Origin: Schizochytrium sp. TIO01
Lineage: Eukaryota > Protista > Bigyra: Labyrinthulomycetes
Direction: 5' to 3'
Assembly: GCA_004764695.1 (NCBI GenBank)
Contig: SMSO01000014.1
Location: forward strand, 1,483,648 to 1,547,647
DNA: 64,000 bases
The translations under genes were made by a program, and so were the position numbers. The notes below the pieces were generated by a model. The model worked only from the letters and a program-made list of their open reading frames with translations, had not been told where the DNA came from and made no database searches. Below are positions 1-64,000 of the stretch, in pieces. Within the stretch, counting starts at the first letter, position 1, and the number at the start of each line of letters is the position of its first letter.

Positions 1-172
1 GTATAATTTGGGTTTTGTAGCCAGAGTAACATGAGAGGGAGTACCAGTTTTTATAGTAGGTTCGTTTGGGTTGTAAAGGTTTTACGAGGTCATGGGTAGA
101 TATCACATACAAAAAACATGCGAAAATAGACGCGTGTCTTTTGTCAACCTCATCTGGATATAATTGCTATAT

Positions 173-3085
173 TTAGATGCGGTCAAGAGTGTCAAGACCA
201 AGCAAGTTCATTGCCGTGCGGAGAGACACGCGAACAGCACGGATGAGGATGAGCCAGTTAACACCATGCTCATCAGCGAGCTTCTTTTCGCTCTTAATGA
301 TAAGCTGGTGAGTGTTGTAGAACTTGCTGAAGGCACGACTGACATCGTAGACGTACTTGCAGAGGTGGTGCGGCTGAAGCTTGTTGACAGCCTCATCGAA
401 GCGGTCGCCGAAGCGAAGGATGGCAAGAGCAAGATCCCATTCCTGAGGGCGCATGCGCTCGATGTTGAGGCTACCAAGACCGCCCTGGATGATCTCCTCA
501 GCCTCAGTGCCAACAACCTCCTTCACAGCACGCTCAATGCTGCAAATACGGGCGTGCATGTACATGAGGTAGACAGCAGTGTCACCATCGCTCTGAAGCA
601 TGTGATCATAGTTGAAGACATAGTCCTTGATGCGAGCGTTCTTCAAGTCAAAGTATTTGACAGCGGAGTAACCCAACTTGGAGGATGCCTCAGGAACCTC
701 CTCAGGAGTTAGCAAGCACTTGTTCTCCTTGATACGCTCGTTCAAGTCGTTCGCCATACGGTCGCGGGCCTCGTCAAGGAGATCCACGAGACGAACGGTG
801 CCACCCTCACGAGTACGGAAGCGCTGGCGGTCAGCACCCTGCACAACACCAAAGGCGACGTGGTCAAGGCGGACACCATCAACCCAGCCAGCACGCTGAG
901 CAGCCTCAAAGCAAGCAAAGAAGTGACGCTGCTGGCCGGCATCAGTGACGTAGGCAATCCAGTCAAGGTTAAGCTCTTTGGTACGGTAGCGGATGGCAGC
1001 CATATCGGTAGTATCATAGCCGTAACCACCGTCACGCTTCACAATAAAGAGAGGCACAGAGTTGGCCTCAGTGCGAATGACCTTAGCGCCATCATCATCC
1101 TCGAGAAGCTTGCAAGCATCAAGTTCCTTGACAGTGTCAGGGATGCGGGAGTTATAAAACGACTCACCACACACACCATCAGGGAAGGAAACGTTCAAAC
1201 GATCGTAGATCTGAGAGAACATGCTCTCACTGATGTTCAAGAACAGCTTCCAGCCAGCCATAGCCTGCGGGTCGCCACTCTGGAGCTTGACGACCTCGAG
1301 ACGGGCCTCCTCCTTGAACTCCTCAGACGCATCAAAGGCCTTTTTGGCAGACTTGTAAAATGCCTGTGATATTATTATTGGTACATGGTAAACACATGAC
1401 GAAAGGTTTAAGTTAGCTTTAACTGAAATGAATCCCATATTACACATCCCCTGACTCGTCCTAGCTTTACTCTACCCCCACCTAATCTATTTATAATCTC
1501 TCCATCATCGATTTAACACCCTTCACCTTTCACTTCAGAGACTAGTTCGAATGTCCGCAACCGAAAGACCATCCCACCTACGGCTAAAAAAAGGCAGGGC
1601 GGTGAGTTATGGTGCGAACTTGCACTCTAGCACCTCTTGCGCAGCTACAGCTCATTCACCAAAGGTGTTGCTGCAGCCAACAGAACGAATTCTGCGCGCG
1701 CAAAATGCATATATGCTTTGACATTGACACCTGTCGAATTGTCAAAGAAATTTAAATACCCACCCTCTCTAAATATATACACGAGAACAAAAAGAATTGG
1801 CACTAATTCACCTCGGGTTTTTGTTGATTAAAAAACAACCAGCAAATCACCAATTCAACACTAAAGCAATAGAACTAGAAAGTCCTTTATTGCGAGCAGA
1901 TAAGAAACTTACATCAAGATCAGAAATTGTGGGAGCGCTTTCCAAGTAGTTGGGGTAGTTGTGGCGCATGTAGGTAAGGAGCATACCGAACTGGGTGCCC
2001 CAATCACCAACGTGGTTGATGCGCTTGACATCATGACCCTGGAAGGTGAGCATACGGCAAAGAACCTCACCAATGACTGTAGAGCGCAAGTGGCCAACAT
2101 GCATCTCCTTGGCAACGTTTGGTGATGAAAAGTCGACACCAACCTTCAAAGTGCGCAGAGCGCGGGGCGGGAGAAGCTTATCGTTGTCGACAATACGACG
2201 AATGCGCTCAGCAACAAGGTTCTCGTTCAAGTACAAGTTAATGAAGCCAGGTCCAGACACCTCAGCACGGCTGATGATATCAGGGTATACACGAGGCTCG
2301 TTCTGAATATGCTTCACGAGAGTTGCCGCAGCATCCGCAGGCTTCTTCCACTCCGGGCGAGGAGCACGCTTGAAGATACCCATGGCGCTGTTAAGCTGAA
2401 AGTCAGGGTACGGAGCAGCTCCGTTGCGAGATCCCTCGCCGACGCTAGACTCCATGTCTGGCACCTCCTTGCCAACAGCAAGGTCGCAGGCCTCCTTGAC
2501 AACCTTCCACAGATCACTCTGTGGGTCAGAAGCATTGTCAAGGTAAGAAAAGAGAGCCACCTGCATCTCAGCATCAGTTTTGCTGAGGCAGGACTCGAAT
2601 TCAGGGTGTTTGGCAGTGATCTTCTCGAGCCAGGCAGAGGCGTTAGGGCCAAGGGCAATGCCTTGGTCCTTGGCCAGACGCAGAGAGCATCCAAGGCAGA
2701 TGTCTGCGAAGGAGATGGTCTCAGAGGCAAGGTAGAGACCAGAAACCTTGCCGAGCTTGGCCTCGAGACTAGCATCGAGAGCCTCACCGGAGATGATGTT
2801 CTTGGTGATTACGTTCTCGTCGAATTCGGCAAGATCAGCAGCGAGAAGGCTGTCGCTGGGCTTCTTACCGGCAGCGAGAAGGTATCTGCAGATGGCATGC
2901 TCGCCGAAGAGGTTGTTGTTCTTCTCAATAGCAAGCATCGGGAGACGCTTCGGCAGAGCAACGGAGACGCGAGCAGCGTTTACAATCTCGACGGACTTGC
3001 CTGAGAGCGCAGCAGCAACCTTGCACTTGTAGACAGCAAGGCGGCTGGCCAGGCCCTGCACGGCAGCGAGTTTTAAGGCAGACAT
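173..3085 (-). CDS. RARS1: Arginyl-tRNA synthetase (cytosolic type) with N-terminal GST-like domain; 2 exons: 3085-1913 and 1363-173
   Basis: ArgRS motifs VDFSSPNVAKEMHVGHLRST (HIGH), NHVGDWGTQFG, YDTTDMAAI, RFRTREG (KMSKS equivalent), GDTAVYLMYMHARICSI. Phase-0 intron 1912-1364 (GTAAGT...GCTAAC...CAG) joins ...PTISDLD to AFYKSAKKAFD in frame. Confidence 0.96.
1364..1912 (-). other. Spliceosomal intron (549 nt) in the ArgRS gene
   Basis: On the minus strand: donor GTAAGT at 1912, branch GCTAAC near 1412-1417, acceptor CAG at 1366-1364; removal restores the reading frame. Confidence 0.9.
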
Positions 3086-4365
3086 AGTTGATGACGTTGA
3101 GTTTGATATCTTTGGGCTGATGAGATAAACCAACCGACTTGTATCAGGTCAAACCTTCAAGAGGGACCTGATGGAACGGACCGACGTATGCGAGACCTAG
3201 CTCGCTAGCTCACAGGCGCGTAGCACACAGGCGCTCGGCAGCCAGCTCACGGCCGACTCACCTTCGCGACCTCGATCGAGTTTTGATGGCAACTGAGAAC
3301 GAGTCATCTTCAATTTATCAATCTCTCCCAGCTCTACAATATGCTTAAGTAGTCCTACACAAATCCAAACTCTCAGTTTCTCTGTTTCTTTTTTCTTTTC
3401 TCCAACCAAAAGAACGCAGAGAACGCAGAGAACGCAATCTTTGGGCACCAATCATTCACTCATCCGGACGTTAGGACATCCTAACCATAGTCCAATAGTG
3501 TATTTTATTCTGCCCGTGTATTTTACTCATGAACTATGGTGGAACACTAGTATCACATTAGACAGAATTTTGGACGTAGGGTCACATATATATGTAAACT
3601 CTAGGAATGTGGAGATTGCTGATGCAGATGACTGCATACCTACCTACCTAAGAATTTAATATTGTTTGGCTGGCTGCGGGAGAAGACGTTCGTTTCCTCC
3701 ATGACTCTTATGCTCTATTGTAGATAGGCTGTAACACTTCAACTATCTTAATTTTTTTAGAGACTCCAATTAGAAATCTTGGATTTTGTTGCCAGTGACT
3801 TCGTCTTTCGCAAATTGAGATTAATTAATGGTGAGAATTCTAAACGGTCTATACGATCGGTCGTATTGCTACAATTATTTAAGTCTCTTTATGTGAAGGA
3901 TGGGAATCCCTGTCAACGGTAACATTCGAGATGGCGCTAAAACGGAGACATTGATAATGGTTTAAATGTAGGTAATTGGGCAGTCAATGAGTGCGCATGG
4001 ACGGAAATGAATATGGGGAGTGAATAGAGTTGAAGTATAAAAAGAAGAAATTCATATTTGGTCACTATATTAGTTGATGTGCTTGGTGCACGAAGGAAGG
4101 AAAAGTTGAAAAGACCTGGGAGAGGCCGCTGCGAAGGTGGAGCTGGAGTAGGCGCTTGTCAGATCTGCCCAATTCTGTCTCCTCACGGCAAGCTCATAGA
4201 CTGTCTTCGATATTTGATCTTCTATACAAACAAGAAACCACGAAGAGGACATTCCGTCCTGCAAAAACCAGGAACCGAGAGGGACTAACCAGTCCAACAA
4301 GCGAGGTTTATACCAGAAGGAGCTTCCACGGAAATAGCAAAAAGGTGATTTGATTGACTAAGGAA

Positions 4366-6387
4366 ATGTATAGCGTTGAGCTCGAGCACGCGGTAGGCTA
4401 CTCGTGCACAGAGCAGCCAAGCCTGCACATCCATCCAAGGACGCGCGAGTTCATTTATGTGGCTGGCAGCTCGATTATTTCGCGCGACTTCGATGATCCT
4501 CACCAGCAAAAGTTTTTGCGAGGTCATGATGCTGCTATTAATTGTCTTGCTCTATCCCAGCGTGGGAGCTTCCTTGCGTCTGGTGATGTAAGCTTGTCGT
4601 CTGATATTGTCGTTTGGGACTTTGCTGGACAACAAGAGATCTGGAGATTTTCTGAACACGATGGAGGTGTACGAATTCTAAGTTTTTCCCATGATGAACG
4701 CCTTTTGTTGTCGATTGGAACCGAAGACCACCGGTTGGCTGTTTGGGACTTGAAAACTGGTATGCTTGTAGCTAGCACAGACCTCCCAAAGAGTATTGGC
4801 CATGTAGACTGTGCAAGCTGGGGTGGATTTGCAAAAGATGTTAAGCGGAGAGATACTGAGAGCTACCAGTTTGCCACTGGAGGTGACGTCCTTACCATGT
4901 GGTCTTTGAACCCCTACACCGGTGAAATTGCATTGCAAGTGTCAGACTCTCGACGCAATATCCGCCAACACCTTTGTCTTACATTTGTGCATGTTCCTGA
5001 CAGTTGTGGGCGTGAAGGTTACGAAGATGAGTGGCTCCTTGCGGGAACAGCAAGTGGTGACTTCATGGCTTACTTGGTTAAGCCCAACAAGACTAACAAA
5101 TTTGCAGCTGGAACTGCAACTTTCGCTGTAGCTACACCTGCGTGTGGCGGTGGCGTTGTTTCAATTGTGCCAGATCTGATGGATGAGACAAACATTGTTG
5201 TCGGTGGCGGGGATGGTACTCTCGTGAGATTTGTTTATCAAGTCTCAAATTCAACTTGGATTGACGAAGAAGGCACAACGCTGCGGGGTGCTGTTTACGG
5301 AGTTGCATTCGGGCCTGACGGGCAAGACATTCTGGCTGGGTCAACTAGTGGCGATATTGTACGTGCTAGACGTGGTGCATTTCCCAAGGCTATGAGAGTA
5401 TGCTGGAATCATTGCAGTGCAATCACAGCATTGTCATTTGCGCCATCTTCGAACGAGACATTCGCTACTGCTTCTATTGATGGTTCAATTCGCGTATGGT
5501 CGACTGAAGATTATTCAGTTTCTATGGAAACGACTAAGGCTGGAACTCAACACAAGCAACAGCTCAAGCAAATCCAGCAGCAGCAAAACCAACCCACTGC
5601 ACGTGCAGACTATGCTACTTGCCTTCATTTTACCATTGACGCTATTCTCTCTGGTTGGACCGACGGAACTGTGCGATCACATCATGCAAGTACGGGTGAA
5701 CTTCTCTGGTGCATCAAAGATGCTCATTTAGGGGGGGTCACTGCTCTTCGTTTGTCAAACAATATGCGCTATGTCATAACTGGAGGCGAGAATGGAGAAG
5801 TTCGCGTATGGGAAATGCGAATGCGACAACTTGTTTCCCATCTTAAAGAACATACACGTGCTGTGACTAAAATTGTCCTCTTTGATGACGATATTCATGC
5901 AATTTCTTGTAGCCGTGACAAGTCTTTTCTTTGTTGGGATTTACGTCAAGACAAACGTATCAGTGCTCATACACAGCGCATGGGTGGCATCAATGATATT
6001 GCTATGAACCATGATCAAACCATCGTCATCACCATGGGTCAGGAGCGTACGATTTCTTTTTGGGACCTTCGTGAATCATCCCCGATCGCATCTATTGCAA
6101 CACATCAACAAGGTATGCATGATGATGAAGCAACATGCATCGCAATATCACACAGTGGCAACTTGTTTGCGACTGGTGGTATGGATAAAGTTATCAAATT
6201 GTGGACTATGGTATCTGGTACTCCTGTTCTCCTACAGACAAAAGAAGGTCACACCGCTCAGATTTCGGATATTTCCTTTACTCAGGATGATAGGCAACTC
6301 GTGAGTGTTGGGCACGATGGCGCGATCTTCCTATGGAATGTATTTCAGGAAGACGATTATGGTCATGGTCCAGAGACCAAAAAATGA
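4366..6387 (+). CDS. CFAP52: WD40-repeat protein, cilia/flagella-associated protein 52 (WDR16)-like
   Basis: Many GH...WD repeats. N-terminal 'LELEHAVGY...HP...QKFLRGHD' and 'AHLGGVTAL...TGGENGEVRVW...HLKEH...SCSRDKSFLCWDL' resemble CFAP52. First ATG is at 4366. Confidence 0.75.
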   Translation: MYSVELEHAVGYSCTEQPSLHIHPRTREFIYVAGSSIISRDFDDPHQQKFLRGHDAAINCLALSQRGSFLASGDVSLSSDIVVWDFAGQQEIWRFSEHDGGVRILSFSHDERLLLSIGTEDHRLAVWDLKTGMLVASTDLPKSIGHVDCASWGGFAKDVKRRDTESYQFATGGDVLTMWSLNPYTGEIALQVSDSRRNIRQHLCLTFVHVPDSCGREGYEDEWLLAGTASGDFMAYLVKPNKTNKFAAGTATFAVATPACGGGVVSIVPDLMDETNIVVGGGDGTLVRFVYQVSNSTWIDEEGTTLRGAVYGVAFGPDGQDILAGSTSGDIVRARRGAFPKAMRVCWNHCSAITALSFAPSSNETFATASIDGSIRVWSTEDYSVSMETTKAGTQHKQQLKQIQQQQNQPTARADYATCLHFTIDAILSGWTDGTVRSHHASTGELLWCIKDAHLGGVTALRLSNNMRYVITGGENGEVRVWEMRMRQLVSHLKEHTRAVTKIVLFDDDIHAISCSRDKSFLCWDLRQDKRISAHTQRMGGINDIAMNHDQTIVITMGQERTISFWDLRESSPIASIATHQQGMHDDEATCIAISHSGNLFATGGMDKVIKLWTMVSGTPVLLQTKEGHTAQISDISFTQDDRQLVSVGHDGAIFLWNVFQEDDYGHGPETKK

Positions 6388-7409
6388 CTTCATCCACGAT
6401 TTGCCATCTTATCATAGATACTGTTGTTGTTTGATATTCAATCCAGCTCGCTACTCGTGCGCTGCCTTTGTACACCCTATGTTCTACATAAAATACATAA
6501 TTTTCGAATATTTCACCAATGTTAAAGACGTAGATATCTACAGCACAAGAGAAATTGATAATTGAATGGTTGGCTATTTTCTCAGTGAGATTTGTATAAA
6601 TTTAACAAAAAAAATCAGGCAGGTTGCTAATTTGAGGGTAAGATGCCTCTGGCAACCAACAAAATGCAGTTCTTCTTCAATGATATCCGTGAATACTGAT
6701 ATTCTCTCGATTACTCGAATTACTGTACAGATCTACCTGTCACTGTTGAATTTTGCTTCTGCATAGTGGAATACTATCGTGTAAACTGCATAACTACTGT
6801 ACCACCCAGCACAATTCTTCCACTACAAGTCAGCTCAAAGAACCAGCTTCCATAATTTCCAGAACCCTCCGTCTAGTTCTCATTCCCCAGCATGCCAATA
6901 TTTTCACTGCTTTCGTTCCTCAGAGTTGTCACCTCTCACTTCGCCAATCCCACTTCCCTGAGTTTTATAAATTCTAGGTAAATCTCGGTTTTGCAAGGCC
7001 CTTCGTATTCACAACCCAAAATCGCTTCAAGAGGTCAGCTTCTCTATGCATGCCAAATTTCCTTTCAGCCTTTCTTCGTTTTGTTTTCTTTAGTTTAAAA
7101 GTTCTTCCTAATTTCCCGACCCTGTATACTTCACTCTTGTCATTGTCATAATGAGTTATACTCGTCTACAAGTGAGTTATCTGCGCTATAATCTACTACT
7201 ATATGTTTTTTTCCCTCCTTCTACAAGTACCGAAGAAAATACCGTTCACTATACTATAGGCATGTTACTTTAAAATGAACTTTACGTCCAGCTACTATAG
7301 AATATAAATTTCACAAGTGGACTATTTAGAGTACAGCAGAAAGAGCGAGATTCAAAAGATTGAGGGAAAGGGAAAGAAGATAAGACATCAAGACCAAATC
7401 CGATTCACC

Positions 7410-8900
7410 ATGCCGGACGCCGCCGCCGCCGCGGCCTCTGCGGCGACATCGGATGAAGGTGAACAGGCTCCGCGGCCTCCCCCAGGCTTCGGTGGCGCCG
7501 CGGCGCCGTCTGTGGCAGGGCCAGCGTGGACTGGTGGCATCGGGGGCCTTGCCGCCGCGTCTGCCGTGGAGGCTACGCAGAGGCAGCCCAACATTCCATT
7601 AGGCGCAAGACCAGGTCCAGCTCCAGCTGGACCAAACCATGTGCAGCACTCTCAACAGCAATATATGCAACAACAGCACCAATATCAGATGCACCAACAG
7701 TTCATGCACCAGCAATTCATGCATCAACAGTTCATGCACCAGCAGCAGCAATTTCAACAGCATCAGCACTATCTCCAACAACAGCAGTTTCAACAGCAAC
7801 AACAACAGAACTTGCCCCAATATCAAAAACAAGATCAAAATCAAATTCAACAGGATGATGTGCAAAAAAACCTACAAGTCGACCAGCAAGAAGCAGACCA
7901 ACAGGGGCAAGAACAGCAGCAAGGATTTCATCAAGGTGAAAGCGTGGTGGACGATGATGGTGGAGTTCTTGTCGGAGGCCGCAGCGTATTCGACGACCCG
8001 GTTGGGGCATCTTCAGGGCCTCGTGCACCGCCAGGATTTAAGGAACGCCCACTCCTTGCTTCGGATGGAACTGCAGGCTACGGTGGCGGGGAGTTCAACA
8101 CGACGGTGCTTAATCGTCACATTGCACCCAAGCCACAGCGTCACAAGTGGAACAGGCTTTGGGGATATCTGTCACCAGATTATATGTCGGCAATACAGAT
8201 GGACGAAGTTGCCACTTTCAGTGTTACGAGTATGACGGTGGCAGAAACAATCTCACAGGCCCTTCTTTCCCTGGACGGCATCTCCCCAAACAGTGTGATC
8301 ACGGATGCAACAGCTTGCGTAGGAGGAAATGCTATTTCTTTTTTGCGCTACTTTGCCTTAGTGAATGCTGTGGAATTAGATGAGACTCGTTGCCGGATGC
8401 TAAGACACAATCTAGGACTTTGCCTCGAACACGAACGCTTGAAGCAAGAAACAAAGCATAAGTTTATCAAATTTGGGGGCGAAATCGATGAGGAAGCTGA
8501 GGAACAGGCTCAAGGCCAACCTCCGTGCGAATTGCCCTCCATCTTTGGAAATTTGCAAATTTACATGGGGGATTGTTTACAAGTTTGTCCTCAACTCCGC
8601 CAAGACATTCTTTTCTTGGACCCGCCATGGGGTGGAAAGCAATATCGCAAGCGCGATAAAGTCGTCCTTTACATTTCCAAGAAGCCCTTGTCTGAGATTT
8701 GCAAGTTCTTAGGCAAATACACACGCTACTTAGCTATCAAGGTCCCCTTTAATGCGGACCTGACTGACTTGGAGCAGGATGCATCATGTCAGTTTGTAAA
8801 GGAGGTTGAATTGGAGAGAATGAAGCTCGTTGTACTTGAATTCACTAGCACTCTCTCCTCAGACCAGCTCGACTTTTTCTTTTCGCTCAAATCTGCATAA
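7410..8900 (+). CDS. RNA cap guanine-N2 methyltransferase (TGS1-like) with Gln/His-rich low-complexity N-terminus
   Basis: SAM-binding segment 'ITDATACVGGNAISF...VNAVELD', catalytic 'FLDPPWGG', upstream 'MDEVATFSVT'; ATG at 7410 in CACCATG context. Confidence 0.82.
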   Translation: MPDAAAAAASAATSDEGEQAPRPPPGFGGAAAPSVAGPAWTGGIGGLAAASAVEATQRQPNIPLGARPGPAPAGPNHVQHSQQQYMQQQHQYQMHQQFMHQQFMHQQFMHQQQQFQQHQHYLQQQQFQQQQQQNLPQYQKQDQNQIQQDDVQKNLQVDQQEADQQGQEQQQGFHQGESVVDDDGGVLVGGRSVFDDPVGASSGPRAPPGFKERPLLASDGTAGYGGGEFNTTVLNRHIAPKPQRHKWNRLWGYLSPDYMSAIQMDEVATFSVTSMTVAETISQALLSLDGISPNSVITDATACVGGNAISFLRYFALVNAVELDETRCRMLRHNLGLCLEHERLKQETKHKFIKFGGEIDEEAEEQAQGQPPCELPSIFGNLQIYMGDCLQVCPQLRQDILFLDPPWGGKQYRKRDKVVLYISKKPLSEICKFLGKYTRYLAIKVPFNADLTDLEQDASCQFVKEVELERMKLVVLEFTSTLSSDQLDFFFSLKSA

Positions 8901-9090
8901 AATTCATTTCTTTTTTTAACTTTTCAGGTTGGCTCATATTATAGACATCTCTGAACCCACCTTTCTTGCCTTTTCAGTGTCACTTATTTTTGTGTTTAAT
9001 GTTGTAAATCCTTGCTTTATTGTTAACACACGTTTTCCTCCAACATTCATGGCATTGCTTGCCAAGCAAATGCGCTATTGTCTTGTTCAA

Positions 9091-9737
9091 TCAGGGCTCT
9101 TTCTCTTCGAGCAAAAATCGCACTGTTGGGGGCAGGGACTTGGCCGGCGTATTGAGTGAAAATGCAGCACCAGAGCCACATTTGAAGCTGCCTTTTTCAA
9201 ATAATCCAGACCACGTAGCTGGTTGAGATGTTGATGCTGTGGATCTTGCCTCAAGCTGTCCATGGCCATGCATTTCACCATCCTGCCAGGCACCTTCATA
9301 CTTATTCCCGTTCGCAAAGAAAAGCACCCCCTTCCCATTGAAAGTTGCTTTTCCTAGAAACTCGCCCTCGTATGTGCTACCATCAGGGAAACAGTATTTC
9401 CCAGACCACATGCATCCTAGTTTCCATTTCCCTTCGAAGCTTTCGTTGAAATCGCTATAAGAAAGTTTACCTAAGCCATCTTGTGTCTTGATGACAACAG
9501 AATGCATTTCTGATTCTCCATCACCCCCCCTTCGTCCTTAGGTACAGGACGCTCTACAGTGATTTCAAGCCATTCGCCTTCGTAGATAGCAGTGCCTCGG
9601 GGTGTAGGGAGCTCAAAGCGACCACGGCCCCGCTTTTCAACAGGAGTCTCTACAGTTGGTTCTGCTTGCGGTGGTGTTCCTTTACCTGCAGTTGCCTTGC
9701 TAGAACTAGCAGCAGCTGGCGCCTTCTTTGCAGGCAT
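9091..9737 (-). CDS. MORN-repeat protein; one frame break at the C7 run 9524-9530
   Basis: MORN units in both ORF halves: 'GRGRFEL...YEGEW', 'GKYCFPDGSTYEGEF', 'GKGVLFFANGNKYEGAWQDGEMHGHG'. One extra G on the minus strand joins them as EGGGDGESEMHSVVIK. Confidence 0.8.
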
Positions 9738-12249
9738 CTTCGAACCAGGTCGTTCTACTTGGCAAGGGTGAAGTGCTATACCTCTGACTCGGCCGTGTTC
9801 GAAGCGCTCAACAATGCGTCAGTCAACTTGCTTCGTCGTTGGGGTTGCTTTTGCTCTTCTAGTTCATTTGTCTTTTGATAACAGTGCTTAAGAAGCCACA
9901 ACGGATATAGGAGACACTATGGTCACATATGACCATAACTCGATTCCCAAGTCAGGCTACCTTTCATTTCTTCGCAAATAATAGTCTCAGAGGGGTAAAG
10001 ATAGGACTATAGGGAAGGATGGAATATTTCCTATTATTTGGACCTTGTCCTCAAACGTGTTACTCGAACACTCTACTGAATCTAGTAAATCAGTGAAACA
10101 TGAAGTCTGTCTCGATACAAATGCGGCGTATTTAGTCCACCTTTCGCAGAGCAAGCCTTTGAAAAAAAGGACTCAGGAATTCCTACAAGCCTTATAGTAC
10201 ATAATGTAAAATAATTTTACCAGCCAGGTTCTTGGAAATTGAAATATATGCTCTCAAATAATTACATATATTTATCTTTCCCACATAAAACATTGTGATA
10301 TAGCTTAGAGATCTCAAAATGCTACAATCGAGCAGTATACAACAATATTTTTCTGACAAAGATCTAAGATCAACTCTTTATATACATGTTTGTATCGGTG
10401 ATACTTGAATTTAATTGAGAAGTGTGTGATGGAGCCATAAGCTTAAAGTTACAAAAGATTTGAAAGTAACTATGCACATTAATGAAAAATTCAATAGCCT
10501 CTTTAACGTCAATTCATCACTGAAATAATTGTTGAATATAATTTAAGCGACCTTCACTGATTTGTTGTTTGTTTATCATTTTACCAATTTAAAACTTGAT
10601 AAAAGGCTGTATATGTTTGATAGGAGATTAAACTTCCTCCCAAATAGCGTCGTGTTGTATCGATTAGATAGAGACATGGTATAACTGTTAAAGTCTCCAA
10701 ATCAAAGTTGAATCTAGGTCTCGGTAGCAGGGATGATTTTGATTATAATTGTTAAGTCAAAGTTCTTCACCAGTTCTATAATGTAAAACAACAGTTGACA
10801 GGCTCCATTGTGTACAAACTGGGATGAACCATTGTAAACAAGATGGAGAGTTGTCTTGCGAATATTTTGTAGGATTACGAAGCGATTGCATTATTGGTTC
10901 GTTCAGATTCAAGCGCTGTTTTGCAAGATTGGTAAACAGAATAAATTTAACATTCGAATTCACGTAAATTCAATATCTGCCACACTGAAGCCTTGGGAGT
11001 ATTAGCTGAACACTAGGACTATTTGCATAGGCTTAGAAAGGTTTAAACTATATTCAACATTCCAAATGCGAATCTTCAATTCATCCTTTAGCCCTGATAT
11101 AAAGTCGTCAAGAACCCTTGTTAGCCTATCTATGGTTAACTATAGCTAACATTAACACTATGGGTAGATTCTGCGTAATGTATGATTGCCTGCTCCGTTT
11201 ACTTATGTTAATAGATAAAGAAGGTGAAGTTGCAGCTGTGGAAGACCCGATTTTCATTTCCTGAATACTGTCAGTGGGAAGGCCCTGTTCTTAATGACAT
11301 TGATCTCTTAGCATTGGCCGCGCCGGTCGGTCCGCACCTTCCAAATATCCAGGATGCTTTTATTACTAGGCCTAGGTAAGTTATAGGCTAAAGTTAATTA
11401 ATAAATCCGTTCAAAGGTCTCTCACCCGTAGGGGGACGGTTCTTACAAAGCGCGGAGGTATGCGAAGAAATAAAGGAAACACATTCCTCTAAAAAAAGGG
11501 ACAAGCATTTCATGGGGTGCGGAGGGAGATGAGACTTATAATTCATGACATTTTGATACCTGATAACGGGGTGCAGAAGAGGATGAAACTTATAATTTGG
11601 ACGGAACCAGCTTAGAAAGTTGAAATTATCCTTTCTAAGACGGTCAATTGTACGTAAACAACATCAAAGAAATTTTAAATAGTTACATCCCAGCGGGCCA
11701 TCTGCGTATAGATGGCACGCCATTCTTCCGCAGGCAAAGAGTGAGATATTGCATAGGGATGTGAAAGGGCAACAGAGAAGTGCATTATGTCAGAGGTTCT
11801 TTTAATGTATTACGACAAGCTTACATATAAGCCAACCAAATTAATTATGCAGACAACGACTGAGTGAAGTTGGACTACAGCTCCGCGCAGTATCTATATT
11901 TTTCCACCAAATGGATAGAGTGCATTATTTAAATAAAATTATGAAGATCAGAAGTACAAGCAAGATATAGTGAATAGTTCATCGTATCAGTCCTCTCTAT
12001 ATATATAGTTCCCCCCTCCCCAAAACGGAGAAATCATTTTATTATTCTTTTAGTCTTTTTGATGTCATCAAATAATTCAGATCTTCCTATCGAGAACACA
12101 AAGCTAAAAAATAGGTGAGACTCTACACAGTCATAGAGGTTCAGAATTCACCGTGCGCAGAGTTCATCAGGGTCTGCAAAACTCTAACTGCTGCTCTCCT
12201 GCGGAATGTCTAACGACTGATAGATACAATTAGTTGTAAAAATAAAATC

Positions 12250-14536
12250 ATGGAGCTAAGGTACTCCATTAACCGACCAACACAGTCAAGACGACGGATT
12301 CGAAGTCAATCCTACCTGTCAACACAGTGGCTTTCTGCTTTAAGCCTAGTCATTCTTTTGGCAGCTCATCAAGTGGCGATCACGATTGCAACTGAAACGG
12401 TATACGAGCTTAATGGAAACGAGACTCAATCTGATCGTGAACTCTCTGGTTCGTCAAAATTAAATGTGCTTCTCATTATGGTAGATGATTTTCGCCCAGA
12501 AACAGCAAGCTATGGGAGCTCCAATGTCGTTACGCCCAATATGGATGCATTCGCTCAAAGTAGCGTACAATTTGAACGAGCATACGTTCAGCAAGCACTT
12601 TGTGGCCCATCTCGAGTTTCAATGTTGAGTTCGCGCTTGCCAACTACAACTAATTACTACATTCACACGGAGGCGGAGGAAGAATACAATGCGCTCAAGA
12701 CTGGCATAGTTCTGCCAAAATGGTTTGAAAGTAATGGCTATGATACCTTCGGAACCAGCAAGATCTTTCACTTTGGAAGTAATAACAAGCGGTACTTTGG
12801 GGCTTATAATAAACAGCCCGCACAACTTGAAAATGATTGCGGAAATGATGTTGTTTGCTCCGACTCTGACACACTATCAGACTTCACAGACTACCGTGCA
12901 TTGCAATGGGCAAAGGGGAAACTGAACATTTTTGCAAACGCAAAACGCTACAAGAAGAAGGGGGTACCGTGGTTCCTGGCGGTGGGTTTTCGCCGGCCCC
13001 ATCTGATTTTTCGAGCTCCTCAATTTATCTATGATCGTTTTAATGTCGATGATGTGTCAATACCGGACGAAGTAGAGCAGGGAAGGCCAGATAACAGTCC
13101 ATGGCAGGCATACTCTGGGATGTGCTATCAGCTTCTTACGTCGAACGAAGTGACACAAACAAGCTACACTGATCCTTTCACTCAAATTCTTGATGACAGC
13201 ACGACTCGAGAACTCCGAATGGGCTATTTTGCGTGTGTTGAATGGATCGATTATGCTGTAGGCGAGCTACTTAATCATTTGGATGCAAAAGGTTTGACTT
13301 CAAAAACCCTCGTCGTCCTAACTTCAGATCACGGCTGGTCCTTAGGTGAAAAAACGAGTTGGTGCAAGGGGACTGTAGAGGAGAGAGCACTTCGTATTCC
13401 TTTGTGGATCCGTGATCCTACTGACACATCAAACTCTGGTACGCAGGTACAGTCTGGCATATCACTCATGGATGTCTTTCCTACAGTCGCAGAGCTCGCA
13501 GGAGTCCCACTTGGTTTAGACGAGTATGTGAAAATACGGTGTCGAAGGCAATAGCTTTGCCAACCTCGTGCGGGGAACTGATGACATCCCTGAGAATGTT
13601 GCTGAAACATTGCTACGGCTTCCTCAGCTTGGCGGGCATCCTTGGTCATACCCAAAGAATGCAACTTTTAGTGTATGGCCAATCTGCGTTGACTCTGATG
13701 CTCCAACGGAGCCAGTTCCATGTCATGTCTGCGTCCGTGAATCTGATAATAAAAAGGTCGATTGCGAAACTTGCAGTGACCAGGGCTGGGACTGTACAAA
13801 GTCCCAGGCTGAAATTCTCTACATGGGCATGAGTGTGCGAACAGATCGATTTAGATATTCAGAATGGAGACCGTATCAAAACTCAGCAAACATTGTGAAC
13901 TGGACTGTGACGGAACAAGACGTTGAACGTCGAGAACTTTTTGACCACGATACCACCTTAGGCAGTGTAGAAATGGAAAATGTTGCAGATAGCGAGGATT
14001 ATGCTGACAACGTAGATGGTTTATCAGCTATGTTAAAGGCACGGTTTGTGCCATGCAATGGCAAGGGGGCAGACGACGAGGAAACATGCTTAGCTCGAGG
14101 AAACCATTGTGTCTACTATAAAAGTTCTTGTATTAATCGTGGCTTTTGCGACTTTGGTGGCAGTGATGCAGCGACAGATTGTGATGCACGGGAGGAAGCA
14201 TGTGTTTGGAGTCCAATCTACGGCCGTTGTGTAAACAAGATTGTAGAGGGTCGAAGTGTGCCAACCGGTGCTGAGGTTGGTGCGCGCCCAGGCGGTACAC
14301 CCACAAATGCACCAACAAGTGCGCCAACTAGTTCTCCTACGTTGAGTCGGAGTACTTGTTCGGAATTTTCCGAGAGTGAGTGTACTTTAGATGGATGCAA
14401 CTTTTTTACAGGAATCGGGTGTCGGGAAACCTCTTATTGTGATTTTACAAGGAAACGCTCTTCATCTCGAAGAGCTGGGTGTCTTTCAAATAAAAGTTAC
14501 TGTAAATGGCAAAGCAGGCGCTGCAAGAGTAAATAA
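12250..14536 (+). CDS. Secreted/membrane-anchored sulfatase (iduronate-2-sulfatase-like) with Cys-rich and PT-repeat C-terminus; frame break near 13524-13554
   Basis: Hydrophobic N-terminal segment, 'NVLLIMVDDFRP', formylglycine motif 'CGPSR', 'KIFH', 'GFRRPH', 'TSDHGWSLGE...W.K', then 'SVRTDRFRYSEW...ELFDH...EMENVA' in the second ORF. Confidence 0.88.
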
Positions 14537-15321
14537 ACTTGGTATATATTGACTTGTGAATATAGAGTGACAGTAAATGAGAAGGAATAACATGTGCCAT
14601 ATGATCTTTCGAGATATATGTTTCGACTGTAGTTTTTACTGATTAGTGAGACTGCCAGATCAAATGGGATATACCATTCGTACTGTTTGATGCATTTTGA
14701 AATCGAAACAGCAACAGGTACTATATAATGATATGCTTTGACTCTGATTTTTACCTGAGTGGTGAAAGGATTAATAGGAGTGGAAGGTACCCACGTACTA
14801 CCATGATAGACATAATATAAATTGTAACTCTTCATATAACACAATGACCTCATGAACTGGCTAATAGAAACAAGTACGCTCATTTAGCCTGGTTTCGTCC
14901 TAATTGGTTGTTCGACTTGTATTCGCATATAATCTGGCGTTGCAAATAATCTGGCGTTGCAAAGAGATCATATCGCGATGACTTGTTCAAGTCTGGTTCT
15001 TTTATTGGCAATTCTCTATTTCCCAGTTTTGATGGTGTTGCCCCATCCTTCCTACTCTAAGTAGTGTTTTACTTACACTAAACTATAAGGGTTTCCCCAC
15101 AGAACTCTGTTGACTTGTGAAGCAAAACATGGAAACGTAGCGCTAGCAAGGGACAAGACAAAATGCAATAGAAGCTGGTGACGATTTAGGCTTTGTAATG
15201 CCCGAGGCTTGGTGGGAGCTATATCACGTGCAGCGCCTGTCTTTTCTGCTTGAGATTCTTCGTGCCAGGAGGCACCAAGACCTACTTGACGAGGAGAGCA
15301 CACAGTGGTGAACCAAAGCTA

Positions 15322-17097
15322 ATGTATAAAATGGCTCCAGTCCAAACTGGGTTCTTTACTTCGTGGCCTGCAGAACTTTCAAAGCTTGCACAATTACACC
15401 CGAACAAGCAAGCTTTAGGCGAGCTCACCAATGAAGGGAATAGACTCCATCGTAATCTAACATTTGCCCAACTTTGGCATGCAAGCTTAGGGGCTGGACA
15501 GTGGCTTTGCGATTATGGCCTCAAAGCTAATTCCCGCTTTGCTATTGTTGGTGATGACTCAATCGAACATGTGGTCCTCTGGACAGCAGCTTCTTTGATT
15601 GGGGCTATTGTAGTAACAACTGATACGTTGGCACCTTTAGCGTCGCTCATGGAGATAATTGAAGACTCGCAGTAAGTATATAACTAAGAGGAGGGAATTA
15701 ACATCGTGTCATTCATTATAGGGGTCTTCAATCATTCAAACACTGGCTAACATGATTTTCACCATTTCGCATGTGCATGCTTGGCCAAATGTACGCATGC
15801 GGATTCTTAAACTGACATTTATAGGCCCGACTTGGTTCTCGTCCTGGAGAGTACGCGAAGTAAAACTCATGGCCGAAATGAGTTTGAACAGCTCCGTAAT
15901 GCATGTTTGGATAAGGTTCAAATACTTCATCTTACCCCCGGGAAATTATTTGAAGAAGTCAAGTGCAGAAAATTACCAGAGGAAAAGCGTCTCGACGCTC
16001 ATGTGGAGGCCCCTTGGGCTATTCTTTACACCTCAGGTACAACAGGTGGCAAGAAAAAGGGAGTTGTGCGCAACCAAAGAGGAAGCATCCTGGGATACTT
16101 TGCTCACTTAACCCATATGCATTTTCGACCTGGAAGGGAAACATTTTTAGCCATGTATCCGCTTCACGGTATTTCAAGCTTCTTCTTTGTGACAATGATG
16201 CTATACATGGGACAGTCTGTGCTTTTGCTGTCTAGACAGTATTCATCATCTGGGCGAACTGTTTTTAATGCTCTTAATACATTTCCAATCACCTTCATTA
16301 CTGGCGGTCCTGCGCATTTGGTCTCGATAATTGACCATGCTGAAGCAAATGCTGACGGGAGAAAACTTCCCCGGTTAAAGACAATTTTAGCCAGCGGTGC
16401 GATGACCTCGTCAGCCACACAGGAGAGGATTCGGAGATTCTTTGCAAGTGCTTCATTCTTTGAGGTCTATGGATCTACAGAAGCAGGTATCATTTCTATC
16501 CTAGACCCTGAGGATTTTCAGGAAAATAGAGGCTCAGTTGGTTTTGAGCCTAGTGGGGTAAGCCAAATCATATTTGTAGATCCCAAGACTGGTGTTCCTG
16601 TTGCTGGAAAGCAATCTACCCCAGGGGAGATTGCAGTTCGTACACCAATGATGTGCCAAGGTTACTGGCGGCGCTCTCCAGAGCTTATCGATGGTTGGTT
16701 TCGTACAGGTGATATGGGCTACCGCTGCAATGATGGGTTTATATATCTATTAGGGCGTGCAGACGACCGAATCACCTTACCTACTGGAGCAAGTTTTTAT
16801 CCCTCAGAGATCGAACGAGTCTTGCTCCAGCATGAACTTGTTTCTCAGGCAGTTGTATTTTGGGACGAGGCAACACAGATGCTCGCAGGTCTATTTCTAG
16901 CTCGAGTGCGCGACATTTGCGATGAGCAAAATCAGTCTCAAGCTGAAAAAGAAATTATCAATTATTGCAAAGACTCTCTCGCGGACCACCTTGTCCCCAA
17001 CACAGTCCTTCCCATGTCTGAAGAAGCCTGGGCTGAGCTTCCCCGTACGGCTACACGTAAGGTCCTACGTTCACGACTTAATCTCCAAAGTTTATAA
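15322..17097 (+). CDS. AMP-binding (ANL family) acyl-CoA synthetase; 2 exons: 15322-15671 and 15825-17097
   Basis: 'ILYTSGTTGGKKKG', 'EVYGSTEAG', 'GWFRTGDMG', 'GRADD', 'LPRTATRKV'. Intron 15672-15824 (GTAAGT...CTGAC...TAG) restores the frame. The start could instead be the ATG at 15331. Confidence 0.9.
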
Positions 17098-17169
17098 CCA
17101 AGGTCAGCCAACCTAAGATCAGCCACATAGCAATGGTCCTCTCTCATACAGGACTAGCTCATGTAAGCA

Positions 17170-17320
17170 TCCGACTTAGTAAGTAAATTCAGTTGGAAAG
17201 ATGGTGCTCATACACCAGTCCGCTAACAATAATGACTTGATTCATTGCAACGTACAGGCTCAGTGGTAGAGCGTTTGACTTTTAATCAAATGGTCGTGAG
17301 TTCGATCCTCACAGCCGGAA
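17170..17320 (+). tRNA. tRNA-Lys(UUU), split by a 79-nt GT-AG intron; exons 17170-17178 and 17258-17320
   Basis: Joined sequence TCCGACT TA GCTC AGTGGTA GAGC G TTTGA CTTTTAA TCAAA TGGTC GTGAG TTCGATC CTCAC AGCCGGA A is a 72-nt cloverleaf: 6/7 acceptor pairs, perfect D, anticodon and T stems, anticodon TTT at 17281-17283. Confidence 0.88.
17179..17257 (+). other. Putative spliceosomal (U2-type) intron inside the tRNA-Lys gene
   Basis: GTAAGT donor at 17179, GCTAAC branch site at 17222-17227, TACAG acceptor ending 17257; the same signals as the mRNA introns in this window. Confidence 0.8.
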
Positions 17321-17322
17321 TC

Positions 17323-17359
17323 GCAGGAGTGTCCTGCTTCCTCTTTTTTCTTCTTTTTT
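17323..17359 (+). terminator. Short hairpin plus oligo-T tracts downstream of the tRNA (Pol III terminator-like)
   Basis: GCAGGA-GTG-TCCTGC stem followed by T6 runs at 17344-17349 and 17354-17359. Confidence 0.6.
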
Positions 17360-17817
17360 CACCTTTGTTCTTTTTTTTTCTTTGCATGCTACTCATAAAT
17401 GATAGTACATCTTAGTAGTAGTCGTTCAAGTAGAAAGTTAATCTTTCTTTTTTCTTTACTGTTATTATTATTTATTTGTTGCATCATTCACACTGAGAAA
17501 ATGGTTTGCCATAATGATACAAATTATTATAACTTTCGCTCAACGAAGAAGATAATCGTCTGTCATGCTGGGCAGACAGAACCTGTTCCAGCGAAGCCGC
17601 AGCTAGCATTGTCTTGCCTCTGCACCTAGACACAAGGTCCGGCGTGGGTCTCATAAAGCCACAGCGCCGCTTTACTTGCTTGTGTTTTGCGTACTCTCTA
17701 CACTCGAAGATCAGTAGTTTCGGCCAGTGCACGAAGGCTCTGCGAGGCCTCTTCTCAAGTCAACACCGCCATTTGACAAGCGTCTATCGTTGCAGATTGC
17801 CATTCCTTGTGAAGACA

Positions 17818-19116
17818 ATGTCGGGTTCTACATCAAGCGATTTTACGGATCAAGATGCTGTGAGTGCATTTCAAGATTGCAAACCTGAAGATTGGCAGTA
17901 TATTGCCGAGGGTGCCCTTAACCTTGCAAACCGATACGCTGGAAATGACGAGAGGCTCAAGGGTTATGTGCTTCGTGTGCGCAAGGATAACCCTGAGGCA
18001 AGTGGTGGAAAGACTGGTATGGAAAATCCATGGACAGAATCCTTGCAATTCGCGGACAAGGTTGTACTTCCGTTGCTTGGACGTCGCTATGTACAGCCTG
18101 CACAAGAGGTGCCCCTCAAGCCTGGGTTTATCGAGGAGCTACACAAGCACATCGAGCCTTCTCGACCTGAGAAACGGCGTGTGCATACTCTGGATATGGG
18201 TCTTAAGACAGGTCTGTTGATGTTGGATAACACCGCAATTCCCAAGGGTGAAGGCCCGTCGATTTGTTTCGAGCTAAAGGTGAAATGTGGCTTCGTTCCA
18301 GATAAGAGTCCATTTGTGACGTATGATGTGAAGAAAACCGCAGACAGATTTACGATGCACCAAGCCCTCAAGTATGCCAAGGGAAAGCTTGATACACTTA
18401 GTGCCTACAGCCCTCTCGACCTTTTCTCGTACGACGCACAACGCGTTCGAAAAGCTCTTGATGCTTTGGTAACAACCCCGCAGAACAACTTTCGGATGTT
18501 TGTTGATGGCAAGATGGTATTTCCTGATAGCAAGGGTCACGGAAGCCCAGAAGAGCTCGCTCAAATTCTTAAGGAATACCCAGCGCTAGCTGAGCAGGGC
18601 CTGGATGGTGTCCTTTCATCTCTTACGGAAATCCTTGTAAAAGAGCCTCTCTTAAAGAGGCTTCAGATAATGCAGGCTATGGACGACTGTGATATTGAAG
18701 GTGTATGGCCTGTATACCAAGAGATCGAAGCGCGTGGAGAAAGTATCGTACCACTGGCTGAGGGTGATACAATCTTGCCGCGGGAAGCACCAACGGAGCT
18801 ACCTAAAGATCAGGAGGGCCAACATGATATGGTACGTCGCTTTTTGCTCTCTTGTACAGCAAAGGACTGTTCAACGATGCTTGTTCTCAAACCTTCTGCA
18901 TCCAGTACACCCAAAGATTTGCCTTCTTCACCAGATCAACCCTGCAGCGAAGATCATGTAAATCGTACTATCGTCGATGGTGTCGGTCCATTTATGTATT
19001 CTATTGCTGTTGTGGACCTCGACCCTAAGCCTATCGAAAAAATGAAGCACTGGTTTGAGTTAGATCAGAAAATTGCTGACTTCTATACAAAATCTCAAGC
19101 TACCGCGGATAAGTAA
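17818..19116 (+). CDS. IPK1: Inositol-pentakisphosphate 2-kinase
   Basis: IPK1 motifs 'EGALN', 'FELKVKCGF', 'RFTMHQ', 'YSPLDLFS', 'PQNNFRMF', 'TAKDCS', 'VVDLDPKP'. First ATG at 17818. Confidence 0.92.
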   Translation: MSGSTSSDFTDQDAVSAFQDCKPEDWQYIAEGALNLANRYAGNDERLKGYVLRVRKDNPEASGGKTGMENPWTESLQFADKVVLPLLGRRYVQPAQEVPLKPGFIEELHKHIEPSRPEKRRVHTLDMGLKTGLLMLDNTAIPKGEGPSICFELKVKCGFVPDKSPFVTYDVKKTADRFTMHQALKYAKGKLDTLSAYSPLDLFSYDAQRVRKALDALVTTPQNNFRMFVDGKMVFPDSKGHGSPEELAQILKEYPALAEQGLDGVLSSLTEILVKEPLLKRLQIMQAMDDCDIEGVWPVYQEIEARGESIVPLAEGDTILPREAPTELPKDQEGQHDMVRRFLLSCTAKDCSTMLVLKPSASSTPKDLPSSPDQPCSEDHVNRTIVDGVGPFMYSIAVVDLDPKPIEKMKHWFELDQKIADFYTKSQATADK

Positions 19117-22100
19117 ACTTCTCGAATAAACATAAATCCATTCAATATAATAATTCATTTTCAATGCTCGTGACTAAAGGACAGTGAATAGCTTGAAGGC
19201 TTTAATAGATGAAGAATTCTTTGATTAATTTTCTAGTTAAATTAGTTTCATTCAAATCATTAGGAATGGCTCGAGGCTGTAAATAATTATCATTACAGTT
19301 TGTTAGCTCGTATCACTGGCGATTCCTGTGTCGCATCTGATCTTACAATCGATTAGGAATGTAGATACTTGAAGCTTCAGGAAATCAGAGTGTAGCAAAA
19401 TTATTTTACATGATTCTATATAACCCCCCTTAGAAATCTGTTCGTGCGAGTAATCAAGTTAATTATAACTTGATCTCTACCAAAAAGAGGATCATCTTGA
19501 TTTACTACTAAATGATGATGATTGCGAGTGTACCTCTAGCTCAAAGACATTTTACTTCTTTACTTAGTGCGTCTGTAGTTGGCCAATCTTCTGAAAAAAA
19601 AGGTACTAGAATATTATAATTCCACATTAGTACAATCTTAAGAGCGACTACTGCGGCACGTGAAACTGCACGTGCGGTTGCCTGACCCCTGAAGCTCGTC
19701 CATGATGATCATTGATCACGGTTTAGGTGAGAATAAAGTGATTTCCCTCTCCTTCAAGTTTTGTCGCTTTGGTGAGACAAACACCCTGCATCACACTTTA
19801 CACTACCAGTGCAAGTGCAGGCAATCAAGCTCAGCATCCAAATGAGGACTACCAGTATTTGCAGTGCCGCGGCACGTGATAACGATGTCTCTAGGCTGAA
19901 TCTGTATCAGCTCGAGTGGGCAAAGATGATTAGCAAGTGGATATATAGGTTCTAAGGGTGTTGAGAGAAAAAGCAATTTTAAAAAAAGCAATTTGTTTAA
20001 TAAAAAAATAAAGAATAAAAAATAAAAAATAAAGATGAATGAATAATCAAAGAACAGAAAGCAACAACTGCATACAACAACTTGATAATCGTCTCTGGAA
20101 TAACAAAGTTAACAACAGCTAGGCAAGTGAAGATAAACAAACTCGGGCCCGCGAGCTTGTTCCTGCTTACTGAATGGTTTCCAACTCGAATTCAAAGTTA
20201 GAAGGGTAAGGTAGTAGTTGCTGGCAGTTGATGATTTTCAGCGAGGCTGGATACGATATCCTAAACTCCGACCCACGCAATATGAGTGTAGTACCAGAAC
20301 GCGGAGGCACTTCTTTAAGATCAAGGAAATTTGCTTGAGGTAGAACTTGAAGGGTTAAAATAGCGATGGGGAGGGGACTTGGCCATAAAGTTGTTTAGTT
20401 AAGTTAGTTTGGCAAGCAATGTCGCCTTAAAATAGTATTCCAGAAGCTCCAAAGGCAAGACCTGTGTTGTCCGAGTGTCCACCGTCCCAAAGTATGTACA
20501 TTTCGACCTACGGATCTTGCTTTCTGATAACCATAGTCGCCAAAGCGCTTGATGCTGCTGACAAAAGCATTTTTAATGAACCATTCGAAGGCACCAGGTA
20601 GCCTAGTATTTAATATAAAATTCACGTCACTTTGTGACAACAAGCAATAGAAATGCTAAAGAAAGGACATGGCATTCTGACTCACAATTTTAAGTTCGTT
20701 ATTATCATAGGAAATTGCGCACAGCACTTGAAGAAGTTCACTTTTGTTCTCAAATTCTCGTATTTTTACTAAGCCTGTCCGTGAGTGCTGGTAGTTCTTC
20801 TACTAGTACAACGAGAGTCACACGCTCGGCCACATCCTACACGTGCCACCGATGTGCCGCTCTAAGCAATAAAGCTTGACAGTTTATCAGCTTGTGCCGC
20901 CGAGGGTGCAAGGGATGGTGTGTACTGCGCGCTTTCAAGTTCTGCTGCCATAAGAGCGAAAAATAGAATTATATGGGTTCTTCAAATCGAATCAAATCCT
21001 TCACTGTGAAAGAGCAACAGGAAAATACCAAGTAGGTACTGCCTACTTCATTCAACGTCGTTCGAGTCAGCTCGATTGCAAGCTCCGAGTTGTGGGTGTT
21101 TTTAGTGTTTGCAAGTACCTACACTCATCCGAGTTTTGGCTTGGACCTTTTTCTAGGATGGGTGGAGGCTTTAGAAAGAGCCATTCCTCTTTATAGGTTC
21201 ATGTGTCTTGCCACTGTTTATGCAATCTTAATTTAGATGCTGGAGTTCTCTTTTTTTATTATTTTATTGCACGATCAGAAATGTACAATGTGCAAATAGG
21301 AGACGAGCGTTGGGCCTTCAAGCAGGACTAGCACTCTTTCTTGTCAGCTCGCTCGTTGGTATTATCTGAACGCTCAAGCATCGTTTTCTCAGCTCGATAG
21401 ATTCATCGCTTTGGAGTGATCGTTCTGCGAGCAGTTTATAGGTGTGTGTTTTGTGAGATAGAGCATAGTTACTATCATTCAAGTTGAGCATCCTCCTTGC
21501 GTAAGTGAATAAGCATAGAGCCGCAACAGCAGCTCTTATAGCTGCTGCAGCTTGGTTGTATCCTAAGTTTGTCTGCAAAGATATCTTTGAGTACACAACA
21601 CATTTGAACTAAATTGGCGTGTCTGAATTGTGCTTGTGATTATCAACTATGTACATGTTTCTGCAAATATTTTAAAGTGTTTGATTCCAAGGCTCGATTT
21701 GCTCCGCCTCGGAGCTCAATTTGTTTTTCAGTTGAGCCGATCTTCCGAAGAAGGGTTCAAGCTATAAGGCGGGATTCTGGACGCCTCCTTCCTTCTTCGA
21801 AGCGGCTCTGCACTGGTTTCGCAAGGTTCTGCCATCTAAAAGTAATAGTGGTTGAAATTACAAAGAATTTGGCCAGACTACGCATAAACATATCAAGATC
21901 AGATAATTTTGACCACGCTCGGTTGCCACGTGCAAGTTGGCAGCATGGTCTGGGTTTTGCAGTGGGCAGGACTATTAATGCCCTTTGGCTTGATATTCAA
22001 GAACCCAAGTTCAACACTTGAACTAACTACAGGATGACATCTGCTCAGCTAGAGATGATTTAGCCGCACAAATATTTTACGCAGGCAAGATAAATTTGAA

Positions 22101-23646
22101 GAAATTCTGAAAATTCAAACGCCGAAAGGAACGCCTAGGTATAACGACATTCATGAATTATCATTATCATGACTTGTTGTTAGCCTTTAAAATTATTTAA
22201 AAAATCGCTCCAGGTTCGCAAAGTTGGAAATTTGCTCGAGTTGTCTCAATGAGTAATCGAATCCCAATGATAAACTCAATAAAGTGCAGCCTGTGAAATC
22301 GATATAGAGGCTGAAGAATAAATATATAAGAATATAGGTAGCGACTTTTTATCTTGAAGGAATGTAAACACACACGTGCGACGCACGTGCACACCCTGGA
22401 GTTGTCCCCGCTCATCCGATTCCTAAGTTGAAGTCATTCCAGTTAGCAGTGCCTAACAATTTCAACGTCAGCGGAAGTTGCGTTCTTTATGCTGTTCTTC
22501 TCAGGGGACTACTGGAAAAGCTAATCCCACAAGTTACATTTTGTGTTCTCGCGCGGACGAGCGAGTTAATCTTCGCTTAATTTACTCCTACTTCGACCAG
22601 AGAGATGTTGTATTTGCAGATCGTTGCCGTTCCCGTTCTTTTGGCTTAAGTCACCGTTCTTTCGGGGCGGAGCTTTTTTTCTTTTCTTTTCTTTTCTTTT
22701 TACCATAGCTCCCTCCCTCTAATCCCTCCTCAAGCAGCTCGAGGGACCTGCAGACTCGCCCGCTGCGCCGGAGCTGCTGACAACGGGGCTTAAGAGGGGT
22801 CCCGAGTTCGCTGGATCGCGGTTCGCTGCGCCTCATCGACAGCCGTCCGTCCACCTTCAGACGTCGTGGCTTCGTTGGCTGAGCCTATTTATATTGCCAC
22901 TAGTAAAGAAAGAAGAAAGAGAATAAAAGCAAAGAAAGAGAAAAGGAAGAAGGAGATCAATCTACTAGTATGCCCCTATTCTCAAAGCAGTAGCGAAGTT
23001 ATAGAATATACGTAGTGCGACACACACGTGTGCATGTATCTTGACACGTCCTTCCTCCTTTGGATTCAGCTCCTTAATTGTTTTCTTTCTTTTGAAAAAG
23101 TGAAGTGATGGATTGACGTTTTGTTTTCCCTACCTACCGATTATCCGAGTCATAAAGCATTTTCATTAAAAAACAAAAAGCAAATGAAAGGATTCAATTC
23201 ACTTCAATTCAATTCAATTCAAAAAAGAAAAAGAAAAAGTAAAAAGTATAGCATCGCATGAGAGGGATGAATGATGATGGTGATGACTTTTGATGAAGTA
23301 TGACATATGGAAAGGATTCCGAGTCGAAATGAGCCCTCTGCTGCTTTTTTGGCTTGGATCATTGGAGGTCAGTCAACTCAGAACGAAGATCGATGGTCCA
23401 AAGAAATCACACATCTCTCTCACGCGTCGCTGAAGTTTCAATGCCATTGGTCGGCCCATCCACAGTCAATTAATCAGCGAATTTGGCCTTCCCTTGATTT
23501 GCGCCTTATCATGCACGAGACGAGCGCTTCCATGCTTTGAACCAAAAAAAAGTGCCATCGAGTGGCGATAGGTTAGATACACCAAAGGGACGATTGCTAT
23601 TGTGTACGCGTTAGGGTCCTAGTTTTACCTTGGTTTTCGGCTGCTT

Positions 23647-23743
23647 GAATGAATGAATGAATGAATGAATGAATGAATGAATGAATGAATGAATAAATGA
23701 ATAAATGAATGAATGAATGAATGAATGAATAAATGAATAAATG
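23647..23743. repeat. (GAAT)n/(AAAT) microsatellite
   Basis: About 24 tetramer units seen directly. Confidence 0.95.
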
Positions 23744-24053
23744 CCACAATTGTGTTGATTCGATTCAAGCTTAGTTGAGTGGAGTCGAGTGAACTCGAGT
23801 CGAGTGAACTCGAGTCCTTCTCACCACCACTGACTGATGAAAGAAATCTTCCACGGATGCATGAGTGCAGACAGACGACACACAGAGAGAGAATTCTGAG
23901 GGATTGAATCCAGAGTTGGTGGTCCTCGCGTTCTCAGGCAGGCAGGCACTGCCTGTGCCTACTACCACCTACCTCCCTACCCGGCGTCAAAACCTCTCGT
24001 TGCGTGGCCTTGTTTGCGCTTTGCAGAACGCCGTGGATCACATCTCATCACTC

Positions 24054-24089
24054 CAAGCCAAGCCAAGCCAAGCCAAGCCAAGCCAAGCC
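24054..24089. repeat. (CAAGC)n microsatellite
   Basis: About 7 pentamer units seen directly. Confidence 0.9.
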
Positions 24090-25604
24090 GGCTGCCCGCT
24101 GAACGGGGCTCCCGGCAGGCCCACTCGAGCATCAAGCTGACTTGAGGCGGAATTTCCGATGCTGAGCTGGAGATGAAAAGGTACCTGATATCGATCGACT
24201 GGAAAGCGAGGAAGCCGCCGCGATCTTCAAGGGCTGAGGACTTCGAGATTGATGCCTCTCTCTCTCAATCTCTCTCTCTCATTGCTTCGTTCATCTGCCC
24301 ATTCATGCATGAAAAACCAACATCTCTCAGGCTGGTTAGGAAAGAAGAAGGTCTCACCACAGATAGATCATGAGAAGGCATTTATTATCTATCCATTGCG
24401 AGACAATAACAACTTCAAGGGAGATGGCGCACCCTACTGCCCTCTAGGCACTGCTACGCGCGGAGAGACCACGATGATCATCGACGAGCGTGACTATCAT
24501 AGAGCCTACTACCAAGGTATATAGTAGTCGCTAGCCACACTTACTCTCACCGTGATTATTACTATAATTCATTTTAAAATGTGTTATTCTTGCAGTTGAA
24601 GTATATAGTAGGCTAGATTATCTATCATCAGTCATACAATAAATAATACGGACAGTCTCTGTGTTTCTTCAATGATTGGGGTGCTCCTGCATCATCAGCC
24701 AACAAGTAGAGCTTAGCTGGTCCTTTCCTGCTCTCTGCACGGTCGCCGCGTTTGCCTGGAAAGGCCACGGATCATGGCGAAAGCTGGACACGGTCGCGGC
24801 AGTTCTTCTCGCGAGCGACGGAGGCCGCGGCGGTCAAGCTGTGCCTCCGCTTGTGCCGACTTTTTCGAGGCGTTCAAGCAGCTGGCGCCCAGTTGGACCC
24901 ATCGAGAGCAGAATCTCCTCAGCATTTGTGATCGATTACATTTACTTTCCACCTACTACCACCTAGCTACGAAAGCTACGAGTACGATGCGATACCAGCG
25001 ATAGCTCTTCTGCTAGCTACTACAGGCAAAAAGAAGTGAAATGTTTGAAATGTATTCTGAGCCTCCTAAAGTAGTGCGTAGGAGGGTGCTAGCTTGGCAT
25101 TGATTAATTAAGAAGTAACGCCAGGGCTAGCCTCTCTGCTCTGCTCTGCTCTCAGAAGAAAGGGAGAAACTCAAGACGGTTGATCGTGAGGGAACCTCTG
25201 ATTTGGAGCTTCGAAAGACTCAGCCGGGATGCAGGAAAGACGCCTCGGCGAAGAGTTCGTTCTTCGAGCGGGTGGCGCTGCTGATAACCACGAGGAGGCG
25301 AATGCCGTTGGTTGCGGACTTGCGGTGTTTCTTTCTTTCTCTGCTGTCGTTTGCTTTCCTTACTTAAAAATAAATAATAAGAAGAAGCTCGACTTGGCTC
25401 GACTCCCTCGAGTCTTTTCTGTTATCTTCACACGCGCATGCACCCGTGCCCTTTTTTTGTGCACGCGTGGCAACCTCTCAGCAAACACGAAGTATCCCCA
25501 AGATTGCCCGCCCGTGTGTGACTCTCTGTCTGTCTTTCTTAGCATCCCTCGGGTTGATCCCGTAAACTGAAAAAGAAAAATGAGCTATTTACTTACAGTA
25601 GGCG

Positions 25605-25643
25605 TTTTTCATTTTTCATTTTTCATTTTTCATTTTTCATTTT
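25605..25643. repeat. (TTTTCAT/TTTTCA)-type hexamer microsatellite
   Basis: Repeated ttttca/tttttca units. Confidence 0.85.
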
Positions 25644-27659
25644 ATTTGATGAACATTCAACTAATGTGATAAATACTATTTTATTTATTTATTATTTATT
25701 TATTTTACAAATTAAAAAACCGAAGTAAATAAAGAAGAGAGAGAAACATGATGTACTAGTAGTATAGCTGTTTCGTGTGGTTCTTGCTTGTGTTGCTTCC
25801 GTTTCCGCAGCCGAAGGCCTTTCAAGGTTGTGTCTTATGCTCAACTTGTGAAAGTTAGGATCTAATCGAATGATGCGCCGTAGGCATCATATAGTAAAAT
25901 CAGCTCGCCCCAATTTATCTGTTTTGCTCTGACCGCCTTGTTTTCGATTCGTTCTTGCGTTCCCAAGATTCCCCGGAGAGAGTGTTTAAGAGTCTAATAG
26001 ATGTAACTACACGTACCGTGCTCTCTTTCCGGACCCAGAGAAAAGGTGACCAGTTTCAGGAAAGGAAGTGCCTAGCAGAAACTCTATAAATGAATAGTAA
26101 TGACCTCGTTGACTTCTTTCTATAATGGTACCTACCTAGTTTTTTAAATATTAAAATAAATACAACACCCATAAATACCCATAATTTCTTATAGATAATG
26201 TAGAAATGAACAAATAAGTTACGTAGGTTTGTGAAAGAGAAAACCTCGGAACCGCCAGCTCGATGAAGAAACTTGAAAGAAGCCGCGGCGAGACTTTGAA
26301 GAAGCCTCTAGATCGCCTCTCAACAAAGCCAACGAGGGCTCTTATGCGTTGCTCAGGACACTTTCAGATCTGGAGAGTGCTTGCCCACGAGTTTTCAGTC
26401 TCTCTGCAAACCGCCTCGGGCGATGCGATCGGGACCTTCTTACTCCGCACGACGTTTATTTATTCTTATTGTCAAATGTAATGCTTGCACATACCATAGT
26501 AGTACCTACCTATCATAAACTATACACTTAGTCGATCTATATATCTGTTACTTTAATCAGTTAGTGTCATCGTCACTTCTCCTTTGCGCAATTGTTTGAA
26601 TAAGAGTCAAAGAAAGAAAGTTTAGAATTGCTTGTGTAGATACAGGCAAATTGATGCATGTAAAAAACGCCACTACCCACTCTTTTGGGTGTCTAGCAGA
26701 GTTCCTTTCACATTTGTTTGAGCCAAGATACTAGTTGGCTAAGTGGCTCTCTGTTTTCTACGCTAGAGCACAAAGCTTGCTTTCAAAACTACTAAGCGGC
26801 AAAGATATCGTGCTTGCTTCTTCTCTGCTCAAGGAATGCCTTGGCTAAGGTGGTACTAGGTGCGTACCTACCCGCCACCAAGGAAAAAATTTATCGGATA
26901 AGTTGGGACGACTCAGATCTGTCCTTGGCATGCATGCAAACGAACTTCGAGGGCTCTGCTCTGACTTGGATTTCTGAATTCCTTCATGGCAGGGTACCAC
27001 TGATGGATCTTTCTCCTCAAGACTTGCAATTGTCGGCCTGGCGCGAGGTGCTGCTTATTTGTAGCTCCGGAGCGAGACCAACCGGCAAGCGTGGGCCTGC
27101 GTACTTCGAAAGATGAATGTCCACCTCAATCAACTCAACTGCCGCGATCAGGCACCGTTAAGCCCCTCATAATCATGAATTTTTAGAGTGGAACATCAGT
27201 TTCCCTCAAGTCGTTAGAATTTAGGTGCCTACGTGGGCACTGTAGATCTAAACGTGAAGACCGGTGCTGGTGGATGGAGTTCGCGATGCCTTTCTTCAAG
27301 AAGGCTACCCAAGTTTTGAAAATGTGTCTGACGCGAGAGCCCTCAAGTTGACAATCTTGAGTTGAACCTAAGAAACGCCTCCGTTTCACAATCTTTGGCA
27401 GACGGTCGAAGATCTTGGCTGAGACACCTTCAAGTTGATGTGAAGCCAAGCTATCTATCTATGCTTCCTAATAAGCTGGTTTCGTTCTTTTCTTTTCTTT
27501 TCTTGTCTTTTCTTGTCTTGTCTTTTCGTCTTTTGGTCTGAGCAAGGCCTGGCTGGGGAGAGAACGAAAGAACGATGGAGCGAAAGAACGAGAGAACGGG
27601 CAAATGAATGAATGAATGGGTCATGAATATTACAGAGCAGAGAGAGTGAGAGAACGAAC

Positions 27660-27720
27660 GAATGAATGAATGAATGAATGAATGAATGAATGAATGAAAG
27701 AAAGAAAGAAAGAAAGAAAG
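27660..27720. repeat. Compound (GAAT)n(GAAA)n microsatellite
   Basis: Seen directly. Confidence 0.95.
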
Positions 27721-29248
27721 CAAGAGACTCCGCCTCTTCAGGAAGAGCTGCCGCTGGTGAAGGAAGAAAGCACGCGCATGGCTGCGATCGCCTGGGGCTC
27801 ACTCACTCACTCACTCACTCACTCACGCCTTCAGACCTCCCTCGAGGCCCCTCGAAGTCTGCACAGGCTGCCGCTTCGTAGGTACCTTTCTCGCTGCTCC
27901 AACTATTTGCTTCGCTTGCTTGCATGTTCTGGTTCCGGACAAAAGCTGAGCTCTTGAAAGAGAGGCCTACTATTCTGAGGGCCTCGCGTAGAGAGCAGCT
28001 TAACTAAAACTAAAGAAACTCTGCTAATCTAGGCAGGTAGTTTGAAGAGCATGATGATGATGAAAAGAAGAGCAACTTGAACCAGAGAGCATCACTTCCA
28101 TTGTACCTATGTAGTGCCCTCGAGAGAATGAATGAATAATTGATTGATTGATTGAGTGAGTGAGTGAGTGAGCGAGAGAATTATAATTAATTAATTATTT
28201 TTTAATTGTTAAATTAGCTATTTGTTTATAGCTCGGACTGAACGAACGAATGAGTGATTCTTCAGAAAAGAAGTACAAAGCTACTTAAAGTCGCTTCTCT
28301 CTGCTGCCACCAAACCCTCGCTTTCCCTCCTTCCCTCCTTCCCTCTTCTCCCTCTCCCTCTCCCTCTCCCTCTCCTTCCTTCGTCCACTGATACCTCTGT
28401 CTGTGTGGTTTGTTTCTACCTGAGCAGCGTCAGCCACGGTGGAGGCCTGAGCACACATCGACTCGGCTCGCTTGGTGCGAGTTTGGGTTGTCTTTTTCAT
28501 TTCCACCTTCCTCGTAATAATAGTGCGGACACCTAGCATTGGCTCTAGAGAGAGCTAGAGCATGACTCTCCTGCTTTCTCCTTTCAAGTTGCCATAAAAT
28601 AAACACTCAATCGCAATCGCAAGAACAGTCAGTAACAACAGAGAGTAGTAGTCTTAAAGACAAACAAAACCGAATTTTAGATAAATCAGATAAGATAAAA
28701 TAATTAATGAAAATAGAAAGGTGGTGGTTCTGGTATTTATTCTATTCTATTTTTAAAATTTATTTTTTATTTTGAGGTCACTAAACTACACATAGGCAGG
28801 TGGGTAGGTAGGGAGGTAGGGAGGTACCTAGCCAGCCGCCTATAAGGCATGCGGCCTCCTTTTGTCCTTGGATAGAACCGCGATCGTAATGTTTCACGAG
28901 AGGACTTTGAATAAAAGAAATTTGAAAAGAGGTTTCGATTTCGGCCCTCTCGGCGAATCTGGACAAGGATCGGAGAGGCAGGTGAAGGGGTTCGCTGGTC
29001 ACGACCAGACTCAGCCAGTTGTTCTTTGTTTTCTCGCCGCCCCTTTCATCAGTTTGTTCAACTTCTTGTTTGTTTATTTATTTATTTGTTTGGTTGGTTG
29101 TTTGTTTGGTTGTTGGTTGGTTGGCTGGTTTGTTTGCTTCCTGAGCTCAAGTTCGACATCATTTGTCTGCTTTTTGCCTTAGTTCAACAAGTCTTCACTT
29201 CTTTTTGCCTTAATCGCTGGTTTTCTTTCTGCCTACTACTTAGGTTAC

Positions 29249-29340
29249 TCATTCATTCATTCATTCATTCATTCATTCATTCATTCATTCATTCATTCAC
29301 TCATTCACGCTAAGAGTTTCTTTCTCTCTCTCTCTCTCTC
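29249..29340. repeat. (ATTC)n followed by (CT)n microsatellite
   Basis: Seen directly. Confidence 0.93.
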
Positions 29341-30290
29341 ATCTCTGCCTTAATTCATCAAGAGATAGAACATTCGGAACGCCTGGCTCTGGATGTACCT
29401 ATCTATGTAAGTAAAGGATGAGCGATGATGAAAATTTGACATTCGTTCCTCGCCTCACAAAGGTGCCTCGCGGCGCCTCGCAGCTGGGGCCGTCTCGGTC
29501 TGCCCGGCGAGCTCTGAGAGCGCAGCCTGAGCGTCCCTGGTCTGCCCCAGAAGGCAGCCCCTGAGACCGAGCGGCGGCTAGCTTCCTTCCCCGCGGCGCC
29601 GAGTGCGGAACTTCGTTCTGGGCCCAGGACTGCTGCTCAATGATGAGTGGTTTGTGTTTGTAATCTATGTAGTATGAATGAAGGTGATCAGAATGACTTT
29701 GAGCCCTCGTCTTAGTAGGTACGTAGGTCTTAGCTAGCTAGCTAGTTGCAGTAGAGTCTTATCGGGAAGGCTTGTTGAGAACAGGCCGTCGATAGAACGG
29801 AGGGAAAGAACGAAGAGCTCGTTTGAGCAATCCGAATTGGTATTCGTGAAACTTGCGTAAGTGAGACTCGCTTGAGGTTCTTGCGTAATGCGGTGGTGTT
29901 TTGGACTGCTTTGGGCGTCTGATGCGACGCTTCTGGGTGGGTTTGAGCTTAGGACAGAAAGAAGATGCAAGTTATTGAAGAAAAAGAGAGTCTTGAAGAT
30001 GTGCGAAATAAGAGACCCGGCGATATATGCAAATCAAATCGATTTCTTCACTTACTTGCTTATTTTTATGTAGAAGAAACTATTTTATCTATAGATAATA
30101 AAATTAAGAATTAAAACTCAACACTAATTTATTTTCAAGTAGTGTTTTTGGAGAAAGAGGTAGAAGCTAGGGATCACATATACGTATTATAGGTTGGTTC
30201 TCTTGTTTCCAATACGAGTTCTGAGTTCGTCGAAGAACCCCATTCATTATGGGTCATTGAATCGTTAAGTTCTCTCCATCCCTCGCAAAG

Positions 30291-30333
30291 ACAGACTGAC
30301 AGACAGATAGACAGACAGATAGACAGACAGACA
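30291..30333. repeat. (GACA/GATA)n microsatellite
   Basis: Seen directly. Confidence 0.88.
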
Positions 30334-31744
30334 AAGAAACAGGCTATCTTCAAGTACTTCGGAGCGACGAGTCTGCCTCAGAAAGGTCGCCAACGAAGGC
30401 AGCCACTGCCTAATACGTTCTCTGTCCATAGACCAAAGCTTCTTTGGTCATTCATTTCTCACAACACAGCTATCAAGCATGCATAGAGGATATATATTTA
30501 TTTATACATATACCGTATACCACTAGTCGCTTGAGATAATTTAGTTCTAAAACATTTATCAAAGAAAACAATAAAGTACCTACTAGGTACCTTGCTGCGA
30601 AAATTAAAATTAAAATTAAAATAATAATTTAAAGAGAACACACAACTCAAATGTTCCCTCTAACGTTTTAAAAGGTTTTGAACATGAGGGAGAAAGCGAA
30701 GAATATTGTGAGGTGCTCCCGCCTTACCCCCCTTACCACGGCGAAATAAGCCTCCACCTGCTGCACTACCGATGTGTCCCCACTCAACGCCCTTCGAGCT
30801 TGAGAGGGAAAACTACAAAGCAGCATGATTGTTGGTATCGTCTTCCCTCTCGTCCCTCTGCTCGTATTTCATTTTATCTCTTCCTCCCAATTTGAAAGGA
30901 ACTCCTCATTTTCAAATCCTTGGAAGAAGCTAGGAGAGAACAACTTACTATTTTCCCACCTTCTCTCCCCCTTCTATCTTAAAAAGAAAGCTTTAAACAA
31001 AATGGAAACTCTTTCCAAAAAATGAAAAAAAAAGACCTGAAAGGAGGGTATTACTACAGTAGTAGTAGTGCCCATTACTGTAGCTCATAGCGATTGCTAG
31101 TAGCTTTATAGTTGGTGGTAGATAGATGGTAAGGTTCGCCTCATCGCTCGAGCTTGCGAGTGTTTAAATCGGAAAGCAAATCCTTAACCTGATTGAGACC
31201 GATTCTTCGCGCTCCAAGACGCAAATTCGCCTCCGGGAGCGAGCCGCAAAAGACGAGAGCTAGCGAGCAAGCAAGAGGCAGGTGATTGAGGGAAATTAAA
31301 GAGGGCCACATACGCAGAGCGGTAGCAGCACCGAGGATCCTCGCCGGCGCAAACGTTGGTGACGGTTTGGCGGGAAGTGCGAGATCTGGAGGGCAGAATT
31401 TGAAATTCTCTGTGAATTCTCAATTTCAATATTTGAAAAGGCTCTGAAAAGAACAAGAGAGAAAATAAATTATTTCTCACTCCTTCTTTCACCCACTATT
31501 GATTCTTTCAGTAAAGAACCGCGTCTAAAACCAAAATAAGAGAGAACACCTCCGCCTTGGCGTTAATTAGGGCCGCGGCGACACCAGCGTAGCGCTCCGA
31601 CTGGAGGAAGAAGAGGAGAGAGCAGCGGAGGAGGGAGCAAATCGCGATCGACCTGTCAATTAATTGGTGGACTGATCCATCAACCAACCAAACGTTCGCC
31701 CCAGTCAACATAAGCACTCAGACCGCAAACAACAAAAAGTCAAC

Positions 31745-31984
31745 ATGTCGTGTCCTCAAGCCAAGGTTCTCTCGCCGCACAATAAGGTGAGGCTGCGCCG
31801 CGTTGAGTCTCTTGCTGACATTTTTCAGGACAAAAAGGGCGATGGCTGTCTGACCCCGTACATCAGCTCTCTGGCATCCAAGGCACGCAACAACGTCAAC
31901 AACGTGGAGGATATTCTCGATGCTCTGGACCTTATCGGAGAGGATGTCAATGCTTGGAGAACTTGGCTTCATGACATGATTTGA
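31745..31984 (+). CDS. Small hypothetical protein (79 aa)
   Basis: ATG follows a C/A-rich leader (CAAACAACAAAAAGTCAACATG). Codon use (AAG, GAG, CTC, AAC, GTT/GTC) matches the ArgRS and PRMT genes, and the translation suggests amphipathic helices. No family recognised. Confidence 0.65.
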   Translation: MSCPQAKVLSPHNKVRLRRVESLADIFQDKKGDGCLTPYISSLASKARNNVNNVEDILDALDLIGEDVNAWRTWLHDMI

Positions 31985-32652
31985 ACAAACCGACCATTTT
32001 TTCCTCTATAGCAGCAGTTTTCGTCAACTTCTGAAATTTTCTGCGTAATGTCTGCTGTTTCCACCGTTCTAAACCTCGCTTCTCACTCTGGACAGAGAGG
32101 GGGGCTATAGAGGCTACAAAGATGTCCTCTTTTCAACTATTTGACCATATATTGTAAATACACGAAAGCAAGTCCGGGTAAGGATACGGCGCTGCTATTT
32201 CATTTTATTTTATGTCTTCTTGCGCTGCTAAAGCATGATTCGCCTCGCCAGCGCTCGAACAAAAGTACACCAACCTGAAATGGATTATATGCATATTGAT
32301 GATAAATACTAGTATTACCCACACCCAACCTTTTAAAAAACCTCGTCTACGTTCTTCAATTCTTCTTTTACCATGCTTTGTTTCATCCTACTAATTCTCC
32401 TCGTCCATAACTTGCAAATTTCTTGTTCGTCGTCATCAACAGAATAATTCAAGTGACACAGACTCTCTCCTCTCCTGTTTGACCTGCTTTACACAGCTAG
32501 TTTGAGTGAGTTCCTACTGCCTAGGGACTACTTCTCTTGAAAGACACAAATAATTGACTACAAGCCTCGTTGCCCAACAGCAGTTCTAGGAGCTTGCAAG
32601 GTTTATCTTCTTGCGCTCTGACAGAGTGATCAACGGGCTACAATTATTTTAT

Positions 32653-34317
32653 TCAATTGACAACAGCAGTGCCGCCCAAATTCTTTGCTATGCCAAATAA
32701 CAAGCACTCCTGACCACGAGGGGCCATCACCTCTACGCCTTGAGGCAGCTTTTGATACTTGCCCAATGGAACTGTAATAGCAGGCCAGCCTAACGCTGGT
32801 GCAAGCCGGTTGTTCGCACAGTATTGTTGCTTGCCCGAAGAAATGCGAGACGGAAGCTTTTTAAAAGTAGGATACGCAAAAGCATCCAGATTTAGTGAAT
32901 GTAACAGCGACGATAACGCGAGTTCAAAAACGGCAGGGAAGGTCTGCGTCAAGAGCTCATACGATTCCACCTCACGTTTTGTTAACTTGCCATGGATCTT
33001 TTTACGAATGGTTGCCACAACCGAATCACACTCAGCAGCATCAAGTCGCTCCGAGCATGACTCCGCTGTTGAGCTAGCAATGCTAGCAAGGCTCAAGCCC
33101 GAAAACTTGCGTAGGTCTTCCTGAAACTCAAAATAACTAGTAGACTTTTGCTTAGTCAGCTGTATCACCAACTTTGAAACCTCTTCTAATGCTGGGCCGT
33201 CGTCGATCATCACAAACTTAACTTCATTTGTGTCCTTGACAGCTTGAAGAAATGTTTGACGAATATTATCTTCGATAGGGAGGAGCATTGGAAGTACACC
33301 AAGCCGAACTGTCTTTGAAGACTCTCCTGATAACAATTCCGAGCACTGTGATGACCCACTGGCGATCGAGTAAGCAAGCGCAACATCCTCCGCTCGAGAC
33401 GCCATGAACCCAACAGTGTCTCGAGAATGGCTTAGCGGCACTACCCCACCCACAGGAACTGCACTAATTGAAGGGCGAATACCGTAAAGCCCAGCGAAAG
33501 ATGCAGGAATACGTACAGAACCACCAGTATCTGTCCCGACGCCAAGCACGGCAAGTCCTTGAGCAACTGCCACAGCTGTGCCGCCGCTGGACCCTCCCGG
33601 GTACCGCGTTTTGTCAAAAGCATTTAACGTTTGTCCTCCACGGGAGGATGACGTGCGGAAGCCCAAAGCGAATTCGTCCATATTCGCGTGGCCAAGTACC
33701 ACTGCGCCCGCGTCCACAAGTCTCGCGATTGATGGTGCATGAGCAGTCGCTGGTTTGGCCAGCTTCTCCATAGCAATGCTCCCAGCAGCACTAATCATGC
33801 CCTCAACATCTATATTGTCCTTGACAATTACTGGCACGCAGTACAGCTCCGTTGACGGGTTTCGTGAGCTTGCCTCACGCAAAATAGCATCAATATCCCG
33901 AACCTCGACGACGGCTTTGTATTCCTTAGCACGGCGACCTCCTAGACGTTTGATATATGCTCGAATAACCTGTTCGCAGTTCCAGCCGTCCTGCCCCCTC
34001 GCAAGAGCTTGGACCTCTTCTACGGACCGCACATTAGCTGGAATTTTTCTCGCTAGAGTATTGACACTCTCAAGGCTTTCAAAGCCTCTCAGGTTTGTAG
34101 ACTCAGCCGTTGATTCCAAGCTCAAGAGTGAGGTTGAAGTGGGTGTCCTCGACATCTGCCGCCACATCACCCAAAGCACCAAGATCGTAATCACAGCAGC
34201 GCCAATCTGCACAGAGCTCCTTTTTGTTGTCGCGAGGCCTCCATGACGTGCAGTTGGCGGCCTTGAGACTGACTTGCGCCGTTTCTCACCTGTCGAGCGA
34301 CGTGGTTTTTTGCGCAT
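32653..34317 (-). CDS. Amidase signature family protein with N-terminal signal anchor
   Basis: 'VIVKDNIDV', 'HANMDEFA', 'PGGSSGGTA', 'GTDTGGSVRIPAS' (Ser-cisSer-Lys triad); TM segment AAVITILVLWVMW after a basic tail. Confidence 0.92.
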   Translation of the reverse strand: MRKKPRRSTGEKRRKSVSRPPTARHGGLATTKRSSVQIGAAVITILVLWVMWRQMSRTPTSTSLLSLESTAESTNLRGFESLESVNTLARKIPANVRSVEEVQALARGQDGWNCEQVIRAYIKRLGGRRAKEYKAVVEVRDIDAILREASSRNPSTELYCVPVIVKDNIDVEGMISAAGSIAMEKLAKPATAHAPSIARLVDAGAVVLGHANMDEFALGFRTSSSRGGQTLNAFDKTRYPGGSSGGTAVAVAQGLAVLGVGTDTGGSVRIPASFAGLYGIRPSISAVPVGGVVPLSHSRDTVGFMASRAEDVALAYSIASGSSQCSELLSGESSKTVRLGVLPMLLPIEDNIRQTFLQAVKDTNEVKFVMIDDGPALEEVSKLVIQLTKQKSTSYFEFQEDLRKFSGLSLASIASSTAESCSERLDAAECDSVVATIRKKIHGKLTKREVESYELLTQTFPAVFELALSSLLHSLNLDAFAYPTFKKLPSRISSGKQQYCANNRLAPALGWPAITVPLGKYQKLPQGVEVMAPRGQECLLFGIAKNLGGTAVVN

Positions 34318-34554
34318 GATGTTTTTTGGTCAATTGAAATCTCATTCCTTCATTGATTCATTATTTGAATTATTATCATCTTTCCTTTTTGGTTCCTTTT
34401 TTTTCCATTACCATAATTGGACAGTGTCAGAGAACATCCGCCCGTAGGTACTCACATACTTGCTGCAGACTCGACCAGGGCTGTGTTCCAGGCGCCGCGG
34501 TACCAGCTCTCGACGGGCCTGGCGGCAACCTCGTGGTTGTCCGTGTAGCGCTTC

Positions 34555-35130
34555 ATGGCGACGGCCTCGTTCATATCGTGCGGGCCGAAGTGCGACTCCA
34601 TGGACGCAAAAGATTTCATACTTTTGGGGATAGAAGACCTTAAGCACGCAAATGTATGTGATGGAAGTCAGTGTCACGAGACCGACGACGATCCCCGATA
34701 CGAGAAAGAGGAAATTGTCGTCGCCTATCGTCTTCGATGGCTGTGATAGACTTTGAGAGTAATATATATGAAAGCAAGTATGACGACGTCGGGGAAGAAG
34801 AAGAAGAAGAGGAAGAGCGAGACCCGCAATTTGATTTGACTTATACAATGGTAGTTTCGCGCAAATGGATTTGGGAAATGAGGCTTCGATATGGACAAAC
34901 ACGCTACCAAAATGATCAATGCTATGTCACGGGATGTCTGTTACGTGAGCTCATAATGCATCTGGACCTGCAATTGGGGCAAATGGGACTTGGATATTTT
35001 TATCGGGATGATGCTACGACTATTGCCCCGTTATACGCCAAAGATTAATACTTGGAAGAACTTCGTTACAAATTTCGCGATAACCTAAACTAACCGTCGC
35101 CGTCGCCGGAGGGCGCATTCTACTTTGTTT
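34555..35130 (+). pseudogene. Possible decayed coding sequence of unknown family
   Basis: Protein-like acidic ORF pieces in two frames (34555-34746 and 34737-35048). The second still reads plausibly past in-frame TAA stops. No homology recognised. Confidence 0.3.
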
Positions 35131-35562
35131 ACAATGTCACATGTCTCATAAACAAACTCGCAAAGTACACATATATATATATATATATTATTTTTTATTT
35201 TTCAAGACCAGAACCCTCTAGACTTCTTGCTCCTACGTACCTTTTCCTACGCCCCTAGAACTGTGAAGAGTAGGTAGCGTTTGAACACAAGAAATCCATG
35301 AGGGAGGGCGTGTTTAATCGTCAAGTATAATCTTCGAGTTCTGTATAGACATGACAATTTCAAAGCTATCAAAAGCCCTTTCCTCTTCAATATCATTATT
35401 TAACTTCCACGATTTGTCGTTAGCAAAATGGTATCGCTAAAATAATTGACTGAAACAATGCTAAATGTTATCTTTGTTTCCTTAAGATATGACATCACAT
35501 ATAGGAAAGAAAACTCATGCATATATCTGTGCTATTAAATCAATTTATTTATGAAGGACATC

Positions 35563-38500
35563 TCAAGAGTGTTTCTGCACAAGTCCAGGGTAGCAGCGCA
35601 CTAGCGCTTCAATTAGTTCCTGCAATGGTACATCTCCAGCATCTTCTTGTTGACTCTGGCGGCGGGCTTCTGCGAACAAGCTAGGCACCTCAGCAACGTC
35701 AACACGTCGTTGAACAATTTGCTGTACAGTGAAAAAGAATTCCCGGCGCATACCCAAAGCGAGCATCTGTTTGAGAAGTGCTTGAACAACGTTAGGCTCA
35801 TCAAGCAAATCAAAGTCAACCATCAGGTGAGCAATCAATTGCACTGCTTGCCGGTTTCCACGATGGTCCCGCCACAACCCACGAACGAGACCGCGCTTGT
35901 CACAGCTCACAAGCTGATCAAATGTGTGCGGTAAATGAAGGTCTTCAAAAGTAGCCATGTAGATACTGTACTGCAAATGCTCAGCAAGAGGAAGCGTATC
36001 GTCCTCACGAGTAGAATATACTGACTCAATTTGCTCCATTGTCCCAAGCCGAAAGACAGCCTTCAGCGCACGGGCTCGAGATGCGAAAGTCCGCCCTGGA
36101 ACATTACCCTGGAACGCATAGTTAAGAAGATAAGCAATACCAAGGCAAGTCTCCCTGTCCACATTGCGACCCGACCGAGGAGACATGGTGTACACAATTC
36201 GTTGTAAAAGGTTCTCTTCGCGCTGTTGAGTTTCTTGAGCAGAAGTACCGCTTGAAGAAGATGCGGAAAGCCACTCTAAGACCAAACGCTTTCGAACTTC
36301 CAACAGGTTGACCTGGTGACGCTCGGCAAGCTGTTCTGCGACTTGATGTAGGCGATGACGATCTTGCCATTGTGTTGCAGCGACAGGACCAAACCGATCG
36401 TACAAATCAGCAATCAGCTTACTGTAATCTACATCAGCACGCTTGTTAGGCAGCTTGGTATTAATTCCGGCATGTCGAAGGTCGAGTTGGGTTGCTAGCT
36501 GGTTGGCAAGCACTGCCATATCATCACTTTCAGCTCTTTCGAGAGCAAATCGTAGAATCAAAAGTTTGGCTTCAGGTGCTTCTACTTGGCTTACCAACCA
36601 GGTACATGCCTCAAGAACGCGACCTTGGGCCTTGACATTATTTAAGACAGGAAGGACAGTCTTAGTGACGGACTCTCCTGCCCGCATCAGTTTCCGCACT
36701 AAACAGAGATAAAAGTCGTTCGGGTCCAGATCAAGAGGATCGCTAAGAGCAACTAACCACTTGACGGTATCTGGCTCCAGGCAAGCCTCCAATGTGCGCC
36801 AAGAGTCGCCCTCAAAGAGAGCATGAATGTCAAGTCTTACATCACAAATACGCAAGAGTTCAAGAACTTGAAGGTATTTTGATCGACCTGGCCAGTCACA
36901 CAATCGACAAACAGCTTCCAGACGCTCATATGAGGTTCCCGGGATGCGCGGGAAAACATACTGGCACATTTGAAGAAGCAAATCATCAGCTAGCCTGCTC
37001 GTAGCAAGTGCAATATTGTCACGCAAGGTTTCTAGATCAGCATTTTCATCCAAGAGGACAAGCTTCAAATAGAGGCCATATATAACATCGCTAGGCACAT
37101 GATATTGAGAAGCAAAAGAATCAATGTTCTTCAAATCATATCCAGACTTTGGGATACACTGCGGCAACAGAGCTTGCTGTAGATATTGTGCAGGCTTGCA
37201 GCCTTCAGCAGTGAACTGGAGAGAATCAAATTCAACCCCAAGTGACTGCAACCATCTCCACCAATATGAGTTTTCCTGCATCCGATGACAATCAGTAACC
37301 AGAGACTGCGTACGATGAAAACGACCCAAAGTAACACCAACGCCTGCTAAGGTCTGCAAACGTGCATAGTTACCACGCTCATTCTTCGGCAAACTGGAGC
37401 GATAAGTAGAGAGGGAGGTTTCATCATCTGCAATCAAATAGCCCAGGGCAAGATCAACGTCAATCTTTGGGGCAGACAAAACCTTTTCACCAAGGCTTCG
37501 TACAAGTGATTCGGCGACCTGGAGGTCAGAATTTATTGCCAGACCTGCAACTCTGAGAGCAAGCTGCAGGGCACCATTCTGTGACAAGTGCTCAATAAGG
37601 TTTTCAGCCGGGACAACCGGGTTGTGGCGTGCACCTAAAGCGAATAGAAAACGAGTGAGCAGCGGTAAGACCGCACCAGATTCAAGAACAGTTCCATATT
37701 CCCTAAACCATGCATGGAGCTCATGAGCTTGCTGAAGGCCAGGTGTTACAGTTGCATCGTCCATATCCCAATCGAAGCCATCGCCACAGCGGTCTAGCAC
37801 AGATTGAACCAAGCTACTGCTACGTAAAAGCTCCACTGCGCGAGACAACTGCGTAGACTCCTTACTATGCAGACAAATATCCACAAGCAGTGCATGGCCC
37901 ACACGCTGAGCGCTGCTACTCTTTGAGAAGCGAACTGCCAACTCAACTGCAAGTCGCTGTCGCCAATAGAGACCCATCGGCCGACCACTCCATGCAAGAC
38001 ATGCTTCGAGGTGACCCTGACGAGCAAGCCAAACTGCTACACGCCCAGCCATTTGTTCTTTGCTAAAACCCAACAGACAAGCACGTCGCTCCAAATCTGT
38101 TGTACTTGAGCTCGCGTGCTCGCGCATGACGTGGAGCTCTAAAAGCCCCTCCGCATCGCCATCTAAGGAAAAGTCTTGCAGATCTAACTTTATTGAAAAT
38201 TCCTCTAAAAGCTCACGAGCAGCTTCGAAACCTGCCGCCCATTCGTGGCCGCCACACTGGCCAACTAAGGCACCTAGCTTCGCAACATAAATCCTTTCTT
38301 GATCCGTTTCTGCATCGCTATCTTCAGCCAGGCCCCAAGTACAAAAGTGTCGAACTCGCTCTTCCACAGCACGGACTACCTCAGCGTTCGTAATTTCGAC
38401 CATCAGAGCATGAAGCTGCTTAACCTTGATTTCGTCAGGGCTTTCAGTTTGTAAGCTCATATTTTCGAATAATGTTGCAAACACGTCCGCAACATCAAAT

Positions 38501-41187
38501 CGATACACCTGCGCAATCTTCACGGCTCGCTCCGCCACGGCATCTGATTGAGAAAGGACATACATGAGAATGGACTTTGCCTGGTTCAAACTGTTGAAGT
38601 TGAGCTGTTGATTAAGTTGAAAGCTTGACAAAAGCGCAGAAAGGTCCATCAAACGTTTCTGATCCAGAACCTCGCCTTGCATGTCAGTTGTCCAGGTCAT
38701 AGAACGCTCTACAAGTGCAGTGAGTTCATCGCTGTACGGAGGAACAATATTACGCATTAGGGACAATACTGCTCGTGACGCATCTTTGAGGTCACTGATC
38801 TGGTCTACAGCCTTGACAGCACATTGCTCTCGTGCACTGTTTGATGAATCTATCTCCAATGCAACGCGTTCAATATATTTCACCAGCACTTCGTCAGCAT
38901 TAATACCGTAGCGTTGTGCACATGGTCTCAAATGATCATGTACAGCTTTCTTAACAAGTTCCGGGGCAGTGACACGGTCCACCATGTCCATGAGAACTTC
39001 CTCACGCGAAGCGCTACGAAATGTGTCGATATCAATCTGTAAGTTGTGTACGTTACTTAAATGTAGAACCTCCTCAAGATCGGTGCGGAGACGCTCAAGC
39101 TCAGCAAGCGAATGATCATGCGGGCGAGGTCCACTTTCTGCTGCCTGCCGGGCAAGCTCTCCAGGACTACAAAGACTTAACTTGAGCTTTTCACGTTCAG
39201 TCTGGACTTGGGTGGAAGCAATCATACCAACTTCTTGAACTAACGCCAAAGCCCGTGCAGCATCATGTATCTTGGAAGCAATAAAGACTGCCCATCCTGC
39301 AAGCTCGACCTTTTGTTCGTGTGAGCGCACGTGAGGCCCAACATGATCTTTAATCCAGCCTACCATAGTCTCGCTCGGAGTTTCAGCAGGAATATACTCC
39401 AGAAGATGAACTACATCATCGTCCACGCCAAGATGTCTATGGAGCACCACAGATGCCATCTGAAGTTGACCCTTCTGCAAGAAGAGAGTCAAGGCTTGCA
39501 TGAGTTTACACATGCGGAATCGTTGCCACTCTTCGCAGTCAAACGATTCACTTAGGAGTGTATACGTTTCCAATCTGTACAGCGCATCCTTGGCCATATT
39601 TAAAAGTTCTCCGTCATCATGTTCAATACAGAGCTCCTCAGCTTTGCGAAGAAGTCGCCGTTGTGCCAAAGCTGCACCTGGAAGTTTAACTTGCAAACAG
39701 CCTTGTACAACGTAAGACAAAAATCGTTGAGGGTTGAGTGAGACTAATTGATATGCAACAGCAAAAAATTTCTCATATATCGGCTCCGGTAAATCAGTAG
39801 TCTCCTCAGAGCTTTGCAGCAAACTCGAGCGCGCAGTTTCTAAAAGTTGGCTGAGTTTGCCCTTAAGAGCGCGGTCACGGCCTGGGAGATCATGTTGGAC
39901 AGCCAGGGTGAGAGCGTCATCAAATCGACCTGCAGTGAGGAGAGACTCAAAACGCATCGCCTCATTACTTTCAAAGCACATTACACCAGTGACACCATCC
40001 TCATGCTGATAAAGAGCAATACAACGAGATCCTGGAAGAGTGACAAGAGAACCCGGCCGAGTTTGGTTCTTGCGAGGCTCACTCTCAAATAACGGTTCGA
40101 GCGTTTTCGCACCATGTAAACGAATTCGAGCAACGCGAACTGCACCAGACGTGAGCAGCATTCCGAGACGAGCACCAGGCCCCATGTTTGCAATATCAAC
40201 AATATCAGGATTTGTGCATAAGCAACGCAAAAAAATTGCTCGGCGAGCATCCCAAATAGAAATGCGACCGCGCTGGGTAAGTGTGACCACGATATTCTGA
40301 CTTGCCGTACTTTCTAGTGCTGTGAACGGAGAGACATTATCAAGGGGGTCAGAACCAAATCTGTCGAGATATAAAGGCGATCTACTATCTGCACTCACCC
40401 AGACGTTAAGACGGGGCGCATCCCGAGATCCAAGAAGCACACGAAGAAATCCACTTACTTCGTTCCGAGCTACAAGCATACCCATGGATCCTTCCGGGCA
40501 GCTCGAAGCAAGATCAAATGATTGAATTGTCGCAGAGTCACGAACACTCTTGAGCAAGGCTGTGTTTCCAGCCTCCGCAGCATTCTCTAGAAGGTGAAGA
40601 CAAAGATTAGAAAACCGGAAGAGTTTTGCTGGGTTTCTGCATGAAATGAAGAGCTCCTCTCCTACCTGCTCGCTGTCAAAGAAGCTCGGCTGGTCCAAGA
40701 ATGTCATGCAGTCGAAACGCTGCTTAACATCATTTAGCATTTTCTGCGAAAATAACAAAGTTCCACGCTCGTTAATGAAATGCAAACAACCCTGCGAATC
40801 ACCCACACAGAAACAGTTACCGCTTGAGTTCCACGCCAAAACATCCACGCTAAGGTTAAACCTGGCCTGCTCTTCGGCGGGTCGCATGGCTTCATCAACT
40901 TCATAAAGCCTCAAGTCGCGTCCTGCGTTTAAGCAAAGAACTGTATTCTGATCAAGGCGCTCTTCATCATCAGATGTCGATGCTACGGATAAAGCTCCCG
41001 CACAGAGACATTGTAATGTCTTGCTCATTCCCGATCCTGACATTCCAGGCACATTTCCGGCGCCACTAAGGTTTTCTTGCCCTTCATCGCTATCAAACGG
41101 TGCTAAAGCTGAGGTTTCAAGGTGCAGAACTTCTGTCACCGCGAAAAGGTCTGTGTTCTCGCTTGTGGATGCCATGGCGGTTTCCAT
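35563..41187 (-). CDS. KNTC1: Kinetochore-associated protein 1 / Rough deal (RZZ complex)
   Basis: About 1,870 aa: N-terminal beta-propeller-like region, then an alpha-solenoid. 'RFESLL...RFDDALTLA', 'LYRLETY', and Rod_C-like 'RARALKAVFRL...YMATFEDL...CDKRGLVRGLWRDH'. Confidence 0.8.
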   Translation of the reverse strand: METAMASTSENTDLFAVTEVLHLETSALAPFDSDEGQENLSGAGNVPGMSGSGMSKTLQCLCAGALSVASTSDDEERLDQNTVLCLNAGRDLRLYEVDEAMRPAEEQARFNLSVDVLAWNSSGNCFCVGDSQGCLHFINERGTLLFSQKMLNDVKQRFDCMTFLDQPSFFDSEQVGEELFISCRNPAKLFRFSNLCLHLLENAAEAGNTALLKSVRDSATIQSFDLASSCPEGSMGMLVARNEVSGFLRVLLGSRDAPRLNVWVSADSRSPLYLDRFGSDPLDNVSPFTALESTASQNIVVTLTQRGRISIWDARRAIFLRCLCTNPDIVDIANMGPGARLGMLLTSGAVRVARIRLHGAKTLEPLFESEPRKNQTRPGSLVTLPGSRCIALYQHEDGVTGVMCFESNEAMRFESLLTAGRFDDALTLAVQHDLPGRDRALKGKLSQLLETARSSLLQSSEETTDLPEPIYEKFFAVAYQLVSLNPQRFLSYVVQGCLQVKLPGAALAQRRLLRKAEELCIEHDDGELLNMAKDALYRLETYTLLSESFDCEEWQRFRMCKLMQALTLFLQKGQLQMASVVLHRHLGVDDDVVHLLEYIPAETPSETMVGWIKDHVGPHVRSHEQKVELAGWAVFIASKIHDAARALALVQEVGMIASTQVQTEREKLKLSLCSPGELARQAAESGPRPHDHSLAELERLRTDLEEVLHLSNVHNLQIDIDTFRSASREEVLMDMVDRVTAPELVKKAVHDHLRPCAQRYGINADEVLVKYIERVALEIDSSNSAREQCAVKAVDQISDLKDASRAVLSLMRNIVPPYSDELTALVERSMTWTTDMQGEVLDQKRLMDLSALLSSFQLNQQLNFNSLNQAKSILMYVLSQSDAVAERAVKIAQVYRFDVADVFATLFENMSLQTESPDEIKVKQLHALMVEITNAEVVRAVEERVRHFCTWGLAEDSDAETDQERIYVAKLGALVGQCGGHEWAAGFEAARELLEEFSIKLDLQDFSLDGDAEGLLELHVMREHASSSTTDLERRACLLGFSKEQMAGRVAVWLARQGHLEACLAWSGRPMGLYWRQRLAVELAVRFSKSSSAQRVGHALLVDICLHSKESTQLSRAVELLRSSSLVQSVLDRCGDGFDWDMDDATVTPGLQQAHELHAWFREYGTVLESGAVLPLLTRFLFALGARHNPVVPAENLIEHLSQNGALQLALRVAGLAINSDLQVAESLVRSLGEKVLSAPKIDVDLALGYLIADDETSLSTYRSSLPKNERGNYARLQTLAGVGVTLGRFHRTQSLVTDCHRMQENSYWWRWLQSLGVEFDSLQFTAEGCKPAQYLQQALLPQCIPKSGYDLKNIDSFASQYHVPSDVIYGLYLKLVLLDENADLETLRDNIALATSRLADDLLLQMCQYVFPRIPGTSYERLEAVCRLCDWPGRSKYLQVLELLRICDVRLDIHALFEGDSWRTLEACLEPDTVKWLVALSDPLDLDPNDFYLCLVRKLMRAGESVTKTVLPVLNNVKAQGRVLEACTWLVSQVEAPEAKLLILRFALERAESDDMAVLANQLATQLDLRHAGINTKLPNKRADVDYSKLIADLYDRFGPVAATQWQDRHRLHQVAEQLAERHQVNLLEVRKRLVLEWLSASSSSGTSAQETQQREENLLQRIVYTMSPRSGRNVDRETCLGIAYLLNYAFQGNVPGRTFASRARALKAVFRLGTMEQIESVYSTREDDTLPLAEHLQYSIYMATFEDLHLPHTFDQLVSCDKRGLVRGLWRDHRGNRQAVQLIAHLMVDFDLLDEPNVVQALLKQMLALGMRREFFFTVQQIVQRRVDVAEVPSLFAEARRQSQQEDAGDVPLQELIEALVRCYPGLVQKHS

Positions 41188-41670
41188 GTCAGATGTCAAA
41201 ATTGTGAAACGGATCCTTGCCAAAGCAGAGACAAGGCTTAATCAGAGTCGTCGCCAGGCAGTCTGCAGACTCACTGCAGCTGCCGACAGCCTCAGGACAA
41301 GGCCGCACTGCGGAGCAATAGGTATTTTACCAGATTGAGGAGTTGAAGCAGGTTTTGCTGACTTCGACTGCATAAAAATTACTAATTGATCCCAGTATTT
41401 TGACTTCTCTTACTATCATATGAAGGTGGTACTCTGGCGGTTGGACACTTATCGCAATTACACTTAGTCAGGTAAATACTATTTTGATAGCTTGATATTA
41501 GGCTATGGAATGAGATATTTGCGAAATACTACATTTGAAATAAACACCGATCGTACTTGAATTCAGAACCTCAAGTAATATGCTCACAATTGGTAGGTTG
41601 ACAGGAGCATCTATATTCTTGACTTCGAATTAAATTTTACAGCGATGGAAAGAACTGAAGATGAATTGGT

Positions 41671-44600
41671 TTAGGATTCTTCAATAATAGCAGACCCGGT
41701 AATCTTGGCTGAGGTCTTGGTGGACCTGCGTTTTGGCGTTTTGGAGGACGATAAGGCAGAGGTCGAACGCGCTGCAAATGATGCTGTTGCCGAGGCCCTG
41801 GCAAAAACCCTCGTGGCAGCAGCAAGAGAAGAATTAAGGCGTAACTCGAGCTGTAGACGTCGAAATTTCATGTCACGATCCTTGGTCCGGGCCTCGCAGA
41901 GAGCCCATAAAGACAGTTCTAAGAGGGAAATGTCTCCGTTGTTGTCTGCATCAATCCAGCGTAACGCCTCAGAAGCCTCTTCAGTGGTAAGCACATGACC
42001 TATTGCAAAAGCAAGAGAACGAAATTCCTGGGCATCAAGACCACCGTCGTGATTAGCATCAAATCTATTAAAGGCCTTTTCAATGAGGCGTAGTTTCTCA
42101 GCATCTGCAGTAAGGTATGGCTTGGCGGTGGTCGATTCTGCATCAGCTTGAGCCATTTGAGGCCACTCAGGAATAGATCGTCGAAGTTGACTGAGTCGAT
42201 CATATCTACTTGCACGCTCCTGCAAATCATCCATATATGCTACCCGTACAGCTTCGCAATGCTCCCGGCACCTCTCTTGTAACCCTTCGTGGAGCTTAGC
42301 CTTATGGGCTTCTTGGTGCTTGAGCTCCGCAGCCCTTGCTTGGCGTTCTCGATACATTGATAACTCAAATGCTTCAGCATCAAGAAGTCTTTCTTCCTCT
42401 ATAACTAGACAACTACGCGCAAGCATCTTTTGGAGAAGCTCCTGAACTCTCCGTGGCTCTGTTATTGAGATACCGACTTGTTCTACTAAAGCCTGAATGC
42501 CTTCATGTTGGGGGACAAGATTGACAAACTCGTGCATGTCAGCACTCGTGCTACCTAACTGGCCTCGCGTTAAGGAAAGAGAAATTTGTTTAACCCATGA
42601 ACCATGACCAAAGTTGAAAGTTTGCAATTCCACATATTCAGCCCTTTCAGACAACATTCCTCGTACAATAATTCGACGTTTCTTTCTATGAAGGTCCGCA
42701 ATGAGGCGACCTTGCCGAATTAATCTCCCAATTAAATCTAGCGACATCCTTCTTTCCATCGGAGTTCCTAGACGCAAGATGAAAATTTATACGAGATGTA
42801 AGCCATGATATGAGGCGACCCAGTTCTAATTCAGAAAGTTCCTTTGTCAGAAGGAGTGAACTTAGGTCGTGTGCACCCGAAAGAATATCAAGTGCATCAC
42901 CAGGGACTGTAATTGAATGTTTTTCTAGAATTTGTGCTTCTGTGCTTTGCTCAGCTAGAGCCCCACCTGCCACAGGCCCATGGCCCACAAAGTTCACCTT
43001 GTCGTACATCTCTTGAAAGATTACATCAGAACTGGTCAAGCGCGCCGCTGCCAAAGTGTATCTTCTTAGTAAATCAAGTTCAATTTGATATCCCCCATTC
43101 ACGACGGGAGTATGAGGGATTACCATCAGACTCGTTTCATCAATTTGTGTCTTGATATGCACTTCATTTTCAACAATTTCTTCGTTATCGCTGGATATTG
43201 TAGCTTCAGTGCTGTCTTTATTATGAAGTAGCACTTTCTCTGATTTTAGATTAACGGTACCGCGTGAAATGGAGATGCTTTCTTTCAAATCAGCACCACA
43301 GTTAGACTCCTGAATTTGTTCATCTTGACTGCAAACAGAATTACTGATTTTCACACCATTGGAAACGAATAACATTCCATCGGATGCTTGCAAGAAGATG
43401 CTGCCTGATAAGAGCTCATATCGAATTCGAAATAGACCAAAACCTTTTGAGGCTCCCCGAAAAATTGTCTGAGCATGGTTTTGAGTTCCTAGAGGAATTT
43501 TGATTTGTTGATGAAATGCAGTGCTTGCTGCCCGAAGTCCTTGTTCCAGCAGTTTCTGCGCTGCTTGTACTGTAGAGGGCGATAGCATATCTAGATCAAT
43601 GATTTTTATGGAATGCAAAGACCAAGACGGGACGCGTACACAAATAGCTGCTAATCCGGGTGATACAGTCCAACTACTAATTCTGCATCCAATGCCAGCC
43701 ACACGCTTCACGAATTCACTGGTTCCACGAGGTGGTTGTTTAGGGAATGGCGAGCGTAGAGCGAGGCCTTGTCGCATTGCTGTTACAGCTTCGGGCCAGA
43801 TAATGCTTCTAGTATCAACGTCGAGGCTTAGTTGACGTAAAATACTTTGTAACCGTCTAGATCTTAATAGCTCCATACGAGCTAGCTGATTTACTACTCG
43901 TACTGCTTCAGGGATTCTTGCATCAGAATCAACCAAGGTTAGAAGTGGGTTCGCATCTTCTTTCACGTAGAGAGCAGTTTGCTTTTCTGATTCACGAGAC
44001 AAATTATCCTCCTGAAGCATTTCGGCAAGTTCTGTACGCGCAATTCGCTCGTCTTTCTCAACTTGCGTCTCACGGCGCAAGCGTAACCACAAGTTTCTGT
44101 TTCGCTCAAGGATATCTAGGGACGCGGCTGTGTTATTTTGAACCTGTACCAAGCCACGATGGATCATGCGAAAGTGCTCCTCTGGTTTGCTTTGACTGAA
44201 GATGAGAAGCTCATAGGTTACTGGAGGAAGACGAAATCTTTCTGGTGGATGATTAGAATGATCGCTATGAAGCACGACTGAAATGGCATCCATTACGCTT
44301 GTTTGCCGCTTAGGATCGTGCAAAATAGCATGAGCAACAGCACCCCGTGGTACTCCTACCTGAAGCATCATGCAATACCTCATGAAGTATGGATGCTCAC
44401 GAATTGTATGTGGAGGTCGAGTGTCCGTTCGAATTGCAAGAAAAGAGTAAAGCATCGCAAACAATTCCTTCGCTTTTTTGCGATCTAAAAGGTCTGTACG
44501 ATCTAGATTTGTTAGTAAACCTCTTACACGAGTTCGAGAGAGTCTAATCCGCAATAAGCTTTGGTCCTGCTTCAGGGCTTCGATCAAGATATCCCCATCA

Positions 44601-47600
44601 TCACGTAAACGCCCAGAAACAACGAGGTGGGCCCCACTTACGAAAAGAACCTCTCTATGCACTAACTGATACAATGACCTAGCATTGATCACAAGCTTCA
44701 ATGGGTCGTCTTGTTCCTTTCCTCCACGAGCATCGGTGACTGGTAGAAAGATGTATCGCGTACGCAAGGGTTGACCTGCTAGCCACAAGCGATCCTTTCC
44801 TGTATATGCAGGGCCATAATACTGACTTTGTTTCTCACAAAGTCCTTCGCGCTTTGCACCTTCCAAAGTAAGATTATGCAGAATTTCCTGAATGATTTGC
44901 GGCGAGTATTGACAGCACTTGACACTCTGCTTCCACAAAACGAAAGATTCAAGATCTCCGCTTTCTTGGAACATTTGCCTGATTGACTCATCTCTCAAAG
45001 TAACTCGGCAGCGTTTTAATCTACGACCATCTTGTAAAGCTTTGGGCCTTGCCCAGCATACCCGGACCGTGATGTCTCCACAATTTTCAAAGACTCCAAC
45101 CATTGCACTGGAGCCGGCAATGATATGAGGTCCACCGTAAATAAAATGCCCTTGAGAGCTGCTGCGACCTTGCTGTAAGTCTTTCCACCACTGTGTTGTA
45201 AATAAACTGTTGAAAAGGTTTCGACGAAGACGAAAGTATGAAAGTTTTCCAAGTCTTAATTCTCCGTCGTAGACATTTAGGTGAATGAGCTGGACTAGTC
45301 TCGCGACAACTTTGGCACGTAGCTGTTCTAAGGCATTGCGCATACTCTGATGTGTCAACGCCCCTCCCGAGTCAACAGATGAAAGCATTAATTTGCGCAC
45401 ATGGGCATATGAGAAAACTTCTGGGATTGGTCTTCCTGGAAGGTCAACGTGAGTCTCAAGAAGCAATAAACGTAGCTCGATGGGATTGATTTCCCACTCT
45501 GTTGTGTTACTTTTTCTTTGATCATAAACATTAACCCGGATAGTTCCCATGTACGGAGGCTGAAGAACTGCATCAGCAACATCAAACTGGATAGCCCACT
45601 TGTAAGCTAAGCTCCTAGACCAAGATATCGGATCCCTTACAAGCATTCTCATAGTATCATCAATCGACAATTCCCTTTCTTTAGCACCAAAAATAGGACC
45701 CTGCAAGGTCACATGAGGGTCGAATCCAGTTATAGGTGCATGTTGAAGACCGTCCTGGACAAACTTTGATCTAATCCAGGTTGGTGGAAGAGCAGGGGCT
45801 CGGGGCTTGCTTGGGGCATCTAGTTCAAAGACCTGAACTATACCGATTCTAGTACGAATGTTCTGGTCTACAAATGGAGGGGACACAATCATTCGACCTT
45901 GTCTAAATAATGTATTGTGATGAATTGTAGATCGCAATTGGCTTGGTTGTCGATATAGAAGACATAAGCTCTGTGTAAGTGGACCGGCCCTTGTTTGCCG
46001 CCCGTGCTTGAGCGTTAGTACGGAGCTTATAGCAGTACTCAAAATTTCTACAATTGAAGATTGTAATATTTGTTGTGTGAGCTTTGTATCTTGCGAAAAC
46101 TGATTGACACAAGGCACAATGTTCCTTTGTATAGCTGATGCTAATGCAGTTGCTGCTTTAGCTTTAGCTCGTACAACAACGTACTGAAGATTTGCCTGGA
46201 ATGCACGTTTAATTGATCTATTTCTTAGCTGAATGGCAAGCTCAACAGCTTTGGTAGCTTGCCATTTTCGCTGTATATATATAGCATTGTTTGCATTCTC
46301 AATGGGATCCCAAGCTTGTTGTGCAGTACTTAGTGAAAGATCCTCGTAAAGCTCAATTTGTCGTTTTGAAAAGTTGAGAGCAACAGCAGTTGCTTGAACC
46401 ATTGCGTGCTTGTGTACTTGAGCCGCAAGCATGACTGCATGCGCCATATCTAATCCTGAGGTCCCCTCTTCATCTGCTTTCTGTAGCCATGAAGCCTCGT
46501 CTTGCAATATTTTTGCTCTTTGTTGTGCCGCTTCAACAAGATTTTGACAGCCTTTGAGCATCCGATCATTATGTCGACCTCTTCGTTCCATTTCCTTGTG
46601 CACATCAAGTATGCTTACAAGTGGGAGTCGTAGCTCTTGTGTTAAATATCGACTTGGTGTGACAACAGCCTTTCCGCAGTCTGTGGCCATGCGTAACAAA
46701 GTGGGATCTGCAGACAGCAAATGTTGTGAAGCACGCTGCAATGCACAGCGGGCTCGTTCTAAAATAGAAGCCCGGTGCTTTAAACCTCGCAAAAGCGAAG
46801 ATAAGGTGAAAACTCCACAAATTGTTTTGCTTGTAGCTGGATGGTATGCTTGAAATAAAAGGTACTTGTGTGGGGGATGTTTTCGCTGACAATAGCATGG
46901 TGATCCACCTGAAGTCTTCTGTATAGTTCTTTCAAGCTTTACAATCCCACGGTCAACAATGCCAATGTTTCCAGGTGGACACGGTTCACCCCGAACTGAA
47001 AGCCATGCGAATTCTCTGCGTTCGCGAGTCCTTGAAGTAAGCCCAAGACACGCGAAGCATGGCTCGATAAGCTCAGCTTTTGCTCTATGGTGTCGATCAA
47101 GCTTACGGGTGTCATGAACACTAACCAGGTACTTTTCTCCATCATATTCAACTCCCTTGGTGAGCAAGGGCTGCTTCAAGCGTAACTTTGCTTTTCGAAT
47201 AGTCTTTCGGAAAACTTTTTGAGTGAAGCTACGAGCAACCTTGACGCAATTCCGACCACGATGTAGCTCAAGAGTAGCTCTTTGGGCTATCCCAACACGC
47301 ATCTGGGTACATAAGGCTCTTGCAACAGATGCTCGAAGATTGCGCTGAATGACACCAGCTGCCCGGGTTCTTTCGTGCCATTTCTGGATGAACAATTCTG
47401 CTGAGTCACAATCCATGATAAGCAATGAGCCACCAGCTATTCTTCCTAGTTCAACAAGCTGCATGATTGTATCCGGATTACATGCGTCCCCTCTACGGAT
47501 GCTTTTAGCTAGACGTTTTTGTATTCTTGCTCTTCGCGCATTCAGGACTTTCCCCTGCTCCTTAAGCTTGCGGTGAAAATCATAGCGTCGCTGATTTTCC

Positions 47601-50600
47601 CCACGGAGCTGCATGCCTTCAAAATATGTACCTGCCTCACCCGTAGCCCATACACCAGGTTTTTTCCCTACGAGATGATGTCGTACCTGTTGAACCGCAA
47701 TATATTCTCCTCGTTCCCAGAAATACGCAGTGTGAATTCTATCTTCAGGAAGCCGCTCAGCTACTGTCAGGGGCTGATATTGTTTCTTCTTTCGTCGAGT
47801 AGTTTTTCCTGACAGGTCATTGAGCTCTGCCTCAGTCAGCACATCTGCAGTCTTGTACGTACGAAAAAGTTGAGGTTTCCTTTTCCTTCCCTTTGTATTT
47901 GTGTGACGCTGCGCTCCACGTTTTAGGGAAGGAGCTGGGTTATCAACGTTTTCGTCGATTTCTTCATCAGTCGTATCATCCCACTCAGAGTCAGAGTCCT
48001 CTACTTCTTCCCCTTGCTCGCGCCGTCGCTCACGGTCTTCTCGTCGTGCTTTCTTATCTGCCTCAATTGCTGCCTTCGCTGCCTGGGTTTTTGCGTCCAA
48101 TCGAGAATTTTGCATGTAGCGCGCAAGGTCTTCTTCTTCTCTGATGACACCTTGAGCGTCGCGAATCCGCTTCATGTGTAACACTTCGAAGGACTTAGGC
48201 TCATGCTTTCTCACAAAATCATCCACAAGCTTTCGAGATGTTACGCATAGAGAAACATATGCTCTCTGCTTACCGACTGTAACATGCGGCCCTCGAGACA
48301 TATGACCATGCCATTCCAAGCATTGATTGCCATGAACTAACACCGAATCTGTAGGAACTCCAAATGTAGCTGCAACGTTCTCAGGTGTACTCTCAGTTAC
48401 AGCTTCTTCAGTGTCCCGAACTTTTCGAACTCTCACCCGTCGTCTTTCACCTTGAGCAATGTCTGTTGCGAGCATGAACGGATTATTACGAAACGATAAG
48501 CTCTGGTCTAAGAATTGCTTCTTGAAAAACAATTGTAGCAACTCGATGTTTTGAAGAAAATCGGTATCATGAAGCATTTTTAGCAAGTAATTTTGACCAT
48601 TCCAAAGGTATGATGGAGTATAGGAGCCAAACCGATTGAATGAATTTGCAAAACAAAACTCACATCGTGTGTCTGTTACACCCATGTCACTTTCAACCGC
48701 GAAATGCTTCCCGCATGAACGAATAATGAATTTGGGCCGTGGAAACTTATCTGGTCCGCACATTTCTTTTGCCATGAGGCGTTTAATTTCATCCTCGTAA
48801 GCTCGCAACGCTTCTTCTCGCGTTTCGTAAATCCCGACATACCGAAACAGCAAAGCTTTTTTGCCATCGACATCTTCATCACGATTAAAGCGTCTAACCT
48901 TTGATCGAAATGCTTTTGAGCCAGGATAGAGACGCTCGCCGTAATAGCCCATTTTAACAACCCAGCCATAAGGTTTCAAAAACGAGTTCTCAAATGTTGA
49001 CGCAGCACCGCCTGTATTCGCAAACTCCATCTCGCCACGCTTTCTCCACTTTACTACAGCCTCTACGACACGTACCGAGCTGATACGAAGCTTGTTCAAA
49101 AGAAAAAGCAAAGATCCCACGTCATCTGTTTGTACATGCCCTGAAAGATGGTCTTGAAATTTTCTTCGGCAATTTTCTGTCTCTTCACGCAGCGTTGCGA
49201 TAAGTTGCTCTCTCGAAGAAATAGCCTCCAAGACGTTCATCTCCAATGCTGCATCAGATTCAGCACGGCGGTGCTGCCACTCGTGTGCTTCTTGAGATGA
49301 TATATAGAAATGGCGACCCGGACAATCTTTTTTAAGACAGCGCTGGCGAAGGCCCCAATCCTCGCAGAAGGGCGGGGCTGTACTATGTGTCATCCCTCCC
49401 ACTATTGCAGCATCAATCTCTTCTTGCTTACCAAGAATAGATTTGCTTTGTAATGTTACATTTTCTGCACTCATTGCCGCGGAGACATAATCTTTGTCGT
49501 CTAACCTTTCTATTATGTCTATTTTCTCTTCTGTTTCAGCCTCGAGGCCCGTTGTACCATCACTTTGCTGACTTGGAGGACGTGAGAAAGATTCTGTGGA
49601 TGCTTGTGAACCTTGCGAAACTGGACGTCCTCTGGCTAGTGCTGCTGCAGCTCTGCGAGCTTGACGCTGAGCTTTCTGCGCAAGTTGTAGCCTTTGCTTG
49701 ATTGCTGCAAGCTCTTCCCCTTGCTGGCGAGAAACACCAGCTTCTGCATCTGCGATCCTGTTTTGCCTTTTCTGCGAGCTATCCATGAGGTCTAAATGAG
49801 ACATTTTGAGACCCTCACGCAAATGATAGTTCCAATCTTCAGGGTCAGGTGTTGCGAGAGGTGCCTCTTCTTCTTCATCATCACTTGCTTTCGCATTGGT
49901 CTCATCTTTTGTAATTTTATCTGGCTCAGATATCTTACTGGATGTCGCTTGAACTCCAGGCAGAATTGTACGTACTAAGAATTTAGGCGTGGTCTGATCT
50001 TTTGGAAGAAGGTGATCGACTTTTGTATTAACGCTTACAAAGGTATCCGGGTTTAGTCCTTGCTCAATCATGTGTCTCTTCAGCTGCTTAGCATCTTCTT
50101 TCGCTACAAGAGCCAATCGTTGTAGGCTGGCAGCCTCTGCTTGCTTTTCTAACATAAGTCGCCGAGTTTTAGCCCGTGCCTCAAAAGATAGCACATTGTG
50201 CTGTTTACGGAGTTTATCGAGCAGTGTAAAGGCCTCAGCCGCTACAGCTTCTGCAGAATCATGCGCCTCTGTTGCCTCCCTATCAGCTCGCTGAATACGA
50301 TGTAAGAAGTCCCATTTCTTGTTGTATTCAAGTTTTTTAGAGTCTACCAAATTCTCTAACTCACGGTCGTGGTCTTCACGAATTTTCCGTGACCTTGGTG
50401 TAGTTCCAGCAAGTACCTCTCGATATTCGGGTGACCGAAGGGTCCACTCTTGCTGAGTTTCTTGATAAAGTTCAGACTCTGCATAAGCATTTCGAGATAA
50501 CTCAAAGAGTGGGTCCTTGTTTGCAAGACCCGTTCCATGAAAAAGAACTCTACCCTCATGAATTTGCCGAACAAAGGTCTCACCTTGCTCAAGCAAGTTC

Positions 50601-50980
50601 AATCGATCTTCTTCGGCAGCTTGCTCCAAGCAAGATGCCTTATGAGTCCAATACGATGCTTCCCTTTCCTTTCTTTCATTAACTTGCTCAAGACTAATTC
50701 GTACACCATCATTAACCTTTACATTTAGTTCGTCAGCTCTCTGCGTAACAGACTTTTCAGCGTATGATATGTCATCATTGTTGGAACCCTTGCTACCTTG
50801 GTCGCTTGTGTCCTCGAGACGTTGTTGTTGGTATTCTAGAGATTCTGGTGCTGTTCGTTGGATCTCGTCAAAATCCTGCTCACGAAGTTCGCCACTGTGA
50901 CGTTGATCTTTGAGTCGTAACCTTTCCCGCAAACGCTGCCTGCGAGCCGCAGGCCCAAGTCCAGCAGAACCCGTTTGCAT
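41671..50980 (-). CDS. Very large (~3,100 aa) hypothetical protein with coiled coils, AP2-like segment, IQ-like motif and a C-terminal EF-hand pair; one frame break near 42727-42729
   Basis: Open 2764-aa frame overlapping a 368-aa frame. Motifs: 'RYVGIYETREEALRAYE' (AP2-like), 'AAGVIQRNLRASVAR' (IQ-like), 'DANHDGGLDAQEF' and 'DADNNGDISLLEL' (EF-hands). Joining the two ORFs is inferred. Confidence 0.72.
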
Positions 50981-51528
50981 TCCTTTCTAGGCAGTTTTTC
51001 TTTTACAATACTCTGCGCTGGTGGCCGCTGCTGCTTGCCAGAGCGCAAGCCCACACAGCAGCAGCCTCTGATAGAGCCTATAGTTCCAGCAAACGCAACC
51101 CTACCTCTTCGTACACTTGATAGCTATACTCCAGGACGGGGTACTCCGTGCGACCGCTGTCTTATGTATCACTGATAACAAGTTAGTGTGCAGGAGTCCC
51201 ATAAGCCCATTATTGTGTTATTGTTCAAATATGTTTGCTTACTTATTCACTAATATATGAAATCGAGCCTTAGTTAAAAGGACTCAACGGCTAGTTTTAT
51301 TTAATGTAATGGCGTTCTCAGAAAATTAATAATAGCGATAGTAAATGTTCAAAGGCGCGCAAGTGCGCTGCACATCAGCAAAGGTGGTCTACATGAAGGA
51401 AAGAGAGCTCCGCGATTCACTTGGCGCAGGCGAGAAGAACAGATATACTTTGGGTTGTAGCAGACTATAGACGCAGGTGGTGCCAGTTCTAGAGCTAGCT
51501 GTACAAGCAAGAAGGTAAAGCGGCAAGC

Positions 51529-52233
51529 ATGGAAAACCCTGCTGGCGCAGAGGCTGCTACAAAGCTACCCCCATCTGCATCTGTGAAGCCTCTGAGCTTG
51601 CCAGACAACTTACTAGATTTGACCCGACAGAAGGAGGTGGAAATCCTCGCTCGGGTACTAATTGTTGCAAGTATTTCTGGAGGGCAAGATGATGTTGTAC
51701 GCAAACTTGATAGCTTAGTTGCAAATAAAGGCGTCATATCTGGCATTGGCATGGTTCTACGCCAAACTTGTATGCTGTTTTGCGAGGGAGAATCTGAACA
51801 AATGAGGCGAATGGTAGTGAGTCTGCAAGAATCGTCACGACCTCTTGAAGATATTCGCGTTGCAGCATTCTGCGACGATGTTCCGTCAAGAACTTTTAAA
51901 GACTACTCTACCTTCAAAGCAAATATTCCAAAAGAGAGCAATGTTTCTCTGCCGGATGAGGGCATTGCTAGCTTCGTTTTTGATGTTTTTCAGAAGTGCA
52001 CACTTCTTGGTGCAGAGATTGGGAAACAGAACAAAGCAAAGGCAAATGCCAGTCTTGCCGAGAAACAACCCACTTTGTTCCCTTCTCACGAACGTCTTAT
52101 CATTATTGCCACCAGTGACGATCTTATGCGTATCGATGATTTCTTTGAACTACATGGAAAACCCATTCGACCTGAGTCTCTGGGCGATTCAATCTGGCCA
52201 ATGCAAGATATTGCAGTAGATTTACAACTTTGA
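51529..52233 (+). CDS. TEX47-like (BLUF-like fold) protein
   Basis: 'ISGIGMV...CMLFCEG', 'DDVPSRTF' and C-terminal 'FFELHGKPI...DSIWP' resemble the TEX47/C7orf62 family (recognised from memory, not by search). Confidence 0.55.
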   Translation: MENPAGAEAATKLPPSASVKPLSLPDNLLDLTRQKEVEILARVLIVASISGGQDDVVRKLDSLVANKGVISGIGMVLRQTCMLFCEGESEQMRRMVVSLQESSRPLEDIRVAAFCDDVPSRTFKDYSTFKANIPKESNVSLPDEGIASFVFDVFQKCTLLGAEIGKQNKAKANASLAEKQPTLFPSHERLIIIATSDDLMRIDDFFELHGKPIRPESLGDSIWPMQDIAVDLQL

Positions 52234-52641
52234 TCGCATATTCAAAAGCAAAAACTACCCAAGTGTAGAGTTTTTAGCGTGATGCGGCTTGTTCACTTTC
52301 AAATTCTAGGCTGTTCTTTTTTAAAATTAAAATTTGTGTGTAATTTGTTTTTACTTGTTCTTTTCTCTTTGCACGTTGTTTGCTTTCAGTATTCCTCTGT
52401 CTCACCGAGGTCGCTCGAAATTAAAAGATGCTCAAGGAAGTATTGAAAGTTATCTTTTAACCTTGTATACGCTTCCAACGTGCGGGCCAAACGTTGAAAT
52501 AAAACGACGGATCATTAAAGGAAGGGCTTAGGATACTGTACAAGTAATGAGCAGAAGACTTAGAAGCTGTGGTTACAAGAACATCAACGATTTTTTTTTT
52601 GTTGAGAAAAACAGCATACAACAGGAATTATGATAAAGTTT

Positions 52642-54354
52642 CTACTTGAGAGTGTATGCCTTGTAGTACTTGTTGTCAATGGCCAAGGTCATGTCGATAT
52701 CGCGTTTGTTTCGTTCGTTTCGCTTGTAGCTGAGAGTGATCTGAAGCTCCTGGTCTGCCTTGACGTCGAGGAAGTCTTCTAGGTACAGGACAGTGTGAGC
52801 CCAGTGCGTAGTGGGTGACTCAACAGCAGTAGACAGGACGAGGTCAGTGTCCGGGACCATACCGCAGTCAAAAGAAATCACGAAGCTAGTAAGTTTGGCG
52901 TCCTTGGTGGCACGCATGGTGAAGCTAGAGGTGAAATCAAGCTCCTCCTTGGTCACTACAGCGATGTCAATGTCGTAAACAAGTGCGCGGTCAGTGACAA
53001 TGTTTTCAGGCTTTGCGACCTCAACAAGCGGCTCACGAGGGCGCATAGTGCAGAGTTCAGAATAGTCGAAGCCGTAAACATCACGCCAGTAGTCGAACTT
53101 TGCAAGGTTGCTCTGTCCTTGGAGGTAAATGGTGGCCTTGTTGGGAACCATCACACCGCCAGGCTTAAGCCAGCGGTCGCGGGCGTCAAGGACAGAGTCA
53201 AGCATAGACTCAAAGAGCAAACCATAGCCCATCCATTCCGACACGATCAAGTCAACCTTAAGGTCCTCTCCAAGCATGTTCTCGAGTTCCTCGACGCGTC
53301 CATTGACAATCTTAATGGTATCTTCATAGCCGTTCTTGGTCACAAGACGCTGAGCAAGCTCGGCAATTGCGGACGCGTCAACGCCGATGACACGTTTGGC
53401 TCCGGCACGAGCAGAGAACATACTCAAGATGCCGGTTCCACAGCCAACATCAAGAACGGTGGCGTTGGGGATCTTGGGGATTGCGGCATCGAGGGCATCG
53501 CGGTAACCTTCTGTGCGAGGGCGATCCTTGAGCATCTCCTCGTGAATGCCCATTGTGCTGTATGACTCGAAGTACATGCTGTCATATTCGTTTGCTTGCT
53601 CAGATTGTTTGTTGCGGCCCTTTCCGGATTTTCCCTGTGCGCGAGTGTTGTTCTTGGCGTCGTCAGCAGCTGTCTCGCCTTCTTCTTCTTCGTCGTCTTC
53701 GAGGCCTGGCATTTCGTCATCATCCTCGTCATCCGAGGTCCCCGAGTCTTCGCTGTCGCTGCCTTGTTTGTTGTCGAGCTCGATGACCTCCTCGAGCAGC
53801 TCACGAATCTTGGCGCGGCAAGAAGCAAGTTCATCCTCGAGCATAATAATGCGCTCCTTATCAGGGATGCTCTTGCTAACCTCCACGGAGCCCGCCTCGG
53901 CCTTGGCGACGTCAGACGCATCCTGAATCTTGGTGGTGCTTTCAACCTCGTCTTCATCGTCCTCAGCAACTTCGTCGAATGCGTAGAGGAATGCGTCTTC
54001 AGGCATCACAGGCTGAAGAAGCGAATCGTCTTCGTTCAAGGTGTCAGAGGCATTCTCCTGCTTTAAGACCTTGACAATGTCCTCCACGGAAGTGCCCTTT
54101 GCAACTTCACGACGGCAGAAGTTGACGGTGCGAATCCACAAATACTCATCTTGGCGAGCCACAGCCTTGAGGTCAAGATCATATTTCTCCTTGAGTGCAG
54201 CGACCAGCGCAGAGCTACTCGGGTAGGTCTGCTTAGAGAAGAGGTCTACGCATTCCTCCTCATCGAGGTCCTCTTCGAGGAGTTCTTCATCAGATAGTTC
54301 GTTGTCTCCATCCGGCACGTTCATGTTGCCAAATTCCTCGTTGGCAGCCGCCAT
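52642..54354 (-). CDS. PRMT3: Type I protein arginine N-methyltransferase, PRMT3-like
   Basis: 'YFESY', 'HEEMLKD', 'VLDVGCGTGILS', double-E loop 'VSEWMGY.L.FE', THW loop. N-terminal 'YLWIRTVNFCR...LQPVMPEDAFL' is typical of PRMT3. Confidence 0.88.
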   Translation of the reverse strand: MAAANEEFGNMNVPDGDNELSDEELLEEDLDEEECVDLFSKQTYPSSSALVAALKEKYDLDLKAVARQDEYLWIRTVNFCRREVAKGTSVEDIVKVLKQENASDTLNEDDSLLQPVMPEDAFLYAFDEVAEDDEDEVESTTKIQDASDVAKAEAGSVEVSKSIPDKERIIMLEDELASCRAKIRELLEEVIELDNKQGSDSEDSGTSDDEDDDEMPGLEDDEEEEGETAADDAKNNTRAQGKSGKGRNKQSEQANEYDSMYFESYSTMGIHEEMLKDRPRTEGYRDALDAAIPKIPNATVLDVGCGTGILSMFSARAGAKRVIGVDASAIAELAQRLVTKNGYEDTIKIVNGRVEELENMLGEDLKVDLIVSEWMGYGLLFESMLDSVLDARDRWLKPGGVMVPNKATIYLQGQSNLAKFDYWRDVYGFDYSELCTMRPREPLVEVAKPENIVTDRALVYDIDIAVVTKEELDFTSSFTMRATKDAKLTSFVISFDCGMVPDTDLVLSTAVESPTTHWAHTVLYLEDFLDVKADQELQITLSYKRNERNKRDIDMTLAIDNKYYKAYTLK

Positions 54355-54963
54355 CTTCGCAAAATTCTAGCCAAGCACAGCTCCTCCGCGATTTGCTTTC
54401 GCAGCTCCTGAAAACGAATCGAGACCCTCCAGAATCACTCAATCTCTGAGTAAATCGCTCGTTAAAAACATTACTTATTCAATGCTCAATGCGTTGCTTC
54501 TTAATCTGCCCCTGTAGGCCACGCCTAAGCTCTGCTATGCCATTCCTCTGTCTCTGCTCCAGAAAGCATTCCACTTACTTTCATTTATTCCTTCTCAAGC
54601 CCTCCCAAGACCAACCGAGTTAGTGCACCACCCATTTGCGCGGAAGCCTTTACGGCGCGATTCGGCCCCGAATTTTGAGTGGAACAGGGCAACATTCAGA
54701 ACGGTCGAAGAACGAAAAGTGCTTGGTTAGTGATGATACTAAAATGGGGGTGCAAAGACGAAAGAAAGAAGAAAGATTATATTGTATCCCTGTGTGAGAT
54801 CTTCTACTTCGCCGGGGAAGCAGATATCGAAAGCGCTTGCTTTGCGGTGGCCAAAACGACTTGGCCAGCTCAAGGAAATAAAGTAGCCTTGCGAACGTTT
54901 GACGGCTCTCTGTGGAGGGTTTAAGCTCAGTGGTCTGGGTCTGGCAACTTTAGCAAGTTAAAG

Positions 54964-56692
54964 ATGGCGACCATGGAGACTTCAACGCCGCCTCATGCAC
55001 CTGGTGAAGAACGCGCGCAGAGTGCCATGGTTGTGGACAGTGGGGCATCCATGAAACACCTGAGCGCTGTAGACGTTATCCTCAGTCGAGCAAGCCCATT
55101 TGGCAATGAAACCGGAAGTCTTCCCTCTGGCGAGTTCTATCCTGGTCAGGTACGTCCTTATGGAGTCAGCTGAAAATGATGATTTGCTGCAATTTATAAT
55201 TCACCAAAGACTTGTATTCTTTTGCTTTTTGCAAGCATGGCTCGGATTTCGTTTTTCATAAGTGAGAAGAGAGAAGAGAGGTTACAACCAACAATGTGTG
55301 GTGTAAGGGGCTTGGTTTGATTCGCGAGGATCCTTACTTAACTTTGCGGGAGTGTATATATTGGCGAGTCTGACTAACCTAAACTGTGGTCAATAATGAT
55401 CATCTTATCTATACATTGTGGTGATATGTAATTAATATCTGATTCAACAGGAGACACGTGACTTTATTTCTTCCCAAGCCCGTATTCTCGTTATTGGAGC
55501 TGGTGGTTTGGGCTGTGAATTATTGAAGAATCTGGCCCTGTCTGGCTTCAAATCTATCGATGTGATCGACCTTGACACCATTGATGTGACAAACCTAAAT
55601 AGGCAGTTCTTGTTTCGGCAAAAGGATGTTGGTCGTATGAAGGCCGAGGTTGCAGCAGAGTTCATCAAAACCAGAGTTCCTGGAGTTCAAGTGACAGCTC
55701 ATACATGCCCGATTCAGGACAAGGATGAGACTTTCTACCGCCAATTTAGTCTTGTAATTGCTGGACTAGACAATATTAAAGCGCGGCGTTGGATGAATAG
55801 TCTTCTCCATCAGATGGTGGAAACAGATGACGAAGGCAATATTGACCCGGAGACTGTAATTCCGCTTATCGACGGAGGAACCGAAGCATTTAAAGGCCAG
55901 GCTCGTGTAATTTTGCCAATGGCCACATCTTGTTTTGAATGTTCAATCGACTCGTTTCCGCCTCAGGTCCACTTTCCACTTTGTACAGTTGCAGAGACTC
56001 CGCGAAAGCCTGAGCATTGCATTGCATATGTCCTATTTGCCATTAACAAGTCCTTGAGCAACCCTGAGGCTGACCGCATCCACGAGGGCTTTGTAGAGAA
56101 GTTTGGTGTTGGTACGAAGCTTGATAAGGATGATCCAGGCCACATGCGCTTTATTTATGAACTGGCCCTAGACCGCGCCAACCTATTTAGTATTGAAGGT
56201 GTCACCTATATGCTTACCATGGGTGTTGTGAAGAATATTGTCCCTGCGGTGGCTTCTACCAATGCAATTATTGCGGGAGCTTGTGTAAATGAGGCTTTTA
56301 AGGTGCTTTCCTGGAGTTCACAGTCTCTGAACACGTACTTTATGTACAATGGCACCACTGGTGTATACTCATATACCTTTGAATATGGACGTAAGGCAGA
56401 CTGCCCAGTTTGTAATGCCGACGAGATTCGCTGGTCTCTTAGCGCAGAGCAAACTCTGAGCGAATTTATGGACCGTCTTATGAGCGATACTACCTTGCAG
56501 CTTGAGAAACCTTCCATTGCAAAGCCTGGCTTGTCCTTGTTTATTCAGAAGCCGGAAGCCTTGCGTAAACAGACAGAGCCGAATTTACAGAAGAAGCTTG
56601 GCGATCTGTTACAGTCTGGAGATGTAATTACAGTCACAGATCCAGTCTTTCCTGCAGGTCAAAACGTAAGTATCATCGTTAACCTTGAGTAA
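54964..56692 (+). CDS. UBA3: NEDD8-activating enzyme E1 catalytic subunit; 2 exons: 54964-55149 and 55451-56692
   Basis: 'ILVIGAGGLGCELLKNL', 'NLNRQFLF', catalytic 'FPLCTVAETPRKPEHC', 'VKNIVPAVASTNA'. Phase-0 intron 55150-55450 (GTACGT...CAG). Confidence 0.94.
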
Positions 56693-59600
56693 ATAAAATA
56701 AATCCTTTAAGAAATAGTAAGCTGTATCGTCGGTGATTTTTTTTTTTGCGCGTACAATGGGAAATGGAACAGCCAATTTTTTTTAATGTGAGTACAACCC
56801 CAGGTTAACACTGGGATGCGTAAACAAGAACTCAGTGGTAGCGTTGGGTTTCTTTTCTCATCGTATGTTCTAGGATACTAGGCTAGTTTTCAATTATTTT
56901 TGTTTGCTCCTCAAACATCTCGTGGTCTTGTCTTGGTAAATTCGTATCAATTTCTTATTTGTGCTAGCCCGTGCGTTTCCTAAGGAGTCATGGGCAGCGC
57001 CAAGCCACTGCAGACTCAAACCATATACTTGAACGCGCAAATCGATTTACAGGCGTTATGCCCAGTGCCTATGAGGTTCGACCTAGTCCGTCCTTATCGC
57101 CAAAACGATCCAGATCCGATCTTGTGGTGCACTCATACCGATTACTAATAGTATGAAAAAATAGAACTGCACTAGATTGCCAAGTTTTTACCGTCTTGGT
57201 ACTATAAACCGTCCAATCCATCATGGCAGCAGAGTTGTTTCTGACTCATCGAGTAGGCGGTTGCATACTAACTCGCTCGCTAGTATGGCTGGTGCTGTAC
57301 TGCTGGGGACAGCATATGCAGCCACTTTTCTTGATTTCGATATTCTCCGTCACGTCATCGATGACCTATCGTTTCTTCCATCAAACTGTAGCGAGACTGA
57401 CAATAAGCATCATGCATCTAACCAATCCCCTTTGGCCTGTCCTGAAGCGCTGGTTCGACTGACTTCTTAATATTGGGAAAATCACTAGGCAAGCAGAGGT
57501 ATCCTATCAGCTTGTTTTGTAGAAGGTTCTGGTTGAGAATATGGACTTGAAGAGCTGCTTTGTAAACCTGTCTAAAATTAGATGATTTAAGATTAAAAAG
57601 TTTTTATTATTTTAATCTTTTTTATTATAAAAAACAAACAAAAAAGGAGAACAAAACATAACAAAACAGTTTTAATTAAATATATAGAAGCGTTTACTTG
57701 GAGGTTCACAGTTTTATTTTTTTTTATAAATGTTATATATATATATCTTTTAAACTATAATATTAATTTTAAAAAGGAAAAGAACAAAGAAATAATATCT
57801 TTGTTTGAGTTTCTGTTTCAATCATACTAGTAGTGGCTTCAGAGAGATCAGAATTTTGCTTAAAGTTGATAAGAAGTCCTAAAGACAAAGAAAAACCATA
57901 TTATATGTCTAGTTGTATCAATGTCAAAGAAGGTCAAGATAGCTCTCAATGTCGTTGGCTAGAACGCCTATCAAACGGTTCAAACTCAGTTTCGCTCGCG
58001 AACAACTAACTTTCTAAGAAGACGAGACTGTTGTATTCGTGATAGATGTTGATTTCTACGTGCCTTAAGCTCAACCCTAGTACATGTAACGATCGTTCAA
58101 TGCCAATGCTATCTCGATGCTTCACCAATCGACCTGGGAAACTCTTCTCCTACAGAAAATTAATATTTGATGATTCTTACTCACAGTCTTAAATTTTGCA
58201 TTAAAAAAAAGCCTCCACAATCCATGACCGATTCAAATTAAAGGTTTGATATCTTGATGGGGGCTGAAGGAAAGGGCGCCACTTGCTGCCAAATTCATTC
58301 AGGTAAGGCATAATTTTATCTTCCAGGAATGCCCATTCTGAGACAAGCGGGTATCAAGAAACTCCAGAGTCGTGAGAAATGTTATAAGGCAATTTCATTC
58401 AGCAAATTTTGCGCAGGGTTGTTGGAAAATTGAAGAAATTCTGTTCCGAGTTCACAAGATATGAATAATTGTCAGAGATATTGTCTTTCTTAAATGCCTG
58501 ATTGCTGGTTATTGTTAAAAAACAAACGAGTTGATATGACGGTGCGGAAGCACAATATCTCTTTTATGCGCACTGATCTACTCAGCTGGCACTCTTGTTT
58601 CACTCACTTTATATTTGTTGCAATTCAATGTTAGCCGTACTAAATCTTTATAAAATGATTCCTATAAATCTGACGTCATGGTGACATCGATGACAGCGAT
58701 GATTGAAGCACACAGTGCTCGCTCATGACGTCATTCAAATTAGATTGCGAGTATAATAGAGAACTTTAATAGAGACAATCAATCAAAAATTGACTTATCC
58801 AAGCACATACCAATTCGCAAAATTGTCAGACCTATCTGCTTACTGTGCAGGTTGTCACCGTACTCATATGTTGAATCAGCTTTTAAATTGCTAGCACGTA
58901 TCATTTATTACATTTTGGGTTGTGCACACCTAGGTGCCTTCTACTTCAATACTATTGGAGGCAACAAATCTGATTCTGGGATAGACCTTGCACTCAAAAC
59001 AAAGGTAGTTCTTCAAACCCATCTGAGACTCGAAGATCCTTCCGGGAAGATCTCTCTTTTTGACAGGATATGTAAAAGATCAGGGAAGAAGAAGCTTTGG
59101 CGAAAGACACGAAAAGCTGAAGAACTTTCTGATACATTGTCAAAAAGAAGACTAATAAAGAGTTGAAGTGAAAGTGATCACAAGGTCCCACCTGCATTCC
59201 GAAAGCCATCATGAGGTTTTACCGAAGGGCCAACATGCTTCTGTGGAAGATAATTTCTTTCTAACGACGGTTTTCTACCTCTGACGCCACTGACACTTGG
59301 GAACCCCAGTGGAGGTAGGTTGTTGGAGTACTCCAGCCCACTCACGGATGAATCATGTAGTTTCATTTTGCCGATACTGCCAGTGAGGGCGGTTCCAAGT
59401 CGCATGTTTTCTCCCATTTGCGATAGTTCCTCTCAGAGGTGCCCTCACTCTCAAGGTGGATTTTTCCTTTCCATCTCTCCCTCCTCTCCACTGTCTCCAA
59501 TCTCCACTGTAATTAATTTGTTTCTATCTCCAGAAAGCGTGTCATACTGGGAGTGCTTCCAATTATAGCTTCCCAGTTGTAAATCTGCCTAAACTTTTGT

Positions 59601-60927
59601 AAAGTTCGCCTGATTCCCTCTCACTATGAAAGAGACATTCTGCGAGCCCTCACATCGCTGTTGCCCCTCTCTTTTCCTTTCTCCTTTTATTTTTCCTTTC
59701 TTTCGCTTGGTCGCTCACAGTCTCTTCTTTAGGCGGCCTTTTACAGGCCTTAAGTACGCCCTCATTGGAACTGCTTTCTGCCGCCTCGTTCTTCTTCTTT
59801 TCGTCTGAAGAAGAGAGAAAGACAGACAGCGAGAGAGAGAGAGACAGAAAGAAAGTACCTGAACGAAAGATTGAACTCTCCTCTCCGTCTTCACGTCTAA
59901 TTTTCTACGTTTCTAACTTCCTCACTTTCAGTTCAAGAAGTTCTTTCTTTCTTTCTTTCTTTCTCTTCATAATCTTCGGTTGACTCTTAGGAAGACAGGG
60001 TCTAAGAACTTTCGAAGTTCAGATTCACGGTGTGATGAGAGAAAAGGAACAAAACTGTTTATTTTTAAAACATAAAAAGGTTTAAAAAAAGTATGCCACA
60101 TGTTTAGAGTTCTCGAGTTCTTCACGAACTCATATCCAAACCCGTCTTCACACATGCTGAAGCGCCGCTCAGGCCGTCTCAGTGCGTGTGTATGGATATC
60201 AGACGGGGAATTACAGGCCTGGACTCAGGTGGTGCGTGTTTATGCAGATGGGTTTGACTGTATCTGGGGTATAGGTATCCCCGTTCAAGGTTAAGTTGCA
60301 GACTTTAGACGTAACGAACTCAAGCAGTTCCATTGTTATTGCTGTTTTAATACAATATATATTGAAAACAATAATTTTTTTTAAATGATAATGATCATAA
60401 AATGAACTTAGTCAGTTAGGTAGATAGGAAGATAGGTACTGGTAGGCACTCAATAGTGAGGTCGCCCAACGAACTTGACTCCTATCATGAGATAAGTACC
60501 TCTATGGGACATTGTCTAAAAGAACTAACGACCCATTCATAATGCGAGAGTGCTCTAATCCCAGCTAACTGTATCTCGTAGTAGTAGCGGGTGAGAAAAA
60601 GATAGGCAAAGTCTGATGAGTTAAAAGATAAAGAAAGAAAGAAAGCGAAGATAAGAAAAGAGAAGAGAAGAGAAGAGATTCTCGAAATGAAGGATGATGT
60701 AATGGGGTGGATGATGTAAGATGATGTAATCTCTACGCCGAGATCGGAGGTCTCTGCTGTTGCGTTCTGCGAAATTATCCATGAGATTCGAGAAGCCAGG
60801 CGAGAAGAAACCCGGGTAGAGCATAGTTCTTGTTGCTCTAGACGCTACTAAATCCGTGCATTTGCAGCTTCCTCGCGGATATTCACATGAATGTGAATAA
60901 CTTTGTTTGCGTGAGTGAAAAGTAGAA

Positions 60928-60932
<5 letters not shown>

Positions 60933-60963
<31 letters not shown>
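60933..60963. repeat. (TA)n microsatellite
   Basis: Seen directly. Confidence 0.95.
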
Positions 60964-60966
<3 letters not shown>

Positions 60967-63196
60967 TGGCAGTATTAGGTAGTTAATGAATCAAATATAA
61001 GTAGGAAAAGTATAAGAATAGCAGAACAACGAAGAAAAAAAAAAGATTTTGAAATGAAGAACTGTTGTAAAGCTACCTCTTACCTATACGCAATCACTAT
61101 TAATTTAAAAAAAAAAAAAAAAAAAGGTACCTAGAAGGAATGATGTCGTCCTCACTGTTGTGAGGCAATCTCTTTAGTTAGAGTTAACAAATCAATGAAT
61201 AAATAAAAATTGAACGTACGAGAAAGAGAGCAAATATTGCCCAAAAGGACTGCTTCGGCGCAGAGAACACCTGGAAATCATGCATGAGTCGAAGCAGCGG
61301 CGGCTTTGAGGCTCTTTGCAAGAACGCCTGCCCATAGGGGAAGCTCAAGCGAGACCCAACAGAGAGCGCGAGAGAACGCAATGGCAGCGATTGAATGAAC
61401 CGACTCATGATAAATATTCATTCTTATTGTTTTTAACTTTTAATGAAAACGTTTTTTATGATAAAAACATAGAAAACATAAAAAGCTCAATCAAAATAAA
61501 TAAATAGATAAATAAGTAATTAGTCAATTAATTAATTAATTAAACAAATAATAGTAGTACCTGGGCCTAGGGCATAATCATAGTAATAATAATAGTAATA
61601 ATAATAACAATAAATAAAGTACAGAGTGCACAGTGCCTCCCTCTTATGGTTTCCGTTATGAGGTGCGGTAGGCGCCAAGGTCGTTAGCAGAGACGTAGGT
61701 AGGGTCCCGTAATAGTGCGAATAACGTGTATTAATACACAGTTTTGAGTTTAAATCAGTCGGGGAGTGCTATTGTAATGCATAGGTGGATGCTAGAAGCG
61801 CCCAGGCGATAAACGAGGAGAAAGAAACGTATTTTATTCAAGCAATTGAGACATCGATCGTCCGAAGAAGAAGAGAGACAGACGGCGATTCCGGCAAGGA
61901 GCGCGCGGGCGAGGCGGCTCGCGTGCGTGGCGTCGGAGGCTCTTGGCGACCAGGCAGACACCTCGCAGTGATCCTCTACCCCATAAATAGGCAACCCCTC
62001 GCGGCCCAGCGTCGCAGGCGGCACGTCGAGCGCGGCGGGACATCGAGGGCGGCGGCTTTTGAACGAGATTGAGCTGTTCTTCTTGGTCTTCTTTTGAAGC
62101 CCAAAGAAGAAGAACAGACACAGGGCAGGTGCGCACGGGCAGCCAGGCAGGAAGGGAGGCAGCCGGGAGGGCACGGGGGCTGAGAAAGCGACTCCGAGGC
62201 GAAGGGAGGCAGGCAGTGCAGGTGCAGCGCCGCGAGCACGCGGTAGCGACGGCGAACTTTCCCTCCCTCTCTCTTTCTTCTCTTACTTTTCCTCCCTTTT
62301 TCTTTCTTTCTCTCTTTCTCTTCTTTCTCTCTTTCTCTCTTTCTTTCTTTAAAGTTTTTCAATTGTTCACGTTATCTATCTAATAGATAGAGACCAAAGA
62401 CGAAGAACGAGGCGGAGATCGATCAAAACGCCTGAGCGAGCAGAAGAGCAAGGTAGTAGGAGCGCAACGAACACAGGCTCGCGGAGGCAGACAGGCAGCC
62501 AGACAGACAGACGAGGACAAGGACGAGCCGCTGGACTGGCGTCGTTGGTTCTAGGCTCTTTTTTCCCTCTGCGTCTGTTCTCGTTGTTCTTCTTCCTTTC
62601 TTCCTTTGTTTTCTTCCTTCGCTGAGGTGGTTTTTTCCCATCGCTTCTGTTGTTCCTTTCTTGTCTGGCGGATACCTTCTCTAGGCAGCGATTCTGGCTT
62701 CGCAGATTCCGACTTCGCAGAAAACTCTACTTGGGTCGAACTGAGCCCTGGTCTGGCTGACTGCCTGGCCGACAGGGTTAGTTGACTAGTTAGTTAGTTG
62801 GCGAGCCAGCAGGACCGTGCTGTCTTCGGTCTATCTCTGTCTTTCTTGGGATTGAGATACTTACTGCTTGGCTGTGCAACCGCTCTTTGTGCCGGTAATA
62901 ACTACAACAACAACAACAACAACAACAAACAAAAGCTCCTCAGCTGTACGAGGACAGGGCGTCGTACACAGCGCCAGGCAAGATTAGCAAAGATCGCGCG
63001 TGGATATAGATACAAATTCGTGTGTCTCCCAACTCGCTTACTTACTTGCTTGAGTGATTGAGTGAGTGAGTAAGGGAGTATATAGGACCAAGGGAAGAAA
63101 GTCTACACGAGGGAGGCTATTTTTTCTGTGATTGGGCGATATTGAAGAGGCGGGCAGGGACCGACAAGATCTCTCCCAAGATCAAAGTAAATAAAC

Positions 63197-64000
63197 ATGT
63201 ATAACCACACGGCACACGGATGGGCGACACAAACAGTGGACGAGTCCGAAGACGCCGAGGTGCAAGGGATCCTTGGGGCTCACGGGCACCCAGCAGCAGG
63301 CCCCACGGGAGGGGCCTTAAACCATCACCAACAGCAACATCAACACAGCAATTCGCATGTTGATTATGATGTAAATAATTTCCTCATGGGTAAAAGCATT
63401 TTCGCTCCGTCAGGGAACTCCTACATCAATGGAAGGGACGGCGAGGAAAGTCAATTGAATGCTAATGTTGCAGAGTTTACGCCGAGAGGAGGGCCTTACA
63501 TGGTGCAAATGCCAACACCGCCGCCTCAGGCAGATCATTACGGGGATCAGCAACACCAGCATCAACAGCACCAGACTCATATGGGTAGTATGATGGGATC
63601 ATACGATGGAATGTGGCCGCAGCATCAACAACAACAACAGCAGCAGCAGCAGCAGCAGCGGCAACAACAACAACACTCTTCTCATTCGCATCATTTCGCA
63701 GGGCAAGGGAACAATCGTTCTCACCATCGCACCCCGGGCCCTGGACAAACAAACCCTCTTGGTCCAAGCCCACCGAACCCGTTTCGTTATGGTCTCGAAG
63801 GCCTCTCTTACCAAGGGTCTGACATGCTGCAATACGCACCTGACCATGGGCGTGGGGGGGCTGCAGCTCAGTTTCACTCTAATCAATTCTTCTTTGATTC
63901 AGATGCGGCGTCGAATTCCTATGCTATGGACTCTTCTTCCGGAAATAGTCAAGGAGACATGTCATGGTATGACCAGCTTCCCCAACAGCATCACCACCAT
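63197..64000 (+). CDS. 5' part of a Gln/His-rich protein with a PAM2 (PABP-interacting) motif; runs off the window
   Basis: Absent from the ORF track because it has no stop in the window. The frame from AAACATG at 63197 stays open for 268 codons to the end: MYNHTAHGWATQ...SQLNANVAEFTPRG...polyQ. Confidence 0.82.
   Translation, partial: MYNHTAHGWATQTVDESEDAEVQGILGAHGHPAAGPTGGALNHHQQQHQHSNSHVDYDVNNFLMGKSIFAPSGNSYINGRDGEESQLNANVAEFTPRGGPYMVQMPTPPPQADHYGDQQHQHQQHQTHMGSMMGSYDGMWPQHQQQQQQQQQQQRQQQQHSSHSHHFAGQGNNRSHHRTPGPGQTNPLGPSPPNPFRYGLEGLSYQGSDMLQYAPDHGRGGAAAQFHSNQFFFDSDAASNSYAMDSSSGNSQGDMSWYDQLPQQHHHH

Follow-up and report, generated by a model that had tools for sequence, protein, structure and literature searches.

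Introns of tRNA genes and spliceosomal introns are regarded as two distinct classes that differ both in the enzymes involved and in the positions they occupy in RNA. In mammals, the MALAT1/mascRNA system releases a tRNA-like structure from a Pol II transcript. Dicistronic tRNA-mRNA transcripts are known in plants (PMC8166872), and disrupted tRNA genes of the endonuclease type have been reported (PMC3978253). Spliceosomal introns have been reported in the genes of U6 snRNA (a Pol III gene), of U1, U2 and U5 snRNAs and of rRNA, with reverse splicing as their favoured origin; they are otherwise unconserved and often species-specific (PMC5855946). A full-text literature search yielded no report of a tRNA with a spliceosomal intron, in agreement with the original prediction for the locus described here, which knew of none in any tRNA; such an absence is not proof of novelty.

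We analysed a 64-kb stretch of DNA (hereafter the window; C13:1483648-1547647) within the 64-Mb genome, consisting of 37 contigs, of Schizochytrium sp. TIO01. It contains, on the forward strand, a tRNA-Lys(UUU) gene in two pieces. Exon 1 (17170-17178, +; TCCGACTTA) comprises the acceptor 5' strand TCCGACT plus U8 and A9, and its 9-mer occurs only once over both strands of the window (128 kb). It is followed by a spliceosomal-type intron of 79 nt (17179-17257, +), which begins with GTAAGT and finishes with TACAG. Exon 2 (17258-17320, +; 63 nt), delimited by the match to the Rfam tRNA model RF00005, the ARAGORN cloverleaf and the paralogs, corresponds to tRNA positions 10-73 and contains the D arm, the anticodon arm with the anticodon TTT at 17281-17283, the T arm, the acceptor 3' strand AGCCGGA and the discriminator A. 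The insert is thus located between tRNA nucleotides 9 and 10. The coordinates and sequences of the three segments are all as originally described.

In its interrupted form the gene escapes standard software, as had been anticipated. RF00005 matched it with 49.8 bits at 17257-17312, over model positions 9-63 only, and ARAGORN called no tRNA across the whole 64-kb window, nor at the unspliced locus. When the exons were joined in silico, ARAGORN called a 72-nt tRNA-Lys(ttt) with anticodon UUU, the cloverleaf predicted to arise upon GT-AG excision, and this product is identical to an intact paralog on contig C31. The suggested comparison of spliced and unspliced scores gave the expected outcome, with a Lys(ttt) call only for the joined exons and 71.1 bits over the full-length Rfam model for the C31 equivalent, against the partial 49.8 bits. 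The cloverleaf is not flawless, as it had been called, because its acceptor stem carries an A5.C68 mismatch (17174/17317) that is common to all three tRNA-Lys(UUU) copies of the genome. Since both intronless paralogs have it too, the mismatch is normal for tRNA-Lys(UUU) of this species and, judging from the genes, is a feature of the mature tRNA.

The two paralogs were obtained by searching the genome with exon 2, and they are the kind of intronless Lys-UUU copy that the original prediction had proposed to look for. Located at C31:2261907-2261978 and approximately C34:2799145-2799216, both are uninterrupted and start with TCCGACTTA. The C31 copy equals the joined exons at 72 of 72 bases, the A5.C68 mismatch included (63/63 over exon 2), and the C34 copy is identical to exon 2 at 62 of 63 bases, with one D-loop base different. 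Because the intronless paralogs have the same 5' end, the 79 nt represent an insertion into a normal gene, and its borders are set independently of the splice signals; their register is ambiguous by 1 nt because there is a G on either side. Over 1.5 kb of flanking sequence, the three Lys-UUU loci have nothing in common besides the tRNA itself, and comparing them revealed no common upstream promoter, motif or leader. The unshared flanks indicate old, dispersed copies; both exons at the split locus have nevertheless stayed unchanged, which recent insertion or gene conversion would explain equally well.

The genome has few genes of this type: at least 27 Lys-CUU genes stand against three Lys-UUU genes, while AAA accounts for 190 of the 480 lysine codons (~40%) in 13 long ORFs of the window. 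Given this scarcity relative to AAA usage, a third copy is not trivial, which argues weakly for its retention. Other observations were made on the tRNA genes of this genome. Its tRNA families have family-specific conserved upstream sequences (e.g., C35:886110-888665); in a tandem array that repeats every ~209 nt, the Lys-CUU genes are preceded by a conserved hairpin leader (GGGAAATAGGAGCATCGAAGCTC...), and a TGTAGGA-like word is found ~38-45 nt upstream of Thr, Val, Leu and Lys-CUU tRNA genes. These conserved sequences may be promoter or leader elements. Two small contigs, C15 and C37, have the same set of organelle-type tRNAs, and those of C15 recur 41,149 nt apart; C15 has the appearance of a ~41-kb circular genome whose assembly runs through it almost two times, C37 that of a further copy, and this genome is probably mitochondrial.

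The insert has the signals of an mRNA intron. Its 5' splice site GTAAGT (17179-17184, +) is the hexamer also used by the intron of the neighbouring ligase gene, the branch-site word CTAAC (17223-17227, +) places the branch A at 17226, 31 nt before the intron end, and the 3' splice site is CAG (17255-17257, +). With a GTRAGT start, CTRAY at the usual distance and a YAG end, it is classified as a U2-type GT-AG intron. The window has 14 candidate mRNA introns, among them the ligase intron, which is confirmed by the reading frame; all start with GTRAGT, have CTRAY 11-45 nt from the 3' end and are 55-167 nt long. The insert lies within this range in length and signals, and the claim that its splice signals resemble those of mRNA introns in the window held for the ligase intron and the other candidates alike. 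Given borders fixed by the paralogs and signals of this kind, the insert is very probably an intron by origin, a judgement based on sequence comparison.

A chance insertion or an assembly artefact would have to account for the same signals. Among the 127,842 segments of this length in the window (79 nt), only two combine a GTRAGT start and a YAG end with CTRAY at 8-45 nt from the end; these are the insert and a segment that resembles a real intron. The signal combination at fixed borders thus has an empirical frequency of ~1.6e-5, which makes a chance insertion very unlikely. A Logan contig of 17,582 nt, derived from a different data set, also codes for the proteins next to the tRNA gene, which speaks against an artefact. 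Taken together, chance or artefact is the least probable of the explanations considered here.

The insert is a single-copy sequence, as a BLAST search against the whole genome (E <= 10) returned only the self-match; membership in an introner or transposon-derived intron family was thereby ruled out. Its folding energy of -14.2 kcal/mol, compared with -12.2 +/- 3.1 for shuffled sequences, indicates no significant structure. Within the intron, the word TTCAGTTGGAAAG in 17186-17218 (+) is reminiscent of the D loop or A box of a tRNA, and a hairpin TGGTG-CTCATA-CACCA is similar to an anticodon arm with CAT, except that its loop has 6 nt. An Rfam scan of 17000-17500 (E <= 10) gave just one tRNA match, with no second one within 17179-17257, and ruled out a tRNA remnant in the intron, as a tandem tRNA would have left; the word and the hairpin are probably there by chance.

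The closest counterparts of this gene are the intron-containing U6 genes of Schizosaccharomyces pombe and other fungi, together with those of U1, U2, U5 and rRNA (PMC5855946). Like them, it has a short intron with canonical signals in a small, structured ncRNA gene of Pol III type. Unlike the snRNAs, its host is a tRNA, which lies outside the spliceosome, and being close to the active site is therefore no explanation for its gain of an intron. S. pombe has a single U6 gene, which carries the intron and is shown to be spliced, whereas here two intronless copies exist and splicing is what we infer.

The site of the insert was compared with those used by the tRNA splicing endonuclease. Canonical eukaryotic tRNA introns lie at 37/38 and are removed by the TSEN endonuclease, whereas the break here is at 9/10, with other length and signals; a canonical intron was therefore excluded. 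The split gene has no intron at position 37/38, and canonical introns exist elsewhere in the genome, in tRNA-Ser(UGA) copies (39-41 nt, position 37). A second endonuclease-based possibility is a non-canonical intron cut through a bulge-helix-bulge, as in Cyanidioschyzon merolae or nucleomorphs, and non-canonical positions, the D arm included, are indeed known in some algae (PMC3978253). The split Lys gene resembles the non-canonical and permuted tRNA genes of Archaea, C. merolae and nucleomorphs in being broken outside 37/38 and missed by standard finders (PMC3978253). Those genes depend on a bulge-helix-bulge and the tRNA endonuclease, whereas the Lys gene has spliceosomal signals and no such structure: in both free and cloverleaf-constrained minimum-energy folds the two junctions were unpaired and a bulge-helix-bulge was absent, and inspection found no 4-bp central helix between the intron start and the start of exon 2. 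A 79-nt insert with GTAAGT, CTAAC and CAG suits the spliceosome instead. Endonuclease cleavage of this kind is very unlikely, and with no bulge-helix-bulge and a site at 9/10 rather than 37/38, the spliceosome is the only known machinery able to remove the insert.

Upstream of the split gene and on the same strand lies an acyl-CoA synthetase/ligase gene (15250-17097, +; homologs with PF00501) composed of ORF pieces 15250-15671 and 15825-17097, which are separated by a frame-preserving intron of 153 nt (15672-15824, +; GTAAGT..CTGAC..TATAG). The stop codon is at 17095-17097. Because the C-terminus ends level with those of the homologs, this stop is genuine and the sequence downstream is non-coding. 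Exon 1 begins 73 nt past the stop, the intron spans 82-160 nt beyond it and the tRNA ends 223 nt past it; the flank is probably the ligase 3'UTR or a read-through zone. Downstream, an inositol-pentakisphosphate 2-kinase gene occupies 17614-19116 (+; Pfam PF06090, E = 2e-84). When metagenomes were scanned with the ligase aligned to its two closest homologs, no ortholog was found, the matches reaching 29-31% identity only, and a protein search gave no transcript-derived protein of the same organism among its matches. Elsewhere in the window, a 527-aa ORF (7317-8900, +) has a TGS1-type RNA cap guanine-N2 methyltransferase domain, confined to the C-terminal part of the ORF, and the ArgRS gene (173-3133, -) consists of two long ORFs ~400 nt apart. 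The closest ArgRS relatives share 55-61% identity with it, and those from named protists no more than 48%.

The internal promoter of the tRNA gene remains largely in place. The A box consensus is TRGCNNAGTGG, and Pol III usually starts 10-20 nt upstream of this box. A nearly intact A box (AGGCTCAGTGG, 10/11 of the consensus) runs across the 3' splice site at 17256-17266 (+); the insert did not destroy it, as T8 alone was lost. The B box/T arm (GAGTTCGATCCTC, 17298-17310, +) is intact. With its core 86 nt downstream of exon 1, the A box does not place the Pol III start upstream of position 1. By the 10-20 nt rule Pol III would probably start inside the intron, at about 17236-17246, and make an RNA without exon 1, which differs from the U6 case; only transcription from further upstream could give a precursor that includes exon 1. 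No run of T4 or longer occurs from exon 1 to the anticodon loop, so that a transcript can run through. T runs like Pol III terminators (T6, T6 and T9; 17344-17379, +) follow, the first T6 (17344-17349) lying 24 nt past the tRNA, and similar runs are found 1-20 nt downstream of other nuclear tRNA genes in the genome.

Based on this arrangement, we propose that a paralogous nuclear copy of tRNA-Lys(UUU) gained one U2 GT-AG spliceosomal-type intron between nucleotides 9 and 10. Pol III starting within the intron would make a 5'-truncated, useless RNA, and a full-length precursor would come from an upstream start, most plausibly as part of the Pol II transcript of the ligase gene. The spliceosome would remove the 79 nt from this transcript, the joined exons would fold into the normal cloverleaf, and RNase P and RNase Z could then cut out a tRNA with the same 72-nt sequence as that from the C31 copy. 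A junction read with CCA could not be assigned to the split locus, since C31 yields the identical sequence. With a tRNA fold downstream of other sequence in what would be a same-strand Pol II unit, from which RNase P and RNase Z might release it, the locus would resemble MALAT1/mascRNA and the plant dicistrons (PMC8166872). Their tRNA part is contiguous, whereas here the fold would form only after intron removal and co-transcription is suggested by the 73-nt distance. That the intron is spliced from some transcript, through Pol II read-through or within a 3'UTR, appears from the sequence to have slightly better than even chances; that the locus yields some mature tRNA is possible, with the balance tilting somewhat against it.

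We tentatively prefer a one-off intron gain in a spare tRNA copy within a Pol II-transcribed flank, with a contribution to the tRNA pool that is minor at best, and put its chance just below even. It is supported by borders fixed by paralogs, mRNA-type signals, the absence of a bulge-helix-bulge and the Lys(ttt) cloverleaf obtained on joining, by the genuine ligase stop, run-through without a T4+ run and exons unchanged despite diverged flanks, and by the precedents of U6, U1, U2, U5 and rRNA introns (PMC5855946) and of plant tRNA-mRNA dicistrons (PMC8166872). Against it, two intact copies mean that nothing requires the split one. Possible cleavage and polyadenylation before or inside the tRNA count in the same direction, as do the Pol III-type T runs that are still present downstream, as for an ordinary tRNA gene. 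In many eukaryotes a 3'UTR intron more than 50 nt past the stop codon marks the mRNA for decay, which argues against a harmless UTR intron.

The number of such genes in the genome bears on this preference. Strict pattern scans of the whole genome required GTAAGT, CTRAC and a T-loop word and allowed the intron on the 5' side of the B box or immediately 3' to it; they recovered the split Lys locus and 11 other candidate places, two of which overlap. Examination of these 11 in the 10 loci covering them gave no tRNA by Rfam, and the genome search for further tRNAs split by GT..CTRAC..AG that the original prediction had suggested thus brought up none beyond the Lys locus in the strict scans. Anticodon-loop/T-loop pattern scans for a tRNA-Ile(UAU) with a GT-AG intron also gave no tRNA-like match, as judged by ARAGORN or, for one scan, by eye. 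A relaxed scan (GTRAGT, CTRAY) produced 19 matches compared with 61 in the reversed control; 13 of the 19 were new and are candidates by pattern. On present evidence, the split tRNA-Lys(UUU) gene appears to be a single event according to the strict scans.

This uniqueness weighs on the reading in which the locus is a dedicated, selected gene and a regular source of tRNA-Lys(UUU), with obligatory and possibly regulatory splicing. The same split-tRNA anatomy would serve it, and so would the low number of Lys-UUU genes compared with the use of AAA codons. A stable hairpin before exon 1 (17122-17168, +; RNAfold of 17120-17169, -13.8 kcal/mol, z = -3.2 versus 300 shuffles) could be part of a processed leader. 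Set against these points are the lack of a second case in the strict scans, the absence of any upstream motif common with the two intronless copies, the existence of those two intact copies and the single-copy status of the intron. A dedicated gene of this kind seems rather improbable from the sequence.

The hairpin stops 1 nt short of exon 1. The locus-specific leader ends in ...CATGTAAGCA at 17169, and the locus-specific trailer begins at 17321. By its predicted fold, the hairpin may act as a structured leader or belong to the 3' end of an mRNA. In a more specific form of a working, selected gene, built by analogy with MALAT1/mascRNA, the ligase mRNA and tRNA-Lys(UUU) would share one Pol II transcript. 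Splicing would come first and let the acceptor stem form, and an RNase P cut at 17169/17170 would free the tRNA and leave the mRNA with a 3' end that lacks poly(A) and is capped by the hairpin. We regard this arrangement as unlikely.

A dead copy has to be taken much more seriously. The insertion would have inactivated the tRNA gene, there would be no upstream transcript or the ligase mRNA would end before exon 1, the Pol III RNA would be truncated and degraded, and the perfect exons and splice signals would reflect a recent insertion or gene conversion. The two intact paralogs are in keeping with such a loss, as are the Pol III start expected inside the intron from the near-intact A box in exon 2, the standing of the locus as the sole case in the strict genome-wide scans and the single-copy intron; the 72 unchanged bases limit the age of the insertion weakly. 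By contrast, all three splice signals are at consensus, and both exons, even the one of 9 nt, are intact although the flanks have wholly diverged from those of the paralogs. With three Lys-UUU genes against at least 27 for Lys-CUU and AAA at ~40%, a third copy would also matter. On balance, we consider a dead copy nearly as likely as a one-off gain with splicing.

If the insert is a true mRNA-type intron, tRNA joins the short list of structured ncRNA genes that such introns have invaded (U6, U1, U2, U5 and rRNA), and the case would argue that RNA abundance, or mere location in a Pol II transcript, suffices for intron gain without proximity to the active site. Even if the copy is dead, it would still be a clean and datable intron gain outside a coding region. 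Such genes escape tRNA finders, so that published numbers of tRNA genes may be underestimates. If tRNA is produced from the locus, Pol II and the spliceosome can rescue a Pol III gene. If it is a working gene under selection, it would be the first tRNA with spliceosome-dependent maturation, and the supply of a scarce AAA-decoding tRNA would be coupled to the expression of one gene.
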